Source: Deltaproteobacteria bacterium (GTDB lineage Bacteria > Desulfobacterota > Syntrophia > Syntrophales > Smithellaceae). From it: a stretch of 64,000 nt of DNA. This document shows, piece after piece, positions 1-64,000 of this stretch. Location of the stretch: assembly GCA_012729055.1 (NCBI GenBank), contig JAAYDW010000032.1, positions 1,839 to 65,838 of the forward strand. Direction: 5' to 3'. The first letter of the stretch is position 1; every line of letters starts with the position of its first letter. Under the pieces are notes generated by a model. That model was not told where the DNA came from. It saw only the letters and a program-made list of their open reading frames with translations, and searched no databases. The position numbers were made by a program, and so were the translations under genes.

Positions 1-75
1 AAAAAGGCCAAGGAAGAAAAAGAGCAGGCCAAAGCCGCGGCGAAGGCAAAAAAAGAAAACGCCAAAACCCACTGA
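1..75 (+). CDS. 3' end of an upstream gene (partial; Lys/Ala/Glu-rich tail), product unknown
   Basis: Frame 1 is open from the window edge to TGA at 73-75 (KKAKEEKEQAKAAAKAKKENAKTH*). Too short to identify. Confidence 0.2.
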   Translation, partial: KKAKEEKEQAKAAAKAKKENAKTH

Positions 76-82
76 AGGTTCG

Positions 83-1669
83 TCAGGCGACCGCCTGAAA
101 CTCAGCCATTTTAATCGTTCGAATAATCTGCCGGCGCGCCAGCTCCGGCTGGTCCGACGTGTCCACCCGGAAGTGGCTTGCCGCTGGAATTTCGCAGATG
201 GCCTCGTATTCCTTTTTCTGCTGCGCGAGGATTTCCCAGCGGCCGTCGGAGGGATTGTCCCGGTCCTGCTGGCGTTTTTCCAGGCGGATTTTGACGAGCT
301 CGTCCGGACAGGTGCATTCGATGACATAAAGCGGCACGTTCAGCCGCCGGGCCAGATCGACGGCCAGCGCCCGGTCGGCTCGGCTGCGAAACGACGCGTC
401 GATGATCGCCGGGCGGCCCTGCGCCATCCGTTCGGCGGCCCATTCGATGGCCTTCTCGTAAGTCTTCCGGGAGATGTCTGCGGTGTAAATGCCCTGCCCG
501 AAAGCGTCATGATGCTTTTCCGCGGGCGCGATCTGCAGGAGTTCCTTGCGCAGAACGTCTGTGCGGACGACGTCCGCGCCCAGCCGCTCGGCCAGGGCTC
601 TCGCCTGAAAACTCTTGCCGGAGCCGATCAGCCCCGCAGTCAGGATCAGCGCGGGCTTTTCCAGGCGCGCCGCGTAGGTGTAGGCCAGATCGAAGTATTG
701 CGTTGCCGTGCGGACGACGTCGCTGCGTTCGGCCTCGGGCAGTTCTTTCTGGTCCAGGCGGAAGCTGGTGACTTTGCCGCGGACGTAAGCATAGTAGGCG
801 CGGTAAAAATTGAGCAGCGCGGGCAGGTCCCGGTCGCCCGAATAGGCCAGATAGGAGCGCACGAAAGCTTCCGCGTGATCCGGATAGCCGTTGTAATCAA
901 GATCCATCGTCAGAAAAGCCACTTCAGCCGCCGTGTCGCTGAAGCGGAAGCGCTCGTTGAATTCGATGCAGTCAAAGACGAGAATTTCGTCGGCGATGCA
1001 GATATGCTCCAGGTGCAGATCGCCGTGGCCGTCGCGGATGCGGTGCTCGGCGACACGTCTTTCCAGCAGTTCCTGATGAACGGTCAGAAATTTTTCCACG
1101 TACTCCCTGATGAAGTCGTATTGATAGGCGGGGATGGTCCGGTTGACGTACTTTTCGGTTTGTGTGAAATTTTCCTCATGATTGCGACGGATGATTGCCG
1201 GCCGGCCCATTTCGTCGATGGCGCCGCCGGTCTCAGCCTCCCGGTGGAAGCGGGCGATGCGCCGGGCGACCGCATCCATGACCTTTGCGTCGGCGCGGCC
1301 CTGGGCCAGCAGAATCTTCAACATCCTGCCCAGCGGCAGCTTCTTCATGCGGACGGCGAAGTCCACCGCTTCTCCCGGACCGCCGGGCCACAGCAGGCCG
1401 TCGGCGCGCCTCACGATCGGCACGACGTCCAGATAGATGCTGGGCGCCAGACGCCGGTTCAGGCGGACTTCTTCTTCGCAGTAAAACTTTCTTTTTTCGA
1501 GCGTGGTGAAATCGAGAAAACCGAAGTCGACCGGCTTTTTGACCTTGTAGACGTAGTCGCCGGCAATGAAGACCCAGGAAATGTGCGTCTGCACCATTTC
1601 GACGGCGGACGGCCGGTGCGGATAAAAATCGGGGCGGATCAGATTTTGGGCGATGCCGGTTGGATTCAT
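83..1669 (-). CDS. bifunctional phosphotransferase-family (APH-like) kinase / P-loop AAA_33-type ATP-binding protein
   Basis: 528-aa ORF. Kinase-fold catalytic-loop-like DGHGDLHLEHI in the N-terminal half; Walker A GLIGSGKS in the C-terminal half. Confidence 0.8.
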   Translation of the reverse strand: MNPTGIAQNLIRPDFYPHRPSAVEMVQTHISWVFIAGDYVYKVKKPVDFGFLDFTTLEKRKFYCEEEVRLNRRLAPSIYLDVVPIVRRADGLLWPGGPGEAVDFAVRMKKLPLGRMLKILLAQGRADAKVMDAVARRIARFHREAETGGAIDEMGRPAIIRRNHEENFTQTEKYVNRTIPAYQYDFIREYVEKFLTVHQELLERRVAEHRIRDGHGDLHLEHICIADEILVFDCIEFNERFRFSDTAAEVAFLTMDLDYNGYPDHAEAFVRSYLAYSGDRDLPALLNFYRAYYAYVRGKVTSFRLDQKELPEAERSDVVRTATQYFDLAYTYAARLEKPALILTAGLIGSGKSFQARALAERLGADVVRTDVLRKELLQIAPAEKHHDAFGQGIYTADISRKTYEKAIEWAAERMAQGRPAIIDASFRSRADRALAVDLARRLNVPLYVIECTCPDELVKIRLEKRQQDRDNPSDGRWEILAQQKKEYEAICEIPAASHFRVDTSDQPELARRQIIRTIKMAEFQAVA

Positions 1670-1815
1670 GAGGGCCTCCGTGTGCGTTTGCGATCGGTTT
1701 TTGTATCAGTCTTTAAACAAATCGCCGGGCGATAATCAAGGCCAAATTCAATTTATTCTTGCACAGAAACGTCATCCGTGTTTATTTGGCGCCCAGTCGA
1801 TAAGGAGTTCCGGCC

Positions 1816-2466
1816 ATGTTCAAGAAACTGCGCAAAATCGCCGCCGTCAAGATCGGCGGCAGCCTTCTGTACTATCTCGCCTGGCTGTACACACTGACGT
1901 TTCGTTTAAAAGTGGTCAACGATGCCGAATGGATCGACCACATCGCGCAAGGAGGGAGAGTTCTGATCGGCTGCTGGCACCAGCAGTTTTTTGTCGGCGT
2001 CCGCGTGTTTCGGCGCTACCGGAAATATCGGGCGCTGGTCATGATTTCCCGCAGTACGGACGGAGACATTGCCTCGCGCGTGGCCGAAGCGGCGCATGCG
2101 CGTCCCGTGCGGGGGTCATCGTCGCGCGGCGGCGGACCGGCGCTTCGGGAAATCATCGCCCGACTGCGCCAGGGAAAGCTGGCGGTTCACTTGCTCGACG
2201 GACCGCGGGGACCGGCGGGTATCGTGAAGCCCGGCGCTGTTGCGATCGCCGCCGGCGCGGGCGCCGCGATCGCTCCGGTGTACGTGGAGGCCGACCGGGC
2301 CTGGCATGCCAAAAGCTGGGATCGCTACATGGTTCCCAAGCCTTTTGCCTGCGTGAGGGTCACCTTCTGCCCGCTTTTGAAACTGCCGCCGGACATGGAT
2401 GCCCAGGAGGTCGAAGCGCAGCGGCTAAGGCTCGAAGGCATTCTGGCCCCGCATCTAAAGCGTTAG
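1816..2466 (+). CDS. DUF374-family lysophospholipid acyltransferase-like protein
   Basis: 216-aa ORF. N-terminal hydrophobic segment, then a GCWHQQFF...ISRSTDGD pattern typical of DUF374/LPLAT-like proteins. Confidence 0.7.
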   Translation: MFKKLRKIAAVKIGGSLLYYLAWLYTLTFRLKVVNDAEWIDHIAQGGRVLIGCWHQQFFVGVRVFRRYRKYRALVMISRSTDGDIASRVAEAAHARPVRGSSSRGGGPALREIIARLRQGKLAVHLLDGPRGPAGIVKPGAVAIAAGAGAAIAPVYVEADRAWHAKSWDRYMVPKPFACVRVTFCPLLKLPPDMDAQEVEAQRLRLEGILAPHLKR

Positions 2467-2501
2467 CCGCCCCGCTTGAAAAATTGCGGCGGTCCGGATG
2501 C

Positions 2502-2768
2502 TCATTCGGGCGTTTCTTTAAAGAAATCTTCCACCTTTTTGAAGTTGTCGTCGACGATATTCCTGAAGTCGTCACAACCTTTCTTGTAGGCGGTCATCCA
2601 GTCGGAGATGGCCTTTTTCCCCTCTTCCGGAAACAGCGGCGATTTTTCCCAGAATTTATTAACGAGGCGTTCGGTCTGCTCGTGAAGGGCCTGCATCGCC
2701 CGGAAATTGTTGTCAAAGGCGGTTTTGTTGAAAACGATCATTTGTTTGGCGATCTGTTTCGGGTCCAT
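2502..2768 (-). CDS. small helical phasin-like protein (hypothetical)
   Basis: 88-aa ORF with balanced, non-low-complexity helical composition (MDPKQIAKQMIVFNKTAFDNNFRAMQALHEQTERLV...). The overlapping + strand ORF is Arg/Gly-rich junk. Confidence 0.55.
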   Translation of the reverse strand: MDPKQIAKQMIVFNKTAFDNNFRAMQALHEQTERLVNKFWEKSPLFPEEGKKAISDWMTAYKKGCDDFRNIVDDNFKKVEDFFKETPE

Positions 2769-2882
2769 TTCTTACCTCCGTTGTTCAAGGGTTTGCAGCT
2801 TTATCGGGTTACACGTCTTATGTATGAGTGGTCGGATGGATCTGTCTTCAGTTTAACCATTTCCCGCTGTTTGTAAAGCCTT

Positions 2883-3989
2883 TTATCCCCGACCGGCCGC
2901 CGACGCCGGATCCGGCTCGAGCCATTTCGTCAAAAGCGGTTTTTCCTTTTGCGTCCAGTCCGCGGAAAAGCGAACCGCGAGGAAGGAGGCGTAAAGCGCA
3001 TCGAGCGTGGTGGCCGCTTTTTCAATGAGATAGATACGCTCGAGGAGCAGAGCCGACGGGTCTTCCTGGGCGTCCTGCCGGTCCCCAACCGGCATCCTGA
3101 GCGACTGGAAGTAAAACGTATCGGCTTTAAACGCAAACTCCCATTCGTTCGCGTCCCTGTGGAGTTTGATCCCCGCTTCCTTGACTTTCTTTCCCCGGCG
3201 GACGGCTTCCTTGCCTTCCGTCAGCTCGGCGTGTAGTCCGGAACAGACGACGCCCTGCGCATACTCCCCTTCGCCTGTTTCCAGAGCGATCCGTTTGAGC
3301 AGGTGCAGTTCGATATCTTCGGCAGGAGAAAGCGCGATGCGGCCGTTTCTTTCTTCGGACTTGAACCACAGCCAGGTGAGAAATTCCCGGCCGACGAGCG
3401 AAAGATCGTCAGCGGGGACTTCCGAACGGCTTTTGTGCTCCAGCGCGAGGGGAACCTCCTGGGGCAAAACGCGCCTGAGCGAGAGGGAAAAAGTTTTCTT
3501 GAACAAGTCGACAAAATCGTCCGCAATCTTGTCCGCCAGGGATGAAAAGTACACTTTCTTTTGCCCCACCGCCCATAAAACATCGTAAAAGGAGGGAACG
3601 GGGTCGCTTTTGGTCAGAAGCTCCAGTTTGATCTTTTCTCTGAGGCCTTCGGTTACCGCTTTGCCGACGCGGGGCTGATTGTGTTCGGCCATGAAACGCC
3701 TCTGTTCCTCCAGCAGGCGGATTTTCAGCAGACGGGCGGGAATCTGCTTGCGGTCCACGCGCAGCGAAAAAATCAGATAATCTCCCAGGGCGTAGTTCGC
3801 CTGTTCGAAATCGGAATCCAGAACATCCGTGGCGGACACCCAGCCCATCCGTTTTTCTTCCGTGGATGAGCGCGCTTCCCGAAAGGCGTTTTCCCGGATC
3901 CGGTTGTTGACAAACGTGTGAAAAGCCTGCGGCAGCGCGCCTTCCACCTCAAAACGCATAAAAGAGAAATTTCCTTTGATTAAAGCCAT
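2883..3989 (-). CDS. rdgC: recombination-associated protein RdgC
   Basis: N-terminus MALIKGNFSFMRFEV and overall pattern typical of RdgC. ATG at 3989 is preceded by GAGGTGA; the ORF-track start (GTG 4013) has no SD. Confidence 0.8.
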   Translation of the reverse strand: MALIKGNFSFMRFEVEGALPQAFHTFVNNRIRENAFREARSSTEEKRMGWVSATDVLDSDFEQANYALGDYLIFSLRVDRKQIPARLLKIRLLEEQRRFMAEHNQPRVGKAVTEGLREKIKLELLTKSDPVPSFYDVLWAVGQKKVYFSSLADKIADDFVDLFKKTFSLSLRRVLPQEVPLALEHKSRSEVPADDLSLVGREFLTWLWFKSEERNGRIALSPAEDIELHLLKRIALETGEGEYAQGVVCSGLHAELTEGKEAVRRGKKVKEAGIKLHRDANEWEFAFKADTFYFQSLRMPVGDRQDAQEDPSALLLERIYLIEKAATTLDALYASFLAVRFSADWTQKEKPLLTKWLEPDPASAAGRG

Positions 3990-4163
3990 TTTTATCACCT
4001 CATCGGCGCGCACCGTACCCTATCAAACGCGGTCCGTCAAGGATTTCTGCTTGCAAAATGCCCTGAGATATCATGGAGTTTTCACCCAAATGCCCGAAAT
4101 ATTTATCCGTGGACAGAGCCTTTTTTTTATGTTACGAAACGACGTCCTTGGGAGCATTTCAAG

Positions 4164-5057
4164 ATGAAAATTAAGAAAGTCGGCCTTGTTGCCAATATCG
4201 AAAAGGAAAACATCTCGGCGTTTGCCGGCGCGCTGGCCGGCTGGCTGGAAGACCGCAAGATCAGGGTTTCCCTGGAGGCGAACATCGCCGCCGCCATCGG
4301 CGGCAGCGGCGGTTTCAAACTCGATGATCTGGCCGCCCGGGTGGATCTGATCGCCGTTCTGGGCGGAGACGGCACGATGCTGCGCACCGCCCGCTACGTG
4401 GCGCATCACCCCGTGCCCATCGTCGGCATCAACATGGGAACCTTCGGCTACCTCACGGAAGTCAACCTGAACGAAACCTATGCGGCCCTGGATTTGATTC
4501 TGAAGGGCGATTGCACGACGGAAAAGCGCATGATGCTGGATGTCAAAATCCGCCGGGGCAATAAAACCATCGGCGGGGGCATTGTTCTCAACGACGTGGT
4601 GATCAACCGCGGCAATCTCTCGCGCATTGTCGAGCTGGAAACCTCCGTCAACAGCCAGTACCTGACCACCTACAAATCCGACGGGCTCATCATTTCCACT
4701 CCGACGGGATCCACGGCTTACTCCCTCTCGGCGGGCGGTCCGATTGTCTTTCCCGGCAAGGAACTCATTATCATCAATCCCATCTGCCCGCACACGCTGA
4801 CCAACCGTCCGGTGATCTTCCCCGAGAGTTCCGTTCTCACCGTCACACTGTGGTCGAAGGAAAGCGGCGCGACAGTGACGCTGGACGGGCAGGAATCCTA
4901 CCGGATCAGTTCCGGCGACGTCATGACGATCCGCAAATCCAGGCATTACACAAGGCTGGTTCTTTCGCCGCACCGAAGTTACGGGGAGATTTTGCGTTCT
5001 AAACTGGGTTGGGGCAGTTTGCCGTCAGAAGCCGGGAAGAGAAAAAATGCTTCATGA
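4164..5057 (+). CDS. nadK: NAD+ kinase
   Basis: GGDGTML and TPTGSTAYSLSAGGPIV motifs; 297 aa. Confidence 0.95.
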   Translation: MKIKKVGLVANIEKENISAFAGALAGWLEDRKIRVSLEANIAAAIGGSGGFKLDDLAARVDLIAVLGGDGTMLRTARYVAHHPVPIVGINMGTFGYLTEVNLNETYAALDLILKGDCTTEKRMMLDVKIRRGNKTIGGGIVLNDVVINRGNLSRIVELETSVNSQYLTTYKSDGLIISTPTGSTAYSLSAGGPIVFPGKELIIINPICPHTLTNRPVIFPESSVLTVTLWSKESGATVTLDGQESYRISSGDVMTIRKSRHYTRLVLSPHRSYGEILRSKLGWGSLPSEAGKRKNAS

Positions 5058-6783
5058 TCTGAGCATTACCAACTTTGCCATCATCGACGAACTGCACGTT
5101 TCGTTTGAAGCAGGCCTCAACATCATTTCGGGCGAAACCGGAGCGGGCAAGTCGATTCTCATCGGCGCGGTAAGCCTGCTTTTGGGCGATCGGGCCGCAG
5201 CCGACATGATCCGCACGCAGGCCGACACCGCCACCGTGGAAGCGCTCTTCCGGATTCAGGACAATGCCCGGCTCAAGGAAAAACTCGCCGCGCTGGGATT
5301 TCCCGGAGGCGAGGAGCTCGTCATCCGCCGGGTGATTTCCCGTGCCGGCAAAAACCGGGTCCAGGTCAACGGGCAGATGGCGACGCTTGCGAATCTGGTC
5401 CAGATCAGCGAATCGCTCATCAATATCTGCGGCCAGCACGAACATCAGGTGATTCTCTCCGCGGACAATCACATCGACATTCTCGATGAATTCGGCGGCT
5501 GCCTGGACGCGCGCGCCGCCTATGAAGACGCCTACCGGCGCTATGGCGAGATTTGCGGCCGGATCGAGAAGCTCGAGGAGATGCGCCGGACGCGCGCGGA
5601 AAAAGCCGATCTCCTGGAGTTTCAACTGGCGGAAATCCGCGGTCTCAATCCCTCCGCGGGCGAGGATGAGGCGCTGGCCGATGAAAAAAAAGTGCTGCTC
5701 AACGTTCAGAAACTTGCCTCCTTCGCGGAGCGGGCCTACGCGCTTCTGTACGCGGAAAACGGCTGCATCGGCGATCAATTCAAGGAGGTTCTTGCGCAGG
5801 TGCGGGAAATCCGGAAGATCGATCCGGGGCTGAAGATCGACTCCGCCGACCTCGAAAGCTGTCAGGCGATCCTGCAGGATGCGGCGCTGACGCTGCGCGA
5901 CTACGCGAAGCGTCTGGTGTTCGATCCCGAACGGCTGGCGGTCGTGGACGAACGCCTGGACGTGCTTGGACGGCTCAAACGCAAGCACGGCGGCAGCCTG
6001 GAAGCCGTCCTGGCCCGTCGGCGCGAGATGGAGGAAGAGCTTAAGCGCGCCTCCGGCCTGGAAGAGGATCTGGCGGACCTGATCGGTGAAAAAGAGGTTC
6101 TGACCGGAAAGCTGCAAGAAAAGGCGCTGGCGCTTTCGAAGCTTCGCGGAAAGGCCGCCGCTGCGCTCAAAAAAGCCATCGACGCGAAGCTTTGCGACCT
6201 CAATATGCCCAACGCCTCCTTTTTTGTGAATTTCACAAAACGCTGCGGCCCCGCGGTGGAGACTTACGGTCCCAAAGGCGGCGACGAGATCGAATTTTAT
6301 CTGGCGGCCAACGCCGGCGAGGAGCCGAAACCGCTGGCCCGGATTGCCTCCGGCGGGGAGCTGTCGCGCATCGTGCTGGCGCTGAAAAATGTTCTGGCGC
6401 AGACCGGTTCGGTCGGCACGCTCGTCTTTGACGAAGTGGACTCCGGCATCGGCGGCGCCACGGCGGAAATCGTCGGACGGAAACTGAAAGAAATATCGGC
6501 TCATCACCAGGTCATCTGCATTACGCATCTGCCGCAGATCGCCAGCTTCGGCGGCCTGCACCTGCGGGTTGCCAAGCAGGTTGCCGGCGGGCGGACCTTC
6601 ACCACGGTGGAGGAAATCGATGAGTCGCAGAAAATCGAAGAGATCAGCCGGATGCTGGGCGGCGTGGACATTCCGGAAACGGCGCGCGTTCACGCCCGCG
6701 CCATGCTGGAAGCGGCCCGTGCGGCGCGCGTCGGCGCTGATCAGAGAAGGAGCAGGCATGCTGAGAAAAGCGCGCATCGGTGA
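5047..6783 (+). CDS. recN: DNA repair protein RecN
   Basis: N-terminal SMC-like Walker A GETGAGKS, long coiled-coil middle, C-terminal SGGELSR signature and Walker B LVFDEVDSGIGG. Overlaps the nadK stop by 11 nt. Confidence 0.95.
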   Translation: MLHDLSITNFAIIDELHVSFEAGLNIISGETGAGKSILIGAVSLLLGDRAAADMIRTQADTATVEALFRIQDNARLKEKLAALGFPGGEELVIRRVISRAGKNRVQVNGQMATLANLVQISESLINICGQHEHQVILSADNHIDILDEFGGCLDARAAYEDAYRRYGEICGRIEKLEEMRRTRAEKADLLEFQLAEIRGLNPSAGEDEALADEKKVLLNVQKLASFAERAYALLYAENGCIGDQFKEVLAQVREIRKIDPGLKIDSADLESCQAILQDAALTLRDYAKRLVFDPERLAVVDERLDVLGRLKRKHGGSLEAVLARRREMEEELKRASGLEEDLADLIGEKEVLTGKLQEKALALSKLRGKAAAALKKAIDAKLCDLNMPNASFFVNFTKRCGPAVETYGPKGGDEIEFYLAANAGEEPKPLARIASGGELSRIVLALKNVLAQTGSVGTLVFDEVDSGIGGATAEIVGRKLKEISAHHQVICITHLPQIASFGGLHLRVAKQVAGGRTFTTVEEIDESQKIEEISRMLGGVDIPETARVHARAMLEAARAARVGADQRRSRHAEKSAHR

Positions 6784-7216
6784 CGTCAAGACCATTCACC
6801 GGTTGATCAACCAGTCGTCGGCGAAGGGAGAAATGCTGCCGCGATCGTTAATGGACATTTACAATTCCGTGCGGGACTTCATCGTTTACTTCGATGAACA
6901 GGAGCAGCGGATCGTCGGCGTATGCGCCATGAACATCATCTGGGAAAACCTGGCGGAAATTCGTTCGCTTTACGTGGACGAGGCGTACCGCAAAAAAGGC
7001 ATCGGCCGGAAGCTCGTCGAGTTTTGCATTTCCGAAGCCATCACGCTGGAGCTTTTTCGCATTTTTTCACTTACGTACAAAAAGGAGTTCTTTGCCCGTC
7101 TGGGCTTTTCCGAGGTAGACCGCTCCATTTTGCCGGAGAAGATCTGGTCGGATTGCTTCCGCTGCCCAAAGTATCCCGACTACTGCGATGAAGTCGCTAT
7201 GATTATCGAATTATGA
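6758..7216 (+). CDS. GNAT family N-acetyltransferase (ArgA-like short form)
   Basis: ATG 6758 is preceded by AGAAGGAG. The acetyl-CoA motif YRKKGIGRKL is present. The ORF-track start at 6569 lies inside recN. Confidence 0.85.
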   Translation: MLRKARIGDVKTIHRLINQSSAKGEMLPRSLMDIYNSVRDFIVYFDEQEQRIVGVCAMNIIWENLAEIRSLYVDEAYRKKGIGRKLVEFCISEAITLELFRIFSLTYKKEFFARLGFSEVDRSILPEKIWSDCFRCPKYPDYCDEVAMIIEL

Positions 7217-8415
7217 TGCGGTCCGGACCGATTTTTATTTTTCTGCTGGTGCTTGCCGTTGTGATGTCCGGCTGCGTCCGCCGGGCGGCGCACTTTCCCG
7301 AAACACCCGCGCCCGGGCCCGCTCTGACCGAAACGGACGCCCGCCCGGATGACTTTCTCGACGATCTGGACAGCGCCTCGCTCCTTTTGGCCGTCGACCG
7401 CAGTCTGGCCTACTACAACGGAAAGGGCCGCGATCAGGTTTTTGCCTTGGCCGGCCGTCCGGTTACCGCCGGGCGTCTGAAGCGGACGCTCGAGGCTTTC
7501 CGGGACATTGTCCGGTCCGACGCGGACAGCGAAACCAAAAAGCGCCGGATCGCCGAAGATTTTCTGCTGCTCGGCGCGGCGGGGCAGACGGGGACGGGGG
7601 ACGTCGTCTTTACCGGCTATTACGAGCCGCTTTTGGAAGGATCGCGCACGCGCTCCGAAAAGTACAGGTATCCGCTTTACCGGCCGCCGTCCGATCTGGT
7701 GATGGAAAAGGGGCCGGCCGGGGAAATCCGGATCGGCCGCCGGGAAAACGGCCGGTTGGTTCCCTACTACACGCGGCGGGAAATCGACATCGCCGGCGCG
7801 CTGGACGGCAGGGGGCTCGAGCTGATCTGGGTGTCTGATGCCGTGGAACTTCAGTCGCTGCATACCCAGGGATCGGGGAAAATCCGTCTGGAAGACGGAA
7901 CGCTCGTCACGGTCGGTTACGCCCAGAACAACGGACGGCCTTTCCGCTCCGTGACGCTCAATCTGCTGGATCGGAACAAAATCGGAAAAAGCGACTCCTC
8001 CTACCGGAGCTTCAAGGTCTGGCTGAAAAGCAAAAGCGAAGAGGAGATTTTTGAAATTTTGAGCCACAACGAACGCTACATTTTCTTTCGCTTTCTGGAG
8101 CAGGATCCCGTGGGATCGCTGGGCCAGCCGGTGACGCCGGGCCGGACGATCGCCACTGATCCGGCCTTTTTCCCGCCGGGGGCGCTCGCCTTCATCCGGC
8201 TCAGCAAGCCGATCCTGGACGGCGACTACAACGTGACTGCGCGCGTCGAATTTTCACGTTTTGTTTTGAATCAGGACAAAGGCTCGGCCATCAAGGGGCC
8301 GGGGCGGGTGGATCTGTTCTGCGGCTTCGGTCCCGCGGCACAGGCCACGGCCGGCAGCCTCAAGGAAAAAGGCGAATTGTATTTCCTGCTGCTTCGGGAG
8401 GAGGCGGGCGGGTGA
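7213..8415 (+). CDS. mltA: murein transglycosylase A (MltA-like lipoprotein)
   Basis: Signal/lipobox LAVVMSGC. MltA-specific and 3D-domain pattern (...GSAIKGPGRVDLFCGFG...). Confidence 0.85.
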   Translation: MMRSGPIFIFLLVLAVVMSGCVRRAAHFPETPAPGPALTETDARPDDFLDDLDSASLLLAVDRSLAYYNGKGRDQVFALAGRPVTAGRLKRTLEAFRDIVRSDADSETKKRRIAEDFLLLGAAGQTGTGDVVFTGYYEPLLEGSRTRSEKYRYPLYRPPSDLVMEKGPAGEIRIGRRENGRLVPYYTRREIDIAGALDGRGLELIWVSDAVELQSLHTQGSGKIRLEDGTLVTVGYAQNNGRPFRSVTLNLLDRNKIGKSDSSYRSFKVWLKSKSEEEIFEILSHNERYIFFRFLEQDPVGSLGQPVTPGRTIATDPAFFPPGALAFIRLSKPILDGDYNVTARVEFSRFVLNQDKGSAIKGPGRVDLFCGFGPAAQATAGSLKEKGELYFLLLREEAGG

Positions 8416-8431
8416 AAGCCGGAGGCGGATC

Positions 8432-9175
8432 ATGATCCAAGAAGAGACACTCGATGAAATTCTCGGCGGCCGTTTGAAAATCCGCCAGAGCAAGACGGGT
8501 TACCGGTTCAATCTGGATTCGCTTATCCTGGCGCACTTCGTGACCTGCCGGCCGCAAAGCGTCAATCTGGATCTGGGCTGCGGCAACGGGATTCTCGCGC
8601 TCGTGCTGGCCGCGCGTTTTGTACAGTCGCGCTGGCGCGGCCTGGAGCTGCAGGCGGGCCTGGGCGCGCTGGCGCGGAAGAATGTCGAAGAAAACGGCCT
8701 GGCCGCCCGCGTGACGATCGACATCGGCGACGCGCGCAACATTCAAAAAATCTACGCGCCGCATACCTTCGATGCCGTTGTTTTCAATCCGCCGTACCGG
8801 AAAATCCATTCCGGCCGGATTAATCCCCTGCCGGAAAAAGCCATTGCCCGGCATGAAGTCAGCGGATCGCTCGCCGGATTTCTTGCGGCGGCCGTGTATG
8901 CGCTCAAGCCCAAAGGCCGGGTCTTCGCCGTCTATCCGGCGACAAGGTTAGCGGAGCTGATGCGCTGGTTCGACAAGAAAGGCATCGAACCCAAACGCCT
9001 GAAGCCGGTGTTTTCGGATGACACAACGGATGCGGAATTTGTTCTGGTGGAGGGCCGGCAGGGGGCGCGCGAAGAGCTGAAAATGGAGCCGCCGCTGTAT
9101 GTTTACGACGCGCCGAAAAAATACTCGCCAAGCATGGAGCGGATTTTCGCCGACCTGGCTTCTCCCGCCGGTTGA
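8432..9175 (+). CDS. tRNA (adenine-N6)-methyltransferase-like SAM-dependent methyltransferase (YfiC/TrmN6 family)
   Basis: SAM motif I DLGCGNGILAL and catalytic NPPY motif. Confidence 0.85.
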   Translation: MIQEETLDEILGGRLKIRQSKTGYRFNLDSLILAHFVTCRPQSVNLDLGCGNGILALVLAARFVQSRWRGLELQAGLGALARKNVEENGLAARVTIDIGDARNIQKIYAPHTFDAVVFNPPYRKIHSGRINPLPEKAIARHEVSGSLAGFLAAAVYALKPKGRVFAVYPATRLAELMRWFDKKGIEPKRLKPVFSDDTTDAEFVLVEGRQGAREELKMEPPLYVYDAPKKYSPSMERIFADLASPAG

Positions 9176-9264
9176 CGCGTTTTTTTGCGCCTAGCGAAAG
9201 ACGGCGCTTTCAAAACGCCGCTGCCGTCACCGCTGCGAATCAAAGGAGGCCGTTTCCGCGCCTT

Positions 9265-9771
9265 TCACTTCGATCGGCGCGGCCGTCGTTCCTCCAGTTG
9301 CCGGCGGCGGCTGATTTCCAGCGTCATCACCCGTTTGACGACATCGGCCAGTTCCGGGTCCGCCAGGCGGCCGGCGCACTCGTTAATCATTCTTTTGTCC
9401 CTTTCCTTAAGCGCTGCTTTTCCAAAGGGCGCCGCCTTTTTTCCGTCGGGAACGGCGGGAAAATATCCGACGGTGAAGTGAATGTCGCGGACGACGGCTT
9501 TCCCGGCGAGGCTGTTGAGTTTTTGCCGGATCTCTTCCTTCATGAAGTGCAACTGCTGCACCCAGACGGAGGAAGCGGCCCGAACAAAGAGAATTCCGGC
9601 GCGCCAGCCGTCCGGCTTGGTTTGCAGGGCGATTTGCGGGCCTGTCGCCTGCGGCCAGAGTTTAAAGACGGCGCTTTCCTCGCGCTTGACGGCCATCCCT
9701 CTTCTTTTCAGGGCAGCGTAAAGGATTTCACCGATGGGCTCAAGTTGTCTCACTGAAAATTTCCGTCTCAT
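9265..9771 (-). CDS. DUF721 (DciA-like) protein
   Basis: 168 aa with a pattern typical of the DUF721/DciA family (...LWPQATGPQIALQTKPDGWRAGILFVRAASSVWVQQLHFMKEEI...). Confidence 0.75.
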   Translation of the reverse strand: MRRKFSVRQLEPIGEILYAALKRRGMAVKREESAVFKLWPQATGPQIALQTKPDGWRAGILFVRAASSVWVQQLHFMKEEIRQKLNSLAGKAVVRDIHFTVGYFPAVPDGKKAAPFGKAALKERDKRMINECAGRLADPELADVVKRVMTLEISRRRQLEERRPRRSK

Positions 9772-9920
9772 GGTCTGGAAATGACATACTTTTGCCGGAT
9801 GATCAAGGCTTATCGAAAATGCGGTATTGCGCGGCGACGGCCTTTTGCGCCGCGAACCCGGCGTTTGGCGAGGCGATCTTTTTTCCCGGGTCTGCGTAAG
9901 TTGGTTTTCCGTCCATGGAT

Positions 9921-10472
9921 TTATTCTCCTGGCGGCTGGAGGAGTTTTCGCAGTTCGTCGGCAAAAATGTCACAGGTGTTTTGGTCGAACAAGACGTGGC
10001 GGATGAGCTGAATCTCCGTATTTTCCCCGGCGAAGTCCAGGCAGGCGGAAAGCGCAATGCGCGCGGCTTCATTGATCGGGTAGCCGTAAACCCCGCAGCT
10101 GATCGCCGGAAACGCGATGCTGTGCAGGCCCCGGCGCTTGGCGAGCTGAAGGCTGCTGGCATAAGCGGACGAAAGCAGCCGGGCTTCGCCGTGTCCGCCT
10201 CCGCGGTACACGGGACCGACGGTGTGGATGACATAACGGGCCTTGAGATTGCCGCCTGTCGTGATCACGGCCTCGCCCGTCGGACAGCCGCCGATTTTGC
10301 GGCATTCGGCCATGATGGCGGGGCCGCCGGCGCGGTGAATGGCCCCGTCGACGCCCGCGCCGCCCGCAAGCCGGCTGTTGGCGGCATTGACGATGGCGTC
10401 GGTTTCTTCTTCGGTAATGTCTCCGCGGACGAGTTCGATGACGGTTTGATTTCCGGTGATGCGCATGCTCAT
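9921..10472 (-). CDS. macro-domain protein, O-acetyl-ADP-ribose deacetylase (YmdB-like)
   Basis: GDITEEETDAIVNAAN...GGGVDGAIH-like motifs and IAFPAISCGVYGYP. Start is ATG 10472 (ATGA overlap with the upstream stop) or ATG 10466 (GGAGGA SD). Confidence 0.9.
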   Translation of the reverse strand: MSMRITGNQTVIELVRGDITEEETDAIVNAANSRLAGGAGVDGAIHRAGGPAIMAECRKIGGCPTGEAVITTGGNLKARYVIHTVGPVYRGGGHGEARLLSSAYASSLQLAKRRGLHSIAFPAISCGVYGYPINEAARIALSACLDFAGENTEIQLIRHVLFDQNTCDIFADELRKLLQPPGE

Positions 10473-12127
10473 TCCTCCCCGGTGATCCGCGTTCCTTCTC
10501 CGTAAACCAGCATCCGGTAGGTTTTTTCGATCCGGTCCCAGTTTTCCTCGCGGTCCATCGACCAGTAGCGTCCGATGACGGACACCACCTGCCCCAAACC
10601 GAGCGACAGACATTTTTCCTCCACCTGCCGGATGTAGCGAGCGCCGCTTGCGGCTTGTTCGCCGCGCCGCCCCAGCATGGAGTGGATGTACAAACGGGGA
10701 ACGCCCCGGCCGGCGGCCATGTCCATCAGGGCAAACAGGTGGTCGATCGAGCCGTGCGAACTGAAAAATGAGACGATTCCCATGAGGTGCAGCGCCCGGT
10801 CGTTTTTGACGGCCCGGTCCATGGCGCGGAGGAAAACGTCGTTTTGAGAAAAATCCTGCCGGGCGATCGACCGGTCGATATTCAGGCGGTCGGAGTAAAT
10901 GCGCCGGCCCGCGCCGATGTGCAGATGCCCCGCTTCGGAGTTGCCCACGGTTCCGGCGGGAAGACCCACAGCCAGGCCGGAGGCGGCGAGCCGCGCCGAA
11001 GGGAAGTCGCGAAGCAGCCGGTCCATCACCGGCGTGTCGGCGCAGGCGATCAGGTTATCCTGGGTGTTGTCACACAAACCCCAGCCGTCAAGAATGATCA
11101 ACAGCAGGCGCGAAACGGGGGCAGAGCAGGAGGGCTTGTCCGCAATCAGCGAGGCGCCGGTCATGGACGCAGGGCCGGGCAGGTCCAGCAAGTCCAGAAC
11201 CGTCGGAGCGATGTCCGTCAGTTCTCCTGCGGATTTCAGCGTCAGGTTTTGCTCCGGGTGCAGAAGAACAAAAGGCACGGGGCTGTCCGTATGTCCGGTG
11301 TCCACACCGCCGTTCGGGTAGCGCCATTTTTCCACCGTGCCGTGGTCGGCTGTGACGATGACGGTCATCTTTTCGCGGGCCGCTTCTTCGATGAGCAGTC
11401 CGGCATGGCGGTCCACCGCCGCGACGGCCCGGAGCACCGCCGGTTCGTTTTCAATATGGCCGACGACGTCGACGTTCGGAAGATTGACCACGATGAACCG
11501 GCAGGACGGATCCCGGATCTTCGCCAGCGCCGCGCGGGTGATGTCCGCAATCGACATTTCCGGCGCTTCGTCAAACAGTTTGACGTCCTTGCGCGTCGGA
11601 ATGACGATTCTTTCCTCGTTTCGCAGCGGGTCGGCTTTCTTGCCGTTGAAGAAGAAGCCGACATGAACCGCTTTTTCCGCTTCCGTGATCTTGGCCTGGG
11701 TGAAGCCCCGGCTGGCCAGGATATCGCTTAGCGTATCCGTCAGAACGCCCTGGGGCGGAAAAGCCACGTCGACATCCAAACCCTTCTGATATTCGATCAT
11801 CGTCGCAAAGTGGACGGGAAGATTGTCGTGGACGGGAAATCCGCGAAAGCCTTTTTCCGTAAAACTGCGCGTCAGTTCGATTTCGCGTTCGCCGCGGATA
11901 TTGTAAAAAATAATGGAGTCGTCCGGGGATATTCTTCCCAGCGGATTTTGCCGGGCGTCGGCAAGCACCAGCGGGAGAAGCGTCTCATCCTCCTGTCCCT
12001 GCGTGTAGGCGTCGGCAACCGCGCGGGACATGGGGAAGGAAATTTTTGTAGAGCACATGGGGGTATCCGTCTGTCCGTTTTTGGAGTGTATTTTTTCGAA
12101 GGAGTTATCTAGCGAAATAATGTCCAC
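10469..12127 (-). CDS. gpmI: 2,3-bisphosphoglycerate-independent phosphoglycerate mutase, circularly permuted domain order
   Basis: All iPGM signature blocks are present once, but reordered. Residues ~33-328 match the canonical C-terminal two thirds (IFYNIRGER, EAEKAVHVGFFFNG, DVVGH, TADHGT, TGHT). Residues ~339-552 match the canonical N-terminus (ILDGWG, VGNSEAGHLHIGAGR, GRYWSMDREENWDRIEKTY). Start codon is uncertain (GTG 12127 has no clear SD). Confidence 0.85.
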   Translation of the reverse strand: MDIISLDNSFEKIHSKNGQTDTPMCSTKISFPMSRAVADAYTQGQEDETLLPLVLADARQNPLGRISPDDSIIFYNIRGEREIELTRSFTEKGFRGFPVHDNLPVHFATMIEYQKGLDVDVAFPPQGVLTDTLSDILASRGFTQAKITEAEKAVHVGFFFNGKKADPLRNEERIVIPTRKDVKLFDEAPEMSIADITRAALAKIRDPSCRFIVVNLPNVDVVGHIENEPAVLRAVAAVDRHAGLLIEEAAREKMTVIVTADHGTVEKWRYPNGGVDTGHTDSPVPFVLLHPEQNLTLKSAGELTDIAPTVLDLLDLPGPASMTGASLIADKPSCSAPVSRLLLIILDGWGLCDNTQDNLIACADTPVMDRLLRDFPSARLAASGLAVGLPAGTVGNSEAGHLHIGAGRRIYSDRLNIDRSIARQDFSQNDVFLRAMDRAVKNDRALHLMGIVSFFSSHGSIDHLFALMDMAAGRGVPRLYIHSMLGRRGEQAASGARYIRQVEEKCLSLGLGQVVSVIGRYWSMDREENWDRIEKTYRMLVYGEGTRITGEE

Positions 12128-12184
12128 CTGTAAAGAGAAAAGATTGTCGCGCCTGGGCGCGGGAAAGCCTTTTAAACTTGAAAA

Positions 12185-12196
12185 TTAAGCGCTTAA
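12185..12196. promoter_or_regulatory. perfect 12-bp palindrome TTAAGCGCTTAA in the divergent gpmI / pcm-operon intergenic region
   Basis: Read directly. It lies just after a CTTGAAA -35-like hexamer. Confidence 0.3.
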
Positions 12197-12243
12197 ATGA
12201 TAGAGGGCTCGAAAAGCGCGCGTAAGGAAGGTTTTGAGGATTC

Positions 12244-12636
12244 ATGCAGTCGCCCGGCTCAGGGAAACCCAATCAGCACGAGAGTCTGTGCGAAGAACTC
12301 CTCCGGGAGCGGGCGGCGGTTTTGAGTCGGGCCGGCTTTGCCGTGGAAGACGCGCTTGAGAAGCTTCTCAAGATCGACGGCGAGATCGAAGCAAGGATCC
12401 GGTACTGGCGGACCAAACTTCAGGAGGCCTCCGCCGGCGGGTTCCTGCCGGACCGGCAGTCGATTTTTGAAGATATCAATTCGATCATCGATCAGTACAA
12501 CACGGCCTGCCGGAAAGCCGAAATCCAGTTTTACTATCTGATCGTGACCCGTGAAGCGATGGGCCTGAGACGGCACGAAACGGTGCACCGGCTCTACCGG
12601 GTCCCCCCGAAAAAGAAAAAAATACAGGCCATTTAA
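12244..12636 (+). CDS. hypothetical helical protein, translationally coupled to pcm
   Basis: 130-aa ORF with protein-like composition. Its stop overlaps the pcm start (TAATG). Confidence 0.55.
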   Translation: MQSPGSGKPNQHESLCEELLRERAAVLSRAGFAVEDALEKLLKIDGEIEARIRYWRTKLQEASAGGFLPDRQSIFEDINSIIDQYNTACRKAEIQFYYLIVTREAMGLRRHETVHRLYRVPPKKKKIQAI

Positions 12637-13289
12637 TGGACAGGTACAAAAAACAACGCACACGGATGGTGGAAACGCAGCTGCGGTCCCGTTCAATCAA
12701 AGACGAGCGCGTTTTAAAGGTGATGGTGGCGGTTCCGCGCCATCTTTTCGTGGATGAAGGCCTGATCGATCAGGCGTACAACGACAATCCCCTGCCGATC
12801 GGCGAGCGGCAAACCATCTCGCAGCCTTACATTGTCGCCCTGATGACCGAGGCTCTGGAACTCAAGGGTAGGGAGCGGGTGCTGGAAATCGGCACAGGGT
12901 CCGGCTACCAAACCGCCATCCTGGCCAAACTGGCGGACCGCGTGTTTTCCATCGAGCGCGTGGCGGCGCTGGCCGGGCGGGCGCGCAAGATTCTGGACCG
13001 GCTCAACTGCTACAACGTTGCCATCCGCGTCGGCGACGGTTCCTACGGCTGGAAGGAGGAAGCGCCTTTTGACGCGATCATTACAACCGCCGCGGCGCCC
13101 CAGATTCCCCCTTACTTGGTCGAGCAACTGGCGCCGGGCGGCAAAATGGTTGTGCCGGTGGGAAACCGTGACGTCCAGACGCTTTACAAACTGACGCGTT
13201 CGCTGGAAAATCCGGCGGAAGTGAAGAAGGAAGATTTGGGCGGCTGCCGGTTTGTCAGCCTGATCGGGGAGAGCGGATGGAAGGAATGA
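12636..13289 (+). CDS. pcm: protein-L-isoaspartate O-methyltransferase
   Basis: QTISQPYIVALM and LEIGTGSGYQTA motifs. Confidence 0.95.
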   Translation: MDRYKKQRTRMVETQLRSRSIKDERVLKVMVAVPRHLFVDEGLIDQAYNDNPLPIGERQTISQPYIVALMTEALELKGRERVLEIGTGSGYQTAILAKLADRVFSIERVAALAGRARKILDRLNCYNVAIRVGDGSYGWKEEAPFDAIITTAAAPQIPPYLVEQLAPGGKMVVPVGNRDVQTLYKLTRSLENPAEVKKEDLGGCRFVSLIGESGWKE

Positions 13290-14218
13290 CCCGGACGACC
13301 GGCGACCGGCGGGAGAGATCCGGTTGGAGACGTTATTGCGGCGCCTGTTTGCCTCTTCTGATCCTGTTTTTGTTCCTGCTGGTTTCCTGCGCCGGCCCCC
13401 AGACGGTCAAAACGCCGGCCAGGGGTGTGTACCATATCGTAAAAAAAGGCGAAACGGCTTATAGCATCGCCCGCGCATACGGCATCAGCCTGCAGGATCT
13501 GGCGGAAGTCAACAATATCAGCGATGTGTCAAATATTCCGGAAGGTTCGGTCATCTTTATTCCCGCCGCCGATTCGGTCATTGACGATGTCATGGCTTCT
13601 GCCGGAAAATCCGGGGAGGTCCGCCGGGACGGCGGCGGAAAAGATCAGAAAACTTCCGCTGACAAACCACCCCGAGCGGCTGAAACACCGCCGGCGATAA
13701 AGACGCCCGCGGCAAAGCCGGGGGGAGGCGAAACGGCGGCCGCGGGGCCGGCCGTTCCAGCGCCGCCGACTCCGCCCGAAAAGCCCCGCGCCGGAGTCGT
13801 TGAAAAACCGGCCGCGGGAGAAACGAAGGAGGACGTCAAGCGGGAGAAGGGCCGGTTCGACTGGCCGGTCAACGGGATCGTGAAAACCCGTTTCGGCATT
13901 CAGCCCAATAAAACCTATCATAACTGGATACAAATCGTCTGCCCGCCCGGCGCACGGGTCCGCGCGGCGGCCGCCGGAACGGTCATTTTTTCGGCCGCAT
14001 TGAAAGGTTTCGGCGAAACGATCATTCTCCGGCATGCGGGCGACTATGCCACGGTCTATACCCATCTTAAAAAACGGAACGTCAAGGCCGATCAGTCCGT
14101 GAAAAAGGGAAAAACCATCGCCTTGGCCGGTGAAACAGACGAGGTGGGGGATACGTTCATCAATTTTGAGATCCGCCTCAAGGGAAAAGCCCGCAATCCC
14201 TTGTTTTACCTGCCCTGA
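13277..14218 (+). CDS. nlpD: LysM-domain M23 family metallopeptidase lipoprotein (NlpD-like)
   Basis: Lipobox LLVSC, LysM (YHIVKKGETAYSIARAYGISLQDLAEVN), Pro/Ala-rich linker and C-terminal M23 domain. Conserved position after pcm. Confidence 0.9.
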   Translation: MEGMTRTTGDRRERSGWRRYCGACLPLLILFLFLLVSCAGPQTVKTPARGVYHIVKKGETAYSIARAYGISLQDLAEVNNISDVSNIPEGSVIFIPAADSVIDDVMASAGKSGEVRRDGGGKDQKTSADKPPRAAETPPAIKTPAAKPGGGETAAAGPAVPAPPTPPEKPRAGVVEKPAAGETKEDVKREKGRFDWPVNGIVKTRFGIQPNKTYHNWIQIVCPPGARVRAAAAGTVIFSAALKGFGETIILRHAGDYATVYTHLKKRNVKADQSVKKGKTIALAGETDEVGDTFINFEIRLKGKARNPLFYLP

Positions 14219-14279
14219 TCCGTCCGGGATTTTCCTGTGGATAGCTTTTTTAAAGCATTTCAGTAAATTGTATTAATCA

Positions 14280-14308
14280 TTGACAAAATAGATGAAACGT
14301 GTTAGCCT
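14280..14308 (+). promoter_or_regulatory. putative sigma70-type promoter of carD (TTGACA-N17-TAGCCT)
   Basis: Hexamers read by eye; the -10 is weak. Confidence 0.3.
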
Positions 14309-14342
14309 GCGGCGTTATTATGGAAAGTCAGGAGTATGCACG

Positions 14343-14828
14343 ATGTTTAAAGTAGGAGATTTGGCCGTTTATCCGGCACAAGGGGTCGGTGTCATCGAAG
14401 CCATTGAAAATAGAGAAGTGATGGGTAAAAAACAGCCTTTTTACGTGATGAAAATCATGGGCAACGGGATGAAGATCATGATTCCTACCAACTCTGCGAA
14501 GGCTGTCGGCCTTCGCGAGGTCATTCTGGAGAAAGAAATTCCGAAAGTTTACGAAATATTACGCAACAAGGACGTCACCATCGACAAGCAAACCTGGAAT
14601 AAGCGCTATCGGGAGTATCTCGAGAAGATTAAAACCGGCTCCGTCTTTGAAATCGCGAGTGTCCTGCGGGATCTGTTCATTCTCAAAAGCGACAAAAACC
14701 TTTCTTTCGGCGAGCGGAAGATGATGGATACCGCCAAAAATCTGCTGGTCAAGGAAATTTCCGTCGCCACCAACGCACAGGAAGCCAAAGTCGAACGTGA
14801 TTTGCAGATGATTTTTACGGTTCAATAA
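14343..14828 (+). CDS. carD: CarD/CdnL family transcriptional regulator
   Basis: MFKVGDLAVYPAQGVGVIEAIE... is a typical CarD_TRCF RNAP-interacting domain. ATG 14343 is preceded by CAGGAG. Confidence 0.9.
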   Translation: MFKVGDLAVYPAQGVGVIEAIENREVMGKKQPFYVMKIMGNGMKIMIPTNSAKAVGLREVILEKEIPKVYEILRNKDVTIDKQTWNKRYREYLEKIKTGSVFEIASVLRDLFILKSDKNLSFGERKMMDTAKNLLVKEISVATNAQEAKVERDLQMIFTVQ

Positions 14829-14981
14829 CCACCCATTCATACTATTTTATTTATTCTGCTGCTCTTTGATAACTGAAGAAGGGATCTTCTTGTTTCAGGG
14901 AAGATAAAGAAGCCTCCGAAGTTCAAGTAGCATTGGAGCCTGATTTTATTAAAGGTTCGAGGTTTTATTACCAGAAAGGAG

Positions 14982-16010
14982 GTGAAACGTTTGGTCATAA
15001 GAGTATTATTGGTTTTAGCGTGTTCGATCAGCGGTTATTTTATTGCTTATTATGTGATGGCGGCGACCAGTTCGTATGCTGTTTTCCAGGCAATATTCGG
15101 CTTTATTATAGGCTTAGGCGTCGCGCTGCTGGTCATCAGGATTGAGAAGGATATCCGCAAACTGTCTTTACGAATCATTGCCGGCGGTGTGATCGGCATG
15201 GTGATCGGCTTGCTGATTGCGTTGATTCTGGGTTTTGGCCTGAACATGGTCATCAAAATCACACAGGATCAGCAGGTAGTCCCTTGGATCTATTTGCTTT
15301 TGACGGGGATTTTGGGGTATCTGGGTCTTGTCCTGGGATCAAAAAAGGCGGAGGAAGTTATTTTTCATTCCGCCGAGGCCAAGGCGCCCGTTGATCATCG
15401 TTTGCTGGACACCAGCGTGATCATTGACGGAAGAATCGCGGATATTTGCGATACGGGGTTCGTCGACGGAGAACTGATTGTTCCCCGTTTCGTACTCAAC
15501 GAGCTTCAGTTTATCGCGGATTCGTCGGATTCGATGAAGCGGTCGCGGGGGCGCCGGGGGCTCGATGTCCTCAACCGAATGCAGAAAAGCACCGCCATCA
15601 GCATTGAAATTGTCGAACAGGATTTTCCGAAAATCAAGGGAGTGGACGGGAAACTCGTCGCCCTGGCGCAGAAGCTGAACGCCAAACTGATGACAAATGA
15701 TTACAATCTGAACAAGGTCGCGGAGTTGCAGGGTGTGCGGGTGCTGAACGTCAATGAGCTCGCCAACGCAATGAAACCGGTGGTTCTGCCCGGCGAACAG
15801 ATGGTGGTCAAGATCATCCGGGAAGGCAAGGAACCCGGACAGGGAGTCGGTTACCTGGATGATGGAACCATGATCATTGTGGATGGCGGCCAGAGGATGA
15901 TCAACACGACCGTGGACGTGATCGTTACCAGTGTTCTGCAGACGACAGCCGGCCGGATGATTTTCACGGAATTGAAAGAGGCCGCCGAAAAGCGAAGCAA
16001 TAATAAGTAA
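14982..16010 (+). CDS. yacL: membrane-anchored PIN/TRAM domain protein (YacL family)
   Basis: N-terminal TM helices, then a PIN domain (LLDTSVIIDGRI) and a C-terminal TRAM domain. GTG start is preceded by AAAGGAGG. Confidence 0.85.
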   Translation: MKRLVIRVLLVLACSISGYFIAYYVMAATSSYAVFQAIFGFIIGLGVALLVIRIEKDIRKLSLRIIAGGVIGMVIGLLIALILGFGLNMVIKITQDQQVVPWIYLLLTGILGYLGLVLGSKKAEEVIFHSAEAKAPVDHRLLDTSVIIDGRIADICDTGFVDGELIVPRFVLNELQFIADSSDSMKRSRGRRGLDVLNRMQKSTAISIEIVEQDFPKIKGVDGKLVALAQKLNAKLMTNDYNLNKVAELQGVRVLNVNELANAMKPVVLPGEQMVVKIIREGKEPGQGVGYLDDGTMIIVDGGQRMINTTVDVIVTSVLQTTAGRMIFTELKEAAEKRSNNK

Positions 16011-16088
16011 TGGTGTTTTAAACGGAAAGAAAAGCCTTTGGCAAGGAGGCCCGGAAATATTTCCGGGCCTTTTTTCTTTGGGGTGATC

Positions 16089-17276
16089 ATGAAAACTGTG
16101 GCTATTATTCCAGCCGGCGGATCCGGCAAGAGACTGGGCGCCGATGTCGCCAAACAGTACCTTTTGCTGGGTGGCCTGCCTGTGCTGGTCCGGACGCTTA
16201 TCGTATTTCAAAAATCCGTTGCCGTGGACGAAATCATTCTGGCGGTTCCCGCCGAGGATCTGGCGTCCGTCCGGAAGCAGTTTATCGTGCCCTACGGTTT
16301 GACGAAAGTTTCCGCCGTGGTGGCCGGAGGAAAAGAGCGTCAGGATTCCGTCCGCAACGGCCTTGCGGCCGCAAGACGGCCATGCGGCGTTGTCGTCGTT
16401 CACGACGGCGTGCGTCCCTTCGTGACCGGGGACATGATTGCGCGGGTTGTGGAAGCCGCCGCTAGGGACGGCGCCGCCGCCATCGGCGTTCCGGCCAAGG
16501 ACACGATCAAGGAAACGACGGATGCCCGGGTAGTGACGGCGACGCTGCCGCGCCGCAATTTATGGCAGACGCAGACGCCGCAGGCTTTTCGATATGATCT
16601 TTTGCGCCGGGCCTATGACCAGGCTGCGCGGGACAGCTTTTTCGGTACGGACGACGCGTCGCTGGTCGAACGCCTGGGCGCTCCCGTCCGCCTGCTTTCC
16701 GGAGCCTATGAAAATATCAAAATCACGACGCCGGAGGATCTGGTGATTGCCGAGGCGTTTTTGACCAAACAGGAGAAGAATGCAATGACCTTTCTATGCG
16801 GCCTGGGATATGACAGCCACCGCTTTGCTTCCGGAAGGAAACTGGTTCTGGGAGGCGTGGAAATCCCCTTCGAGCGGGGTCTGGCCGGACATTCCGACGC
16901 GGATGCGCTTCTTCACGCCGTCTGCGACGCGCTTTTGGGCCTGGCCGGAGCGGGAGATATCGGCCGCCATTTTCCGGACACGGATCCGGCTTACAAAGAC
17001 ATTTCCAGTCTTCTCCTTCTGGAACGGGTGGGAAAAATGCTCGCGGACCGGAATATCCGCATTCATCACATCGACGCTACCGTTTTGACGGAAAAGCCCA
17101 AACTGTCGCCGTATGCGCCGCTCATGGCCGCCAACATTGCCGGGACGCTGCGCATTCCGGAGACGTCCGTGAACATCAAGGCTAAAACCAACGAAGGCAT
17201 GGGATTTGTGGGGCGCGGGGAAGGCGTTGCCGTAGAGGCCGTCGCCACCGGCGCGGAAGGGGGAAAAAATGACTGA
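16089..17276 (+). CDS. ispDF: bifunctional 2-C-methyl-D-erythritol 4-phosphate cytidylyltransferase / 2,4-cyclodiphosphate synthase
   Basis: IspD N-terminus AIIPAGGSGKRLG. IspF half has GLGYDSHRF and HSDADALLHA. Confidence 0.95.
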   Translation: MKTVAIIPAGGSGKRLGADVAKQYLLLGGLPVLVRTLIVFQKSVAVDEIILAVPAEDLASVRKQFIVPYGLTKVSAVVAGGKERQDSVRNGLAAARRPCGVVVVHDGVRPFVTGDMIARVVEAAARDGAAAIGVPAKDTIKETTDARVVTATLPRRNLWQTQTPQAFRYDLLRRAYDQAARDSFFGTDDASLVERLGAPVRLLSGAYENIKITTPEDLVIAEAFLTKQEKNAMTFLCGLGYDSHRFASGRKLVLGGVEIPFERGLAGHSDADALLHAVCDALLGLAGAGDIGRHFPDTDPAYKDISSLLLLERVGKMLADRNIRIHHIDATVLTEKPKLSPYAPLMAANIAGTLRIPETSVNIKAKTNEGMGFVGRGEGVAVEAVATGAEGGKND

Positions 17277-18708
17277 CGCACCCCGGGTCCGCTTTGCTCC
17301 CTCACCGACCGGCGAACTGCATGTGGGAAATGCGCGCACCGCCCTGTTCAACTGGCTTTTCGCCCGCCATACAAGGGGGCGCCTGATTTTGCGCATTGAA
17401 GATACGGATGAGTCCCGCAGCGCCCTGTCGTATCAGACAAGTCTGATGGACGATCTGAAGTGGTTGGGGCTTTCCTGGGACGAAGGCCCGGACGCGGGCG
17501 GCGGCTGTGGACCCTACCGTCAGAGCGAACGGCTGGAGATCTACGCGGGCTATTTGAAAAAACTGATCGATGCGGAGCTGGTTTATCCCTGCTACTGCAC
17601 GGAAGAGGAACTTGAAGAGGAACGCCGGTCGCTCATTTTAAGCAAACGCATGCCCCGGTACATGGGCAGGTGCCGCAGCCTTACTCCGGACCAGCGCAAA
17701 GCGCGCGAAGCGTCCGGACGCAAGCCCTCCTGGCGTTTCAAGGTTCCCCAGACGACTGTTGAATTTACCGATCTGATCCGCGGGCCGATGCGCTTTGAAG
17801 GCGAGGCCATGGGAGATTTCATCGTCGTGCGCTCCAACGGCATGCCCGCCTACAATTTCGCGGTGGTGATCGACGATTCCCTGATGGCGATTACACACGT
17901 TATCCGGGGCGAAGATCACCTGTCCAACACGGCTTTGCAGATCATGCTGTACCGGGCGCTCGGCTTTGAACCGCCGGTTTTCGCTCATCACTGCCTGATT
18001 CTGGGACGCGACCATGCCAAGTTGAGCAAGCGCCACGGCTCCGTTGCCGTAGGCGAGTTTCGCAGGAGGGGCTTCCTTCCCGAAGCCCTGCTCAATTATC
18101 TGGGCCTGCTCGGCAGTTCGTTTGCCGACGCGAAGGAGGTTTTATCCCGCGACGAAATGGTCGCGGCCTTTTCTCTCGAACGCGCGTCCAAAAGCGGCGC
18201 GGTTTTCGACGAGGACAAACTCAGCTGGCTCAATGCCCTGTACATCCGGAACCTCCACGTGGATGACCTCGTGGAAAGGCTCCGGCCCTTTTTGCGCGAA
18301 GCCGGCTACGCGGAGGAAAAAATCGATCAGCGCCGGCTTGGTGAAATCGTGGCGGCCGTGCAGGGCGAACTGGTGACGTTTGCCGGCATCGGCGGCCACA
18401 TCGATTTATTTTTCGACGACCGCTATGTCCTGACGCCCGAAGCGCGGGCGGTTCTGGCCTCCGACCGGGCGCGGCAGGTCATTTCGTCCTTTAAGGAATA
18501 CCTGGAAAAAGCCTCGGGCGCCCCGCGGGAGATTTACATCGCGGCGATGCAGTACACCCGGGAAAAATCCGGCGCGAAGGGCCGGGACCTGTTTTTGCCG
18601 GTCCGGGCCGCGCTGACCGGAAGGCTTTCCGGCCCGGAGCTCGACCGCGTTTTTGCGATTCTGGGCCCGGCGTCCGCCCGTGAAAGACTTGAACGTCTGA
18701 CGCTGTGA
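17269..18708 (+). CDS. gltX: glutamate--tRNA ligase
   Basis: RFAPSPTGELHVGNARTA (HIGH-type motif) and KLSKRHG (KMSKS-type motif). Confidence 0.95.
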   Translation: MTDAPRVRFAPSPTGELHVGNARTALFNWLFARHTRGRLILRIEDTDESRSALSYQTSLMDDLKWLGLSWDEGPDAGGGCGPYRQSERLEIYAGYLKKLIDAELVYPCYCTEEELEEERRSLILSKRMPRYMGRCRSLTPDQRKAREASGRKPSWRFKVPQTTVEFTDLIRGPMRFEGEAMGDFIVVRSNGMPAYNFAVVIDDSLMAITHVIRGEDHLSNTALQIMLYRALGFEPPVFAHHCLILGRDHAKLSKRHGSVAVGEFRRRGFLPEALLNYLGLLGSSFADAKEVLSRDEMVAAFSLERASKSGAVFDEDKLSWLNALYIRNLHVDDLVERLRPFLREAGYAEEKIDQRRLGEIVAAVQGELVTFAGIGGHIDLFFDDRYVLTPEARAVLASDRARQVISSFKEYLEKASGAPREIYIAAMQYTREKSGAKGRDLFLPVRAALTGRLSGPELDRVFAILGPASARERLERLTL

Positions 18709-18725
18709 AAGCCATGACTTGAAAA

Positions 18726-19712
18726 ATGAGAAAAACGCCCGCTCACCCGCTTGCCGCTTCCCGGTTTTTCCCGGGGCACAGGACCTTCTTCCGCCAGGCG
18801 TCAGCCCTGGTCCTGGTTTTGTGCCTGGCGCATGTTTTGTTTTTATCTCAGCCGGCGCGGGCGGCCGACCCCTCGCCGCAGGCGCTGGCGCAGTTTCTGC
18901 GGAAGGTCGACGAGCACAACGCCCGTTACGGCTGGAAGGATATCCGGTGCGGCGAAGTAAACTGGGAGTATCACCGCACCACGCAAAACCGCCATCCGCT
19001 CATATTCGCGCGGTTCGGCCAGCCGTCGGGCAACTGCATTTTATTTCTCGGCGGTGTTCACGGCGATGAATTGCCGACGATTTATCTGATGTTCAAACTG
19101 GCGGACTTTCTTAAGCGCAATCCGGACGCGGTCGGGAATCACTGCGTCGTTATCGCGCCGCTGGTCAATCCCGACGGATACCTGAGGCTGCAGCCGACGC
19201 GCGTCAACGCCAACGGCGTGGACATCAACCGCAACTTTCCCACCCGGCGCTGGCATCCGGACGCCCACCGCCAGTGGCAGGCGAAGGGCAAAAAGAACGG
19301 GCGCTACTATCCCGGTTCGAAAGCGGCCTCCGAACAGGAAACGCTGTTTCAGGCGGCGCTGATCCGGCGGTTTCAGCCGCAGAAAATTCTCAGCGTTCAT
19401 TCGCCGCTCAATTTCTTTGATTACGACGGTCCGTCCACCGATCTGGACTCTTTTGAAAAATGGATGGAAAAAATGTCCCGGGAAACGCGGCATCCCCTGA
19501 AAAAATTCGGCGTCTACCCGGGATCGCTCGGAAATTACGCGGGCAACGAACGCGGTATTTTTACGCTGACGCTGGAACTGCCCACCTCCGATCCCCGGCA
19601 CAGCGCCGGGTATTTCGCGAAATTCCAATCCGCTTTTCTGAAATTTGTCGCCTTGCCGCTGACCGGCGCGCCGCCTCATACGAGACTCATGCAAAGCGGC
19701 AAAGGCCAATGA
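18726..19712 (+). CDS. secreted M14 family zinc carboxypeptidase / murein peptide amidase-like
   Basis: Signal peptide. GGVHGDE zinc-ligand motif and NANGVDINRNFP motif. Confidence 0.75.
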   Translation: MRKTPAHPLAASRFFPGHRTFFRQASALVLVLCLAHVLFLSQPARAADPSPQALAQFLRKVDEHNARYGWKDIRCGEVNWEYHRTTQNRHPLIFARFGQPSGNCILFLGGVHGDELPTIYLMFKLADFLKRNPDAVGNHCVVIAPLVNPDGYLRLQPTRVNANGVDINRNFPTRRWHPDAHRQWQAKGKKNGRYYPGSKAASEQETLFQAALIRRFQPQKILSVHSPLNFFDYDGPSTDLDSFEKWMEKMSRETRHPLKKFGVYPGSLGNYAGNERGIFTLTLELPTSDPRHSAGYFAKFQSAFLKFVALPLTGAPPHTRLMQSGKGQ

Positions 19713-19837
19713 GCCCGCCGTCCGTCAGGGCAGGCGGCGCAGCGGTGTTTCTGCGGAACCTTCATGGTTTAATTCCTGTTGGCATTTTACGGAAAAATAT
19801 GATCTGGTAGGCCATCCACATCAAGGGGAAATACGCG

Positions 19838-21196
19838 TTGAAAAAAAGCAAAACCAGTTTCTTCTGCCAGCATTGCGGGTACATGTCGCCCAAGTGGCTG
19901 GGCAAGTGCCCGTCCTGCAACGGCTGGAACTGCTTTGCCGAAGAGCCTCTTCCCGATCCGGACGCGGGCGGACGGCCCGATCTGGTTTTCGGCGGCAAAC
20001 CCCTTCCCATCGGGGACATTCCGGCCGAGGAGGGAAAGCGGATGCTGACCGGCATGGCCGAGATTGACCGGGTTCTCGGCGGCGGTCTGGTGAGCGGTTC
20101 GGCGATTCTCGTCGGCGGCGAGCCGGGCATCGGCAAATCGACCCTGATGCTTCAGGTGATGCAAAACCTGGCCGCAGGCGGCCGGAGGGTGCTTTACGTT
20201 TCCGGCGAGGAATCCGCCGCGCAGATCAAGCTGCGGGCCGACCGGATCGGCGCGCAGGCGAAGGATCTTCTGGTGCTGGTGGAAGTGTCCCTGGAAAAAA
20301 TTCTGGAGCAGATCAACGCCGTCGATCCCGCCGTGGTGGTGATCGATTCCGTTCAGACCGTTTATTCCAGCAGCCTGATGTCCGCGCCGGGCAGTGTGGG
20401 GCAGGTGCGCGAAGCGTCGTCGCGCCTGATCCTCGCCGCCAAAAAAAATGCCGTTCCCGTCTTTCTCATCGGGCACGTGACCAAGGACGGTTCGATCGCC
20501 GGTCCCAAAGTGCTGGAGCACATGGTGGATACGGTGTTGTACTTCGAAGGCGACTCGGGGCACGCCTACCGGATCATCCGCAGCATCAAGAACCGTTTCG
20601 GCCCCGCGAACGAAATCGGTGTTTTTGAAATGCGCGACCGGGGGCTGGAAGAAGTGCCCAATCCGTCGGCATTTTTCCTGGCCGAACGGCCGGAAAACGC
20701 GCCCGGCTCCGTTGTGGTGACAAGCCTGGAAGGCACCCGGCCGATTCTGGTTGAAATTCAGTCGCTGGTGGCGCAATCCAATCTCGGCATGCCCAGGCGA
20801 ACCGCCATCGGCGTGGATTCCAACCGCGTGTCGCTTTTAGTGGCGGTGCTGGAACGCATCTGTGGATTGCACCTGGGCGGTTCGGACATTTTCCTCAATG
20901 TCGCGGGCGGGGTCCGCGTGGAGGAGCCGGCGGTGGACCTGGGCATCGTTGCCGCGCTGGCGTCGAGCTTTCTGGACCGGCCGGTCGATCCGCGGACGGT
21001 GGTGCTGGGCGAAGTGGGGCTCACCGGCGAAGTGCGGGCGGTCTCTCAGATGGATATGCGCATCAAAGAGGCGGCGCGCCTGGGTTTCAACCGCTGCATC
21101 ATCCCGAAAACGTCTTCTCCTTCCGCGGCGGCCGCGGAAAAAATTTCTGTGACGGCCATCGGATCGCTTGCGGAACTGCTGGAAAATCTTTTTTGA
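19838..21196 (+). CDS. radA: DNA repair protein RadA/Sms
   Basis: N-terminal zinc finger CQHCGY...CPSCNGWN, Walker A GEPGIGKST, KNRFG motif and Lon-like C-terminal domain. TTG start. Confidence 0.95.
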   Translation: MKKSKTSFFCQHCGYMSPKWLGKCPSCNGWNCFAEEPLPDPDAGGRPDLVFGGKPLPIGDIPAEEGKRMLTGMAEIDRVLGGGLVSGSAILVGGEPGIGKSTLMLQVMQNLAAGGRRVLYVSGEESAAQIKLRADRIGAQAKDLLVLVEVSLEKILEQINAVDPAVVVIDSVQTVYSSSLMSAPGSVGQVREASSRLILAAKKNAVPVFLIGHVTKDGSIAGPKVLEHMVDTVLYFEGDSGHAYRIIRSIKNRFGPANEIGVFEMRDRGLEEVPNPSAFFLAERPENAPGSVVVTSLEGTRPILVEIQSLVAQSNLGMPRRTAIGVDSNRVSLLVAVLERICGLHLGGSDIFLNVAGGVRVEEPAVDLGIVAALASSFLDRPVDPRTVVLGEVGLTGEVRAVSQMDMRIKEAARLGFNRCIIPKTSSPSAAAAEKISVTAIGSLAELLENLF

Positions 21197-21236
21197 AATT
21201 CCCGCTTACTTTTTTTTACTTTTTTTCGGCGAAACC

Positions 21237-21264
21237 TTGACACGGGATAAATCGTGCATAAAAT
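21237..21264 (+). promoter_or_regulatory. putative promoter of groES-groEL (TTGACA-N16-TAAAAT); a TATAAT also occurs at 21282..21287
   Basis: Hexamers read by eye. No CIRCE inverted repeat is present. Confidence 0.45.
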
Positions 21265-21325
21265 AGCGCCGCTTAAGAAGCTATAATCATTACGTATAAA
21301 TAAGGAAGAAAGGAGAGTAAAAAGC

Positions 21326-21616
21326 ATGAAAATCAGACCCTTACAGGATCGGATCATTGTAAAGCGTTTGGAGGAGGAAACCAAAACCAAGGGCGGCATC
21401 ATCATCCCCGATACGGCCAAGGAAAAACCCATCGAAGGTAAAGTGGTTGCGGTCGGCAAAGGCAAAGTGGCGGATGACGGCAAACTGATCAAGCCCGAAG
21501 TCAGCGTGGGCGACAAAGTCCTTTTCAGCAAATACGGCGGCACGGAAGTCAAAATCGACGGCGAAGAATACCTGATCATGAGAGAAGACGACATTCTGGG
21601 CATCATTGAAAAATAA
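21326..21616 (+). CDS. groES: co-chaperonin GroES
   Basis: [35 protein letters not shown]. Confidence 0.97.
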
Positions 21617-21627
21617 GAAAACTATAA

Positions 21628-23286
<1,659 letters not shown>

Positions 23287-23299
23287 GAAAAGTCAATGG

Positions 23300-23325
23300 C
23301 AGGGAACGGTCACGACCGTTCCCTG
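23300..23325 (+). terminator. hairpin after groEL (10-bp stem CAGGGAACGG / CCGTTCCCTG, 6-nt loop)
   Basis: Inverted repeat read directly; no T-tract. Confidence 0.4.
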
Positions 23326-23344
23326 CAGGCTGTCAGGTAAAAAA

Positions 23345-23376
23345 GCCCCCTGTCCTCGCGGACAGGGGGCTTTTTG
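23345..23376 (+). terminator. rho-independent terminator of groES-groEL
   Basis: 11-bp GC-rich stem GCCCCCTGTCC / GGACAGGGGGC, TCGC loop, followed by TTTTT. An A-run upstream makes it potentially bidirectional. Confidence 0.8.
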
Positions 23377-23409
23377 CTGCGTTGATTTTTTGGCTTGAAC
23401 GTTGTTGTC

Positions 23410-23439
23410 GATGCCCTGCCGCACTTGCCGCAGGGCATC
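23410..23439. other. third hairpin in the groEL-AKR spacer (10-bp stem GATGCCCTGC / GCAGGGCATC)
   Basis: Inverted repeat read directly. Confidence 0.3.
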
Positions 23440-23474
23440 CGGCAAAAGAGCTCCGGGCCGTTCCCGAATTGACC

Positions 23475-23503
23475 TTGACACGTCTTATGCCGTCTTCTAT
23501 AGT
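23475..23503 (+). promoter_or_regulatory. sigma70-type promoter of the aldo/keto reductase gene (TTGACA-N17-TATAGT)
   Basis: Near-consensus hexamers with 17-nt spacing, about 78 nt upstream of ATG 23582. Confidence 0.6.
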
Positions 23504-23581
23504 CATGACCATCGCAAGACTTGCTTTTTTCCCGGATGGACGAATGACCTGACGATCGGCGCTTGATGTTGAAGGAACGGG

Positions 23582-24619
23582 ATGTCGTTTATGAGAGAAA
23601 TCATTTTCGGCAAAACGGGGATGAAAGTTTCCGAACTGGGATTCGGGGGAATTCCCCTGATCCGCCTGGATAAAGAGACGGCCGATTCGGTTCTGCGCCG
23701 GGCCTTTGACCGGGGCATCACTTTTTACGACACAGCCAACATGTATCTCGACAGCGAGGAGAAGATCGGCGCGGCGTTTCGCGGAATGCGCGATCGGGTG
23801 GTCATTGCCTCCAAATCGCTGAAGCGCGACGCGGCAGGCATGGCCGGGCACATCGACAAGAGCCTTCGACGTCTCCAGACGGATTATATCGATCTCTATC
23901 AGTTGCATCAGGTATCCAGAGAAGCGGACTGGCAGACCATCAAGGGGCCGGGCGGCGCGCTGGAAGCGCTTCGGGCGGCGCAGGCCGAGGGCAAAATCAG
24001 GTTCATCGGTTTTTCGTCCCACAGTCCGGCAATGGCCGTGAAACTGGCCGTAACCGGCCTGTTTTGCTCGGTCCAGATTCCCTTCAACTTTATCGAAGTC
24101 GCAGCCGCCGATGAGCTTTTCCAAGCCGCCCGGTCAGGCCATCTCGGCATCCTGGCGATGAAGCCCTTTGCGGGCGGCATGATCGACAATGCAAAAATCG
24201 CTTTCAAATTTCTGCGGCAGTATCCCCATGTGCTGCCCATTCCCGGTTTTGACTCGGTGGCCGCCGTGGACGAGGTTGTCTCTTTTTATGCAACCGAAAA
24301 CCGGGTCACACCGGACGACCTCGCTGAGATGGAGCGTTACCGGTCCGAACTGGGCCGGCAATTTTGCCGCCGCTGTGAATACTGCCAGCCTTGCCCCAAC
24401 GGGGTTCTGATCACGCAGGCCATGGGATACCGGGTGATTGCGCAGCGGATGTCGCCCGCCGTGGCGGTTGAATTTTGCCGTCTGCCCATGGAAAGCACGC
24501 GCGAATGCAACGCCTGCGGCGATTGCCTCGAGAAATGCCCATACGAACTGCCCATTCCCGATATGCTGAAGTCGCTTTATGAGCTTTACCAGCAACATCG
24601 ACAAGTCCTGAAGAAGTAA
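23582..24619 (+). CDS. aldo/keto reductase with C-terminal 4Fe-4S cluster-binding domain
   Basis: AKR N-terminus (GKTGMKVSELGFGG, TFYDTANMY). C-terminal Cys clusters CRRCEYCQPCP and CNACGDCLEKCP. Confidence 0.85.
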   Translation: MSFMREIIFGKTGMKVSELGFGGIPLIRLDKETADSVLRRAFDRGITFYDTANMYLDSEEKIGAAFRGMRDRVVIASKSLKRDAAGMAGHIDKSLRRLQTDYIDLYQLHQVSREADWQTIKGPGGALEALRAAQAEGKIRFIGFSSHSPAMAVKLAVTGLFCSVQIPFNFIEVAAADELFQAARSGHLGILAMKPFAGGMIDNAKIAFKFLRQYPHVLPIPGFDSVAAVDEVVSFYATENRVTPDDLAEMERYRSELGRQFCRRCEYCQPCPNGVLITQAMGYRVIAQRMSPAVAVEFCRLPMESTRECNACGDCLEKCPYELPIPDMLKSLYELYQQHRQVLKK

Positions 24620-24666
24620 GCGTGGCGTATTTTTTCAACAACCGGAAAACATTTGTGGAGGCCTTC

Positions 24667-25764
24667 ATGAAAAAACTGCTGTTGGTCATCATCTGTGTCA
24701 CGCTTCTGGGCGTTTTGTATTTGCTGTTCTGACCGGTGCCGATTAAGCCCGTTGCCTGGAAGGCGCCCGAACCGCCCGGTTATACGGGGCCGCACGCCGC
24801 AAACACGAAACTGGCTTCGCTCCGCCTGATTTCGCTCGGCGCCGAGGAAGGGCCGGAGCACATCGTCATCGGCAAGGACGGCAAGCTTTACACAACCGTG
24901 CTGAGCGGCAATATTCTCCGCATGAATCCAGACGGCAGCGCTAAGGAGGTCTTTGTCAATACCGGCGGGCGTGTGCTGGGATTTGATTTCGACGCCCGGG
25001 GGAACCTCATCGCCGCGGACGCGGTAAAAGGCCTGCTGTCTGTCGGCCCCGACCGGAAAGTCACTCTCCTTGCCGACAGGGCCGGCAACGAGCCGATCCG
25101 CTATGCCGACGCGGTCGTTGTCGCCGGTTCGGGTAAAATTTACTTCAGCGACGCGTCCGGCCGCTTTGCGCCCGCCGACTGGGGTGGAACCTTCGAGGCC
25201 AGCATTCTGGATATCCTGGAACAGTCGTCCACCGGACGGATTCTGGAGTACGATCCGGTTGCAGAAACCGCGCGGGTAGTGGCCAGGGGATTGAGTTTTG
25301 CCAACGGCATTGCGCTCGGCCGCGATGAACAATCGCTCTTTGTGAATGAAACCGGCAAATACCGTGTCTGGAAAATTTCCGTCGCGGCGCGCGATCTCGA
25401 TGTGGCCCAGGGCGGCGACCAGGCCCGCGTATTGCTGGATAACCTGCCCGGCTATCCGGACAATCTCATGCGGGGGGAAGACGGCAGAATCTGGCTGGGC
25501 TTTGCCAAGCCGCGCAACGCGGTCGTAGACAGGCTGGCTGAAAAGCCGTTTTTGCGCAAGATCACGCTCCGGCTGCCGCGCGCCTTGTGGCCGGTGCCGA
25601 AGGCCTACGGCCACGTGATCGCCTTTACCGAAGACGGACGGATTGTCGCTGATTTGCAGGATCCCAGCGGCGCTTACCCGGAAACGACGGGTGTGACGGA
25701 AACCGCCGACCGGCTTTACATCCAGAGCCTGCATGCCAGGGGACTGGGGTGGATGGCGAAATAG
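24667..25764 (+). pseudogene. strictosidine synthase-like / SMP-30 beta-propeller protein interrupted by an in-frame TGA after the signal anchor
   Basis: ATG 24667 encodes MKKLLLVIICVTLLGVLYLLF. A TGA follows at 24730-24732. The same frame then continues PVPIKPVAWKAPEPPGY... into ORF 24736..25764. Confidence 0.5.
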
Positions 25765-25834
25765 CCGCGGATTTTCGCTCCCGGCAGGGGAAAGAGACGA
25801 TTGATTTTCGTTATGATTCGGAGAGGGTGAACTT

Positions 25835-26608
25835 ATGAACATTTCCGAACTGCTGGTAAAAAGCGTGCTGGTAAAAAGCGTTGCGGAAGAGGAGCAGGTC
25901 AGTATCCTTTATGAAGGCCGGGAGTACACCAACGCAAACCTTGACTGCACGGCCAGAAAGCTCGGCAACGCCCTCATGAAACTGGGCGTGAAGCGCGGCG
26001 ACCGGGTCATTCTGCAAATGCCCAACTGTTCGGAGATCTTTTCGGCCTTTCAAGCCATCTGGAAGATCGGCGCGGTGAGCGTACCCATCAACTATCAGGT
26101 GGGCATGGAAATGAAGATCTTCGACAATCAGGACCGGGAAGTTCCGCCGGGGCAGGAAGGCGAAATCGTTCTCCGCGGACCGATGGTGATGAAAGGCTGC
26201 TGGCGGCAGCCCGAAGCGACAGCGGAAATAATCCGCAACGGCTGGCTGCATACGGTCGATATCGGCTACGTGGACGCCGACGGTTACTTCTTCATTGCCG
26301 ACCGGAAGAAGGATATCATCATCAAGGGCGGTGAAAACATTTCACCTCGGGCGATTGAAGAAGTGCTCTACGCCCATCCGACGGTTGCCGAAGCCGCCGT
26401 GATCGGCGTGAAAGATTCGGTTTACGGAGAAGAGATCAAGGCGTTTGTCGCGCTCAAACCCGGTCTGTCGGCGACCGCGGAGGAAATTCGGGAATTTTGC
26501 CGGCAGAAGCTGAAGCGCTTCTTCGTACCCGGAGAGGTGGCCATTCTTCCGGCCCTGCCCAAATCGCTCGTCGGTAAAATCCTGAAGAAGGAGCTGCGCA
26601 AGTTGTAG
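25835..26608 (+). CDS. AMP-dependent synthetase/ligase remnant (N-terminal ~88 aa fused in frame to the C-terminal ~165 aa; central catalytic core absent)
   Basis: The N-terminal block ...GVKRGDRVILQMPNCSEIFSAFQAIWKIGAVSVPIN joins directly to the C-terminal block GQEGEIVLRGPMVMKGCW...DGYFFIADRKKDIIIKGGENISPRAIEEVL...GKILKKEL. No TSGTTGxPKG-type P-loop is present. Confidence 0.7.
   Translation: MNISELLVKSVLVKSVAEEEQVSILYEGREYTNANLDCTARKLGNALMKLGVKRGDRVILQMPNCSEIFSAFQAIWKIGAVSVPINYQVGMEMKIFDNQDREVPPGQEGEIVLRGPMVMKGCWRQPEATAEIIRNGWLHTVDIGYVDADGYFFIADRKKDIIIKGGENISPRAIEEVLYAHPTVAEAAVIGVKDSVYGEEIKAFVALKPGLSATAEEIREFCRQKLKRFFVPGEVAILPALPKSLVGKILKKELRKL
25856..25885 (+). repeat. 15-bp tandem duplication (CTGGTAAAAAGCGTG / CTGGTAAAAAGCGTT) inside the ligase remnant, encoding LVKSV-LVKSV
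   Basis: Read directly; 14/15 identity. Confidence 0.9.
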
Positions 26609-26661
26609 GCGTTTCTCCATTCTTTAGAAAGGGCGCAACCGGGGTGTTGCGCAGGAGAGTA

Positions 26662-26690
26662 TTGACACCATCGGCCACCCTCTCTATACT
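26662..26690 (+). promoter_or_regulatory. sigma70-type promoter of hrpB (TTGACA-N17-TATACT), -10 ending 7 nt before the ATG
   Basis: Near-consensus hexamers. No SD between the -10 and ATG 26697. Confidence 0.6.
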
Positions 26691-26696
26691 TCCGGC

Positions 26697-29237
26697 ATGC
26701 AAAAAGATCTGAAGAGCAAACCCGTTTTAACCTCCTATCCGATCGACGACATCCTTCCGGAAGTGAAAGAGGCTGTCCGGAAACATTCCGCCCTGGTCCT
26801 TCAGGCGCCGCCCGGCTCCGGCAAGACCACCCGGGTTCCCCTGGCGCTTCTGGATGTGATTCCGCCGGAAAAAGGGCGCATCCTGATGCTGGAGCCCCGG
26901 CGGATCGCAGCCGTTTCCGCCGCCCGGTGGATGGCCAAAACGCTGGGCGAGGAAATCGGCCGGACGCTGGGATATTCCATCCGGTTCGACAGCCGGGTTT
27001 CGCAGGGCACACGCATCGAAGTGATGACGGAGGGAATCCTCACCCGGCGCATCCTGGCCGATCCATCGCTCGAAGGCGTCGCCATGGTGATTTTCGACGA
27101 GTTCCATGAACGGAGCCTGCAGGCGGATCTCGCGCTGGCGCTGTGTCTCGATATCCGCCGCGCCCTGCGCGACGATCTGAAAATTCTGGTGATGTCCGCC
27201 ACGCTGGACGGCGGGCCGGTGGCGGACCTGCTTTCCGGGGCGGCCGTCATTTCCTCGCAGGGCAAATCCTTTCCTGTGGAGGAGCGCTACTGCGGGGACG
27301 ACCGGGATCAATCCGTGACCAAACGAACCGCCGCTGTCGTTCAAAAAGCGCTGGGAGAGACGGAAGGCGACATTCTCGTCTTTCTGCCGGGGGCGGGAGA
27401 AATCCGCGCCGTAAGAGACGTTCTGGCACAAACCCTTTCCGGCGACATCTCGCTTCATCCCCTTTACGGCGATTTGCCCTTCGACGAGCAGGAAAGGGCG
27501 ATTCTTCCTTCGTCCCGGCGCAAGATTGTCCTTGCCACAAACATCGCGGAGACCAGCCTGACGATTGAAGGGGTTCGTGTCGTGATTGACGGCGGACTTA
27601 CCCGCCGGCTTCAGTACGATCCCGCCACAGGCATGAATCGCCTGGTCACCGTCACAGTGTCGCAGGCATCAGCCCGGCAGCGTCAGGGCCGGGCGGGCCG
27701 TCTGGGACCGGGCGTTTGTTATCGCCTCTACAGCTCCCATACGTTCCAGACGCTCCTTCCCTTTGCCCCGCCGGAGATCGCCATTTCCGATTTGTCGTCT
27801 CTTGTTTTGGATCTGGCCGCCTGGGGGGTTTTAGACCCGGGACAGCTTTCCTGGCTCGATCCTCCTCCGCCCGCCGCCTGGCGAACGGCGCGGGAACTGC
27901 TTGTTGAACTTGGCGCCCTGGATGCCAAAGGGTCGATTACGCCGGCCGGCATCGCCATGGCGCGCCTGCCTCTTCATCCGCGGCTCGGCCGCCTGCTTAC
28001 GGAAGCGGTGCGGCTTGGCTGCCCGTCGCTGGGCGCGGATCTGGCGGCGCTGCTGTCCGAGCGCGACATTCTCCGCTCTGCCTCGGCGCAGCCTCTCGGC
28101 GGCGCGGATCTGGGCGAGCGCCTGGAGATCCTGCGGGGGTGGCGAAAAGACAAGCGGCCCTCCGGTGAGGCGGACCCGTGGGCGTTGCGCGCGGTGGATG
28201 CAACTTCCAGGCAACTGCGGCGCCTGTCCGGGAAAATCCCCGGAGGGTCCGGCGAAGAAACCGGCGGCGTGATTCCCCGACTGCTCCTTTGCGCCTTTCC
28301 CGACCGCATCGCCAAAAAGCGCGAAGACGATGAGAACCGGTATGTTTTGCGGCAGGGAAGAGGGATGAAACTTTCCGTCAAACATCCGCCGGACGACGGT
28401 TCCTACCTGATTGCCGTTGTGGTTGATAAAGGCGAAAAGACGGAAGGTACGGTCCATGTGGCCGAACCGCTTGCGGAGGCGCTCATCCGGAAAGAACTGG
28501 GCCATCAGATTGAAATCCTGCGGCGCGTCGTGTGGGACAAACAGGAAGGCCGTATCGTCGCCACTCTGGAAGAACGGTTGGGAATGATTGTGCTTGCGGC
28601 AAAACCGGCCAATCCTCCGGAGGCGGAAGTTGTATCCGTCCTTTGTTCTGCCATTCGCTCCGGTGCGGCCAAAATTCACTTCAGCCGGGAGGCCCTGCAG
28701 TTCCAGGCCCGCGTGCGCCTGATGCGAGAAACCTTTCCTGAAGAAAACTGGCCGGACATGGCCGAAGAAACGCTGCATGCAACACCCGAAGAATGGCTTT
28801 TGCCCTGGCTCGCCGGCATCCGCAGCGCCGGTCAGCTTGCCGCTCTGAACATTTTGCCCGCCCTTCAGGAAAAGCTTTCGTGGCAGCAGCGGCATCTTCT
28901 GGCCGACCGCGCGCCCGCGGCGATCGGCGTTCCCAGCGGCCACAGCATTCCGATTGATTATGTTTCCGGGGAGATTCCGGTCCTTCCCGTCAAGCTCCAG
29001 GAGATGTTCGGCCTGGCCGACACGCCGGCCATTGCCGGAGGAAGGATAAAATTACTTCTTCATCTTCTTTCGCCCGCCCGCCGGCCCGTTTCAATAACGC
29101 GCGATCTGAAACAATTCTGGAATACCGGTTACCCGCAGGTGAAAAAAGAATTGAAAGGCCGCTACCCGAAGCATCCCTGGCCTGACGATCCCTGGAACGC
29201 CGTCCCGACCCGGAGGACCAAAGGGCGCAGCGGATGA
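26697..29237 (+). CDS. hrpB: ATP-dependent RNA helicase HrpB
   Basis: APPGSGKTT Walker A, DEFHER box, helicase C domain and HrpB C-terminal domain; 846 aa. Confidence 0.95.
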   Translation: MQKDLKSKPVLTSYPIDDILPEVKEAVRKHSALVLQAPPGSGKTTRVPLALLDVIPPEKGRILMLEPRRIAAVSAARWMAKTLGEEIGRTLGYSIRFDSRVSQGTRIEVMTEGILTRRILADPSLEGVAMVIFDEFHERSLQADLALALCLDIRRALRDDLKILVMSATLDGGPVADLLSGAAVISSQGKSFPVEERYCGDDRDQSVTKRTAAVVQKALGETEGDILVFLPGAGEIRAVRDVLAQTLSGDISLHPLYGDLPFDEQERAILPSSRRKIVLATNIAETSLTIEGVRVVIDGGLTRRLQYDPATGMNRLVTVTVSQASARQRQGRAGRLGPGVCYRLYSSHTFQTLLPFAPPEIAISDLSSLVLDLAAWGVLDPGQLSWLDPPPPAAWRTARELLVELGALDAKGSITPAGIAMARLPLHPRLGRLLTEAVRLGCPSLGADLAALLSERDILRSASAQPLGGADLGERLEILRGWRKDKRPSGEADPWALRAVDATSRQLRRLSGKIPGGSGEETGGVIPRLLLCAFPDRIAKKREDDENRYVLRQGRGMKLSVKHPPDDGSYLIAVVVDKGEKTEGTVHVAEPLAEALIRKELGHQIEILRRVVWDKQEGRIVATLEERLGMIVLAAKPANPPEAEVVSVLCSAIRSGAAKIHFSREALQFQARVRLMRETFPEENWPDMAEETLHATPEEWLLPWLAGIRSAGQLAALNILPALQEKLSWQQRHLLADRAPAAIGVPSGHSIPIDYVSGEIPVLPVKLQEMFGLADTPAIAGGRIKLLLHLLSPARRPVSITRDLKQFWNTGYPQVKKELKGRYPKHPWPDDPWNAVPTRRTKGRSG

Positions 29238-29296
29238 AGGAAAAAGGACGATGGGAGGAAGGGTGATCGGTTAACGTTGTCTTGGCCGGGGGGATA

Positions 29297-29342
29297 CAAG
29301 ACACCGGAACCGGCGGGGCCGGTTCCGGTGTCTTGTTTTTTC
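29297..29342 (+). terminator. rho-independent terminator of hrpB
   Basis: About 17-18-bp stem CAAGACACCGGAACCGG(C) / (G)CCGGTTCCGGTGTCTTG followed by TTTTTT. Confidence 0.8.
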
Positions 29343-29365
29343 AATGGGGCTTTTTCAACGGGAAA

Positions 29366-30850
29366 TTATTCGCCCCAGCCGTTCTTGCCTTTGCAGCGGT
29401 CGAGATTCTGGTCCATCCAGGGCAGGATCTTTTCCGCCGGAATCCGGGAAACGGGCCCCGTGTAGGATGCATTCTTAAACCAGTAGTAAGGAGGAATGTT
29501 GAAGGAGACTTTTTGCTCTTCGGGAGGCACGTATTCGACGACCGCGAGGTCCTGAATCGCCTTGTGATCGCAGGCGCGCATTTTAATCACTTTGCCGTTG
29601 ACAAAACGATAGGTATCGTTTTCCCACACTTTGATGATCTTTTCCGGATCGATACTCTGGGCGCGTTCGACCACGCTGAAGAGCCAGTAAGTCTGCATGA
29701 GCCAGACGGCGCCGCTGGCCGTGGCATGCTGGTAGGCGATCGTGTTGAAAGGCGGCGTCTTCCACTTGGTCTTCCACAGGTTCAGCCAGGTATTGTAGAA
29801 TTTGATTTCTTCCTTGGACTTGAAATACGGATTGGGGACGCTGTAGGGGCTGATGTTCATCAGGCCTTTCGTTCCTTCGACGCCCACTTCATTGAGGAAG
29901 TTCTGGTTGTCCATGTAGACATTGGCAAAAGGCAGCGTGACACCCATCTGGCGGGCCTGCTTGAGCAGGTTGCCGGCGTCCGGAAGCCAGTCGCCCGTGA
30001 AGATGACCTCGGCGCCGGAAGCTCTGACTTTTTCCAGGTAGGGGGCGTAATCCGTGAGGAAGAGTTTGTGAAAATCTTCACCCACCACCTGCGCCTCCGG
30101 ATAGTATTCCTTCAAGCCTTTTTTGAAGCTTTCCGCCAGAATGCGGCCGAAGGCGTAATCCTGGTTCAGAATGTAGAACTTTTTTTCCTTCTTCCGGATC
30201 TGACCGTAGAAATACGCCAGACCGCGGGCGATCTGCTCCGTTGAATAGGAGGAGTGGAAAGCGTAGCGCGAGAAATTGTTGGCGTCCTGAAGGTCATCGG
30301 CCAGGCAGGGAACGTTCAAAGCGATGATCTTGTATTTGCTTGCTGTTTCGTTGATGATCTTCATGAAATGGCTGCCGTCGGTGCCCCAGAAGAAATGGAC
30401 CTTTTCCTGGAGGGCCATTCTTTCAGCGATCTTCTTGCACTGATCCGGTCTGGACATGTGATCGGCTTTGATGACCTGAATCAGCTTTTTCTTGCCATCC
30501 ACCATCAGGCCGCCCCGCTTGTTGATGTCGTGGGCTACCCACTGGGCGATGAAGAAATAACTTATGCCGTTAAAGGCGCTGGGGCCGGAAAAAGCGGCCA
30601 CCACGGCGATCTTGATGGTGTCTCCTTCGGGAATAACGGGAGTGGCGGGATCGTAATCGGACATGTCGCTCATTTTGTTGACGTCAAAAGCGTCATTGAC
30701 TTTGCCGAACGGGTCCGCCGATTCTGATTTTACCGCTTTGGTTTTTGCCTTTGCCGGCGCGGCAAAGGCCGTTGAGGCGCTGTAGGTTGAAAGGAATAGG
30801 ACTGAAAGCACGCATGCGAAAAAAATGACGCTTTTTCTGATACATCTCAT
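29366..30850 (-). CDS. periplasmic Leu/Ile/Val-type (Peripla_BP_6) substrate-binding protein, orphan
   Basis: ATG 30850 is preceded by AAGGAGGAG, followed by a signal peptide. Paralogous to the SBP at 52363..53577 (shared ...MRACDH(K/Q)A... block). No adjacent permease genes. Confidence 0.85.
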   Translation of the reverse strand: MRCIRKSVIFFACVLSVLFLSTYSASTAFAAPAKAKTKAVKSESADPFGKVNDAFDVNKMSDMSDYDPATPVIPEGDTIKIAVVAAFSGPSAFNGISYFFIAQWVAHDINKRGGLMVDGKKKLIQVIKADHMSRPDQCKKIAERMALQEKVHFFWGTDGSHFMKIINETASKYKIIALNVPCLADDLQDANNFSRYAFHSSYSTEQIARGLAYFYGQIRKKEKKFYILNQDYAFGRILAESFKKGLKEYYPEAQVVGEDFHKLFLTDYAPYLEKVRASGAEVIFTGDWLPDAGNLLKQARQMGVTLPFANVYMDNQNFLNEVGVEGTKGLMNISPYSVPNPYFKSKEEIKFYNTWLNLWKTKWKTPPFNTIAYQHATASGAVWLMQTYWLFSVVERAQSIDPEKIIKVWENDTYRFVNGKVIKMRACDHKAIQDLAVVEYVPPEEQKVSFNIPPYYWFKNASYTGPVSRIPAEKILPWMDQNLDRCKGKNGWGE

Positions 30851-30997
30851 CTGCAATCTCCTCCTTAATATCCGGTGAAAAATGGGACTGATTGTTATCA
30901 TTCTAAAGCTATTGAACTATTCGCAGGAACCTGTTTTTGCAACCTCCTTTCATTATGAATATTAAATAGTTATAAATATATTATTGCCGCATATAAA

Positions 30998-31039
30998 ACA
31001 TACGTATGTTTTTCTATTCGAAATCGGTTTTTCTGTCAA
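30998..31039 (-). promoter_or_regulatory. putative promoter (TTGACA-N17-TAGAAA on the minus strand) followed immediately by the 12-bp palindrome ACATACGTATGT (30998..31009), upstream of the orphan SBP gene
   Basis: Plus-strand TGTCAA 31034..31039 and TTTCTA 31011..31016. The palindrome starts 2 nt downstream of the -10. Confidence 0.45.
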
Positions 31040-31269
31040 CAGGAGAGATTTTGACGTTGCGACGTCCTGTGATCCGGAAGGCCAGTCCCTGCCGATGCGA
31101 AAACAAGGTAAGGCAGGGCGGACTGTCCGGACGCGACATTGGGTGGGCCGTATGAATTTAGCAGGATCTGTCTTGCCCCTTCTCGCTCTTCATCAAAATA
31201 GGGGAACGCGAAATACAAAATCGCGAGTGGCTCCAGGTCTTGCCTTTTTCCGCAACCTTGCTTTCCTCT

Positions 31270-32523
31270 TTACTTTTGAAAGATTTTTTTCAGATCGAAA
31301 AAGATCCAGCCGGTGTGTGTGGGAATTCTCACCCACATTTTTCTTGCCGCCGGGCAGGTAACGACCTGATGGACGGTCACCTCGTCATCCTTGGGATCCT
31401 TTTCGATCACGGAGGCGCCTTTCCCGAACGATCCATCCTTGTTGAAGAGCCGTTCATCGAGGATTTTCATCAGAGTCTCTTCCTGAATCCGGCCCTTGTT
31501 CGCTTTTGCCAGAGCTTCCAGCCGGCTTTGCCTTGCTTCCGAATACCACGCGCCCGGATTTTTGAGAGGAAGAATATGCCAGGACGGTTCAAGGAACTGA
31601 TTTGCAGCCGATATGAGGCCGTTTTCTTTGGCGACCCTTTTTTTCACGTCCGTCGTGCCGTTTTCGAAGTAGCATGCCGTGTCGGGTCCCGCACACATGA
31701 AGATCAGGGGATAGCTCGCACGGATGGTTCTCAACCTCCCTTCAACCGCCTCGATGGTATCGGCGTCAAAGAGGATATTCGTGCCTTCGTCAAAGATCAC
31801 CGACCGGTCTGCGTAAATGACCAGTCCTTCGGAGTCTGCGGCGTTGTTTCCCTCAACGTAAATGCCCTTGTCGTTCATTGCATCAAAGAAGTTGATCATA
31901 CCGGCGTTGCACACTCCCGCAACAGAATTGCTTCCGTCATTGGGTTTCATCACCAGCACGATTCCGACTTTTTTCGCGGCTTCCCGATAGATGCCGGGAA
32001 AATCAAGATTTCTGGCCGTGTAGGTCCGGCGGTTCGCCGTAAAATCGCCCCAGGCCGCCAGGGACGTGCAGGCTGTGGCATTGCCGGAACCGAGCTTTCT
32101 CATGTACATGACCGTCTGCACGTTCAGGTTGAGGAGCGCGTGCTTCTCAAAGGACAGACCGGTTTTCTCGGAAAGCCCCCTGAGCAGTTCGCTCTGCCGT
32201 TTGGCCTGTGTTCTGATGGCGGGATCGATGACCAGCCGGCGCAGGTCTTCTTCGCTGAAGAGCCCGCTTCTCAGCACAAATCCCTCGATCATCTGCTGAT
32301 AAAAAGCAAGGATATCGTCCTTCAACAGGGCCCCGTATTGCCGGCCCATCTCTCTGTAATTGCCCTCCAGGACGGCCATCCTCATGCCGCTGCAATCGTA
32401 GAGCTTGCCTCTGCCGTACTCTTTTATGAGTTTGCAATGCTCAGATGCGCCGGCGGCGCAGACCGCTAAAACAACCACGATCAAAACGGCCAATGCCACG
32501 GCTGACCGCATCTTTACCCTCAT
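31270..32523 (-). CDS. secreted C45-family Ntn hydrolase (acyl-CoA:6-APA acyltransferase-like)
   Basis: Signal peptide. The internal GNATACTSLAAWG block fits the autoproteolytic Cys nucleophile context of peptidase family C45. Family assignment is by pattern recognition. Confidence 0.65.
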   Translation of the reverse strand: MRVKMRSAVALAVLIVVVLAVCAAGASEHCKLIKEYGRGKLYDCSGMRMAVLEGNYREMGRQYGALLKDDILAFYQQMIEGFVLRSGLFSEEDLRRLVIDPAIRTQAKRQSELLRGLSEKTGLSFEKHALLNLNVQTVMYMRKLGSGNATACTSLAAWGDFTANRRTYTARNLDFPGIYREAAKKVGIVLVMKPNDGSNSVAGVCNAGMINFFDAMNDKGIYVEGNNAADSEGLVIYADRSVIFDEGTNILFDADTIEAVEGRLRTIRASYPLIFMCAGPDTACYFENGTTDVKKRVAKENGLISAANQFLEPSWHILPLKNPGAWYSEARQSRLEALAKANKGRIQEETLMKILDERLFNKDGSFGKGASVIEKDPKDDEVTVHQVVTCPAARKMWVRIPTHTGWIFFDLKKIFQK

Positions 32524-32805
32524 CCCTGTTCTCCTCTTTTGAAAATGATGGATAGAAACCTGTTTTTTCCAGGTGGACTATAGGAAACGGAGTCTTGGCT
32601 GTCAAGATAATCTTAACTCCACGAAAAAAAAGAAAAAAAGAAGTTGCCTTTGCCGCAAATAAACTTGATAATTATTTGGAAAAGCGCCTCAGTTTGCGGA
32701 TATTCTCGGAGGTCTTTTCTTCAATTAAATCCGGTGCGCAGGAAACAAAATTTTTCCCGGGCCACTGAAGGATGTCTCACTAAATTTAAAATCAAGGAGG
32801 TCATA

Positions 32806-34233
32806 ATGTCCCTGTCGAATGAACTGAAGTATTTGGATGCCACGGCGCTTGCCGGACTGGTCCGGAAAAAAGAAGTCCAGCCTTTCGAACTGGTCGATGA
32901 TGCGATTGGACGCATGGAGAAGCTCAATCCCGAGCTCAATGCGGTCATAACGCCCATGTACGAGCTGGCGCGCGAGGCGGCAAAGGCCCGGCTTTCGGAA
33001 GGTCCCTTTACCGGAGTGCCCTTTCTGCTGAAGGACGTCCTTGCGCTCTACAAGGGAGTGCCCACGTCGATGGGTTCGAAGCTGCTCAAACAGCACGCCC
33101 CGGATCATGACAGCGAGCTGGTGAGCCGGTATAAAAAGGCCGGTTTGATCGTCCTGGGCAAGACCAACGCTCCCGAATTCGGAATCCTTCCGACAACCGA
33201 ACCCGAGGCGTTTGGAGCGACCAAAAATCCATGGAATGTGAAGCATACGCCGGGCGGTTCGAGCGGCGGTTCCGCCGCGGCCGTGGCCTCGCGCATGGTG
33301 CCCATGGCCCACGGCAACGACGGCGGCGGTTCCATCAGGATACCGGCCTCCTGCTGCGGTCTGTTCGGATTAAAACCGACCAGGGCCAGAATAAGCCTGG
33401 CGCCGGATTTCGGCGACGTGATGGGCGGCGCGGTGAACGAACACGCGCTTACGCTTTCCGTCCGGGACAGCGCGGCGCTTCTTGACGCCACCGCCGGATG
33501 CCTGCCGGGCGACCCTTACTGGGCGCCCCCCATTGCCCGGCCGTTTATTGAGGAGGTCGGCGCAGACCCCGGAAGGCTGCGTATTGCGTTTTTGCCCGCG
33601 GCGTTCGATGTCCCCGTGCACGAGGATTGCGTGAAGGCCGTTAAGGATGCCGCATTGCTTTGCGAGCGGTTGGGACATATCGTTGAAGAGATGCCTTCGG
33701 CGCCGATCACTGACCCGGCGGCCGTGAGGAGAGCCTTTGGCGTCATCTGGGCCGCCGGCGTCGCGTCCATCGTCAAAATTTTCGTTAAAATGGGACTCTC
33801 AAAAGAGCATTTTGAAAAACTGACCTGGGGATTGTATGAAATGTCCTGCGCCAACGATGCCGCCGACTATTTGCTCGCGGTCGGCGCCATGCAGCGGATG
33901 GCGCGTGAATTTGCCTCTTTCTTTAAAACGTACGATATCCTGCTCACGCCCACGCTGGCGCTGCCGCCGCTGCCGCTGGGCAGCTTCGATCCGACGCCGG
34001 ACAATCCGCTCAACGGATGGGTGCGCGCCGGGGAGTTTTGTCCTTTCACGCCGCTTTGCAACGCCACGGGGCTGCCGGCCATGTCGGTGCCCCTGTACTG
34101 GAATGACGGCGGGCTTCCCGTCGGATCGCATTTCATCGGGCGGTTCGGAGACGAGGCGACACTTTTCCGGCTGGCGTCCCAGTTGGAAACGGCCAGGCCC
34201 TGGAAAGACAAGCGGCCGCCGGTATGCGCCTAA
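32806..34233 (+). CDS. amidase (amidase-signature family)
   Basis: ATG 32806 is preceded by [19 protein letters not shown] amidase signature and GSIRIPAS motif. Confidence 0.9.
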
Positions 34234-34245
34234 ACGGTAAAGGAG

Positions 34246-34280
34246 CGCCCCTGAACGTCTTGATCCCTGCAGGGGCGTTT
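34246..34280. terminator. hairpin between convergent amidase and PAC2 genes (CGCCCCTG / CAGGGGCG) with short T-run
   Basis: Inverted repeat read directly; weak T-tract. Confidence 0.4.
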
Positions 34281-34293
34281 CCCCGATCCATCT

Positions 34294-35187
34294 TCAGTGC
34301 GGTTTGCGGCCGTCCTTTTTCACATTCATGATTTCCTGCATGAGTTCATCGACGCTGACTTCCTGATAGCCGTAGCTCGGCAACAGGGCCGCATCGTAGG
34401 CTTCTTCCAGTTTCCGGAGTTGCTTCAAGGCGGTTTTGTTTTGGCTGAAATCCTGGTCCATCAGTGCGGCCGCGACGTCTCCCGATTTTTTAAGATCGCT
34501 TAAATCAAGGGTCAGCGAGGTATGTGCCAGCACCTTTTGCAGAAGATCGTGGGATATTTTGGCGTTAAACGACTCAACATACGGCGGAACCCTGGCCACG
34601 ATGCTCGCCGCCTCGATTCCCTCCCGGCCGGCGTGATCCACGAGCAGAGTGGAGAAGCTGCACGGCCCCGTATAATTGAGGAGCGGAAACGACCGGAATT
34701 CGGTTTTCATCTCCGCAGAGCTCAACACGGCATAAGCGCTGGTGTCCCGGGTATGGGGAACCTGGTCAAAGACGCCGCCCAGAATATAGATCCGGCATGC
34801 ATTATAGCGTTTGGCGACGCTTAAAACCGCCGACGTATATTCCGGCCAGGCCACGTTCGGTTCGAATCCCGAAAAAAGGATCAGGTCGTGTTCGGCGCCG
34901 CTTTGCCAGAAAAAGAATTCGTTGGCGGGTTCGTCGAGGGACTTGATCCGGCCGCCTTCGACGACCACGCGGGGCCGCATGATCTGCGCTGCATCAAAGC
35001 CCGGAACCTGCCAGATATAAAAGTGTCTGGCGTCAATAGAGGCAAATTTGCGGGCGGAAAGCTTGTCGCGCAGGTAATCGATGCTTCCGGTGGCAACATT
35101 GCCGGCGTTAAGCCAGCCGTAGTAGCCGATCAGCATGTAGGGGTGGACCAGCTCGGGCGTATCCTGAAAAATTAAACTGTCGCTCAT
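34294..35187 (-). CDS. PAC2 (proteasome assembly chaperone 2-like) family protein
   Basis: 297 aa. The N-terminal pattern PYMLIGYYGWLNAGNVATGSIDYL resembles the bacterial PAC2 family. Assignment is by recollection of the family. Confidence 0.6.
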   Translation of the reverse strand: MSDSLIFQDTPELVHPYMLIGYYGWLNAGNVATGSIDYLRDKLSARKFASIDARHFYIWQVPGFDAAQIMRPRVVVEGGRIKSLDEPANEFFFWQSGAEHDLILFSGFEPNVAWPEYTSAVLSVAKRYNACRIYILGGVFDQVPHTRDTSAYAVLSSAEMKTEFRSFPLLNYTGPCSFSTLLVDHAGREGIEAASIVARVPPYVESFNAKISHDLLQKVLAHTSLTLDLSDLKKSGDVAAALMDQDFSQNKTALKQLRKLEEAYDAALLPSYGYQEVSVDELMQEIMNVKKDGRKPH

Positions 35188-35374
35188 AAACTCTCCTGTT
35201 GTGCAATGTGCGGCGACGATCGTTGTCGCGCGCCGGGAAATTCGTTTCCCGATAGGAAATCAAAATTTCGCGCCGATTATGGGTTGTCCTCTTTTTGCCG
35301 TCAAGTCTTTTGTTGTCTTGTCATATTTTGCCGATTGACACGGATTTATTTTTAAAGTACTTAATCTTTGAAAA

Positions 35375-35382
35375 ATACGTAT
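35375..35382. promoter_or_regulatory. 8-bp palindrome ATACGTAT, 24 nt upstream of the RHH-protein start codon
   Basis: Read directly. Same core as 30998..31009 and 43948..43957. A TTGACA lies at 35335..35340. Confidence 0.3.
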
Positions 35383-35405
35383 CACCGTCAGGAGTATGTA
35401 TCAAT

Positions 35406-35894
35406 ATGGCCAAGAAAGTTACGATCAGCGTTCCGGATGAGCTTTATGAAAGAATGGCGGCCTGGAAATCCTCGATGAACTTTTCCCGGGTATTTCAAAA
35501 CGCCGTTTCCGGAATGATCCAGAAGAAAGAAGCTCTGACCTCCAGGATTCGCAATGAAATCGATTTTTCGGCCGTCGTGGATCGGCTGAAAAAAGAAAAA
35601 ATCGATTACGAATTCAACATCACGGAATGCGGGAAAAAAGACGGCCTCGAATGGTGCAAAACCGCCCATTATGACGAACTGCAGTATGCGCTGTCCTGGA
35701 CCCCCTATGAAGATCCCGGCCGGGATCAGAAACTCGGAGAATATTTTTCTCAGATGTTTGAAACCTATAAAAAACGGCTTACGGCGACCGGCCAGAAAGC
35801 GCAGGATTACCTGAGCGGCTTCTCCGAAAGATATGTCAGGGGGTGGAAAGAAGGAGTTGAACTGTTCTGGAACGAAGTAAAAGACAAGCTTTGA
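35406..35894 (+). CDS. hypothetical protein with N-terminal ribbon-helix-helix (CopG-like) motif
   Basis: MAKKVTISVPDELYERMAAW is a classic RHH beta-strand/helix start. The remaining ~130 aa are unrecognised. GGAG lies 11 nt upstream of the ATG. Confidence 0.65.
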   Translation: MAKKVTISVPDELYERMAAWKSSMNFSRVFQNAVSGMIQKKEALTSRIRNEIDFSAVVDRLKKEKIDYEFNITECGKKDGLEWCKTAHYDELQYALSWTPYEDPGRDQKLGEYFSQMFETYKKRLTATGQKAQDYLSGFSERYVRGWKEGVELFWNEVKDKL

Positions 35895-36000
35895 CCGGCG
35901 GCAGCGGCGGATCGGCTTGAACACTCTCCGCGGCAGAGAGCGGAAAGTGATCCTGCTTTCGGATGACGCTTAAAAACGTTAAAATAGTGGGGGGGGAAAG

Positions 36001-36834
36001 ATGGGATTAGGAGACGCGGCCAAGGATCTTTTTGCGGAATATCGACAGAAGTATTTGGATGACCGGCTGAGATTTTCAAACAGCATCAAACTATCTGCGG
36101 GAAGAAGTGAAGGCCGCATCAGCCGCGCCCTTTACCAGCCGTACAAATGGCTGTTTGTTTTTCCGTTGCTTGTCGTGACCACGTTTATCTTCGGAATCGG
36201 CGCCGTTGTCTTTGCGCTCTTGTTTTCACCGCGCATCGGCAGCGTCAGCGGCGTACTCTGGGCCAGGATCAACAGCTTTTTCACTCCGATGACCGTCGCC
36301 GTCAAGGGCGCCGAAAACATGAAGCCGGGAGCGTCGTATGTGATAACGGCCAATCACCAGAGTCTCTACGACATCTACGTCCTGTACGGCTGGGTGGGCG
36401 TCGATTTCAAATGGGTCATGAAGAAAGAGCTGGAAAAGGTTCCGGTGCTCGGATTTGCCTGCAAGGTCCTGGGGCATATTTTCATTGACCGGTCCGATAC
36501 GAAAAAGGCCGTTGAAACCATTAACGCCGCCAAAACCAAAATCGCAAACGGAACGTCCGTTCTCTTTTTCCCGGAAGGTTCGCGAAGCAGCGACGGGGCC
36601 ATGAAACCGTTCAAGAAAGGCGCCTTCAAGATGGCGCTGGACCTCGGGCTGCCCATCTTACCCGTCACCATCAACGGCACTCGCAACATCCTGCCGAAAG
36701 GAAGCATTGACTTGCGACCCGGTAACGTGACCATGATCATTCACAAACCGATTCCCGTCACGGACTACCATGAAGAAAACATGACGGAACTGATGGATAA
36801 GACGAGAGTGATCATGAACGCGTCCCGGGACTGA
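36001..36834 (+). CDS. 1-acyl-sn-glycerol-3-phosphate acyltransferase family protein (PlsC-like)
   Basis: NHQSLYD (HX4D) and FPEGSRS motifs; N-terminal TM segment. Confidence 0.85.
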   Translation: MGLGDAAKDLFAEYRQKYLDDRLRFSNSIKLSAGRSEGRISRALYQPYKWLFVFPLLVVTTFIFGIGAVVFALLFSPRIGSVSGVLWARINSFFTPMTVAVKGAENMKPGASYVITANHQSLYDIYVLYGWVGVDFKWVMKKELEKVPVLGFACKVLGHIFIDRSDTKKAVETINAAKTKIANGTSVLFFPEGSRSSDGAMKPFKKGAFKMALDLGLPILPVTINGTRNILPKGSIDLRPGNVTMIIHKPIPVTDYHEENMTELMDKTRVIMNASRD

Positions 36835-36873
36835 ATTGTTGTCTCAGGAAGTTTTGAAGGGGATAAAGACCGC

Positions 36874-38298
36874 ATGACAAGAAGGGCCTCCCGGCTTAAT
36901 CCGTTTTTCAACCCCCAGAGCATCGCCCTGTTCGGCAGCATGCAGGAAAACTGGTTTTTCGGCGCCGGCGTCATTATCGGCGATTTGTTGAAATGGAACT
37001 ACCGGGGGCAAATCTATCCTGTTCATCCCAGCGCGCAAACGGTCTACGGCGTCAAAGTCTATCGCAGTCTGAGCGAGGTGGACGCCGTTCCCGAGCTGGC
37101 GGTGATCGTCACCTCTTTCAAGCACGTGCCCGGTATTCTTCACCAGTGCGGAACGAAGGGCGTCAAGGCGGCCGTTATCGTTTCCGATGGATTCGGAGAG
37201 GCGGGAGTGAAAGGCAAAATTCGCCAGGAAGAGCTGCTCCTCATTGCAAAATCCTACGGCATGCGTATCATGGGGCCGAACACGGTCGGGGTTTTCAATT
37301 CCGAAAACGGGTTCACTACCGTTCCCTACGATCGGGGCTACGAGTACAACAGGCGGGGCAAACTCTCCATTATTACCCAGACCGGCATGTACAGCCCGCA
37401 GGCCATGGCGTGGGATGAATACGCAGCCGGGATCAATAAAGTCATTGATCTGGGAAATATGTGCGATATCGATGAGACGGACTGTCTGGACTATCTCGGA
37501 GAGGATGACAGCACGGATGTCATTTCCCTCTACATGGAGCATTCGCGGCGGCCCGGGATGTTTCTGGACATTCTTAAAAAAGTTTCTTTGAAAAAACCTG
37601 TTTTGTGCCTCAAGCCCGGGACATCGGCCGGCGCCGCTCAGGCCATGGCGTCCCACACGGGCTCCCTGGCCGGCAAGGCGAACCTGTACGAGGCGGTCCT
37701 GAAGCAAGGCGGCGCCCTCCGGGTCGAGGAATACGAAGACCTCCGCGATTGCGCCACCCCGTTTCTCCGCTATCCTCTTCCCCGAGGAAACCGTCTGGGA
37801 GTGATCACCTTTTCCGGGGCCATCGGCATTCAGGCGATTGATGCCGCTGAAGCGGGCGGTCTTTCTCTCGGGGAACTTTCGCCGGAAAGCCGCCGCCGGC
37901 TGGCCGCCGCGAGCGACACGCTGGGCAACCACCCCGTGGACGTGGGGCCCGCGTCGGCTGCGGTGGGCGCTGAAATATTTTCTTTGTACAGAAAATGTTT
38001 CGATGTCCTCCGGGAGGATGAAAACATCGATTGTATTTACTTTAACGGTTATGTTTCGCACGGATTGCAGCCGGCTTTCTACGAGGAGTTGCTTTGCTAC
38101 ATCGGATCCTGTCGCGAGAAACCGATCGTCTCCTGGTGCTACGGGCCGTCGCAGAAACTGGTGCTGGAATTCGGGGCGCTGGCTGAACGCTTCGGCATCC
38201 CCTTTTACTTGTCGAGCCGCAAAGCCGTCCGGTCTCTGTCCTACATGGCCGGGTATGCCCGCTGGAAAACCGCGTGGTCGGCGTCCGGCCGGTCGTGA
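36874..38298 (+). CDS. ADP-forming acyl-CoA synthetase alpha-type subunit (CoA-binding + succinyl-CoA-ligase-like domains only)
   Basis: FFNPQSIALFGS CoA-binding start and phosphohistidine motif MASHTGSLAG. No ATP-grasp (beta) domain in the ORF or next to it. Confidence 0.8.
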   Translation: MTRRASRLNPFFNPQSIALFGSMQENWFFGAGVIIGDLLKWNYRGQIYPVHPSAQTVYGVKVYRSLSEVDAVPELAVIVTSFKHVPGILHQCGTKGVKAAVIVSDGFGEAGVKGKIRQEELLLIAKSYGMRIMGPNTVGVFNSENGFTTVPYDRGYEYNRRGKLSIITQTGMYSPQAMAWDEYAAGINKVIDLGNMCDIDETDCLDYLGEDDSTDVISLYMEHSRRPGMFLDILKKVSLKKPVLCLKPGTSAGAAQAMASHTGSLAGKANLYEAVLKQGGALRVEEYEDLRDCATPFLRYPLPRGNRLGVITFSGAIGIQAIDAAEAGGLSLGELSPESRRRLAAASDTLGNHPVDVGPASAAVGAEIFSLYRKCFDVLREDENIDCIYFNGYVSHGLQPAFYEELLCYIGSCREKPIVSWCYGPSQKLVLEFGALAERFGIPFYLSSRKAVRSLSYMAGYARWKTAWSASGRS

Positions 38299-38372
38299 GG
38301 CGACGCGCAAGCCTTAAAGGGGTCGAGAGATCTTGCGCGGACCGCCGTCTGTACGCCGGGTCAGGGCGGCGT

Positions 38373-39611
38373 CTATTTGCCCGGCGCTTTTTTTCCGTGT
38401 AATAAGTAGTAAAGAGGCACAGTGGCCAGCGCCAGGATCGCCATCGTTACATACAAGCCGCGATAACCGGTATAGGGAACCAGCAATCCGAGGAGATAAG
38501 GTCCGACACCGATTCCGAAATCCAGAAAAACATAATAAGTGGCTGTCGCCAGTCCGAAGCGCCGCGGGATTGTGGCCGATAAAGCGATCGTCTGGGCGCT
38601 GGACATGAAGTTTCCATAACCGATGCCGACCAGCGCTCCGGCCAGGACCAGGAATATGCCGTGATTGGCCTGGCTGAATAAAAACATTCCCAGCGCATAG
38701 ATCAGCAGGCAGGGATAGACGACAAAGTTGTCTCCCCGGATGTCGAGCAGGCGTCCGGCAATGGGCCTTGTAACCAGCGTGGCAACGGCCGACACGACGA
38801 AATAAAGGCCTGCGGCCTTTTCCAGGCGCAGCTCTCTGGTATAAATGGATATGAACGCAATGATCACGGAGCAGCTGAACCCGACGATTAAGGCGATCAC
38901 CGAGATGGGGATCGACTTGAATTCGAAGAAGTTGGAAAGATGGAAGCGGTGGACCTTTTTCCCTTCCTCCTCCTGGGGCGCAAGCTGAGCCGGCGCCTGC
39001 ACCAGGAAGGAGATGCCGAGACTCGCAGCGGCCAGCAGCGCAGTGAACAAGAAAACGGTTTTGAAATCAACCAGCTGAATCAGGAGAATCCCGATAAAAG
39101 GACCGATGGCCGAAGCCATGACGATGCTCAGGCCGTAATAGCCGATGCCTTCGCCGCGTCTGCGCTGCGGAAGCGTCTGCGCCACGATGGTCCCTGTGGC
39201 CGTGCTGACCACTCCGTGAGCCATTCCGTGCAGCAGCCTGACAAGAATCAACAGGGGCAGACTAACGGCCATAAAATACAGAACAAGGACGACAACAAAA
39301 AAGATGGCGCCGAAGCCCAGAACGCTCTTGCTTCCAAGGTCCGAAATAACACGCCCGGCGCTGAAGCGTCCGATCAGAGCGCCGATGATGAAGATGCTGG
39401 CGACGAGCCCCGCCGTGCTGACGGCGGCCTGAAAGCGTTCGATGGCATAGGAAGCGATGCTGACCATCAAAAGCAGATGGATCAGAAACACCAGAAAGTT
39501 GATAAAGGAAACAATGATAAAATTTTTTGTCCAGAGTTTATCCTGGTTCATATTCCCCGAATTTTGATCCATCAGCAAACGGTCCAGCAACCGCAACGCG
39601 ATCTCATTCAT
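38373..39611 (-). CDS. MFS transporter
   Basis: About 12 hydrophobic segments. Start taken as MNEIALRLL (ATG 39611); the ORF-track N-terminal extension is Arg-rich and unlikely to be coding. Confidence 0.8.
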   Translation of the reverse strand: MNEIALRLLDRLLMDQNSGNMNQDKLWTKNFIIVSFINFLVFLIHLLLMVSIASYAIERFQAAVSTAGLVASIFIIGALIGRFSAGRVISDLGSKSVLGFGAIFFVVVLVLYFMAVSLPLLILVRLLHGMAHGVVSTATGTIVAQTLPQRRRGEGIGYYGLSIVMASAIGPFIGILLIQLVDFKTVFLFTALLAAASLGISFLVQAPAQLAPQEEEGKKVHRFHLSNFFEFKSIPISVIALIVGFSCSVIIAFISIYTRELRLEKAAGLYFVVSAVATLVTRPIAGRLLDIRGDNFVVYPCLLIYALGMFLFSQANHGIFLVLAGALVGIGYGNFMSSAQTIALSATIPRRFGLATATYYVFLDFGIGVGPYLLGLLVPYTGYRGLYVTMAILALATVPLYYLLHGKKAPGK

Positions 39612-39848
39612 GAGTGGGAAAGCCGCCGCGCTGCTCCGCCGGGATGACCTTTCGGTCAGGCGCGGAGCGGTTCTCCGGCGGCGAACCGGTCTTGTCAGGA
39701 AGGCAAGATTCCGTGCGGCCGGCGCCGGCCCGGAAAAACAAAAACGGAATGGCGGCATCGTCCCGGCGCAAAGCGAACGCACGCCTCTCCTGTATCGCCC
39801 GGGCAAAGGCGCGCTTTCGCCGGACGCCGATCCGCATCCTGTTTGCGG

Positions 39849-40283
39849 TTATCCTTCGGGAGCAGCCGCCATTTTGCCTCTTTTGGACATCAACTCAAAG
39901 ATGGCGCCGCCCGGACCGCCGGCATCGACATAAGCGAACCGGCCCGGATCGTGAACGAGCACGGTGGCGCCGTCTTGCGCGAGCTTTGCCACCTCCGCAT
40001 CGACGTCGTCGACGAAAAATCCCAGGTGATGGATTCCTTCGCCCCATCGGTCGAGGAACTTCGATTGAAAGATCCTGCCTTCCGTACACTGGACCAGCTC
40101 GATTTCCACCGGACCCAGATAGGCAAAAGCCATCCGGATTTTCCAGGGACGTCCTTTGCCGTCCACCCCGCCGTTTTCCCGGAAAGTCCAGGGGCCGATG
40201 CCGTAAAGCGTTGTCCAGGACGCGATGACCTTGTCGATGTCCGTCACCGCATAACTGATGTGATCAACAGATGTCAGTTTCAT
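39849..40283 (-). CDS. VOC (glyoxalase/bleomycin-resistance/dioxygenase) family protein, methylmalonyl-CoA-epimerase-like
   Basis: HISYAVTDIDKV...GIHHLGFFVDD pattern. Confidence 0.8.
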   Translation of the reverse strand: MKLTSVDHISYAVTDIDKVIASWTTLYGIGPWTFRENGGVDGKGRPWKIRMAFAYLGPVEIELVQCTEGRIFQSKFLDRWGEGIHHLGFFVDDVDAEVAKLAQDGATVLVHDPGRFAYVDAGGPGGAIFELMSKRGKMAAAPEG

Positions 40284-40295
40284 GGTTTTTATCCT

Positions 40296-41084
40296 CTATG
40301 GTTGCTCCCGCCAGGACGGTTCGTCGTGAACGCGACCGCCATCGACGACAAGTGTTTCGCCGGTGATGTAGCTTCCCGCATCGGAGGCCAGAAACACCAC
40401 GGCGCCCGCCAGTTCGTCCGGTTCGCCCAGGCGCTGCAGCGGAATCCGGGAAACGGCTTTCCTGCTCACTTCCGGGTCTTTCCACAACGCTTCGCTCAGG
40501 CGCGTCTTGATAATGCCCGGCGCAATCGCGTTCACCCGGATATTGTAGGGCCCCCATTCCTTGGCCATCACCTTCGTCAGCATGACGACGCCCGCCTTCG
40601 TCACGCAGTAGATTCCCAGTTCGCCCGCGCGCAGACCGCCGATCGAGGACGTGTTGATGATGCTTCCCCCGCCCTGGGGGATCATGACTTTTGCCGCGAG
40701 CTGGCTTAAGAAGAACATGCCTTTGAGATTGACGTTCATCGTGATGTCGTAGGTTTTCTCGTCTTGTTCCAGAAGCGTTCCGTAATAGGGATTGGTTCCG
40801 GCGTTATTGACGAGAATATCAATCCGTCCGAATTCTTTTACGACTTTTTCCACCAGGGCCCGGGAGTCATCGATTTTGGCGTTATGGGCCGCAACGGCCA
40901 TTCCCTTCACGCCTTTGACGCGGATTTCCTCGGCGACCCGCTCCAGGTCCGCAATTTTTCTGCTGCTCACGACGACATGGGCGCCGGCGTCCGCCATGGC
41001 GAGCGCGCTTGCATAACCGATGCCGCGGCTGCCTCCGGTGACGATGGCGACTTTTCCTTCAAGTGAAAAACGGGAGAGATTCAT
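40296..41084 (-). CDS. SDR family oxidoreductase
   Basis: TGGSRGIG cofactor motif, NNAG, and the YxxxK region YCVTKAG. Confidence 0.9.
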   Translation of the reverse strand: MNLSRFSLEGKVAIVTGGSRGIGYASALAMADAGAHVVVSSRKIADLERVAEEIRVKGVKGMAVAAHNAKIDDSRALVEKVVKEFGRIDILVNNAGTNPYYGTLLEQDEKTYDITMNVNLKGMFFLSQLAAKVMIPQGGGSIINTSSIGGLRAGELGIYCVTKAGVVMLTKVMAKEWGPYNIRVNAIAPGIIKTRLSEALWKDPEVSRKAVSRIPLQRLGEPDELAGAVVFLASDAGSYITGETLVVDGGRVHDEPSWREQP

Positions 41085-41239
41085 GATGCGTTCCTTTCTT
41101 GTGCATTGCTATGTTTTGGAGGTCCATAGCACACAAGGCCGGACGGGTCAAATGACGCCGGATCATATAAGCTGCGCGGAGGTTGGGAACGGCGGCGGCG
41201 CCTTTCACGCGTTCCTGCTTGTTTTACGTCCGGCGCAGG

Positions 41240-41268
41240 TTGACCTTAAGACTCAGGCGGTGTAGAGT
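41240..41268 (+). promoter_or_regulatory. putative promoter of the HAD hydrolase gene (TTGACC-N17-TAGAGT)
   Basis: Hexamers read by eye. Confidence 0.5.
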
Positions 41269-41297
41269 ATTTTTAAAAAGACGGGAAACCAGGCGGC

Positions 41298-41936
41298 ATG
41301 ATCAAGGCAATCTTCTGGGACAATGACGGCGTGCTGGTCGATACGGAAGGACTTTTTTTTCGGGCCAACCAGGAGACGCTGGCAGGCGTGGGTGCGACGC
41401 TCAACTGGGATCAGTTTGCGGAAATCTCTCTGGCCCGGGGAGGAAGCGTTCTTACGCTTGCGGAAAAACCGGGAACGGAGGCCTTTTACAACCTGCGCCG
41501 CATCCGGGATGCCCGCTACGCCGATCTGCTCACGCGCGAACCGCTGGTGATCGACGGCGTTCGGGAAGCGCTGGACACGCTTCAGGGAAAGTATGCCATG
41601 GGGATCGTCACCAGTTCCGGGCACGAGCACTTCGAGATCATTCATCGGCGATCAGGACTTTTACCCTACTTTCAATTTGTGCTGACGATGAAGGATTGCG
41701 CGCATTTCAAGCCGCATCCCGAACCGTACCTCAAGGCCCAGGCGTTATGCGGATGCGCGCCGGAGGAATGCCTGGTCATTGAGGATTCGCCGCGCGGTCT
41801 GGCCTCCGCCGTGGGCGCGGGAATCCGCTGTGTTGTGATTCCGAGCCGGTTTACCGGCGCGAGCCCTTTCGCGGGAGCCTATAAAATTTTGAAAAGCGTT
41901 CGGGAGCTGCCGGCGGCGCTGGAGGCTCTGGCGTAG
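41298..41936 (+). CDS. HAD family hydrolase (phosphatase, subfamily IA)
   Basis: DNDGVLVDTE motif I and later HAD motifs. Confidence 0.85.
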   Translation: MIKAIFWDNDGVLVDTEGLFFRANQETLAGVGATLNWDQFAEISLARGGSVLTLAEKPGTEAFYNLRRIRDARYADLLTREPLVIDGVREALDTLQGKYAMGIVTSSGHEHFEIIHRRSGLLPYFQFVLTMKDCAHFKPHPEPYLKAQALCGCAPEECLVIEDSPRGLASAVGAGIRCVVIPSRFTGASPFAGAYKILKSVRELPAALEALA

Positions 41937-42002
41937 CCTTGGTCGGTAAGCGCCGGCACGCGAAAGCCTGCCGCCCATGTTTTGCGACCGGGGCAGGATG
42001 AA

Positions 42003-42030
42003 CCCTTTATATTGTGCCCTTTATATTGTT
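42003..42030 (+). repeat. 14-bp tandem direct repeat CCCTTTATATTGTG / CCCTTTATATTGTT
   Basis: Read directly; 13/14 identity. The second copy runs into a TTGACA hexamer. Confidence 0.9.
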
Positions 42031-42056
42031 GACACCGTTTTTGCTTTTTTTATACT
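42029..42056 (+). promoter_or_regulatory. orphan near-consensus sigma70-type promoter (TTGACA-N16-TATACT) in a convergent intergenic region
   Basis: Hexamers read directly. No plausible + strand gene lies downstream. Confidence 0.55.
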
Positions 42057-42167
42057 CCGGCAAAATACAATTTCCTGCCCATGTCCGTAGCGCGTCGGGC
42101 AGCTGGTAGGGACGGTTTTTTTCATGCGGCCAAGCTCGCCTCGCGCAGGATTTCCGGCGCACTGGCC

Positions 42168-42515
42168 CTAGGCGTTCTCCAAAAGCCTGGCCCGGATTTC
42201 ATTGGAGAGCGCGTACCAGCTCTGCACGCCGTTTTCCAGACGGTAGTAGTGCAGGATGTAGGCGGCTGACAGGAAGAGCAGGAGCGCCGTCAGCAGAATG
42301 TAGGGAACCGTGAAATGGACGAGCGACCACCCGAAGGCCAGGAGGAAGAAGAGGCAGACGAACATCATCGTGATGAGATGCGCCAGGCGTTCGTGTTGAA
42401 TCCAGGAAATCTGTTTGTCGTGATACGCCAGCAGCTCGGCGAGCGCTTCCTTTGCCGGCCGGCCGGCGAGCAGATCCCGGACGCGGCTTTCGTGCCTCCG
42501 CATGTAGTCGATCAT
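42168..42515 (-). CDS. small membrane protein (hypothetical), translationally coupled to the upstream methyltransferase
   Basis: 115 aa with two hydrophobic helices. Its ATG overlaps the upstream stop (ATGA). Confidence 0.5.
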   Translation of the reverse strand: MIDYMRRHESRVRDLLAGRPAKEALAELLAYHDKQISWIQHERLAHLITMMFVCLFFLLAFGWSLVHFTVPYILLTALLLFLSAAYILHYYRLENGVQSWYALSNEIRARLLENA

Positions 42516-43084
42516 AAACCTTTTCTCCTTTTTTTCGCAATGCAGCCTGTTTTCGGAAAAAACATCGGCGTTTTTTTCCTGTAGTCCAGATAGTTCCGGC
42601 CCAGACGCATCGCCAGTTCCGGCTCCTCGATGATTTTCAACTCCAGGACACTCAATAAAATGAAAAGCGGCGTGAAGATCAAAAGCAGCGTCAGCGATTG
42701 CAAAACAAAACCAAGCCCGAAAAGCAGCAGGAACATTCCGGTCAGCATCGGATTTCGGGTGAAAGCGTAAGGACCGGAAGCCACCAGGACGGGCGGCGGA
42801 TGGATGGGCACCGGAGTGCCTTTTTTCTTCACAAAATGAAAAACGCACCAGGTCAGCAGAAGCAGCGCGGCTGCCATAACGGGAAAACCGAGATGCCGAT
42901 GATACGGCGCGGGAGGAAAGGAGGGAAGGTTCAGCCGCCTGTCGGTCACGAGGGCCAGAAGCACGAAAAAAATCGCGCAAAGAAAAAAGCACAGACCCAC
43001 AGCCGGCGCAAGCAGCAGGCGAATTTTTCTGTCGCCGGTGGCAACCCGGTTAATCAGGCCGATCCATTTTATCCGGACGTTCAT
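42512..43084 (-). CDS. isoprenylcysteine carboxyl methyltransferase (ICMT/PEMT) family membrane methyltransferase
   Basis: GPYAFTRNPMLTG... and EEPELAMRLGRNYLDYRKKTP blocks. ATG 43084 is preceded by AAAGGAAAG. Confidence 0.8.
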   Translation of the reverse strand: MNVRIKWIGLINRVATGDRKIRLLLAPAVGLCFFLCAIFFVLLALVTDRRLNLPSFPPAPYHRHLGFPVMAAALLLLTWCVFHFVKKKGTPVPIHPPPVLVASGPYAFTRNPMLTGMFLLLFGLGFVLQSLTLLLIFTPLFILLSVLELKIIEEPELAMRLGRNYLDYRKKTPMFFPKTGCIAKKRRKGL

Positions 43085-43094
43085 TGCTTTCCTT

Positions 43095-43940
43095 TTACGA
43101 ATCTTCATCAAGGCTGTCTGTTTCCCGTCGCTGCTTGTCTTTTTGCTCGCGCGCGGCCGGATCCTGCCGGTAGTATCCTTTCAGCACCCGGTAAAGCTCA
43201 GGCGCGGCCCGGCGCATGCGAAGCGGCTGGTCGAAAAAATGTTCCGTGGCGACGGCGAAGAATTCCGCTTCGTCCGTCGCGCCGTATTCGTCGAGGAAGG
43301 TCCGCTTTCCTTTTTCCACGTCTTTCAGAAGTTTGGCAAATTCGCGCGAGCAGGTTTTGACCCAGTCGCGGTATTCGGCGCGGTCCCGCAGGCGGGGGGT
43401 GCCGTCCGCGATGCCGTCCTGCATGTCCAGTTTGTGGGCGAATTCGTGATACACCACGTTGTAGCCGCCTCCGGCGTAGCGGATGCTTTCCAAAACGGCA
43501 TCCCAGACCAGGATGAGCGGACCCTGTTCAAAAGCCTGGCCGGTGATGGGGTAGGCGGGCTCCAGCGGCTCCAGCGCGGTTTCAAAAAAGCCGATCCTGC
43601 GTTCGGGCAGAACCAGTTCGGAAGGATAGACGAGGATGGATTCGACATTGTCGAAGTCGGTGCGGGGCAGGTTTAAAATCAAGAGACAGGCCATGGCGGA
43701 AATGATGACGCGCATTTCATCCGTGAGCGCCAGCCCTCCGCAGCCTTCCCAGTTTTTTTCGGCTGCGAAAATGACGATCCGTTCGCGAAGCCGCTGCTGT
43801 TCGTCTTCATCCAGCATTCGGTAGTGCGCCATGTTGCGGCGGATCACGTCCTCCCAGCCGGTCGGAAAGGGCGCTTCTGCAAGTTTGCGGCGGCGGCGGT
43901 TTCTGAACCAGTCAAACATTTCAGATTCTCCAGGAATCAT
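43095..43940 (-). CDS. mtfA: M90 family metallopeptidase MtfA-like
   Basis: HEFAH zinc motif and EFFAVATEHFF block. The start may instead be MFDW (43919). Confidence 0.85.
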   Translation of the reverse strand: MIPGESEMFDWFRNRRRRKLAEAPFPTGWEDVIRRNMAHYRMLDEDEQQRLRERIVIFAAEKNWEGCGGLALTDEMRVIISAMACLLILNLPRTDFDNVESILVYPSELVLPERRIGFFETALEPLEPAYPITGQAFEQGPLILVWDAVLESIRYAGGGYNVVYHEFAHKLDMQDGIADGTPRLRDRAEYRDWVKTCSREFAKLLKDVEKGKRTFLDEYGATDEAEFFAVATEHFFDQPLRMRRAAPELYRVLKGYYRQDPAAREQKDKQRRETDSLDEDS

Positions 43941-43947
43941 TTTAATG

Positions 43948-43957
43948 CATACGTATG
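43948..43957. promoter_or_regulatory. 10-bp palindrome CATACGTATG in the divergent mtfA / GDSL-hydrolase intergenic region
   Basis: Read directly. 11/12 identical to ACATACGTATGT at 30998..31009. Confidence 0.35.
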
Positions 43958-44083
43958 TATCATAAAAAAATTCCGGTGAAAAACGGCATTTTTCCGACCG
44001 TCCGAAAGGAAGACGCGCACAAAACGTCCGAACATGATAAAATGAGAAAAAAAGACGGGAGATACAAGCCTGCCGGGAGAAGA

Positions 44084-44710
44084 ATGGAAAATAGAACGCG
44101 GAAAATGTCGCTTGTGCTTCTGTCGCTGGCGGTTCTCTGGACCGCTGCCGCCTGTTCGCGCCCCGTCGGACTTCCCCGGCTGGAAAAAGACGACGTGGTG
44201 GTCGCGTTCGGCGACAGCATTACTTACGGCGTCGGGGCGGCGCCGCAGGAAAGCTACCCCGCGGTTCTGGAGCGCCTCATCGGCCGGCGGGTCGTCAATG
44301 CCGGCGTTTCCGGGGAAGTGACCGCGGCCGGGCTGGCGCGTCTTCCGGAGGTTCTGCAACGGGAGAAACCGGCGCTCGTCATCCTCTGCCTGGGCGGCAA
44401 CGATTTTCTGCGGCGGCTCGACCGGAAGCAGGCGGCCTTAAACCTTCGGGCGATGGTGCGGCTTGCCCGTGAGAAAGGCGCGTCGGTAGCGCTGCTGGCC
44501 GTTCCTGCGCTGGGTCTGTCCGTTGCGCCGGATCCTCTCTACCGCGACCTCGCCTCCGACCTGATTACGCCGCTCGAAGAAAAAACCCTGTCCGATATTC
44601 TGGCCGACCGTTCCCTGAAAGCCGATCTGATTCATCCCAACGCAGCCGGCTACCGCAGACTGGCCGAAGCCGTCCGGGATCTTTTGAAAAAGAGCGGGGC
44701 CATTGAGTAA
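44084..44710 (+). CDS. SGNH/GDSL hydrolase (arylesterase/TesA-like) lipoprotein
   Basis: Lipobox-like AAAC, GDSITYG block I, GGND block III, HPN block V. Start is ATG 44084 or 44105. Confidence 0.85.
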   Translation: MENRTRKMSLVLLSLAVLWTAAACSRPVGLPRLEKDDVVVAFGDSITYGVGAAPQESYPAVLERLIGRRVVNAGVSGEVTAAGLARLPEVLQREKPALVILCLGGNDFLRRLDRKQAALNLRAMVRLAREKGASVALLAVPALGLSVAPDPLYRDLASDLITPLEEKTLSDILADRSLKADLIHPNAAGYRRLAEAVRDLLKKSGAIE

Positions 44711-44725
44711 CCCTGAGGAAGCGCC

Positions 44726-45097
44726 GTGTATTTACTCTTTGCCGATGCGGTCATCATCGTTCACTTTCTGTTTATTGTTTTCGTCGTCGCCGGCGGGTTC
44801 ATCGTCCTGTTCCATCCGCGCCTGGCCTGGGCGCACGTGCCCGCGGCGCTCTGGGGCGCGGCGATTGAATTTACCGGCTGGATTTGCCCGCTCACGCCGC
44901 TCGAGAATTCTCTGCGCCGCCTGGCCGGCGAGGCGGCTTACCGCGGCGATTTTATCGCGCACTACCTTGTTCCGGTCATCTACCCGCCGGGGCTGACTGC
45001 CGCCATGCAGTATGTTTTGGGAATCCTGGTGATCGCGGTAAACTTGGCGGTTTACACGTTTGTCCTCTACCGGCGTTATTTCCGGAAAGCCGCTTGA
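44726..45097 (+). CDS. DUF2784-like membrane protein
   Basis: 123 aa with 3-4 TM segments; WICPLTPLEN block. GTG start. Confidence 0.65.
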   Translation: MYLLFADAVIIVHFLFIVFVVAGGFIVLFHPRLAWAHVPAALWGAAIEFTGWICPLTPLENSLRRLAGEAAYRGDFIAHYLVPVIYPPGLTAAMQYVLGILVIAVNLAVYTFVLYRRYFRKAA

Positions 45098-45122
45098 GGG
45101 ATGGGCCTTTGGATAATCCGGA

Positions 45123-45142
45123 GCGGGAGAGGCGTCTCCCGC
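45123..45142. other. hairpin between the convergent DUF2784 and acyl-CoA dehydrogenase genes (GCGGGAGA-GGCG-TCTCCCGC)
   Basis: 8-bp stem with tetraloop read directly. No adjacent T-tract on either strand. Confidence 0.35.
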
Positions 45143-45156
45143 CCCGGACAAAAAGG

Positions 45157-46989
45157 TTATTCCGGCAGATAGGACGCTTCGGAAATTTCCATCACCGAAG
45201 CGTCGCCTTCCTTGATGACGCGCAGGATCATGCCCACGTTGGGCAGAATGTTGCGGGCGAAGAATTTGGCCGAGGCTACCTTGCCCGCATAGTACGGATA
45301 TTCGAAATGTTTCTTGCCGATTTCGGCGATTTTCTTTCCGCAGAGAAGCGCATGCTCCAGCAGCAGTTTCGCGCCGTAAAGATAGCCCGTCGCGTGCAGA
45401 ATGCGGGTGGCGAAAAAGCCGATCATGCCGAACTTGCCCTGGCCCAGGTAGCCGGCCATGGTGGTCTGGATTTCCCTGTACTGGCCGAGCGCTTCGGCCA
45501 AGAGCGCCACTTCCGCGGCCAGCTCGGGATGATCTTTGTTGTCCGCGGCGAATTTTTCGAGTTCGGTAAACCAGAGATTGAACACCTGCCCGCCGGCCAT
45601 CATCCACTTGCGGCCGATCAGGTCCATGGACTGAATGAAGTTGGTGCCTTCCCAGATCGGGTATATCCGGCAGTCGCGAAGCTGCTGGGCGATGGGGTAG
45701 TCCTCGGAAAAGCCGTAGCCGCCGTAGCACTGCATGGCTTCGGAGATGCTGAGAAACGCCAGATCGGAACACCAGGCCTTGACAATCGGAATGTTGACTT
45801 CCACGAACGCCTTGGCGCGCTTGCGCTCGTTTTCATCGTCGGTGTTTTCGGCGATGTCCATGCAGTAATACGACATGGCGATCATCGCCCGGCTGGCTTC
45901 GGTGACAGCTTTCTGAAACATGAGCATGCGGCGGACGTCCTCGTGATGGATGATGGTGACGCGGCCTGCTTTGGGATTGGTGAGCTGACGCCCTTGAATG
46001 CGGCCCGCGGCGTACAGGGCCGCGTTGTTGTAGGAAACCGTAGCGGCCGCGAGCGCCGCCAGACCCGTGACGGTGCGCTCCTCGTTCATCATCTGGAACA
46101 TCTGGGCCATGCCCGCGCCTTTGCCGTCCACCGGCGGATCGCCCAGCAGATAGCCCCGGCACTTGCCGTCCTCACCGAAGTTGATGATGCTCGTGGCCGA
46201 TCCCCGAAGCCCCAGCTTGTGCTCGACGCCGCCGCAGTTGACGTCGTTGAACTCGCCTTTTTCGCCGTCCGGCGTGTGCCAGTACTTGGGAACGACAAAC
46301 AGGGAGATGCCCTTGGTGCCCGGCGCCGAGCCTTCGATGCGGGCCAGCGTGAGATGGACGATGTTTTCCGTGATGTCCTGATCGCCGCCGGTAATGAAGC
46401 ATTTGGTGCCGACAATGTTGTAAATCCCCGGTTCGCCGGTGGGCGTGGCTTTGGTAGTGATGTCCCCCACATCCGATCCGCTGTTGGGCTCGGTGAGGTC
46501 CATTGTTCCGGACCACCGGCCGGAATACATTTTCGGCAGGAAGAGGTTTTTGATCTTTCCGCTGCCGAAGTCCCGGATCAGGCCGGCGGCGCCGGTGGTG
46601 GCCATGACGTACGGGCCGGACGCGGCGTTGGCGGCGGCCAGGTACTCGTTGGTGCAGCCCATGACGCACAGCGGCAGCGAACTGGGGTCGGAGTGGTCGG
46701 CGTTGCTGGACCCCAGGCCGTTTTCCTGCACCGTCCAGTAAGGCTTCTTGAACGATTCGGGAGTCGTGACCTTGCCGTCTTTGTAAACGGCGTGCAGCTT
46801 ATCGCCGTCTTCGTTGGTCGGGGCGACGACTTCTTTGGCGATTTTGAGCGCGTTTTCCAGGATGGAATCGAGGTCGTCAATCGTGTAGCCCCCTTTGAAC
46901 CGTCCGTGTTCAAAGACTTTGGACATGTCGAGCCACTCTTTGAGGATAAACTTGTGTTCGCGGGTGGAATAAACAAAATTTGCTGCCAT
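45157..46989 (-). CDS. long (about 600 aa) acyl-CoA dehydrogenase
   Basis: MDLTEPNSGSD and KCFITGGD blocks, plus the C-terminal extra helical domain typical of FadE/AidB-sized ACADs. Confidence 0.9.
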   Translation of the reverse strand: MAANFVYSTREHKFILKEWLDMSKVFEHGRFKGGYTIDDLDSILENALKIAKEVVAPTNEDGDKLHAVYKDGKVTTPESFKKPYWTVQENGLGSSNADHSDPSSLPLCVMGCTNEYLAAANAASGPYVMATTGAAGLIRDFGSGKIKNLFLPKMYSGRWSGTMDLTEPNSGSDVGDITTKATPTGEPGIYNIVGTKCFITGGDQDITENIVHLTLARIEGSAPGTKGISLFVVPKYWHTPDGEKGEFNDVNCGGVEHKLGLRGSATSIINFGEDGKCRGYLLGDPPVDGKGAGMAQMFQMMNEERTVTGLAALAAATVSYNNAALYAAGRIQGRQLTNPKAGRVTIIHHEDVRRMLMFQKAVTEASRAMIAMSYYCMDIAENTDDENERKRAKAFVEVNIPIVKAWCSDLAFLSISEAMQCYGGYGFSEDYPIAQQLRDCRIYPIWEGTNFIQSMDLIGRKWMMAGGQVFNLWFTELEKFAADNKDHPELAAEVALLAEALGQYREIQTTMAGYLGQGKFGMIGFFATRILHATGYLYGAKLLLEHALLCGKKIAEIGKKHFEYPYYAGKVASAKFFARNILPNVGMILRVIKEGDASVMEISEASYLPE

Positions 46990-47055
46990 AACTCGTGCTC
47001 TCCTTCCTTACCCGGTAGAATTGAAGAAGCGGGTTTGGCGCATTGTAAGAAAAAG

Positions 47056-47070
47056 TTGACTCCAAGTCAA
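47056..47070. promoter_or_regulatory. 15-bp inverted repeat TTGACT-CCA-AGTCAA in the divergent ACAD / BASS-transporter region (candidate operator)
   Basis: Read directly. Confidence 0.4.
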
Positions 47071-47120
47071 TGATGTATAAAATCAAAGATCTTGATAAGA
47101 TAGCTCTTGTCTGGTAAACA

Positions 47121-48050
47121 TTGTTTATGCAAATGCCGTTTCGCTCAAATGATATCATGCTGGTGACGGTGGTGATCGCCTCGATGGCCGCCGCCGTCCT
47201 TTTCCCCGATTTCGGCGCCCGCTTTGCGGCGTTTCCCGTCTATTGCCTGATGGTCAACTTTTTTCTGAGTTACCTCTCCATTGATCTGGCCGACGTCTGG
47301 AAGGCGCTTCGGGGCCACGTCCGGGAGATCCTGGGCTTCACGGTGCTCAAACTCGCGCTTCTGCCGGTGGCGCTTTACGGGCTCTTCTGGGTCGCGGCGC
47401 CCCGGTACGCCCTTGCCGCTCTTCTTTTGACAGGTGTTTCCACCGGTGTGGTTTCGCCGATGATTTCCAACATGGTCAAGGGCAATTCATCGCTGGTTCT
47501 CGTGGTTGTGGTGATCACGTCGGCGCTGGCGCCCTTTACGCTGCCGATTCTCGTCAAGCTCCTGCTCGCCCGGGAAATGGCGATTTCCTTCTGGGCCATG
47601 CTCAAGCTGCTCGCGACCGTCATGTTTATTCCGATTGTCCTGGTCGAGATCATCCGCTATTGGACGCCCCGGCTGATTGCGCCGATTATGAAAATTTCGT
47701 TTCCCGTATCGCTTCTGATGTTCGCCGTCATCAACCTGGGCGTATTTTACCGTTATGCGTTCTTTTTCCAGGAGAAGCCTTCCGAAATTCTGGCCGCGAC
47801 GGGAGTGGTGTTTTTCCTGGCGGCGATTTACTGCGCCGTCGGCATCTTCTTCTTTCGCAGAGGCCCGCTCCACAATCATCTGGCCGGCGCGGTCATGCTC
47901 GGCAACATCAACAACGTACTCGTGATCGTCTTCTCTTCCGCGTTCTTCGGTCCGCTTGAGCCGCTGGTCGCCGCCATGTACACGATTCCTTTTTTTGTTC
48001 TTATCCTTCCGCTGCGCTACTACCGGCGCCGCAAAGCCTCAACCCCCTGA
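47121..48050 (+). CDS. bile acid:sodium symporter (BASS) family transporter
   Basis: Polytopic membrane protein with BASS-like pattern. The real start is probably ATG 47127 or 47133 rather than TTG 47121. Confidence 0.75.
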   Translation: MFMQMPFRSNDIMLVTVVIASMAAAVLFPDFGARFAAFPVYCLMVNFFLSYLSIDLADVWKALRGHVREILGFTVLKLALLPVALYGLFWVAAPRYALAALLLTGVSTGVVSPMISNMVKGNSSLVLVVVVITSALAPFTLPILVKLLLAREMAISFWAMLKLLATVMFIPIVLVEIIRYWTPRLIAPIMKISFPVSLLMFAVINLGVFYRYAFFFQEKPSEILAATGVVFFLAAIYCAVGIFFFRRGPLHNHLAGAVMLGNINNVLVIVFSSAFFGPLEPLVAAMYTIPFFVLILPLRYYRRRKASTP

Positions 48051-48154
48051 ACGACGGTTTTTCGGAAAAAGCGAATCTTTCCCGCTTCTGACGCGCCCCC
48101 GACGGTGACGCGCGCCCGTCCGTGGCCGCGGAGGAGAAAAAAATATTTTTCCCG

Positions 48155-48183
48155 TTGACAAATGTTTACATATATGAAATAAA
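48155..48183 (+). promoter_or_regulatory. putative promoter of the XRE-cupin regulator / liv operon (TTGACA-N17-AATAAA)
   Basis: Consensus -35 but weak -10, in an AT-rich region. Confidence 0.4.
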
Positions 48184-48257
48184 AGTTTCCCAGCAGTTAA
48201 CGATGTGATGAACCATCACCGGTTTTAGGCGAAAAAAAACGGCAGAGGTTTCCTTTC

Positions 48258-48839
48258 ATGATACAAAGACCCGTTATCAATGAAGCAGACATCGGTAAAA
48301 GAATCAAATCGCTGAGGAACAAGAAGCGCATTACGCTCGAAAGCTTTGCGGCTCAGACCGGTTTCACCAAGGGGTATTTATCCAAGGTGGAAACCTCTTC
48401 CAAGGCGCCTCCCGTCTCCACACTTGGGATCATCGCCCGTGCGCTGGGCGTCAACATTTCCACCCTTCTGGGAGAAGACAGTCTAACCACCTCCCTGTGT
48501 CTGGTCAAGAAAGACGAAAGACCCCTCATCACGCGAAATGGCAGCAGTGTGGGGTATTCCTACGAAGCGGTGGCCCACAAGTTTAAAAACAAAACGATGG
48601 ACCCTTTTGTTCTGACGCTTCCTTTTAAAACGAAGAAAAAAATTATTTATCAGCATGAAGGCCAGGAGTTGCTCTTCGTCCTGGAGGGGACGATGAAGTT
48701 TCGCTATGGCGCGGAGGAGATCATCGTCGAAGAAGGTGACTGTATTTACTTTGATTCCAGTGTGCCCCATTACGGAGAATCCACGGGAACAATACCGGTC
48801 AAATGTTTCATGGTCATCGCCAACGCCGACGATGCATAA
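48258..48839 (+). CDS. XRE-family HTH regulator with C-terminal cupin domain
   Basis: HTH_3 region (IGKRIKSLRNKKRITLESFAAQTGFTKGYLSKVE) and cupin block (GDCIYFDSSVPHYGE). Confidence 0.85.
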   Translation: MIQRPVINEADIGKRIKSLRNKKRITLESFAAQTGFTKGYLSKVETSSKAPPVSTLGIIARALGVNISTLLGEDSLTTSLCLVKKDERPLITRNGSSVGYSYEAVAHKFKNKTMDPFVLTLPFKTKKKIIYQHEGQELLFVLEGTMKFRYGAEEIIVEEGDCIYFDSSVPHYGESTGTIPVKCFMVIANADDA

Positions 48840-48919
48840 AAAAATTACAGGCGGTTGCGGCTCCAAGAACGGGGCAGACGAAGTTCCGCGGACAACAACC
48901 GCAGCAGAAAGGAAGGGAT

Positions 48920-49783
48920 ATGAGCGAATTTCTCGTCTTTTTTCTTCATGGTCTTGCCTATGCCGGGCTTCTTTTTCTGGTGTCCGCCGGACTCACCCTC
49001 GTGTTCGGAATGATGAACGTTCTGAACTTTGCCCACGCGGCCATGTACATGTTAGGCGCGTATTTCTCCTACACGATCGTCATGCAGCTGACCGGCCAGT
49101 TCTGGATGTCGCTGATGATTTGTCCGGTCATCCTGTTTGTGATCGGGGCGGTGGTCGAACGGTTTCTGCTGCGGCGTGTCCACCGGTATGGCCACGTGCA
49201 GGAACTGCTCCTGACGTTCGGACTGGCCTATATCATCACGGAACTGGTCAAATGGTACTGGGGAAACTATCCGCTGGCCATTAACGTCACCGGTTTTCTC
49301 AACGGAACGGTTTCCATCTTCGGGATCATTTATCCCATGTACCGGATTTTCATTTTTGTCTGCGCCATCCTGGTCGGCGGCGTCATGGCGCTGGTGCTTT
49401 ATAAAACCCGTCTGGGCATCATTCTCCGGGCGGCGGTCAACGACAGCGAGATGACCAACACCCTGGGCGTCAACGTGCCGCTGGTCTTCATGGGCGTGTT
49501 TGCCTTCGGCGCGGCGCTCTCGGGTTTCGCCGGCGTGATAGCGGGGCCGCTCCTGTCGACTTTTCCGGGCATGGCGCAGGAAATCCTGCTCGACGCCTTC
49601 GTCGTCATCGTTGTGGGAGGCTTTGGAAGTCTGGGGGGCGCCATTCTGGCCTCGCTTATCATCGGCGAACTCCAGTCCTTCGGCGTTTTGCTGTTTCCGA
49701 AGCTGTCCATGGCGCTGGTTTATCTGCTGATGGCGGCCGTTCTGATCATTAAACCGTCGGGCCTGTTTGGCGAGGAGTCATGA
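48920..49783 (+). CDS. livH: branched-chain-amino-acid-type ABC transporter permease (LivH-like)
   Basis: ATG 48920 is preceded by GGAAGGGA. LivH-type N-terminus GLAYAGLLFLVSAGLTLVFGMMNVLNFAH. Confidence 0.9.
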   Translation: MSEFLVFFLHGLAYAGLLFLVSAGLTLVFGMMNVLNFAHAAMYMLGAYFSYTIVMQLTGQFWMSLMICPVILFVIGAVVERFLLRRVHRYGHVQELLLTFGLAYIITELVKWYWGNYPLAINVTGFLNGTVSIFGIIYPMYRIFIFVCAILVGGVMALVLYKTRLGIILRAAVNDSEMTNTLGVNVPLVFMGVFAFGAALSGFAGVIAGPLLSTFPGMAQEILLDAFVVIVVGGFGSLGGAILASLIIGELQSFGVLLFPKLSMALVYLLMAAVLIIKPSGLFGEES

Positions 49784-50787
49784 TGAAACAGAAAAGCATT
49801 TCCCTGATCACCATTGTCGTATTGTTTGCGGTGGCAGCCGTCATGCCCGCCGTACTCAAGCAGTATCATTTGAACATGCTCACGGAAATCATCATTTTTG
49901 CGCTGTATGCCGTGAGCTACAACCTGCTGCTCGGCTATGCCGGTCTGCTTTCCTTCGGGCATGCCTCGTTTTTCGGCCTGGCCGCCTTTGCGACGGCCGT
50001 GTCCATCATTAATATTCCGGGGCTGTCCATCTGGAACGTCATTCTGATCAGCGTGGCGGTGACCACTCTGGCCGGCTTTGCCTTGGGAGGACTGCTCCTG
50101 CGGCATAAAGGCGCCTACTTTGCCCTGTTGACGCTGGCCTTCAACTCCATTCTTTTTGCCATCGCGACCAAGTGGCACTCCGTCACCGGCGGCGACGACG
50201 GTCTCAGCATCACGCGGCCGGATCTCAGTCTGGGATTTACGACCATTCCGCTGGCGAGTCTCACAAACTTCTATTATCTCACGCTGGTGGTGCTGGGGCT
50301 GGCCATCATTTTCTGCTGGTATTTTACGAAGACAGCGATGGGCCAGACGGTGCTGCTCATGCGCGAAAACGAAGACCGGATGAAATTTCTGGGATACAAC
50401 ACCAACATCAGCCGGCTGATCCTTTTTACGTTTTCAGGCGCCGTGGCCGGTCTGGCCGGTATTTTTTACACGTTCCATTTTCAGTTCGTTTCCATTTCGG
50501 CCATCAGCGGCGATATGTCCACGACGGTTCTGCTGATCGCTTTTGTCGGGGGGACGAAAAAATTCTGGGGGCCCATTCTCGGCGCGTTCGTTTACATCAT
50601 CCTCCAGAACTACTTAAGTGATGTCACGGACCGCTGGCCGCTTGTCATGGGGATGATCTTCGTCCTGATGGTGCTGTTCGTCCCCGGCGGCCTCTCCGAC
50701 GTGATCACGAATCTGTGGCATAAGTTCTTCGGCAAGAAGGATGACAAAGACGGGAAACTCACCACGGCAGAGGAGGTGAGACCATGA
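49780..50787 (+). CDS. livM: branched-chain-amino-acid-type ABC transporter permease (LivM-like)
   Basis: Block NLLLGYAGLLSFGHASFFGL. ATGA overlap with livH. Confidence 0.9.
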   Translation: MMKQKSISLITIVVLFAVAAVMPAVLKQYHLNMLTEIIIFALYAVSYNLLLGYAGLLSFGHASFFGLAAFATAVSIINIPGLSIWNVILISVAVTTLAGFALGGLLLRHKGAYFALLTLAFNSILFAIATKWHSVTGGDDGLSITRPDLSLGFTTIPLASLTNFYYLTLVVLGLAIIFCWYFTKTAMGQTVLLMRENEDRMKFLGYNTNISRLILFTFSGAVAGLAGIFYTFHFQFVSISAISGDMSTTVLLIAFVGGTKKFWGPILGAFVYIILQNYLSDVTDRWPLVMGMIFVLMVLFVPGGLSDVITNLWHKFFGKKDDKDGKLTTAEEVRP

Positions 50788-51527
50788 GCGATTATCTTCA
50801 TATTCAGAATATTCACAAGGATTTCTCGGGACTGAAAGTCCTGACCGGCGTTGATTTCAAAGTCCGGGAAAAAGAGCGTCACGCCGTCATCGGGCCCAAC
50901 GGGGCAGGGAAGACGACGCTGTTCAACATCATCAGCGGCAAGTTCAAACCGTCCTCCGGCGCCATCCTGCTCAGGGGCGAGGACATTTCGGGAAAGCCGG
51001 CGGATGTTTTGAACCGCCATGGTCTTTCGCGGTCTTTTCAGATCACCAATGTCTTTCAGGAGCTGAGCGTTTTCGACAATATCCTGACGGGCGTGCGTTC
51101 CCGGCACGGACTGCGCTATCATTTTTTCAGAAAGCCCGCCATGAACCGGGTTCTGACCGAAAAAACGGAAGCCATCCTCGAGAAAGTCGGCCTTGCCGAC
51201 GTCAAGGACCAGCCCGCCAGTTCCCTGTCCTACGGGCAGCAGCGGGCGCTGGAAATCGGCATCACGCTTTCCACGGAACCGGAGCTGATTCTGCTCGATG
51301 AACCGACGGCGGGCATGACGCGCGAGGAAACGGAGCATGCCATTAAAATGATCGATCAGGTCACCGCCGGCCTGACCTTGATTATTATCGAGCATGACAT
51401 GGACGTCGTTTTTTCGCTGGCCGATACGATTTCCGTTCTTCATTACGGAACGATTCTCGTCTGCGACGCGCCGGACAAGATCCGCTGCGACCAGCGCGTA
51501 AAAGACGCTTATCTGGGGGAAGGATAA
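50784..51527 (+). CDS. livG: ABC transporter ATP-binding protein (LivG-like)
   Basis: Walker A GPNGAGKTT, signature LSYGQQRALE, Walker B LILLDEP. Confidence 0.9.
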   Translation: MSDYLHIQNIHKDFSGLKVLTGVDFKVREKERHAVIGPNGAGKTTLFNIISGKFKPSSGAILLRGEDISGKPADVLNRHGLSRSFQITNVFQELSVFDNILTGVRSRHGLRYHFFRKPAMNRVLTEKTEAILEKVGLADVKDQPASSLSYGQQRALEIGITLSTEPELILLDEPTAGMTREETEHAIKMIDQVTAGLTLIIIEHDMDVVFSLADTISVLHYGTILVCDAPDKIRCDQRVKDAYLGEG

Positions 51528-51529
51528 TC

Positions 51530-52237
51530 ATGTTAGAAGTCAAGGGTGTTCACAGCTACTACGGCAAGAGCCATATCCTGCATGGCGTTTCTCTGGAACT
51601 CAAGGAAGGCGAGCTGGTCTGTCTGCTCGGCAGAAACGGCGTCGGCAAGTCCACGACCCTCAAGAGCATCATGGGCGTGGTTCGGCCCGCCGCGGGCAGC
51701 GTCCGGTTTCGCGGCCAGGAGCTGTGCGGCAAAGAGCCCTACAAGATTGCCCGCCTGGGCCTCGGATACGTTCCCGAAGACCGGCGCATCTTCCGCAGCC
51801 TGACCGTTCATGAAAATCTGCTGATGGGCATTAAAAGCGGACGGCAATCCGCCGAAGGAGAGGCGTGGAGCGTTGAGAAAGTTTATCGGTTGTTCCCCCG
51901 CCTGGAAGAGCGGAAGAACAACAAGGGCGGCCACTTGTCCGGCGGCGAGCAGCAGATGCTGACCGTGGTGCGGACGCTGATGGGCAATCCCCGCCTGATT
52001 CTGGTGGACGAACCGACGGAAGGCCTCGCTCCTCTGATCGTCAAGGACGTTCTGGAAATGCTGATTACCGTCCGTCAATCGGGCGTCACCGTGCTGATGG
52101 TGGAGCAGAATTTCAACGCGGCCATCAAAGTTGCGGACCGCTTCTACATTATGAGTAAAGGGGCTATCGTTTTTTCCGGAAACCGGGAAGAACTGATGGC
52201 GGCGGAGGAGGTGAGAAAAAACTACCTCGAGGTATGA
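51530..52237 (+). CDS. livF: ABC transporter ATP-binding protein (LivF-like)
   Basis: Walker A GRNGVGKST, signature LSGGEQQML, Walker B LILVDEP. Confidence 0.9.
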   Translation: MLEVKGVHSYYGKSHILHGVSLELKEGELVCLLGRNGVGKSTTLKSIMGVVRPAAGSVRFRGQELCGKEPYKIARLGLGYVPEDRRIFRSLTVHENLLMGIKSGRQSAEGEAWSVEKVYRLFPRLEERKNNKGGHLSGGEQQMLTVVRTLMGNPRLILVDEPTEGLAPLIVKDVLEMLITVRQSGVTVLMVEQNFNAAIKVADRFYIMSKGAIVFSGNREELMAAEEVRKNYLEV

Positions 52238-52362
52238 TCGCCCGCGCCTCCCCGCTGGGACCGGAAGGAGACGCGATTAAGAAAGCGGCATAGGGAGTCA
52301 ATGCATTTTTGCATTTGGCAAGGAGAGCAAAACGACCAAAACAATGCAATGGGAGGTGGAGT

Positions 52363-53577
52363 ATGAGCAAGAAGCTGGTTTACGGTTTATGTTTTCTGTT
52401 TGCAGTCCTCATGATGTCATGGCCTGTTTCTTCCGGGGCTGCGGAGGACACCATCAAGATCGGGGCGACGGAGCCGCTGTCCGGAACCTTCAAGGACATC
52501 GGGGAACGTTATCTGGACGGCGTGGTGTATGCCGCGCAGTTGATCAATGAGAGCGGCGGATTGCTGGGCAAGAAAGTGGAAGTGGTTCCGATCGATTCGG
52601 AACTGAAGCCCGACGTGGCGACCCGCAAGGCGCAAAACCTGATTCTGCGCGACGGCGTGAAGTTTTTCTGCGGCGGCACGGGAAGCTCCGTCGGAGCCGC
52701 CATGGCCCAGCTTGCGGAAAGACAGAACGTCATCATGTTCACTTACGGCATGGACGCGGCCAGCATGACAGGCGTCAAGTGCAACAAGAACTTCTTCCGC
52801 CCCGGCGGAAGCACGGACGGCCGTTCTTTCGCATTGGCTGAGCTCATCGTGAAATTGGGCTACAAGAAAATCGCCATCATCGCCCAGGATTACTCTTTCG
52901 GCCAGGAAGCGCTGGCGGCGTTCAAGAAAAGAGTCGCCAAGATCAGTCCGGCGACGAAAATTGTGGTCGAACTGTATCACCCCGCCGGCACCAAGGATTA
53001 CGGTCCCTACGTCAGCCAGATCATCGCGGCCAAACCGGATGTCATTTTTACGCCGAACTGGGGTAACGACCTTACGCTGCTGCTCAAACAGGGCCGTCCC
53101 ATGGGAATGAGCCAGAAGGTCTTTTCCTATTACATCAATGATGAAGTCACGATTGAAGCGCTGGGCAACGACAGCCTCATGATCGGCAACATGGGCGCGG
53201 AAATTTACACCCTTTCCATTCCCACGAAGAAAAACGAAGCGTTTGTCGCCAAGTTTTACAAGGACAAGGGCTACTATCCGACCTGGCTGCGCGGAAAGGC
53301 GTTCATCGCCACGATGTTCTGGGCGGAAGCCGTTAAAAAGGCGGGGACGACGGATGTCGCGGCGGTCATCAAGGCCTGGGAAGGCCTGACCTATGACGGG
53401 CCGGCCGGCCTCTGGACGATGAGAGCCTGCGATCACCAGGCGCAGGTTCCCTACTGGTACACGGAAATTGTGCCCAAAACGAAGTATTTTAAGCACGCTT
53501 TTGAGGCGCCCAAGGGAATGATCTCCGCGAAAGCGGTGGAAGTGCCTTGTGCGGAAACAGGCTGCAAGATGAAGTAG
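52363..53577 (+). CDS. periplasmic Leu/Ile/Val-type (Peripla_BP_6) substrate-binding protein
   Basis: ATG 52363 is preceded by GGGAGGTGGA, followed by a signal peptide. Paralogous to 29366..30850. Confidence 0.85.
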   Translation: MSKKLVYGLCFLFAVLMMSWPVSSGAAEDTIKIGATEPLSGTFKDIGERYLDGVVYAAQLINESGGLLGKKVEVVPIDSELKPDVATRKAQNLILRDGVKFFCGGTGSSVGAAMAQLAERQNVIMFTYGMDAASMTGVKCNKNFFRPGGSTDGRSFALAELIVKLGYKKIAIIAQDYSFGQEALAAFKKRVAKISPATKIVVELYHPAGTKDYGPYVSQIIAAKPDVIFTPNWGNDLTLLLKQGRPMGMSQKVFSYYINDEVTIEALGNDSLMIGNMGAEIYTLSIPTKKNEAFVAKFYKDKGYYPTWLRGKAFIATMFWAEAVKKAGTTDVAAVIKAWEGLTYDGPAGLWTMRACDHQAQVPYWYTEIVPKTKYFKHAFEAPKGMISAKAVEVPCAETGCKMK

Positions 53578-53767
53578 CGATTTCCCAAAAAGCGGCGGCG
53601 ACTTTCGTTGCGGGTCTTAACGACGGAAGACGCCGGAAACCTGAACATTAACTGTCCATCCGCCTTATGAACCGGTCCCGGATGCCCTTCCGGGCGAAGG
53701 GGCCCTTTCATGAGGCGAGGGGCAATCGAGGCAGCAGGAAGCAAACCGAACAGTGAGGATGATACAT

Positions 53768-54817
53768 ATGGGAGAAGCAAGCGGTAAGGTCATGAGCGCG
53801 CGGGAAGCGATAGAAAAATTCGTCCATGACGGCGACGAAGTGGTGATCGGCAATTATACCGTGGGCAGCTGCGCCGAACTGGTCTATGAAATCATCAGGC
53901 AAGGCAGGAAAGGCTTCACCCTGTATTCGCAATCCGGCATTTTTGATGTCGAAGTGCTGGTCGCCGGCGGGTGCGTCAATCGCCTGGTGACGACGTACGT
54001 GCTGCGTTCCGGCGGCAAAAAGGGCGGCTCCGCCGTCGAGCGGGCCCTGAATGCAGGAACCCTGGAGATTGAGGATTACACCAATTTTGAATATAACGCC
54101 CGCCTGGTTGCCGGTATGCACGGATTCACCTTCATGCCGGTGCTGGAAGGGGTGAGGGTGACGGATATCTTCCGCAAACGCGGGTTTATGGGCGAAAACA
54201 AATTTCAGATCATCTCCTGCCCCTATACGCGCCGGGAGATCGTTACGGTGCCCGCAGCGACTCCGGATGTCTGCGTCATTCATGTGCAGCGGGCGGATAC
54301 AGACGGCAACGCCCAGTACTGGGGGGCGATGGGCAGCGTGGCCGCGGCGGCTTTGTCCAGCAAAAAAATCATCGTCTCCTGTGAAGAAATCGTCGAGCAT
54401 GACATCATCCAGTCAAGCCCCCATCTGACGATCATTCCGGCCTATCGCGTCAACGCCGTCGTGGAGGTTCCCTGGGGCGCCCATCCCACAGAGGTGCTGG
54501 GATATTACAACGTGGATACTTTCATGTACAACGGATTGTTTACCGCGGCGGCGGCAACCGCAGACGGCCTTGCCGCCTGGATGGACGAATGGGTTTACGG
54601 TTGCCCGGACCGGACGGCCTACATCGATCGTTACATCCAGCGGTTCGGCGTTGAAACGCTAAACGAACTGCGCGCCCGGCCCCTTTACTCCGCTCCCGCC
54701 AATTACGGAGCGGCGTTCACGTCGCACTGGGACCATGAGGGCAGGGAGAGAAGCATGGGCGTAACCCTTCCACAGTTGGAGAAATTATTGAAAGAGAGGG
54801 GGAAGCTGTATGAGTAA
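53768..54817 (+). CDS. CoA-transferase subunit A (glutaconate CoA-transferase GctA-like)
   Basis: Family I CoA-transferase alpha pattern (KVMSAREAIEKFVHDGDEVVIG...). ATG 53768 has GAGGA upstream; the ORF-track start is 53753. Confidence 0.85.
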   Translation: MGEASGKVMSAREAIEKFVHDGDEVVIGNYTVGSCAELVYEIIRQGRKGFTLYSQSGIFDVEVLVAGGCVNRLVTTYVLRSGGKKGGSAVERALNAGTLEIEDYTNFEYNARLVAGMHGFTFMPVLEGVRVTDIFRKRGFMGENKFQIISCPYTRREIVTVPAATPDVCVIHVQRADTDGNAQYWGAMGSVAAAALSSKKIIVSCEEIVEHDIIQSSPHLTIIPAYRVNAVVEVPWGAHPTEVLGYYNVDTFMYNGLFTAAAATADGLAAWMDEWVYGCPDRTAYIDRYIQRFGVETLNELRARPLYSAPANYGAAFTSHWDHEGRERSMGVTLPQLEKLLKERGKLYE

Positions 54818-55643
54818 ACCCTATACACTGGACGAACTGCTGGCGATTGCCGTGGCCAGAGAAATTCACGATTATGAAAACGTGGTGCTGGGAGTCGGCG
54901 TGCCCATGACGGCCGGCGCCCTGGCCAAAGCGCTCTTCGCGCCGCACGCGACGCTGATGATGGAATCGGGAATTGTGGATATTCGTCCGCTTCTGTCATT
55001 GAACAACATCGCCGATGCCCACTCGGCGCGCGGATTCTCTTACGCCACGGATCTTTTCTCCGCCTTTACCGCAACCTACCGCGGCTTTGTGGATGTCTGC
55101 TTTCTCGGCGTGGCGCAGGTCGATAAATTCGGCAATCTAAACACCACCGTGATCGGCGACTATGAAAAACCGACGATGCGCCTGCCGGGATCCGGCGGAG
55201 CGGCGGATTTCATTGCCTATTCCAAGCGGACGGTCCTGACCATGCGCGGCGGGACCTTTGTCAACAAGCTCGACTATTTCACGTCACCGGGCTATCTGGA
55301 CGGCGGCGACAGCCGCGACCGAACCGGGCTTTTCCCCCAGGGTTCCGGGCCTTCGGCGCTCATCAGCACGAAGGGTGTTTTCCGGTTCGATCCGGCAACG
55401 AAGGAAATGTATCTGGCCGAAATTTTTCCGGCTGTCGACATCGAATCCATCAAAAAGGACATTCCCTGGGAGTTGAAAGTGGCATCCGACCTGAGCGTGA
55501 CCCAACGGCCCAGCGACGAGGAAATCGATTTCATCCGTAATTTCGCACCGGAGCTGTCCGCCGGCCGCGAGCTTGCCGCAGATCTGCGCGCCGCCCGCCT
55601 CCGGAATAAAGCGGAACAGCGCGCCCGGAAGCATGTCTCTTAA
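54810..55643 (+). CDS. CoA-transferase subunit B (GctB-like)
   Basis: MMESGIV block containing the expected catalytic Glu. Overlaps the subunit A stop. Confidence 0.85.
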   Translation: MSKPYTLDELLAIAVAREIHDYENVVLGVGVPMTAGALAKALFAPHATLMMESGIVDIRPLLSLNNIADAHSARGFSYATDLFSAFTATYRGFVDVCFLGVAQVDKFGNLNTTVIGDYEKPTMRLPGSGGAADFIAYSKRTVLTMRGGTFVNKLDYFTSPGYLDGGDSRDRTGLFPQGSGPSALISTKGVFRFDPATKEMYLAEIFPAVDIESIKKDIPWELKVASDLSVTQRPSDEEIDFIRNFAPELSAGRELAADLRAARLRNKAEQRARKHVS

Positions 55644-55663
55644 GCGGCGCGCAGGAGGTATTT

Positions 55664-56425
55664 ATGAAACTGAAAAATAAAGTTGCCATTATCACCGGCG
55701 CCAGCAAAGGCATCGGCAAGGCCATTGCCGTCCGGTTCGCCCGTGAGGGCGCGTCGGTCGTGGTGGCCAGCCGTTCGCTCGACGCGCTGGAAAAAGTGGC
55801 GCAGGAGATCAAAAGCGCCGGCGGAGAGGCTTCGGCGATTACCGTCAACGTGCGGAACGCGGAAAGCATCAACGAACTGGTTCAAAAAACCGTCGACCGG
55901 TACGGCCGTCTCGACCTGCTGGTCAACAACGCCGGCGTCACCATGGGCAGCCCTTCCGAAGACCTGTCGCCGGAGGACTGGCGGGCCGCCATGGAAACCG
56001 ATCTGTTCGGCGTTTTTTTTGCCTGTCAGGCGGCGGCGCGCATCATGATTCCCCAGGGCGGCGGCAACATTATCAACATTTCCTCGGTCAACGGAATTCT
56101 CGCCGCGCCCAGGCGGGCCGCCTATTGCGCCAGCAAGGCGGCGGTGAACGAACTGACCAAGGTGCTGGCCATCGAATGGGCCGACCGGAAGATCCGCGTC
56201 AACGCCATCGCGCCTGGGTACGTGCGCACGGAACTGGTCCAGGATGTCATCGATAAAGGGGCCATTTCCATGGAGGCCATTTTGAGAAGAACGCCCCAGC
56301 ACCGCATCGGGGAGGTGGAGGATATCGCCGGTCTGGCCGTCTATATCGCCGGCGAAGAGTCGTCCTATATGACCGGCAGCATCGTCAATATCGATGGCGG
56401 TTGGCTGGCGTACGGGTATTTGTAA
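55664..56425 (+). CDS. SDR family oxidoreductase (FabG / 3-hydroxy-acid or 3-hydroxyacyl-CoA dehydrogenase-like)
   Basis: TGASKGIG, NNAG, and the YCASKAA YxxxK motif. Confidence 0.9.
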   Translation: MKLKNKVAIITGASKGIGKAIAVRFAREGASVVVASRSLDALEKVAQEIKSAGGEASAITVNVRNAESINELVQKTVDRYGRLDLLVNNAGVTMGSPSEDLSPEDWRAAMETDLFGVFFACQAAARIMIPQGGGNIINISSVNGILAAPRRAAYCASKAAVNELTKVLAIEWADRKIRVNAIAPGYVRTELVQDVIDKGAISMEAILRRTPQHRIGEVEDIAGLAVYIAGEESSYMTGSIVNIDGGWLAYGYL

Positions 56426-56454
56426 ATGGGTTTCAAAGACGGAGAAGGAGTACG

Positions 56455-57315
56455 ATGATGACACAGAAGATTACCGTTATCGGAGCGGGGACGATGGGTT
56501 CGGGCATCGCCCAGGTTGCCGTGGAAGCGGGATTTCAGGTGATCCTGGTGGACACGGACAAGCAGTTCGTGGACCGGGGGGTTGCCAATATACGCAAATT
56601 TTTAGGCAAGAAAGTCGAAAAAGGCAAGCTGACGCAGGACCAGCTCGATGGGATGCTGTCGCGTCTGACCGGCGCAACGGACATGGCCGCCGCGGCAGCG
56701 GGCGCGATCATGGTCGTAGAGGCGGTTTTCGAGAAATTTGAGCTTAAGAAAGACATTTTTCAGAAGCTCGATGCCCTGTGCCCGCCGGAGGTCATCCTGG
56801 CCAGCAATACCTCGACGTTGAGCATTTCGTCGATTGCCGCCGCTGCGAAGATACCGGGGCGGGTGATCGGCACCCACTATTTCAGCCCGGTTCCCGCCAT
56901 GCGCCTGGTAGAAGTCATTCGGGGCAGGGAAACCACCGACGACACGGCCGAGCGGACCGTGGAGCTGTGCCGGAAGTTCGGCAAGACGCCGATCGTCGTC
57001 AAGGACATTCCCGGCTTCATCGTCAACCGGTTTTTGTGCCTGATCTACAACGAGGCGGCGGACATGATTGCCCGGGGCGATTCGACGGCGCAAGACATTG
57101 ACCAGGCCATGAAGCTGGGCTGCAACTGGCCGATGGGGATCACCGAGATTATCGATCTGGCGGGCGTGGATGTGTGCGCCAACGCCATCGAAGCCATGTA
57201 CCAGATGACGGGAGAAGAGCGCTACAAACCGTCTCCCCTTTTTGAAAAGATGCTGTCTGAGAAGAAGCTGGGCCGGAAAACGGGCGAAGGCTTTTACAAA
57301 TACGACACCAAGTAA
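56455..57315 (+). CDS. hbd: 3-hydroxybutyryl-CoA / 3-hydroxyacyl-CoA dehydrogenase (NAD-binding)
   Basis: ITVIGAGTMGSGIAQV Rossmann motif and the SNTSTLSI block. ATG 56455 is preceded by GGAGAAGGAG. Confidence 0.9.
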   Translation: MMTQKITVIGAGTMGSGIAQVAVEAGFQVILVDTDKQFVDRGVANIRKFLGKKVEKGKLTQDQLDGMLSRLTGATDMAAAAAGAIMVVEAVFEKFELKKDIFQKLDALCPPEVILASNTSTLSISSIAAAAKIPGRVIGTHYFSPVPAMRLVEVIRGRETTDDTAERTVELCRKFGKTPIVVKDIPGFIVNRFLCLIYNEAADMIARGDSTAQDIDQAMKLGCNWPMGITEIIDLAGVDVCANAIEAMYQMTGEERYKPSPLFEKMLSEKKLGRKTGEGFYKYDTK

Positions 57316-57336
57316 AGCAAACAGGAGATAAAGGGA

Positions 57337-58557
57337 ATGAACAGCAAAGAAGTAGTTCTGGTGGACGGCACAAGGACGGCTTTCGGCCGCCTGGGCGGCA
57401 GCCTGAAAGATATTACGGCGGAGGAGCTGGGCACCGTCGCCCTCAAGGGTCTGCTGGACAAGACCCGAATCAGCGAGCGGGGGAAAGTGGATTGTGTTTT
57501 TGCGGGATCAGCGTTTCATGTGTCCCGGCCAATTAATCCGGCCCGCTGGATGGTGCTCAATGCCGGCCTTCCCGTGGAGACAACGGCTTCTTACGTGGAA
57601 ATGCAGTGCGGATCGGCAATCGACGGCATCAATCACGCCGCCTGGAAGATCCTCTGCGGGCATGCGGACGTCATCATTGCCGGCGGCATGGAATCCTTCA
57701 GCCAGCTGCCGTTCAAATTTACCTCGAGCCCGACGCCGTATCGGATCACGCCGCCGAAGGTTCTGGAATATCAGCTTCAGCCGCCGCCGGCGGAAGGCCG
57801 GGCGTATCTGCCCTTCGAGATGGGGCTCACGGCGGAAAATCTGCACGAGATGTACGACATCTCCCGCGAGGCCCAGGATGAATTTGCTTTTCGCAGCCAG
57901 ACCCTCGCTAAAAAAGCGATGGATGCGGGGTATTTCGTCGATGAAATCGTGCCGGTTTTGGTGCCGCAGGGAAAGAAGAAGCCGCCCCTGGAGTTCAAAA
58001 TGGACGAACATCCGCGGCTGGAGCCCCTGGATGTTTTGGTCAAACTGCCGCCCGCTTTCAAAAAAGGCGGAACGGTCACGGCGGGAAATTCCTCCGGCCT
58101 CAACGACGGCGCTGCGTTTGTTCTGATGATGACCGCTGAGAAGGCCAGGGAACTGGGATATCAGCCCTATGCGCGCTGGATCTGCGGCGCCGATGCGGCG
58201 GTGGATCCTTCCATCATGGGAATCGCCCCGGCCTACGCCATACCGATTGCGCTGAAGCGGGCCGGTCTCAGGCTTCGGGATATGGACGTGGTGGAATGCA
58301 ACGAAGCCTTTGCCGCGCAGAATCTGGCCGTCATCAAGGAGTTGGAGAAGCAAACCGGCGAGAAAGTCGTGATGGACCGCTGGAATCCCTTGGGCGGCGC
58401 GATTGCGTTTGGCCATGCCAACGGCGCTTCCGGGGCCCGCTGCGCGCTGTTTGCGATGAAACAGCTGGAACGGACGGGCGGACGGTACGGCCTCTTTTCG
58501 GCCTGCTGCGGCGGCGGTCAGGGCGTGGTTGCGATCATTGAAAATTTGAGAAAATAG
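57337..58557 (+). CDS. acetyl-CoA C-acyltransferase (thiolase)
   Basis: Nucleophile context MQCGSA; C-terminal GHANGASGAR and CCGGGQG blocks. Confidence 0.9.
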   Translation: MNSKEVVLVDGTRTAFGRLGGSLKDITAEELGTVALKGLLDKTRISERGKVDCVFAGSAFHVSRPINPARWMVLNAGLPVETTASYVEMQCGSAIDGINHAAWKILCGHADVIIAGGMESFSQLPFKFTSSPTPYRITPPKVLEYQLQPPPAEGRAYLPFEMGLTAENLHEMYDISREAQDEFAFRSQTLAKKAMDAGYFVDEIVPVLVPQGKKKPPLEFKMDEHPRLEPLDVLVKLPPAFKKGGTVTAGNSSGLNDGAAFVLMMTAEKARELGYQPYARWICGADAAVDPSIMGIAPAYAIPIALKRAGLRLRDMDVVECNEAFAAQNLAVIKELEKQTGEKVVMDRWNPLGGAIAFGHANGASGARCALFAMKQLERTGGRYGLFSACCGGGQGVVAIIENLRK

Positions 58558-58563
58558 TCAACC

Positions 58564-58606
58564 GGGCCTCGCTTCTGTTTTCCGGGAGGCCCTTAATAAT
58601 TTTTTT
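58564..58606 (+). terminator. putative terminator after the thiolase gene (GGGCCTC / GAGGCCC stem, T-rich tail TTAATAATTTTTTT)
   Basis: Inverted repeat and T-run read directly. Confidence 0.55.
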
Positions 58607-58723
58607 GCCCCTTCTCACAGCCTCTGCGTTTTTGTACGGCCAGCCCCCGGCCGGCAAAGACGCAGGGGCTTCTTTGGAAAACCTTTGCGGCTGCGGCCGT
58701 TTTCAGCGGTCAGCAATCCCCCG

Positions 58724-58753
58724 TTGATCTTTCCTTGCCGATAATGCTAGAAT
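58724..58753 (+). promoter_or_regulatory. putative promoter of the DsbA-like selenoprotein gene (TTGATC-N18-TAGAAT)
   Basis: Hexamers read by eye, about 32 nt upstream of ATG 58785. Confidence 0.45.
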
Positions 58754-58784
58754 CCGGGCACCTTGGGAATCGAAAGGAGCTTTG

Positions 58785-59378
58785 ATGATCCGCATCAGAA
58801 TTTTTTCCGATTATGTCTGACCTTTTTGCTATATCGGCAAGGCGATTGTCGATCGGCTGAAGAAGGAATATCCGATAGTGGAAGAGTGGATAAGCTATGA
58901 ACTGCATCCGGAAACGCCGTCCGAAGGCATGTTGCTTTCCGAGCGTTTTAAAGGCAGAGACCTCGCGCCTTTTTACGCTCAGTTAAAGTTACGCGGCGAT
59001 GAACTGGGCATCGTCTTTAAAGAACACGCCATCCTTTCCAATTCCCGTTTGGCGCTCTTGGCCTCTGAGTATGCCCGCGACCGGGGGCGGCATGATGTGT
59101 TTCATGAAAACATGTTTCAGGCGTATCTGAGCCGGGCGCAGGATATCGGCCGACCGGAAGTGGTCGGCGCGGTCGCCGCCGCAAGCGGCCTCGGCGCCGA
59201 AGAAACGCTGGCGGCGGCAGGCGACGGCCGCTATGCGCCCCGACTCGCGGAAGCGGCCGGCGAAGGGCGGATGCTCGGATTGACGGGGATTCCTCTGTTC
59301 ATCGTCAATGACGCTTACAAGATCACCGGCGCTCAGCCGCTGGAGGTTTTCCGAGACCTTTTGGGCAGGCTGGCATGA
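58785..59378 (+). CDS. DsbA/FrnE-family thiol:disulfide oxidoreductase, predicted selenoprotein (TGA 58818-58820 read as Sec; active site U-P-F-C)
   Basis: ATG 58785 is preceded by AAAGGAG. The frame reads MIRIRIFSDYV-TGA-PFCYIGKAIVDRLKKEYPIVEEW and is continuous with ORF 58878..59378. The TGA is at the first Cys position of the family CxxC motif. Confidence 0.7.
58832..58877 (+). other. candidate bacterial SECIS-like stem-loop downstream of the in-frame TGA
   Basis: Hand fold. The outer helix is TATCGG (58832-58837) / CCGATA (58872-58877). The inner hairpin is CGATT-GTC-GATCG (58843-58855) with a GU-containing apical loop about 28 nt after the UGA. Confidence 0.35.
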
Positions 59379-59449
59379 CGGTCTGAGTCTTTTTTGAGCC
59401 GCCGGAAATGCCGGCGTCGTACCGACCGCAAAAAACAAGGAGGTAACGC

Positions 59450-60277
59450 ATGGAGAAAAATTCAGTCGTCCTCATTTCGGGCTGTTCGTCCGGCATCGGT
59501 CTTGCCCTGTCCCGTGAGTTTGCCTTGCGCGGCTGCCGGGTCTTTGCCACGGCGCGCCGGCCGGAAGCCCTTGCGGACCTCGTGCAGGAAACGATGGATA
59601 CCGCGGCTCTGGACGTCACCGACGCCGGGTCCATCGAAGCCTGCGTGGCGGAGGTGTTGGCCAGAGCCGGCCGGATCGATGTGCTGGTGAACAATGCCGG
59701 CTATGCGCTCATCGGTCCGATGATCGATCTTTCCATAGAGGACCTGCGCAGACAATTTGAAACCAACGTCATCGGCCTCATGGCGCTCACCAGGGCCGTC
59801 GTTCCCGCCATGATCCGGCAGCGTTCGGGGCTGGTGGTCAACATGGCATCCGTGTCGGGTATCTGCGCCACGCCGTTTGCCGGGGCTTACTGCGCCTCCA
59901 AGGCGGCCGTGAATCTGCTTTCCACGTCGCTGCGCATCGAGCTTGCGCCTTTCGGCATCGACGTGGTGACGGTCCAGCCCGGCGCGATACGATCCGGCTT
60001 CGGCAAAGCCGCGGCCGACAGCGTCCGGCTTGGCGAGGATTCGTTTTATAAGCCGGTTGCCGCGTACGTGCAGGCGCGCGCCACCGCGTCCCAGGACAAT
60101 CCGACATCGGCGGAGAAATTTGTGAAGAAGCTGGTCGACAAACTGTTTTCCGGAAAGATTCCCAAAATCATTCGTCTGGGCCGGCAATCGACGAGCCTGC
60201 CGCTGGTGGCCCGTCTGCCGTTGCGCCAGTTCGACGGGCTGATGAGCAAGACCTTCGGCCTTCACAAGTTAAAATAG
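59450..60277 (+). CDS. SDR family oxidoreductase
   Basis: SGCSSGIG cofactor motif, NNAG, and the YCASKAA YxxxK motif. Confidence 0.9.
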   Translation: MEKNSVVLISGCSSGIGLALSREFALRGCRVFATARRPEALADLVQETMDTAALDVTDAGSIEACVAEVLARAGRIDVLVNNAGYALIGPMIDLSIEDLRRQFETNVIGLMALTRAVVPAMIRQRSGLVVNMASVSGICATPFAGAYCASKAAVNLLSTSLRIELAPFGIDVVTVQPGAIRSGFGKAAADSVRLGEDSFYKPVAAYVQARATASQDNPTSAEKFVKKLVDKLFSGKIPKIIRLGRQSTSLPLVARLPLRQFDGLMSKTFGLHKLK

Positions 60278-60364
60278 TCAGGGTTTTCGCCTGAACGCCG
60301 GTGGATGAGGCGTTTTTTGAAAAACGTTATACGTACAATCAACAAAAAGTAAGGAGTCGAAGCC

Positions 60365-60736
60365 ATGAAGTTTGTTTTTTCCCACAACAATTTTAACGTC
60401 CTGAATCTGGAAAAGAGTTTGACTTTCTACAGGAAAGCGCTTTCGCTCGCCGAGGTGCGCCGCTACGAACCGCCGGATAAAAGTTTCATCATCGTGTACC
60501 TGGGCGACGGAACAACTCCCCATTACCTGGAGCTGACCTGGCTTAGGGACCGCGAGGAGCCCTATAATCTGGGGGACAATGAATTTCATCTGGCGCTCAA
60601 GGTGGAAGACTTTGCCGCCGCGCATGCGCTGCATGAAAAAATGGGCTGCATCTGTTTTGAAAACAAAAAAATGGGGATTTACTTCATCAACGACCCGGAT
60701 GATTATTGGATTGAAATCTTGCCGGCAAAGCGGTAG
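60365..60736 (+). CDS. VOC family protein (lactoylglutathione lyase-like)
   Basis: 123 aa; HYLELTW...FHLALKVED...YWIEILP pattern of the small glyoxalase I family. Confidence 0.8.
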   Translation: MKFVFSHNNFNVLNLEKSLTFYRKALSLAEVRRYEPPDKSFIIVYLGDGTTPHYLELTWLRDREEPYNLGDNEFHLALKVEDFAAAHALHEKMGCICFENKKMGIYFINDPDDYWIEILPAKR

Positions 60737-60811
60737 ATTTAAACCGTGCGGCAAGTCCCCCTTGCTCCGATGACCGGAGGGGCGACCTTGCTTGAGAAAG
60801 GAGAAGATTTA

Positions 60812-61408
60812 ATGAAAAGGTTTTTTTTCAGGATGATTTTCCTGGCGCTGGTTGTTCTGACGCCCATTTCAGCGATGGCGGATGTGGATGTAAAAATCGG
60901 CATCAATATTCCCCTTCCGCCGCCGATCCTTTTTCCGGCGCCGCCGGAGGTGATCGTGATTCCGGAAACCGACGTTTATGCGGTGCCCGATGTTGATGTC
61001 GATATTTTCTTTTACGGCGGCTGGTGGTGGCGCCCGTGGGAGGGACGCTGGTATCGATCCCGTTATTACGACAGGGGCTGGAGCCACTACAACCGGGCGC
61101 CCTCATTTTACCGGAATGTGCCGCCAGGATGGAGAAACGATTATCGGGACCGCCGGTGGAAAGGCCATGAGTGGGATCAACGCCGCATTCCCTACGGTGA
61201 CGCGAAGAAAAACTGGCGCAGCTGGAAGCGCAACAAGCACTGGGAAAAGGAAAACCACTGGGGCGTGAGAGGAATGGATCGCAGGCCGTCCGGTCAGCAG
61301 AAAAAGTACCGCGACCGCTATGACGGACCGCAACGCGGGAATGGCCCCGGACCCGGCCCCAAGGGCGGACCGGGAAGGGATCGCCCAGACAGGGGCGACA
61401 GAAGATAA
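60812..61408 (+). CDS. secreted Trp/Arg-rich low-complexity protein (hypothetical)
   Basis: ATG 60812 is preceded by AAAGGAGAAG. Signal peptide MKRFFFRMIFLALVVLTPISAMA, then GGWWWRPWEGRWYRSRYYDRGW... and a Gly/Pro/Arg-rich tail. Confidence 0.6.
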   Translation: MKRFFFRMIFLALVVLTPISAMADVDVKIGINIPLPPPILFPAPPEVIVIPETDVYAVPDVDVDIFFYGGWWWRPWEGRWYRSRYYDRGWSHYNRAPSFYRNVPPGWRNDYRDRRWKGHEWDQRRIPYGDAKKNWRSWKRNKHWEKENHWGVRGMDRRPSGQQKKYRDRYDGPQRGNGPGPGPKGGPGRDRPDRGDRR

Positions 61409-61433
61409 TGCCCATCACTCTTCTTTAATGCAG

Positions 61434-61482
61434 TAAACCGGCCGGGCAGACTATGCCAATTGCAGTCTGCCCGGCCGGTTTA
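61434..61482 (+). terminator. perfect 19-bp hairpin (TAAACCGGCCGGGCAGACT / AGTCTGCCCGGCCGGTTTA, 11-nt loop) after the Trp/Arg-rich protein gene
   Basis: Every base pair was checked by hand. No canonical T-tract. Confidence 0.5.
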
Positions 61483-61557
61483 CGGTCGGTTTGCCGGGCA
61501 GGCTCCCCGTGGATCGTTTTTTGTCCTGCGGAAAGTGCGCCGGATGACGGACGCCGC

Positions 61558-61579
61558 ATAAAAATTGATTGATTTTTAT
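61558..61579. promoter_or_regulatory. AT-rich inverted repeat ATAAAAAT-N6-ATTTTTAT upstream of pckG
   Basis: Read directly. Confidence 0.3.
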
Positions 61580-61738
61580 AGTATTCTCCTTTAAAGTCGC
61601 CCGCGTAAATGGGTCTGCGATCCGCTTACCGTAGTTTTTCAGGATGCCGGCGATATCCTCTTTAATCCTCAAATCACTACGCTGTGTTGTGCGCTTGGAG
61701 AGCAAGAATACCAAAATCAAATCAGGGAGAATGAGCAA

Positions 61739-63601
61739 TTGAACATTGACAAGACCATTTTGAGCGAAGAAAATTATCAGAAGATTAAAGCCCTCAAGAA
61801 TCCCCACGTGGAAAGAATCGTTGAGGAATATGTGACGTTATGCAAGCCGGCGAAAGTATCGGTGATCACGGACAGTTTTACGGATATCGGCTACATTCGC
61901 CAGATGGCCCTGGATCTGGGCGAAGAAAAGAAGCTGGCCATGCCCGGTCACACGATTCATTTCGACAGTTTTCACGACCAGGGGCGCGACAAGAAAAACA
62001 CCCGCCTGCTGGTGACTCCCGATATGAAAGTGTCCAAAATCATCGACGTGAAAGATCGGGAGGAAGGCCTCGCGGAAATCCGCGGAATCATGGACGGCAT
62101 CATGAAGGGAAAGGAATGTTTTGTCCGCTTCTTCTGCCTGGGGCCGCTTCACTCCCGTTTTTCCATCGCCGCCCTGCAGATCACCGATTCCGCCTACGTC
62201 GCCCACAGTGAAGATCTGCTTTACCGCGTGGGATACGAACACTTCAAAACGCTTGCCGGCTCGGATGATTTCTTCTATCTGGTCCATTCCGCAGGCGAAC
62301 TCGATGAACGGGGCAATACCAAAAACATCAAGGACCGTAGAATTTATATCGACGTGATCGGGAAAAAGGTTCTTACCGTGAACAATCAGTACGCGGGCAA
62401 CAGCGTCGGGTTGAAGAAGCTGGCGCTGCGTCTGGCGATTTACAAGGCCAACAAGGAAGACTGGCTCACCGAGCACATGTTCATCATGGGCGTGAAGCCG
62501 GAAGGCAGGAAACGCGTGACCTACTTTACCGGCGCGTTTCCCAGCGCCTGCGGAAAAACCTCGACGGCCATGGTGCCGGGCCAGCAGATTGTCGGCGACG
62601 ACATTGCCTACATCCGCCACGCCGAGGACGGCCGGGCGTATGCGGTCAACATCGAACAGGGCATCTTCGGCATCATCGAAGACGTCAACCCCATCGACGA
62701 TCCGGTTATCTACGAAGCCCTGACGACGCCGCGCGAGCTTATCTTCTCCAACGTCCTCCTGAAAGACGACAAGCCCTACTGGCTGGGCATGGGGCAGATT
62801 CTTCCGGAGGAGGGCTACAATTTTTCCGGCGAGTGGAAAAAAGGCAAGAAGGATGAAAAGGGCAACGACATTCTCCTGGCCCACAAGAACGCGCGCTACA
62901 CGATTCGCCTCAACGAACTGAAGAACGTGGATCCCAAACTTTACGATCCGGAAGGCGTTCCCATAAGCGGCATCATTTACGGCGGGCGCGATTCCGATAC
63001 GTCCGTGCCCGTTTACCAGAGCTTTGACTGGGCCCACGGCATGTTTATCGGCGCGTCGCTGGAGTCGGAGACGACAGCCGCGACGATCGGAGCGGTGGGC
63101 GTCCGGGAGCTGTCTCCCATGGCCAACCTGGATTTCCTGGTGGTGCCGCTGGGAACGTATCTTTCCAACCATCTGAAGTTCGGCAACCGCCTCATCGTCA
63201 AGCCGCTGGTTTTCGCCACCAACTATTTCCTGAAGGAAGACGGCAAATTCCTGAACGAAAAGGTCGACAAGAAAGTCTGGCTCATGTGGATGGAAGGCCG
63301 GGTGCACGGTGAGTACAAGGCGATTGAAACGCCGATAGGGTATATTCCGCATTACGACGATATCGCCAAGCTGTTTGTGCAGATTTTCGGCAAAAAGTTT
63401 TCGCGCGAAATGTACGACAAGCTGTTTTCGGTCCGGGTGGAAAAGTTCCTGGAGAAACTGGACCGCGTCGAAAAGGCCTACCGCGAGGAGGAAAACATTC
63501 CCGATGAGTTCCATGCTATCATGGACATGCTGCGCAACCGTCTGACCGTGGCAAGGGAAAAAACCGGAAAGTCCGTCATCACGCCCGGCGAATTCGCCTG
63601 A
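61739..63601 (+). CDS. pckG: phosphoenolpyruvate carboxykinase (GTP)
   Basis: FPSACGKTS P-loop and overall GTP-PEPCK pattern. TTG start is preceded by GGGAGA. Confidence 0.93.
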   Translation: MNIDKTILSEENYQKIKALKNPHVERIVEEYVTLCKPAKVSVITDSFTDIGYIRQMALDLGEEKKLAMPGHTIHFDSFHDQGRDKKNTRLLVTPDMKVSKIIDVKDREEGLAEIRGIMDGIMKGKECFVRFFCLGPLHSRFSIAALQITDSAYVAHSEDLLYRVGYEHFKTLAGSDDFFYLVHSAGELDERGNTKNIKDRRIYIDVIGKKVLTVNNQYAGNSVGLKKLALRLAIYKANKEDWLTEHMFIMGVKPEGRKRVTYFTGAFPSACGKTSTAMVPGQQIVGDDIAYIRHAEDGRAYAVNIEQGIFGIIEDVNPIDDPVIYEALTTPRELIFSNVLLKDDKPYWLGMGQILPEEGYNFSGEWKKGKKDEKGNDILLAHKNARYTIRLNELKNVDPKLYDPEGVPISGIIYGGRDSDTSVPVYQSFDWAHGMFIGASLESETTAATIGAVGVRELSPMANLDFLVVPLGTYLSNHLKFGNRLIVKPLVFATNYFLKEDGKFLNEKVDKKVWLMWMEGRVHGEYKAIETPIGYIPHYDDIAKLFVQIFGKKFSREMYDKLFSVRVEKFLEKLDRVEKAYREEENIPDEFHAIMDMLRNRLTVAREKTGKSVITPGEFA

Positions 63602-63626
63602 ACCGATTGCTCCTGCGCTCTAAAAA

Positions 63627-63654
63627 AGCCTCGCCGGTGACGACGGGGCTTTTT
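63627..63654. terminator. bidirectional rho-independent terminator between convergent pckG and the biotin carboxylase gene
   Basis: 7-bp stem AGCCTCG / CGGGGCT (one G-U pair), flanked by an A-run upstream and a T-run downstream. Confidence 0.7.
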
Positions 63655-63666
63655 GTTGTCTGCGAC

Positions 63667-64000
63667 CTATTTCAATTTGCCGCGGATATCCGGCCGGTCC
63701 GCGAGGTCCGTCGTGTAGCCGCCGTCCAGAAAGTCGTCCTCCTGCAGAATGACCCGGTGAAACGGAAGCGTGGTTTTCGGTCCTTCCAGCTCCATTTCGC
63801 CGATTGCCCGCCGCATCCGCGCAATCGCCTCACTGCGCGTCTTGCCGACGCTCATTATTTTCATCATCAGGGAATCGTAGTGGAACGGAAACGTGTAGCC
63901 CTCGTAGACGCCTTCGTCAATGCGGATGCCGGGGCCGTGGGGAAGCCTCAGTTTCCGAATGACGCCCGGCGAGGGGATGAAGTTGTTAAGCGCATCTTCC
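63667..64000 (-). CDS. biotin carboxylase C-terminal part (acetyl-CoA carboxylase AccC or pyruvate carboxylase subunit A), partial at window edge
   Basis: The reverse frame is open to the window end. ...YDSLMMKIMSVGKTRSEAIARMRRAIGEMELEGPKTTLPFHRVIL matches the biotin carboxylase C-terminal domain. Confidence 0.8.
   Translation of the reverse strand, partial: EDALNNFIPSPGVIRKLRLPHGPGIRIDEGVYEGYTFPFHYDSLMMKIMSVGKTRSEAIARMRRAIGEMELEGPKTTLPFHRVILQEDDFLDGGYTTDLADRPDIRGKLK

What the first reader, a model, noticed from the sequence alone, without database searches (positions are those of the whole stretch)
10469..12127. Naturally circularly permuted cofactor-independent phosphoglycerate mutase
Seen in sequence: a single uninterrupted 552-aa ORF contains every iPGM signature once, in permuted order. 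Residues ~33-328 (nt ~12031..11144) correspond to the canonical C-terminal part: GQEDETLLPLV (the ...DEFV.P region), IFYNIRGEREIE, EAEKAVHVGFFFNG, PEMS, NLPNVDVVGH, TADHGT, TGHT, MTGASLI. A short linker, ADKPSCSAPV, follows. Residues ~339-552 (nt ~11113..10472) are then the canonical N-terminus: LIILDGWG with the metal Asp, VGNSEAGHLHIGAGR with the phospho-Ser, HLMGIVS..SHGSIDHL, and GRYWSMDREENWDRIEKTY. In the known iPGM fold both native termini lie in the phosphatase domain, so a short linker joining them is geometrically plausible. The new termini fall inside the transferase domain. The catalytic and metal residues I can recognise are retained, suggesting a functional enzyme rather than debris. 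I am not aware of a described permuted iPGM. No other PGM gene is visible in this window.
Basis: partly seen in the sequence, partly recalled or inferred. Interest (0 to 1): 0.7.

Follow-up and report, generated by a model that had tools for sequence, protein, structure and literature searches.

The report
Circularly permuted cofactor-independent phosphoglycerate mutase
This gene encodes a glycolytic-type enzyme (cofactor-independent phosphoglycerate mutase) whose two sequence halves are naturally swapped; the swapped form is real, conserved across a whole bacterial order, and apparently not described in the literature I could search.

Summary
The ORF at 10469-12127 (-) matches G. stearothermophilus iPGM (1EJJ) in two reordered blocks: ORF aa 341-546 = iPGM 6-211 and aa 36-329 = iPGM 219-510, joined by an 11-residue new linker. 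The likely start is ATG 12058, giving 529 aa.

It is not a misassembly. More than 120 protein clusters at 63-100% identity are collinear with it. The 80 best genome matches are all Syntrophales, including closed chromosomes and cultured Syntrophus buswellii. dN/dS is 0.12-0.16. An AlphaFold model (pLDDT 85.6, pTM 0.82) hits only iPGM structures.

All metal ligands, the phosphoserine and eight of nine substrate-contact residues are kept. The near-invariant DGRD motif is GRRG(E) here, and several other signature motifs differ. These changes are shared with permuted relatives in other phyla ("group 1"). A second small set ("group 2") keeps every canonical motif and sits in a pgi operon. Whether the permutation arose once or twice is unresolved.

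In Syntrophales the gene is translationally coupled to a macro-domain gene. The most likely function is still a Mn-dependent 3PG/2PG mutase (about 0.6); a changed specificity is not excluded. No publication on this was found: a new variant of a known kind.

The parts
10469..12058 (-). Coding sequence of the permuted iPGM (529 aa plus TGA stop), counted from the probable ATG start at 12058. The open frame extends upstream to a GTG at 12127 (552 codons).
   Evidence: ORF list and translation. Homologues of 519-530 aa align from M24. dN/dS is 0.12-0.16 against five orthologues.
11141..12022 (-). Segment equivalent to canonical iPGM residues 219-510 (ORF aa 36-329). It comprises the second part of the transferase domain, hinge 2 and the C-terminal part of the phosphatase domain, with R261/R264, K336, D403, H407, D444, H445 and H462 equivalents.
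   Evidence: phmmer alignment to 1EJJ; TIGR01307 positions 214-504; residue map.
11108..11140 (-). New linker (ORF aa 330-340, DKPSCSAPVSR) joining the old C-terminus to the old N-terminus. Its length is roughly conserved in the family but its sequence is variable.
   Evidence: It is the gap between the two aligned blocks. The family alignment shows a variable linker of about 9-12 residues. AF2 pLDDT over this stretch is 85-87.
10490..11107 (-). Segment equivalent to canonical iPGM residues 6-211 (ORF aa 341-546). It comprises the N-terminal phosphatase-domain strand with Asp12, the phospho-Ser62 motif GNSEAGH, hinge 1 and the first part of the transferase domain (H123, R153, R185, R191 equivalents).
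   Evidence: Ungapped phmmer alignment to 1EJJ 6-211; iPGM_N model positions 1-130 at ORF 417-546; residue map.
10937..10939 (-). Codon of the predicted phosphoserine nucleophile (ORF Ser397 = Ser374 in the 529-aa numbering = Ser62 of 1EJJ).
   Evidence: Alignment. Invariant in all 52 family members and in all permuted groups.
10658..10672 (-). GRRGE (ORF aa 486-490), replacing the canonical DGRD(V) motif at 1EJJ 151-155. Asp154 is replaced by Gly and the next residue is an invariant Glu.
   Evidence: Column comparison with 120 canonical representatives: D151 100%, G152 100%, R153 94%, D154 99% conserved. G463 R464 R465 G466 E467 are invariant in the family.
9921..10472 (-). Macro-domain gene (183 aa, O-acetyl-ADP-ribose deacetylase type). 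Its ATG overlaps the iPGM TGA stop (ATGA), so it is probably the co-translated operon partner.
   Evidence: Sequence ...GAATGAGCATG.... Pfam Macro 3.9e-47. NF001664 220.9 bits against a cutoff of 200. Present immediately downstream on the same strand in 73 of 80 Syntrophales loci, with most starts within -11..+1 nt of the iPGM stop.

Best explanation
The ORF encodes a functional, naturally circularly permuted member of the bacterial-type cofactor-independent phosphoglycerate mutase family (GpmI, TIGR01307). The chain begins in a surface loop in the middle of the transferase domain (canonical residue ~217). It runs through the second half of that domain and hinge 2 into the C-terminal part of the alkaline-phosphatase-like domain. 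An ~11-residue new linker then joins the old C-terminus to the old N-terminal strand. The chain continues through the Asp12 and Ser62 motifs and hinge 1, and ends with the first half of the transferase domain (canonical ~216). As a result the phosphatase domain becomes one contiguous segment and the transferase domain becomes the discontinuous one. Both hinges and the two-domain open/close architecture are preserved. It most likely still works as iPGM does: a binuclear Mn2+ site transfers the phosphate of 3-PG or 2-PG to the serine, the glycerate reorients in the transferase domain, and the phosphate is returned to the other hydroxyl. It would then serve as the GpmI-type mutase for gluconeogenesis and glycolysis in Syntrophales. 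Shown: the permutation, conservation, purifying selection, the fold, and retention of the metal, nucleophile and Arg/Lys/His residues. Inferred: the enzymatic activity and its physiological role.
For: Two reordered, high-scoring blocks against 1EJJ and TIGR01307. The family is collinear with the query in more than 120 clusters at 63-100% identity. 284 species genomes encode a relative; the best 80 are all Syntrophales, each with a match covering nearly the whole query, and include closed chromosomes and cultured S. buswellii DM-2. dN/dS is 0.12-0.16. The AF2 model has pLDDT 85.6 and pTM 0.82, with a confidently placed linker. The 22 Foldseek PDB matches with E <= 0.001 are all iPGM (1EJJ E 3e-16), each aligning about 300 columns, as expected from a sequence-order-dependent aligner on a permutant. 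D12, S62, H66, H123, R153, R185, R191, R261, R264, K336, D403, H407, D444, H445 and H462 equivalents are all conserved. The gene sits in a conserved housekeeping neighbourhood (dciA, pcm, nlpD-like, carD, ispDF) and is near-universal in the order, which suggests a core function. Foster et al. 2010 found no dPGM and only one bacterial-type iPGM hit in S. aciditrophicus (PMC2964296 Table S1). Relatives with the same topology lie in phosphoglycerate-related operons: directly after pgi and directly after a cyclic 2,3-diphosphoglycerate synthetase homologue, whose pathway starts from 2-PG (pathway from my own knowledge).
Against: No activity data exist. Asp154, 99% conserved in canonical iPGM, is Gly here. 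The DGRD, GVHS, RxDRA, DMVGHTG and DHGN signatures are all altered (GRRGE, SSHG, RGERE, DVVGHIE, DHGT), mostly in or near the substrate-binding and metal sites. S. aciditrophicus has three archaeal-type iPGM homologues that could supply PGM activity. The conserved operon partner is a macro-domain protein, which has no known link to glycolysis. Several group-1 relatives lie in non-glycolytic contexts: ABC transporters, GDPD, and one next to an ApgM-type gene. I did not directly verify that the single S. aciditrophicus iPGM hit is the permuted gene.
Confidence: 0.62

Rival explanations
1. Neofunctionalised permutant. The 'group 1' permuted proteins, including the Syntrophales form, keep the phosphoserine/bimetal chemistry but act on a different phosphorylated substrate, or act as a phosphatase or transferase. 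True PGM activity in these organisms would then come from ApgM-type enzymes. In Syntrophales the activity may be linked to the co-translated macro-domain protein.
For: A block of shared derived substitutions occurs at positions 85-100% conserved in canonical iPGM: D154 to G/S, V122S/S124G, D263E, N447 to T/L, T408/G409 changed. These are seen in permuted group-1 proteins and in none of about 246 canonical-topology sequences on hand. S. aciditrophicus has three ApgM-type homologues. The ATGA-coupled macro gene is present in 73 of 80 Syntrophales loci. One group-1 gene lies directly next to an ApgM-type gene with a HAD hydrolase and a PRK-family kinase. Others lie next to ABC importers and GDPD.
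Against: Eight of nine substrate-contact residues, including both Arg pairs and Lys336, are retained. An invariant Glu follows the lost Asp and might replace it. Near-universal presence in the order and a housekeeping neighbourhood point to a core function. The macro neighbour is absent from the non-Syntrophales permutants examined, so the link may be lineage-specific gene order. A cDPG-synthetase operon partner in one group-1 relative fits supply of 2-PG by a true PGM.
Confidence: 0.3
2. Assembly or annotation artefact: a chimeric junction near 11108-11140, or a wrongly started contig, mimics a permutation.
For: None beyond the prior possibility for metagenome-derived sequence.
Against: The same order and the same junction occur in 80 of the 80 independent genome loci listed, from many projects. 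These include long-read closed chromosomes (OY820932.1, OY821638.1, OY764159.1, OY762510.1) and the complete genome of S. buswellii DM-2. They also occur in hundreds of metagenome contigs. The linker varies in sequence while the flanks are conserved. The flanking genes are conserved on both sides.
Confidence: 0.01
3. A decaying or catalytically dead remnant retained for a structural or regulatory role.
For: Loss of the DGRD motif.
Against: dN/dS is 0.12-0.16. About 150 columns are invariant, including every metal ligand and the nucleophile, across 52 sequences down to 63% identity. The ORF is intact in all loci.
Confidence: 0.04

Closest known systems
Canonical bacterial cofactor-independent phosphoglycerate mutase (GpmI/GpmM; TIGR01307; PDB 1EJJ, 1O98, 2IFY, 4MY4)
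   Same: About 35-41% sequence identity over both blocks. Same two domains (Pfam Metalloenzyme and iPGM_N), same metal ligands, phosphoserine motif and Arg/Lys/His substrate residues, and the same predicted fold.
   Different: The sequence order is circularly permuted: the cut lies at canonical ~211/219 and the old termini are fused by an ~11-residue linker. The phosphatase domain is contiguous and the transferase domain is split, the reverse of the canonical layout. DGRD becomes GRRG(E), and several other signatures are changed.
'Group 2' permuted iPGMs (P0125, P0317, P0319, P0127, P0131; uncultured bacteria)
   Same: Same permutation, with the cut site within a few residues and a short linker.
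   Different: They keep every canonical signature (DGRD, GVHS, RxDRA, DMVGHTG, DHGN) and are about 50% identical to canonical iPGMs but only about 40% to the Syntrophales form. P0125 and P0317 sit in an overlapping pgi-iPGM operon. It is unresolved whether they share the permutation event with the Syntrophales clade.
Archaeal-type iPGM (ApgM; TIGR00306, Pfam PhosphMutase) and phosphopentomutase
   Same: Same alkaline-phosphatase-superfamily core and metal site. Weak hits to the phosphatase-domain part (TIGR00306 38.8 bits; phosphopentomutase 30.6 bits).
   Different: Far below the family cutoffs (320 and 254 bits). Their cap domain differs and they are not related to this protein by permutation. 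S. aciditrophicus carries three ApgM-type genes in addition.
Other natural circular permutants of enzymes (from my own knowledge: swaposins, transaldolases, DNA methyltransferases, glucansucrases, some beta-glucanases)
   Same: The concept is the same: an identical fold with rearranged sequence order, classically explained by tandem duplication followed by loss of the outer halves.
   Different: No iPGM example turned up in the literature searches. No tandem-duplicated intermediate was seen among the 150 closest 50%-identity representatives.

Membership tests
Bacterial-type iPGM (GpmI, TIGR01307) | Sequence scores above the family's trusted cutoff | tested here: met
   TIGR01307 at 464.1 bits against a cutoff of 330.65, E 4.6e-139, but as two reordered stretches. 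The PRK05434-type equivalog NF003897 scores 392 bits against a cutoff of 862, so that one is not met.
Bacterial-type iPGM (GpmI, TIGR01307) | Alkaline-phosphatase-like metalloenzyme domain plus iPGM-specific transferase domain | tested here: met
   PF01676 at 2.8e-52 and PF06415 at 4e-52. The AF2 model's significant PDB matches are exclusively iPGM.
Bacterial-type iPGM (GpmI, TIGR01307) | Canonical collinear order: phosphatase N-part, then the inserted transferase domain, then phosphatase C-part | tested here: not met
   ORF 341-546 = 1EJJ 6-211 and ORF 36-329 = 1EJJ 219-510. It is a circular permutant.
Bacterial-type iPGM (GpmI, TIGR01307) | Phosphoserine nucleophile and binuclear metal ligands (1EJJ D12, S62, D403, H407, D444, H445, H462; roles from my knowledge of Jedrzejas et al. 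2000) | tested here: met
   All are conserved in the query and invariant in 52 family members.
Bacterial-type iPGM (GpmI, TIGR01307) | Substrate-contact residues (H123, R153, D154, R185, R191, R261, R264, K336; H66) | tested here: inconclusive
   All are retained except D154, which is Gly and is followed by an invariant Glu. The surrounding DGRD motif is GRRG(E).
Bacterial-type iPGM (GpmI, TIGR01307) | Mn2+-dependent, 2,3-BPG-independent interconversion of 3-PG and 2-PG | not testable with these tools
   Requires an enzyme assay or genetic complementation.
Archaeal-type iPGM (ApgM, TIGR00306) | Score above the family cutoff and presence of the PhosphMutase cap domain | tested here: not met
   TIGR00306 at 38.8 bits against a cutoff of 320. 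No PF10143 hit.
Natural circular permutant (general class) | Two collinear blocks in swapped order covering the whole homologous fold once, old termini joined, and inherited as a stable gene | tested here: met
   A permutation-aware 3D superposition could not be run because no model coordinates are accessible.

The most novel reading that the evidence does not exclude
The permuted 'group 1' proteins would be more than topological variants of PGM. They would form a distinct enzyme family in which permutation accompanied remodelling of the transferase-domain active site (loss of Asp154/DGRD; SSHG, RGERE). That remodelling would give a new substrate specificity or reaction. In Syntrophales the enzyme would work together with the translationally coupled macro-domain protein, for example on an ADP-ribose-derived or other phosphorylated metabolite. 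In addition, the same cut site would have been hit independently at least twice (groups 1 and 2).
Probability: 0.22. Interest if true: 0.78.

Novelty: new variant of a known kind. Interest (0 to 1): 0.55.

Why it matters
iPGM is a central glycolytic and gluconeogenic enzyme and a drug target in nematodes, trypanosomatids and some bacteria. Its catalysis depends on a large hinge motion between two domains connected by two crossovers.

A natural permutant fixed across a whole order, and present in other phyla, offers three things:
- It is a ready-made experiment on how chain connectivity affects domain closure, folding and catalysis.
- It may be a case where permutation goes together with active-site remodelling.
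- It shows that homology-based annotation currently mislabels these genes as 'alkaline phosphatase family protein', 'hypothetical protein' or ordinary GpmI.

It also bears on metabolic reconstructions of syntrophic benzoate, fatty-acid and alkane degraders (Syntrophus, Smithella), where the identity of the PGM step is simply assumed.

Tried and rejected
**Origin of the permutation**
- I un-permuted 18-20 permutants, aligned them with 113-153 canonical representatives, and ran NJ with bootstrap and four-point quartet analysis.
- The permutants fall into a clade of 15 and a clade of 3 that do not join (0 of 50 bootstraps).
- Quartets split 46% for monophyly against 49% for group 2 grouping with its nearest canonical relatives. 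With random canonical pairs, 53% favour g1+g2.
- Single versus double origin is therefore unresolved. No ML tree software was available.

**Duplication-deletion intermediates**
- Every long hit (600-2349 aa) among the top 150 representatives contains each half only once, so no tandem intermediate was found.

**Permutation-aware structural superposition**
- This was not possible because model coordinates are not exposed. Foldseek is order-dependent and aligns only about 300 columns.

**Literature**
- The founding structure paper (Jedrzejas 2000) is not held, so residue roles rest on my own knowledge.
- Searches for permuted iPGM, for Asp154, and for Syntrophus proteomics of this protein gave nothing useful.

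**Taxonomy**
- Group 2 and several group-1b clusters carry no names in the source databases.

**Other checks**
- The local Pfam copy lacks the CpgS_N model. I replaced that check with a PDB sequence search.
- Misassembly, pseudogene and ApgM membership were considered and rejected, as listed above.
Full report
**1. The observation**

The minus strand carries one uninterrupted ORF at 10469-12127 (552 codons from a GTG). A phmmer search against all PDB sequences gives G. stearothermophilus iPGM (1EJJ) at E 1.1e-107. The match falls into two stretches whose order is swapped:
- ORF 341-546 aligns, ungapped, with 1EJJ 6-211.
- ORF 36-329 aligns with 1EJJ 219-510.

The NCBIfam equivalog TIGR01307 scores 464 bits (cutoff 330.65), again in two reordered pieces. 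Pfam reports Metalloenzyme and iPGM_N in two stretches each, with iPGM_N model positions 1-130 at the C-terminus of the ORF. Residues 330-340 (DKPSCSAPVSR) between the blocks are a new linker joining the old C-terminus to the old N-terminus.

One correction is needed. Homologues are 519-530 aa and align from Met24, so the true start is probably the ATG at 12058, giving 529 aa. No other iPGM-superfamily ORF and no dPGM-type motif is present in the 64-kb window.

**2. It is real and inherited**

A search of 5.8 billion proteins returned more than 120 clusters at 63-100% identity. Each covers 93-99% of the query in one local alignment, so all share the permuted order.

In one-genome-per-species GTDB contigs, 284 stretches encode a relative. 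The best 80 (61-90% identity, each matching nearly the whole query) are all Syntrophales: Smithellaceae, Syntrophaceae and Syntrophus. They include several closed long-read chromosomes and the complete genome of cultured Syntrophus buswellii DM-2. The window itself is closest to 'Syntrophaceae bacterium UBA1411' (90% aa).

Flanking genes are conserved on both sides. The linker varies in sequence while the flanks are conserved. dN/dS against five orthologues is 0.12-0.16. Misassembly and pseudogene explanations are therefore excluded.

**3. Structure**

An AlphaFold2 model built on 52 family members has mean pLDDT 85.6 and pTM 0.82, and the linker region is at pLDDT 85-87. Foldseek against the PDB gives 22 hits with E <= 0.001. 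All are iPGMs (1EJJ E 3e-16, probability 1.0). Each aligns about 260-305 columns with TM about 0.4-0.5 normalised on full length. This is the expected behaviour when a sequence-order-dependent aligner can superpose only one of the two blocks.

The domain boundaries used here are from my own knowledge of Jedrzejas et al. 2000: phosphatase domain 1-76 plus 311-511, transferase domain 77-310. With those boundaries, the cut at about 211/219 lies in a loop of the transferase domain. In the model this loop sits between a short strand (523-526) and the helix at residues 9-19.

The connectivity is thus inverted relative to canonical iPGM. The phosphatase domain becomes one contiguous segment and the transferase domain is assembled from the two chain ends. 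Both inter-domain hinges are kept.

**4. Active site**

I un-permuted the sequences and aligned them with 120 canonical 50%-identity representatives and with 1EJJ.

Conserved in the query, and invariant in its family:
- Metal ligands D12, D403, H407, D444, H445 and H462.
- The nucleophile S62.
- H66, H123, R153, R185, R191, R261, R264 and K336.

Changed motifs:

| Canonical motif | Syntrophales form | Note |
|---|---|---|
| DGRD (151-154) | GRRG, followed by an invariant Glu | Canonical conservation 100/100/94/99% |
| GVHS | SSHG | |
| RxDRA | RGERE | |
| DMVGHTG | DVVGHIE | |
| DHGN | DHGT | |

**5. Wider family**

An exhaustive HMMER scan of 1.84 billion 50%-identity representatives shows 14 full or nearly full permuted representatives among the best 150 hits. 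Four further fragments cover only part of the protein. They fall into two sets.

Group 1:
- It comprises the Syntrophales family plus P0121, P0128, P0130, P0148, P0150, P0174, P0231 and P0255.
- Members come from Ca. Desulfofervidus auxilii, Limnochordia (Bacillota) and a 'Pseudomonadota' MAG, among others.
- The set shares the derived motif states SSHG, R.ERE, D154 to S/G and loss of DHGN, with individual exceptions such as P0128, which keeps DHGN. The states were found in permuted proteins and in none of about 246 canonical-topology sequences on hand.

Group 2:
- It comprises P0125, P0127 and P0131, plus P0317-P0321.
- It keeps every canonical motif. It is about 50% identical to canonical iPGMs but only about 40% to group 1.
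- The P0125 family is tiny: six clusters.

NJ trees never unite the two groups (0 of 50 bootstraps). Quartet analysis is evenly split (46% against 49%). Whether the permutation arose once, with group 2 as a slowly evolving branch, or twice at the same permissive loop remains open. No tandem-duplicated intermediate was seen.

**6. Genomic context**

In the window the iPGM TGA overlaps the ATG of a macro-domain gene (ATGA; 9921-10472, O-acetyl-ADP-ribose deacetylase type). The macro gene lies immediately downstream on the same strand in 73 of 80 Syntrophales loci. Most starts are within -11..+1 nt of the iPGM stop.

Upstream and divergent are a conserved 130-aa ORF without family hits, then pcm, an M23/LysM peptidase, carD, a PIN-TRAM protein and ispDF. 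Downstream of the macro gene is dciA. This is a housekeeping neighbourhood.

Permutants outside the Syntrophales have other neighbours:

| Set | Protein (locus) | Neighbouring genes |
|---|---|---|
| Group 2 | P0125, P0317 | Overlapping pgi-iPGM operon |
| Group 1 | P0436 (L092) | Follows, with 4-nt overlap, a cyclic 2,3-diphosphoglycerate synthetase homologue (E 1e-121 to 8ORK) |
| Group 1 | P0128 | HAD hydrolase on one side; ApgM-type gene then a PRK-family kinase on the other |
| Group 1 | P0150 | Overlaps the end of a 2142-aa protein with PPDK_N and P-loop kinase domains |
| Group 1 | P0174, P0286 | ABC importers, and GDPD next to P0286 |
| Group 1 | Limnochordia | Next to a phosphohexomutase |

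The macro link is therefore Syntrophales-specific. The pgi and cDPG-synthetase contexts speak for phosphoglycerates as substrates of permuted enzymes.

**7. Function**

Foster et al. 2010 (PMC2964296, Table S1) report for S. aciditrophicus SB no dPGM, one bacterial-type iPGM hit and three archaeal-type iPGM homologues. They do not mention any permutation. I infer, but did not verify, that the single hit is the permuted gene.

For a true PGM role:
- The complete catalytic machinery is retained.
- The gene is near-universal in the order and under strong constraint.
- It is the only GpmI-type gene.
- Relatives sit in phosphoglycerate-related operons.

Against:
- Asp154 and other signatures are lost.
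- ApgM-type paralogues are available.
- The operon partner is unexplained.

I put PGM function at about 0.6 and a changed specificity at about 0.3.

**8. Comparison and novelty**

It works like, and is homologous to, GpmI-type iPGM. It fails one defining feature of that family as currently modelled, collinear domain order, and one signature motif. Four full-text literature searches found no description of a permuted iPGM.

The databases label these proteins inconsistently: 'alkaline phosphatase family protein', 'hypothetical protein' or plain iPGM. I therefore class it as a new variant of a known kind.

It is of moderate-to-good interest for enzyme evolution and structural enzymology. The interest would be higher if the active-site remodelling proves to mean a new reaction, or if recurrent origin is confirmed.

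Noticed in passing
window 9921-10472 (-): A macro-domain gene (O-acetyl-ADP-ribose deacetylase type; NF001664 at 220.9 bits) has a start codon that overlaps the iPGM stop (ATGA). The pairing is conserved in 73 of 80 Syntrophales loci but absent from the permutants examined outside the order. No functional link between macro domains and PGM is known to me.
   Followed up: partly
window 12244-12636 (+): A 130-aa ORF lies divergent from the iPGM gene and directly upstream of pcm. It has no Pfam or NCBIfam hit, yet it is conserved at the same position in 70 of 80 Syntrophales loci.
   Followed up: partly
L086 5556-8626 and L088 5620-8626: 'Group 2' permuted iPGMs with fully canonical motifs form an overlapping pgi-iPGM operon. 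Their family is tiny (six clusters), and their nearest relatives beyond it are canonical iPGMs at about 51% identity. This may be an independent, younger permutation.
   Followed up: partly
L092 264-3202: A bacterial homologue of archaeal cyclic 2,3-diphosphoglycerate synthetase (E 1e-121 to PDB 8ORK) is followed, with a 4-nt overlap, by a group-1 permuted iPGM-like gene. This suggests a cDPG-type compatible-solute operon in an uncultured bacterium.
   Followed up: partly
L089 66-4873: The cluster reads HAD hydrolase, permuted iPGM-like, ApgM-type iPGM homologue, PRK-family kinase, followed by LacI and KduI. Two different PGM-like genes sit side by side, which argues that at least one of them is not a plain PGM.
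   Followed up: no
protein P0224 (5027 aa), residues ~3861-4376: A giant predicted protein with apparent hydrophobic (possibly membrane-spanning) stretches and internally repeated segments contains an embedded permuted iPGM module with mostly canonical motifs (FLNFRSDR, DMVGH, ADHGNAE, FLDGRDE). I did not check whether this is a real fusion or a gene-calling artefact.
   Followed up: no
L084 389-8345: In a relative of Ca. Desulfofervidus auxilii, the permuted iPGM-like gene overlaps by 44 nt the end of a 2142-aa protein carrying a PPDK_N (PEP/pyruvate dikinase ATP-binding) domain and P-loop kinase-like regions.
   Followed up: no
database annotations of P0003, P0014, P0031, P0049, P0303-P0308: [quoted passage not shown] None of the names seen mentions the permutation.
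   Followed up: no

Follow-up and report, generated by a model that had tools for sequence, protein, structure and literature searches.

A predicted selenocysteine at an in-frame UGA codon of a FrnE/DsbA-like oxidoreductase gene from Smithellaceae

Results

The window analysed in our study is one continuous stretch of 64 kb, and the parts of the gene described below lie on its plus strand. At 58785..59378 it carries the full coding sequence of a FrnE/DsbA-like protein, a predicted selenoprotein of 197 codons including the putative Sec12, followed by a TGA stop; the assignment draws on Pfam DSBA, the FrnE structure 5cnw and 71 orthologous loci. Translation from the ATG at 58785 gives MIRIRIFSDYV, a single internal TGA as codon 12 (58818-58820) and then PFCYIGKAIVDRLKKEYPIVEEW..., and the next stop is reached only at 59376-59378. 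A Shine-Dalgarno sequence, AAAGGAG, was read 5 nt upstream of the ATG at 58773..58779. This arrangement of start, in-frame TGA and open frame had already been described from the letters of the DNA (hereafter the sequence-only reading), and the sequence agrees with it. A Shine-Dalgarno-like motif and an ATG were also found 11-12 codons ahead of the TGA in most orthologous loci. The mechanical ORF list of the window holds only a piece of this gene, the ORF 58878..59378, which starts with GTG, encodes 166 aa in the same frame and does not contain the active site. Both the statement that the GTG version lacks the active site and the statement that the ORF track had missed the predicted selenoprotein are therefore confirmed.

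Upstream of the gene a consensus scan matched a sigma-70-like promoter at 58724..58753 (9/12), consisting of TTGATC, an 18-nt spacer and TAGAAT with a TG ahead of the -10 hexamer; this is a pattern match alone. At the other end of the gene the consensus scan matched a terminator-like hairpin with a T-run, CAGGCTGGCATGACGGTCTG AGTCTTTTTT, at 59366..59395, again as a pattern match alone, and the count of such matches was not above that in shuffled sequences. The TGA at 59376..59378 sits within this terminator-like stem and is the true stop, as the protein alignment of the orthologues ends here; downstream of it a SECIS-like hairpin is absent. Given the promoter match upstream and the terminator-like hairpin overlapping the gene end, the gene 58785-59378 looks monocistronic, i.e. 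like a single-gene unit. A comparison of the flanks of related loci revealed no conserved functional operon around the gene. Its neighbours comprise beta-oxidation genes, SDRs, a glyoxalase-family protein and PEPCK, and they are common only to close relatives, or loosely. One locus, from a Syntrophaceae MAG (L001, Syntrophaceae bacterium UBA1411), shares synteny with the window, the nucleotide identity being 90-92%.

With the TGA translated as Cys, the protein matched the Pfam family DSBA (PF01323) at E=6e-28 over residues 4-193, with a score of 98.3 bits against a cut-off of 25.6 and with profile positions 2-190 of 191 covered, which bears out the family proposed in the sequence-only reading. 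By sequence, the nearest solved structures are Deinococcus radiodurans FrnE and Streptomyces coelicolor SCO1869. FrnE (5cnw/5cp1) aligned at E=1e-19 over residues 2-190 with an identity of only ~27%. In this alignment IRIRIFSDYV-U-PFCYIGK stands over IRVDIWSDIA-C-PWCYIGK, and the UGA column falls on FrnE Cys22. Residue 12 thus pairs with the first C of the FrnE CPWC, and the TGA therefore corresponds to the first, attacking Cys of the CxxC motif, where it had been placed before. The TGC at 58827..58829 encodes Cys15, the putative resolving cysteine of UxxC, which is the sole Cys of the protein and invariant in 58/58 ungapped Sec-form sequences. Further downstream the codons T167-G168-I169-P170 (59283..59294) specify the presumed cis-proline loop. 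T167, G168 and P170 are invariant, and this T-G-[IV]-P loop of the orthologue alignment matches the FrnE TGVPFF; the cis conformation of the proline would follow from the fold. In thioredoxin-fold oxidoreductases the cis-proline loop faces the active site.

For the structure we used an AlphaFold model of the Cys orthologue P0005, which is 65% identical to the window protein and was modelled in its place from a 46-sequence alignment. The P0005 model has a mean pLDDT of 91, a strand beta1 at residues 2-8 and a helix alpha1 that begins at residue 13, so residue 12 is the helix cap as far as the model can be transferred. In a Foldseek search with this model FrnE structures were the best matches (query-normalised TM 0.87-0.91), and SCO1869 came next. 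The protein is predicted to be cytoplasmic and without a signal peptide, because the active site at residue 12, right after beta1, leaves no room for one. It ends at residue 197 and the C-terminal CxxxxC tail is absent. As this tail is missing, we place the protein in the FrnE branch of the DsbA family (PF01323/COG2761) and outside the D. radiodurans subtype. Among the NCBIfam selenoprotein models none reached its cut-off with this protein.

The codon at the active-site position was then compared between relatives. Scanning one genome per GTDB species gave 74 loci, of which 71 covered codon 12: TGA was present in 61, TGC or TGT in 10 and TGG in none. The ten TGC/TGT loci and 11 Cys-form database proteins supply the Cys orthologues that the sequence-only reading had expected at this column. 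The hosts of the TGA form are mostly Smithella, Smithellaceae, Syntrophaceae and unnamed delta-proteobacterial MAGs, and the form also occurs on contigs labelled Syntrophus, Syntrophorhabdus and Desulfobacteraceae as well as in the Clostridial isolate Desnuesiella massiliensis. Complete Smithellaceae chromosomes with the TGA form are OY820932.1 and OY821638.1. Moreover, the same TGA was present in independent metagenome contigs. In the 61 TGA loci the flanks FSDY[IV]_PFCYIGKG are kept as protein. Upstream of the TGA, I6, S8, D9 and Y10 are 100% conserved as residues with varying codons (ATT/ATA/ATC, GAT/GAC, TAT/TAC). Since these residues are fixed while their synonymous codons vary, the alignment shows protein-level selection on the codons upstream of the TGA. 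Recurrence of the TGA in 61/71 loci with both flanks conserved as protein far exceeds chance. The nearest neighbours of three Cys forms from Smithella (L014, L027, L039) are Sec forms, 88-94% identical to them, and this nested position points to a recent and repeated exchange of Sec for Cys in the Smithella clade.

A candidate bacterial SECIS element lies at 58833..58853, with the stem AUCGGCAA/UUGUCGAU and the apical loop GGCGA. From the UGA it is 13 nt to the start of the stem and 20 nt to that of the loop. The family-conserved core at 58834-58852, UCGGCAA/UUGUCGA, has 7 bp, and an additional A-U pair makes 8 bp in the window; most relatives have GGGCA in place of its 5-nt loop GGCGA. For the 26-nt core the folding energy is -8.4 kcal/mol (z=-2.3). 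At the same site the hairpin was found in 62/62 Sec-form sequences, always with a G at loop position 1 or 2. The SECIS-like hairpin expected past the UGA was recovered with a G-containing loop at the usual distance, by the spacing criteria of bSECISearch, and it is conserved in the family. Each of the seven core pairs is retained by at least 57 of 61 distinct sequences, and the changes that occur (G-C to G-U, G-U to G-C, C-G to U-G) preserve pairing. In a covariation test the full predicted stem was not above shuffles, the core pairs being near-invariant and their changes one-sided.

The fold of the window alone extends to a lower stem at 58821..58866 in which CCUUUUUGCU pairs with GGCUGAAGAAGG (MFE -19.2 kcal/mol for 68 nt, z=-2.1). 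This lower stem is probably not part of the conserved element, because most relatives do not form its pairs 5-48, 6-47 and 9-44. As the lower stem is unconserved and the covariation did not exceed shuffles, we limit the SECIS claim to the apical hairpin. Synonymous sites lend this hairpin independent support. Within the stem the third codon positions are frozen (Ile17 ATC in 53/56, Gly18 GGC in 58/58, Ile21 ATT in 46/46, Val22 GTC in 55/56), whereas those of Gly20, a loop codon, and of Asp23, at the edge of the stem, are free to vary. Codons 17-23 had a normalised synonymous entropy of 0.375, compared with 0.698 over the remaining codons (Mann-Whitney p=0.014, n=6 vs 95). Part of the stem conservation is attributable to the conserved peptide IGKGIVD. 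The hairpin is absent from distant Cys homologues and retained, as a fossil, in the nested Smithella Cys forms L014, L027 and L039. Only in the distant Clostridial Desnuesiella locus (L066), with 39% protein identity, is the stem re-paired from partly different bases, with a one-base bulge. Rfam, which is without a bacterial SECIS model, gave no match at the gathering threshold over the whole window, and a snoRNA match in a permissive Rfam search of 58650-59050 was discarded as a chance match.

Stop codon usage was determined for 59 coding-like ORFs of the window, which end in TGA (26), TAA (20) or TAG (13). Because TGA is the commonest true stop in the window, the recoding at codon 12 is local and not a genome-wide reassignment, in line with the sequence-only reading. 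When the window was scanned for in-frame TGAs flanked on either side by coding signal, two further candidates emerged. The region 36001-38298 was rejected as a selenoprotein gene since an acyltransferase gene and a CoA ligase-like gene lie side by side there. The TGA at 24730-24732 in a strictosidine-synthase-like gene was rejected as a Sec codon because all orthologues have Trp at this position; we read it as a nonsense change or an assembly error. Stray TGAs thus occur in this assembly, so conservation of the TGA in 61 genomes is decisive for the DsbA-like gene.

We also searched for the Sec machinery. ARAGORN predicted no tRNA genes in the 64-kb window. The flanks of the related loci, 1.09 Mb together, likewise yielded no tRNA-Sec, and no selA, selB or selD either. 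Fifty window ORFs were annotated with Pfam; they comprise housekeeping, transport and beta-oxidation genes, and no selA, selB, selD or other selenium gene was among them. A tblastn search with an approximate E. coli SelD query had no match in the window or the related loci, and a similar FdhF query had none in the related loci; both are weak negatives. From the literature on the lineage (Smithella, Syntrophus) we infer that selABCD are present in the source genome. Syntrophus aciditrophicus has 19 selenoproteins with SelD among them (PMC1794560), and according to Mukai et al. (PMC5389517) a composite Smithella genome is one of those with selC*, all of which are reported to have complete selA/B/C/D.

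Discussion

In our study the UGA at codon 12 very probably encodes selenocysteine in a FrnE/DsbA-like thiol-disulfide oxidoreductase with the active site U12-P-F-C15. Translation would start at the ATG at 58785. The hairpin 58833-58853, located within the codons I-G-K-A-I-V-D of the predicted helix alpha1, would recruit SelB-GTP with Sec-tRNA(Sec) at UGA codon 12, so that Sec would be inserted and termination would not occur. At the second TGA at 59376, which is not accompanied by such a hairpin, translation would terminate. In the folded protein Sec12 would cap alpha1 facing the T-G-I-P loop and attack disulfides of the substrate; Cys15 would resolve the selenenylsulfide thus formed. The oxidised Se-S centre would then be re-reduced by an external partner. 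We propose an external reductant because the CxxxxC tail that recycles D. radiodurans FrnE is missing. We infer both Sec insertion at the UGA and this catalytic cycle from the comparison of sequences.

The UGA could be read partly or wholly as Cys by a selC* tRNA-Cys, a mimic of Sec-tRNA, possibly via a second SelB, and the product would then be a conditional Sec/Cys protein. Mukai et al. (PMC5389517) describe selC* tRNA-Cys genes of delta-proteobacteria, the composite Smithella among them, whose anticodon is GCA or UCA, a second selB adjoining selC* in Syntrophobacterales and Desulfobacterales, and insertion of Cys at a Sec UGA in E. coli by the UCA form of selC*. Moreover, Cys is functional at residue 12, since natural Cys orthologues exist. 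Nevertheless, we consider this reading distinctly unlikely. Neither selC* nor any other tRNA gene was found in the window or in the examined related loci, and the text of PMC5389517 that was searched does not state the anticodon of the Smithella selC*. Besides, the TGA and the hairpin have been kept over the long term in 61 species although Cys is one point mutation away, which argues that Sec itself is selected. A wider proposal, in our view unlikely, is that UGA has a dual meaning in Smithellaceae, read as Sec by SelB and tRNA-Sec when selenium is available and as Cys by selC* tRNA-Cys and the second SelB when it is not, with one hairpin serving both. If this dual reading were true, the frequent recent switches from Sec to Cys and the fossil hairpins of L014, L027 and L039 would reflect the small loss on insertion of Cys.

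Other explanations do without recoding to Sec. We give very little credence to an N-terminally truncated product initiated at GTG 58878 or at some other internal codon, with the first 11 codons as a leader peptide or non-coding sequence. The mechanical ORF does begin at GTG 58878, an AAGGA lies ~10-14 nt upstream of this GTG, and the public annotations of most relatives begin past the TGA (158-181 aa). However, the truncated form would be without strand beta1 and the entire UxxC centre of the thioredoxin fold, whereas codons 6-11 and 13-24 vary synonymously while their amino acids are conserved, and the promoter-like site and Shine-Dalgarno sequence lie upstream of the ATG at 58785. The annotated internal starts also vary by orthologue (Leu25 TTG, Ile17, Met40) and none is conserved. 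It is exceedingly improbable that the TGA arose from TGC/TGT by recent nonsense mutation or through an error of sequencing or assembly, which would leave an ordinary Cys-type FrnE or a pseudogene. The stray TGA at 24730-24732 in this assembly fits such an origin, but the TGA of codon 12 recurs in 61 independently assembled genomes of different species and in the independent metagenome contigs, and the remaining gene is intact and under purifying selection. The chance that TGA is a sense codon genome-wide (code 4 or 25), with Trp or Gly as the residue, is next to nil. Trp does occupy the column in 25/36 full-length database homologues. These entries, however, appear to be artefacts of calling with code 4, the underlying DNA being TGA in P0010 (locus L075), the one cluster checked. 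In addition, the 26 of 59 window ORFs that stop at TGA have non-coding sequence beyond it, none of the 71 loci covering codon 12 has TGG there, and the catalytic residue of a CxxC centre is not replaceable by Trp or Gly.

Selenocysteine at this position agrees with what has been described for related proteins, and DsbA-like UxxC selenoproteins are indeed documented (PMC1088965, PMC1794560, PMC13188914), as the sequence-only reading had stated. In 2005 Zhang, Fomenko and Gladyshev described COG2761 DsbA-like UxxC proteins with a downstream SECIS element, encoded in Sargasso Sea data, as a novel family of selenoproteins (PMC1088965). Zhang et al. described the DsbA-like form in Anaeromyxobacter dehalogenans, Desulfovibrio desulfuricans and Desulfotomaculum reducens in 2006 (PMC1794560), and a 2026 review lists it as 'DsbA-like protein form 1, PF01323, UxxC' (PMC13188914). 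The Smithellaceae protein shares with this family PF01323, the FrnE-type COG2761 branch and Sec, predicted here, as the first residue of UxxC. Likewise in common are a SECIS-like hairpin with a G-containing loop just past the UGA, widespread Cys homologues, and anaerobic delta-proteobacteria and Clostridia as hosts. It differs in the range of hosts, the published ones being the Sargasso Sea sequences, the three named bacteria and Asgard archaea; the Smithellaceae/Syntrophales clade was not named as a host in the literature searched, and the selenoproteome list of S. aciditrophicus is without a DsbA-like member (PMC1794560). The 2006 paper also described remnant SECIS structures in Cys forms derived from Sec forms (PMC1794560), and the nested Smithella Cys forms with their fossil hairpin resemble these remnants. 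The UxxC DsbA-like selenoprotein is hence a kind known since 2005, to which the Smithellaceae gene adds a member.

Similar to D. radiodurans FrnE (DR_0659; 5cnw, 5cp1, 5xwh), the window protein is predicted to be a cytoplasmic DsbA-family thioredoxin fold with an inserted helical domain, and both have the redox motif at the N-terminus of alpha1 (CPWC in FrnE, UPFC here) and a T-G-V/I-P loop. In contrast, FrnE has Cys where Sec is predicted for the window protein, and the CxxxxC tail of FrnE (residues 239-244), for which a role in active-site regeneration was proposed (PMC8945050), is absent here. The FrnE proteins of S. roseofulvus and D. maricopensis are likewise without a CxxxxC tail (PMC8945050). 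With other UxxC selenoproteins (thioredoxin, glutaredoxin, Prx-like, DsbG-like) the protein has in common the predicted Sec in place of the N-terminal attacking Cys and a SECIS element within the coding sequence directly downstream; those proteins belong to other sub-families and are without the DsbA/FrnE helical insertion.

The value of the finding lies chiefly in annotation, as gene callers cut off the active site. Of the 120 database entries closest to the protein, 84 begin past the TGA column (149-182 aa) and 36 are full length, the latter with Trp (25) or Cys (11) at the column. Hence ~109/120 of the closest entries either lack the N-terminus or show a spurious Trp. On short contigs, calling with genetic code 4 appears to have turned the TGA into this Trp, and the missing NCBIfam match may explain the truncated NCBI records. 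The gene is present in most sampled Smithellaceae/Syntrophales genomes and nearly always misannotated in public records; a selenoprotein model specific to the family, based on the alignment and the hairpin, would mend this. Knowledge of recoding as such is unchanged by this gene. For syntrophic degraders of fatty acids and alkanes, the selenoproteome would grow by a thiol-disulfide oxidoreductase. For the family, the 61 predicted Sec forms together with the few nested Cys forms provide a set in which the exchange of Sec for Cys and the decay of fossil SECIS elements can be followed.

Other genes in the window

The cofactor-independent phosphoglycerate mutase (iPGM) gene at 10472-12127 (minus strand) carries its two halves in swapped order. 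Residues 35-328 of its ORF correspond to iPGM residues 216-507, and residues 341-546 to iPGM residues 6-211. The same exchange of halves was seen when one database homologue (P0253) was compared with PDB 1ejj. Among the best matches listed, the 119 other top homologues (519-567 aa, mostly about 527) align without a break along 93-99% of the ORF, and the swap is thus no assembly artefact. Many of these homologues come from MAGs of Smithellaceae and other delta-proteobacteria. The arrangement looks like a natural circular permutation in which the phosphatase domain becomes contiguous. No description of a permuted iPGM was found in the literature searched.

Another in-frame TGA (24730-24732) lies in a strictosidine-synthase-like gene of the SMP-30 family (24667-25764, plus strand), directly after the N-terminal membrane anchor (MKKLLLVIICVTLLGVLYLLF*PVPIKP). 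The six close orthologues that were inspected all carry Trp in this column (LLWPVP). The codon is therefore not Sec; either a nonsense mutation has turned TGG into TGA, or the assembly is wrong here. At 25835-26608 on the same strand lies an acyl-CoA synthetase remnant of 257 aa. It retains some 70 residues from the N-terminal part of the AMP-binding domain as well as the last ~165 residues, which match residues 333-491 of PDB 3ivr. About 250 central residues are absent, and the ORF is probably an internally deleted acyl-CoA synthetase gene.

A predicted secreted protein of 220 aa (60746-61408, plus strand) is conserved close to the DsbA-like gene in eight related loci. Trp, Arg, Tyr, Asp and Pro are highly abundant in it, its tail is rich in Gly, Pro and Arg, and a Pfam search with it gave no match.

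The predicted Sec codon of the DsbA-like gene in related sequences

Four related loci (L014, L027, L039 and L063) carry Cys forms of the DsbA-like gene that are nested among Sec forms and retain the SECIS hairpin (codons 12-24). L027 and L039 have it intact; L014 and L063 each show a single C-to-U wobble change. These hairpins appear to be fossil SECIS elements that have outlasted recent switches from Sec to Cys.

The Desnuesiella massiliensis homologue (39% identical; L066 10028-10079, NZ_LN879456.1) has the same in-frame TGA in the context FSDFV*PFCYLAKG, followed by a hairpin in which one base is bulged out and some of the base pairs differ. The species is a cultured Clostridial isolate, in which Sec insertion in this family could readily be tested.

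At the Sec column, 25 of the 36 'full-length' database homologues show Trp, with P0010, P0006 and P0008 among such proteins. In the P0010 cluster (locus L075, 101-691), the one cluster whose DNA was checked, the codon is TGA. The Trp of P0010 arises because gene callers applied genetic code 4 to short metagenome contigs, an artefact that could mislead alignments for any selenoprotein family.
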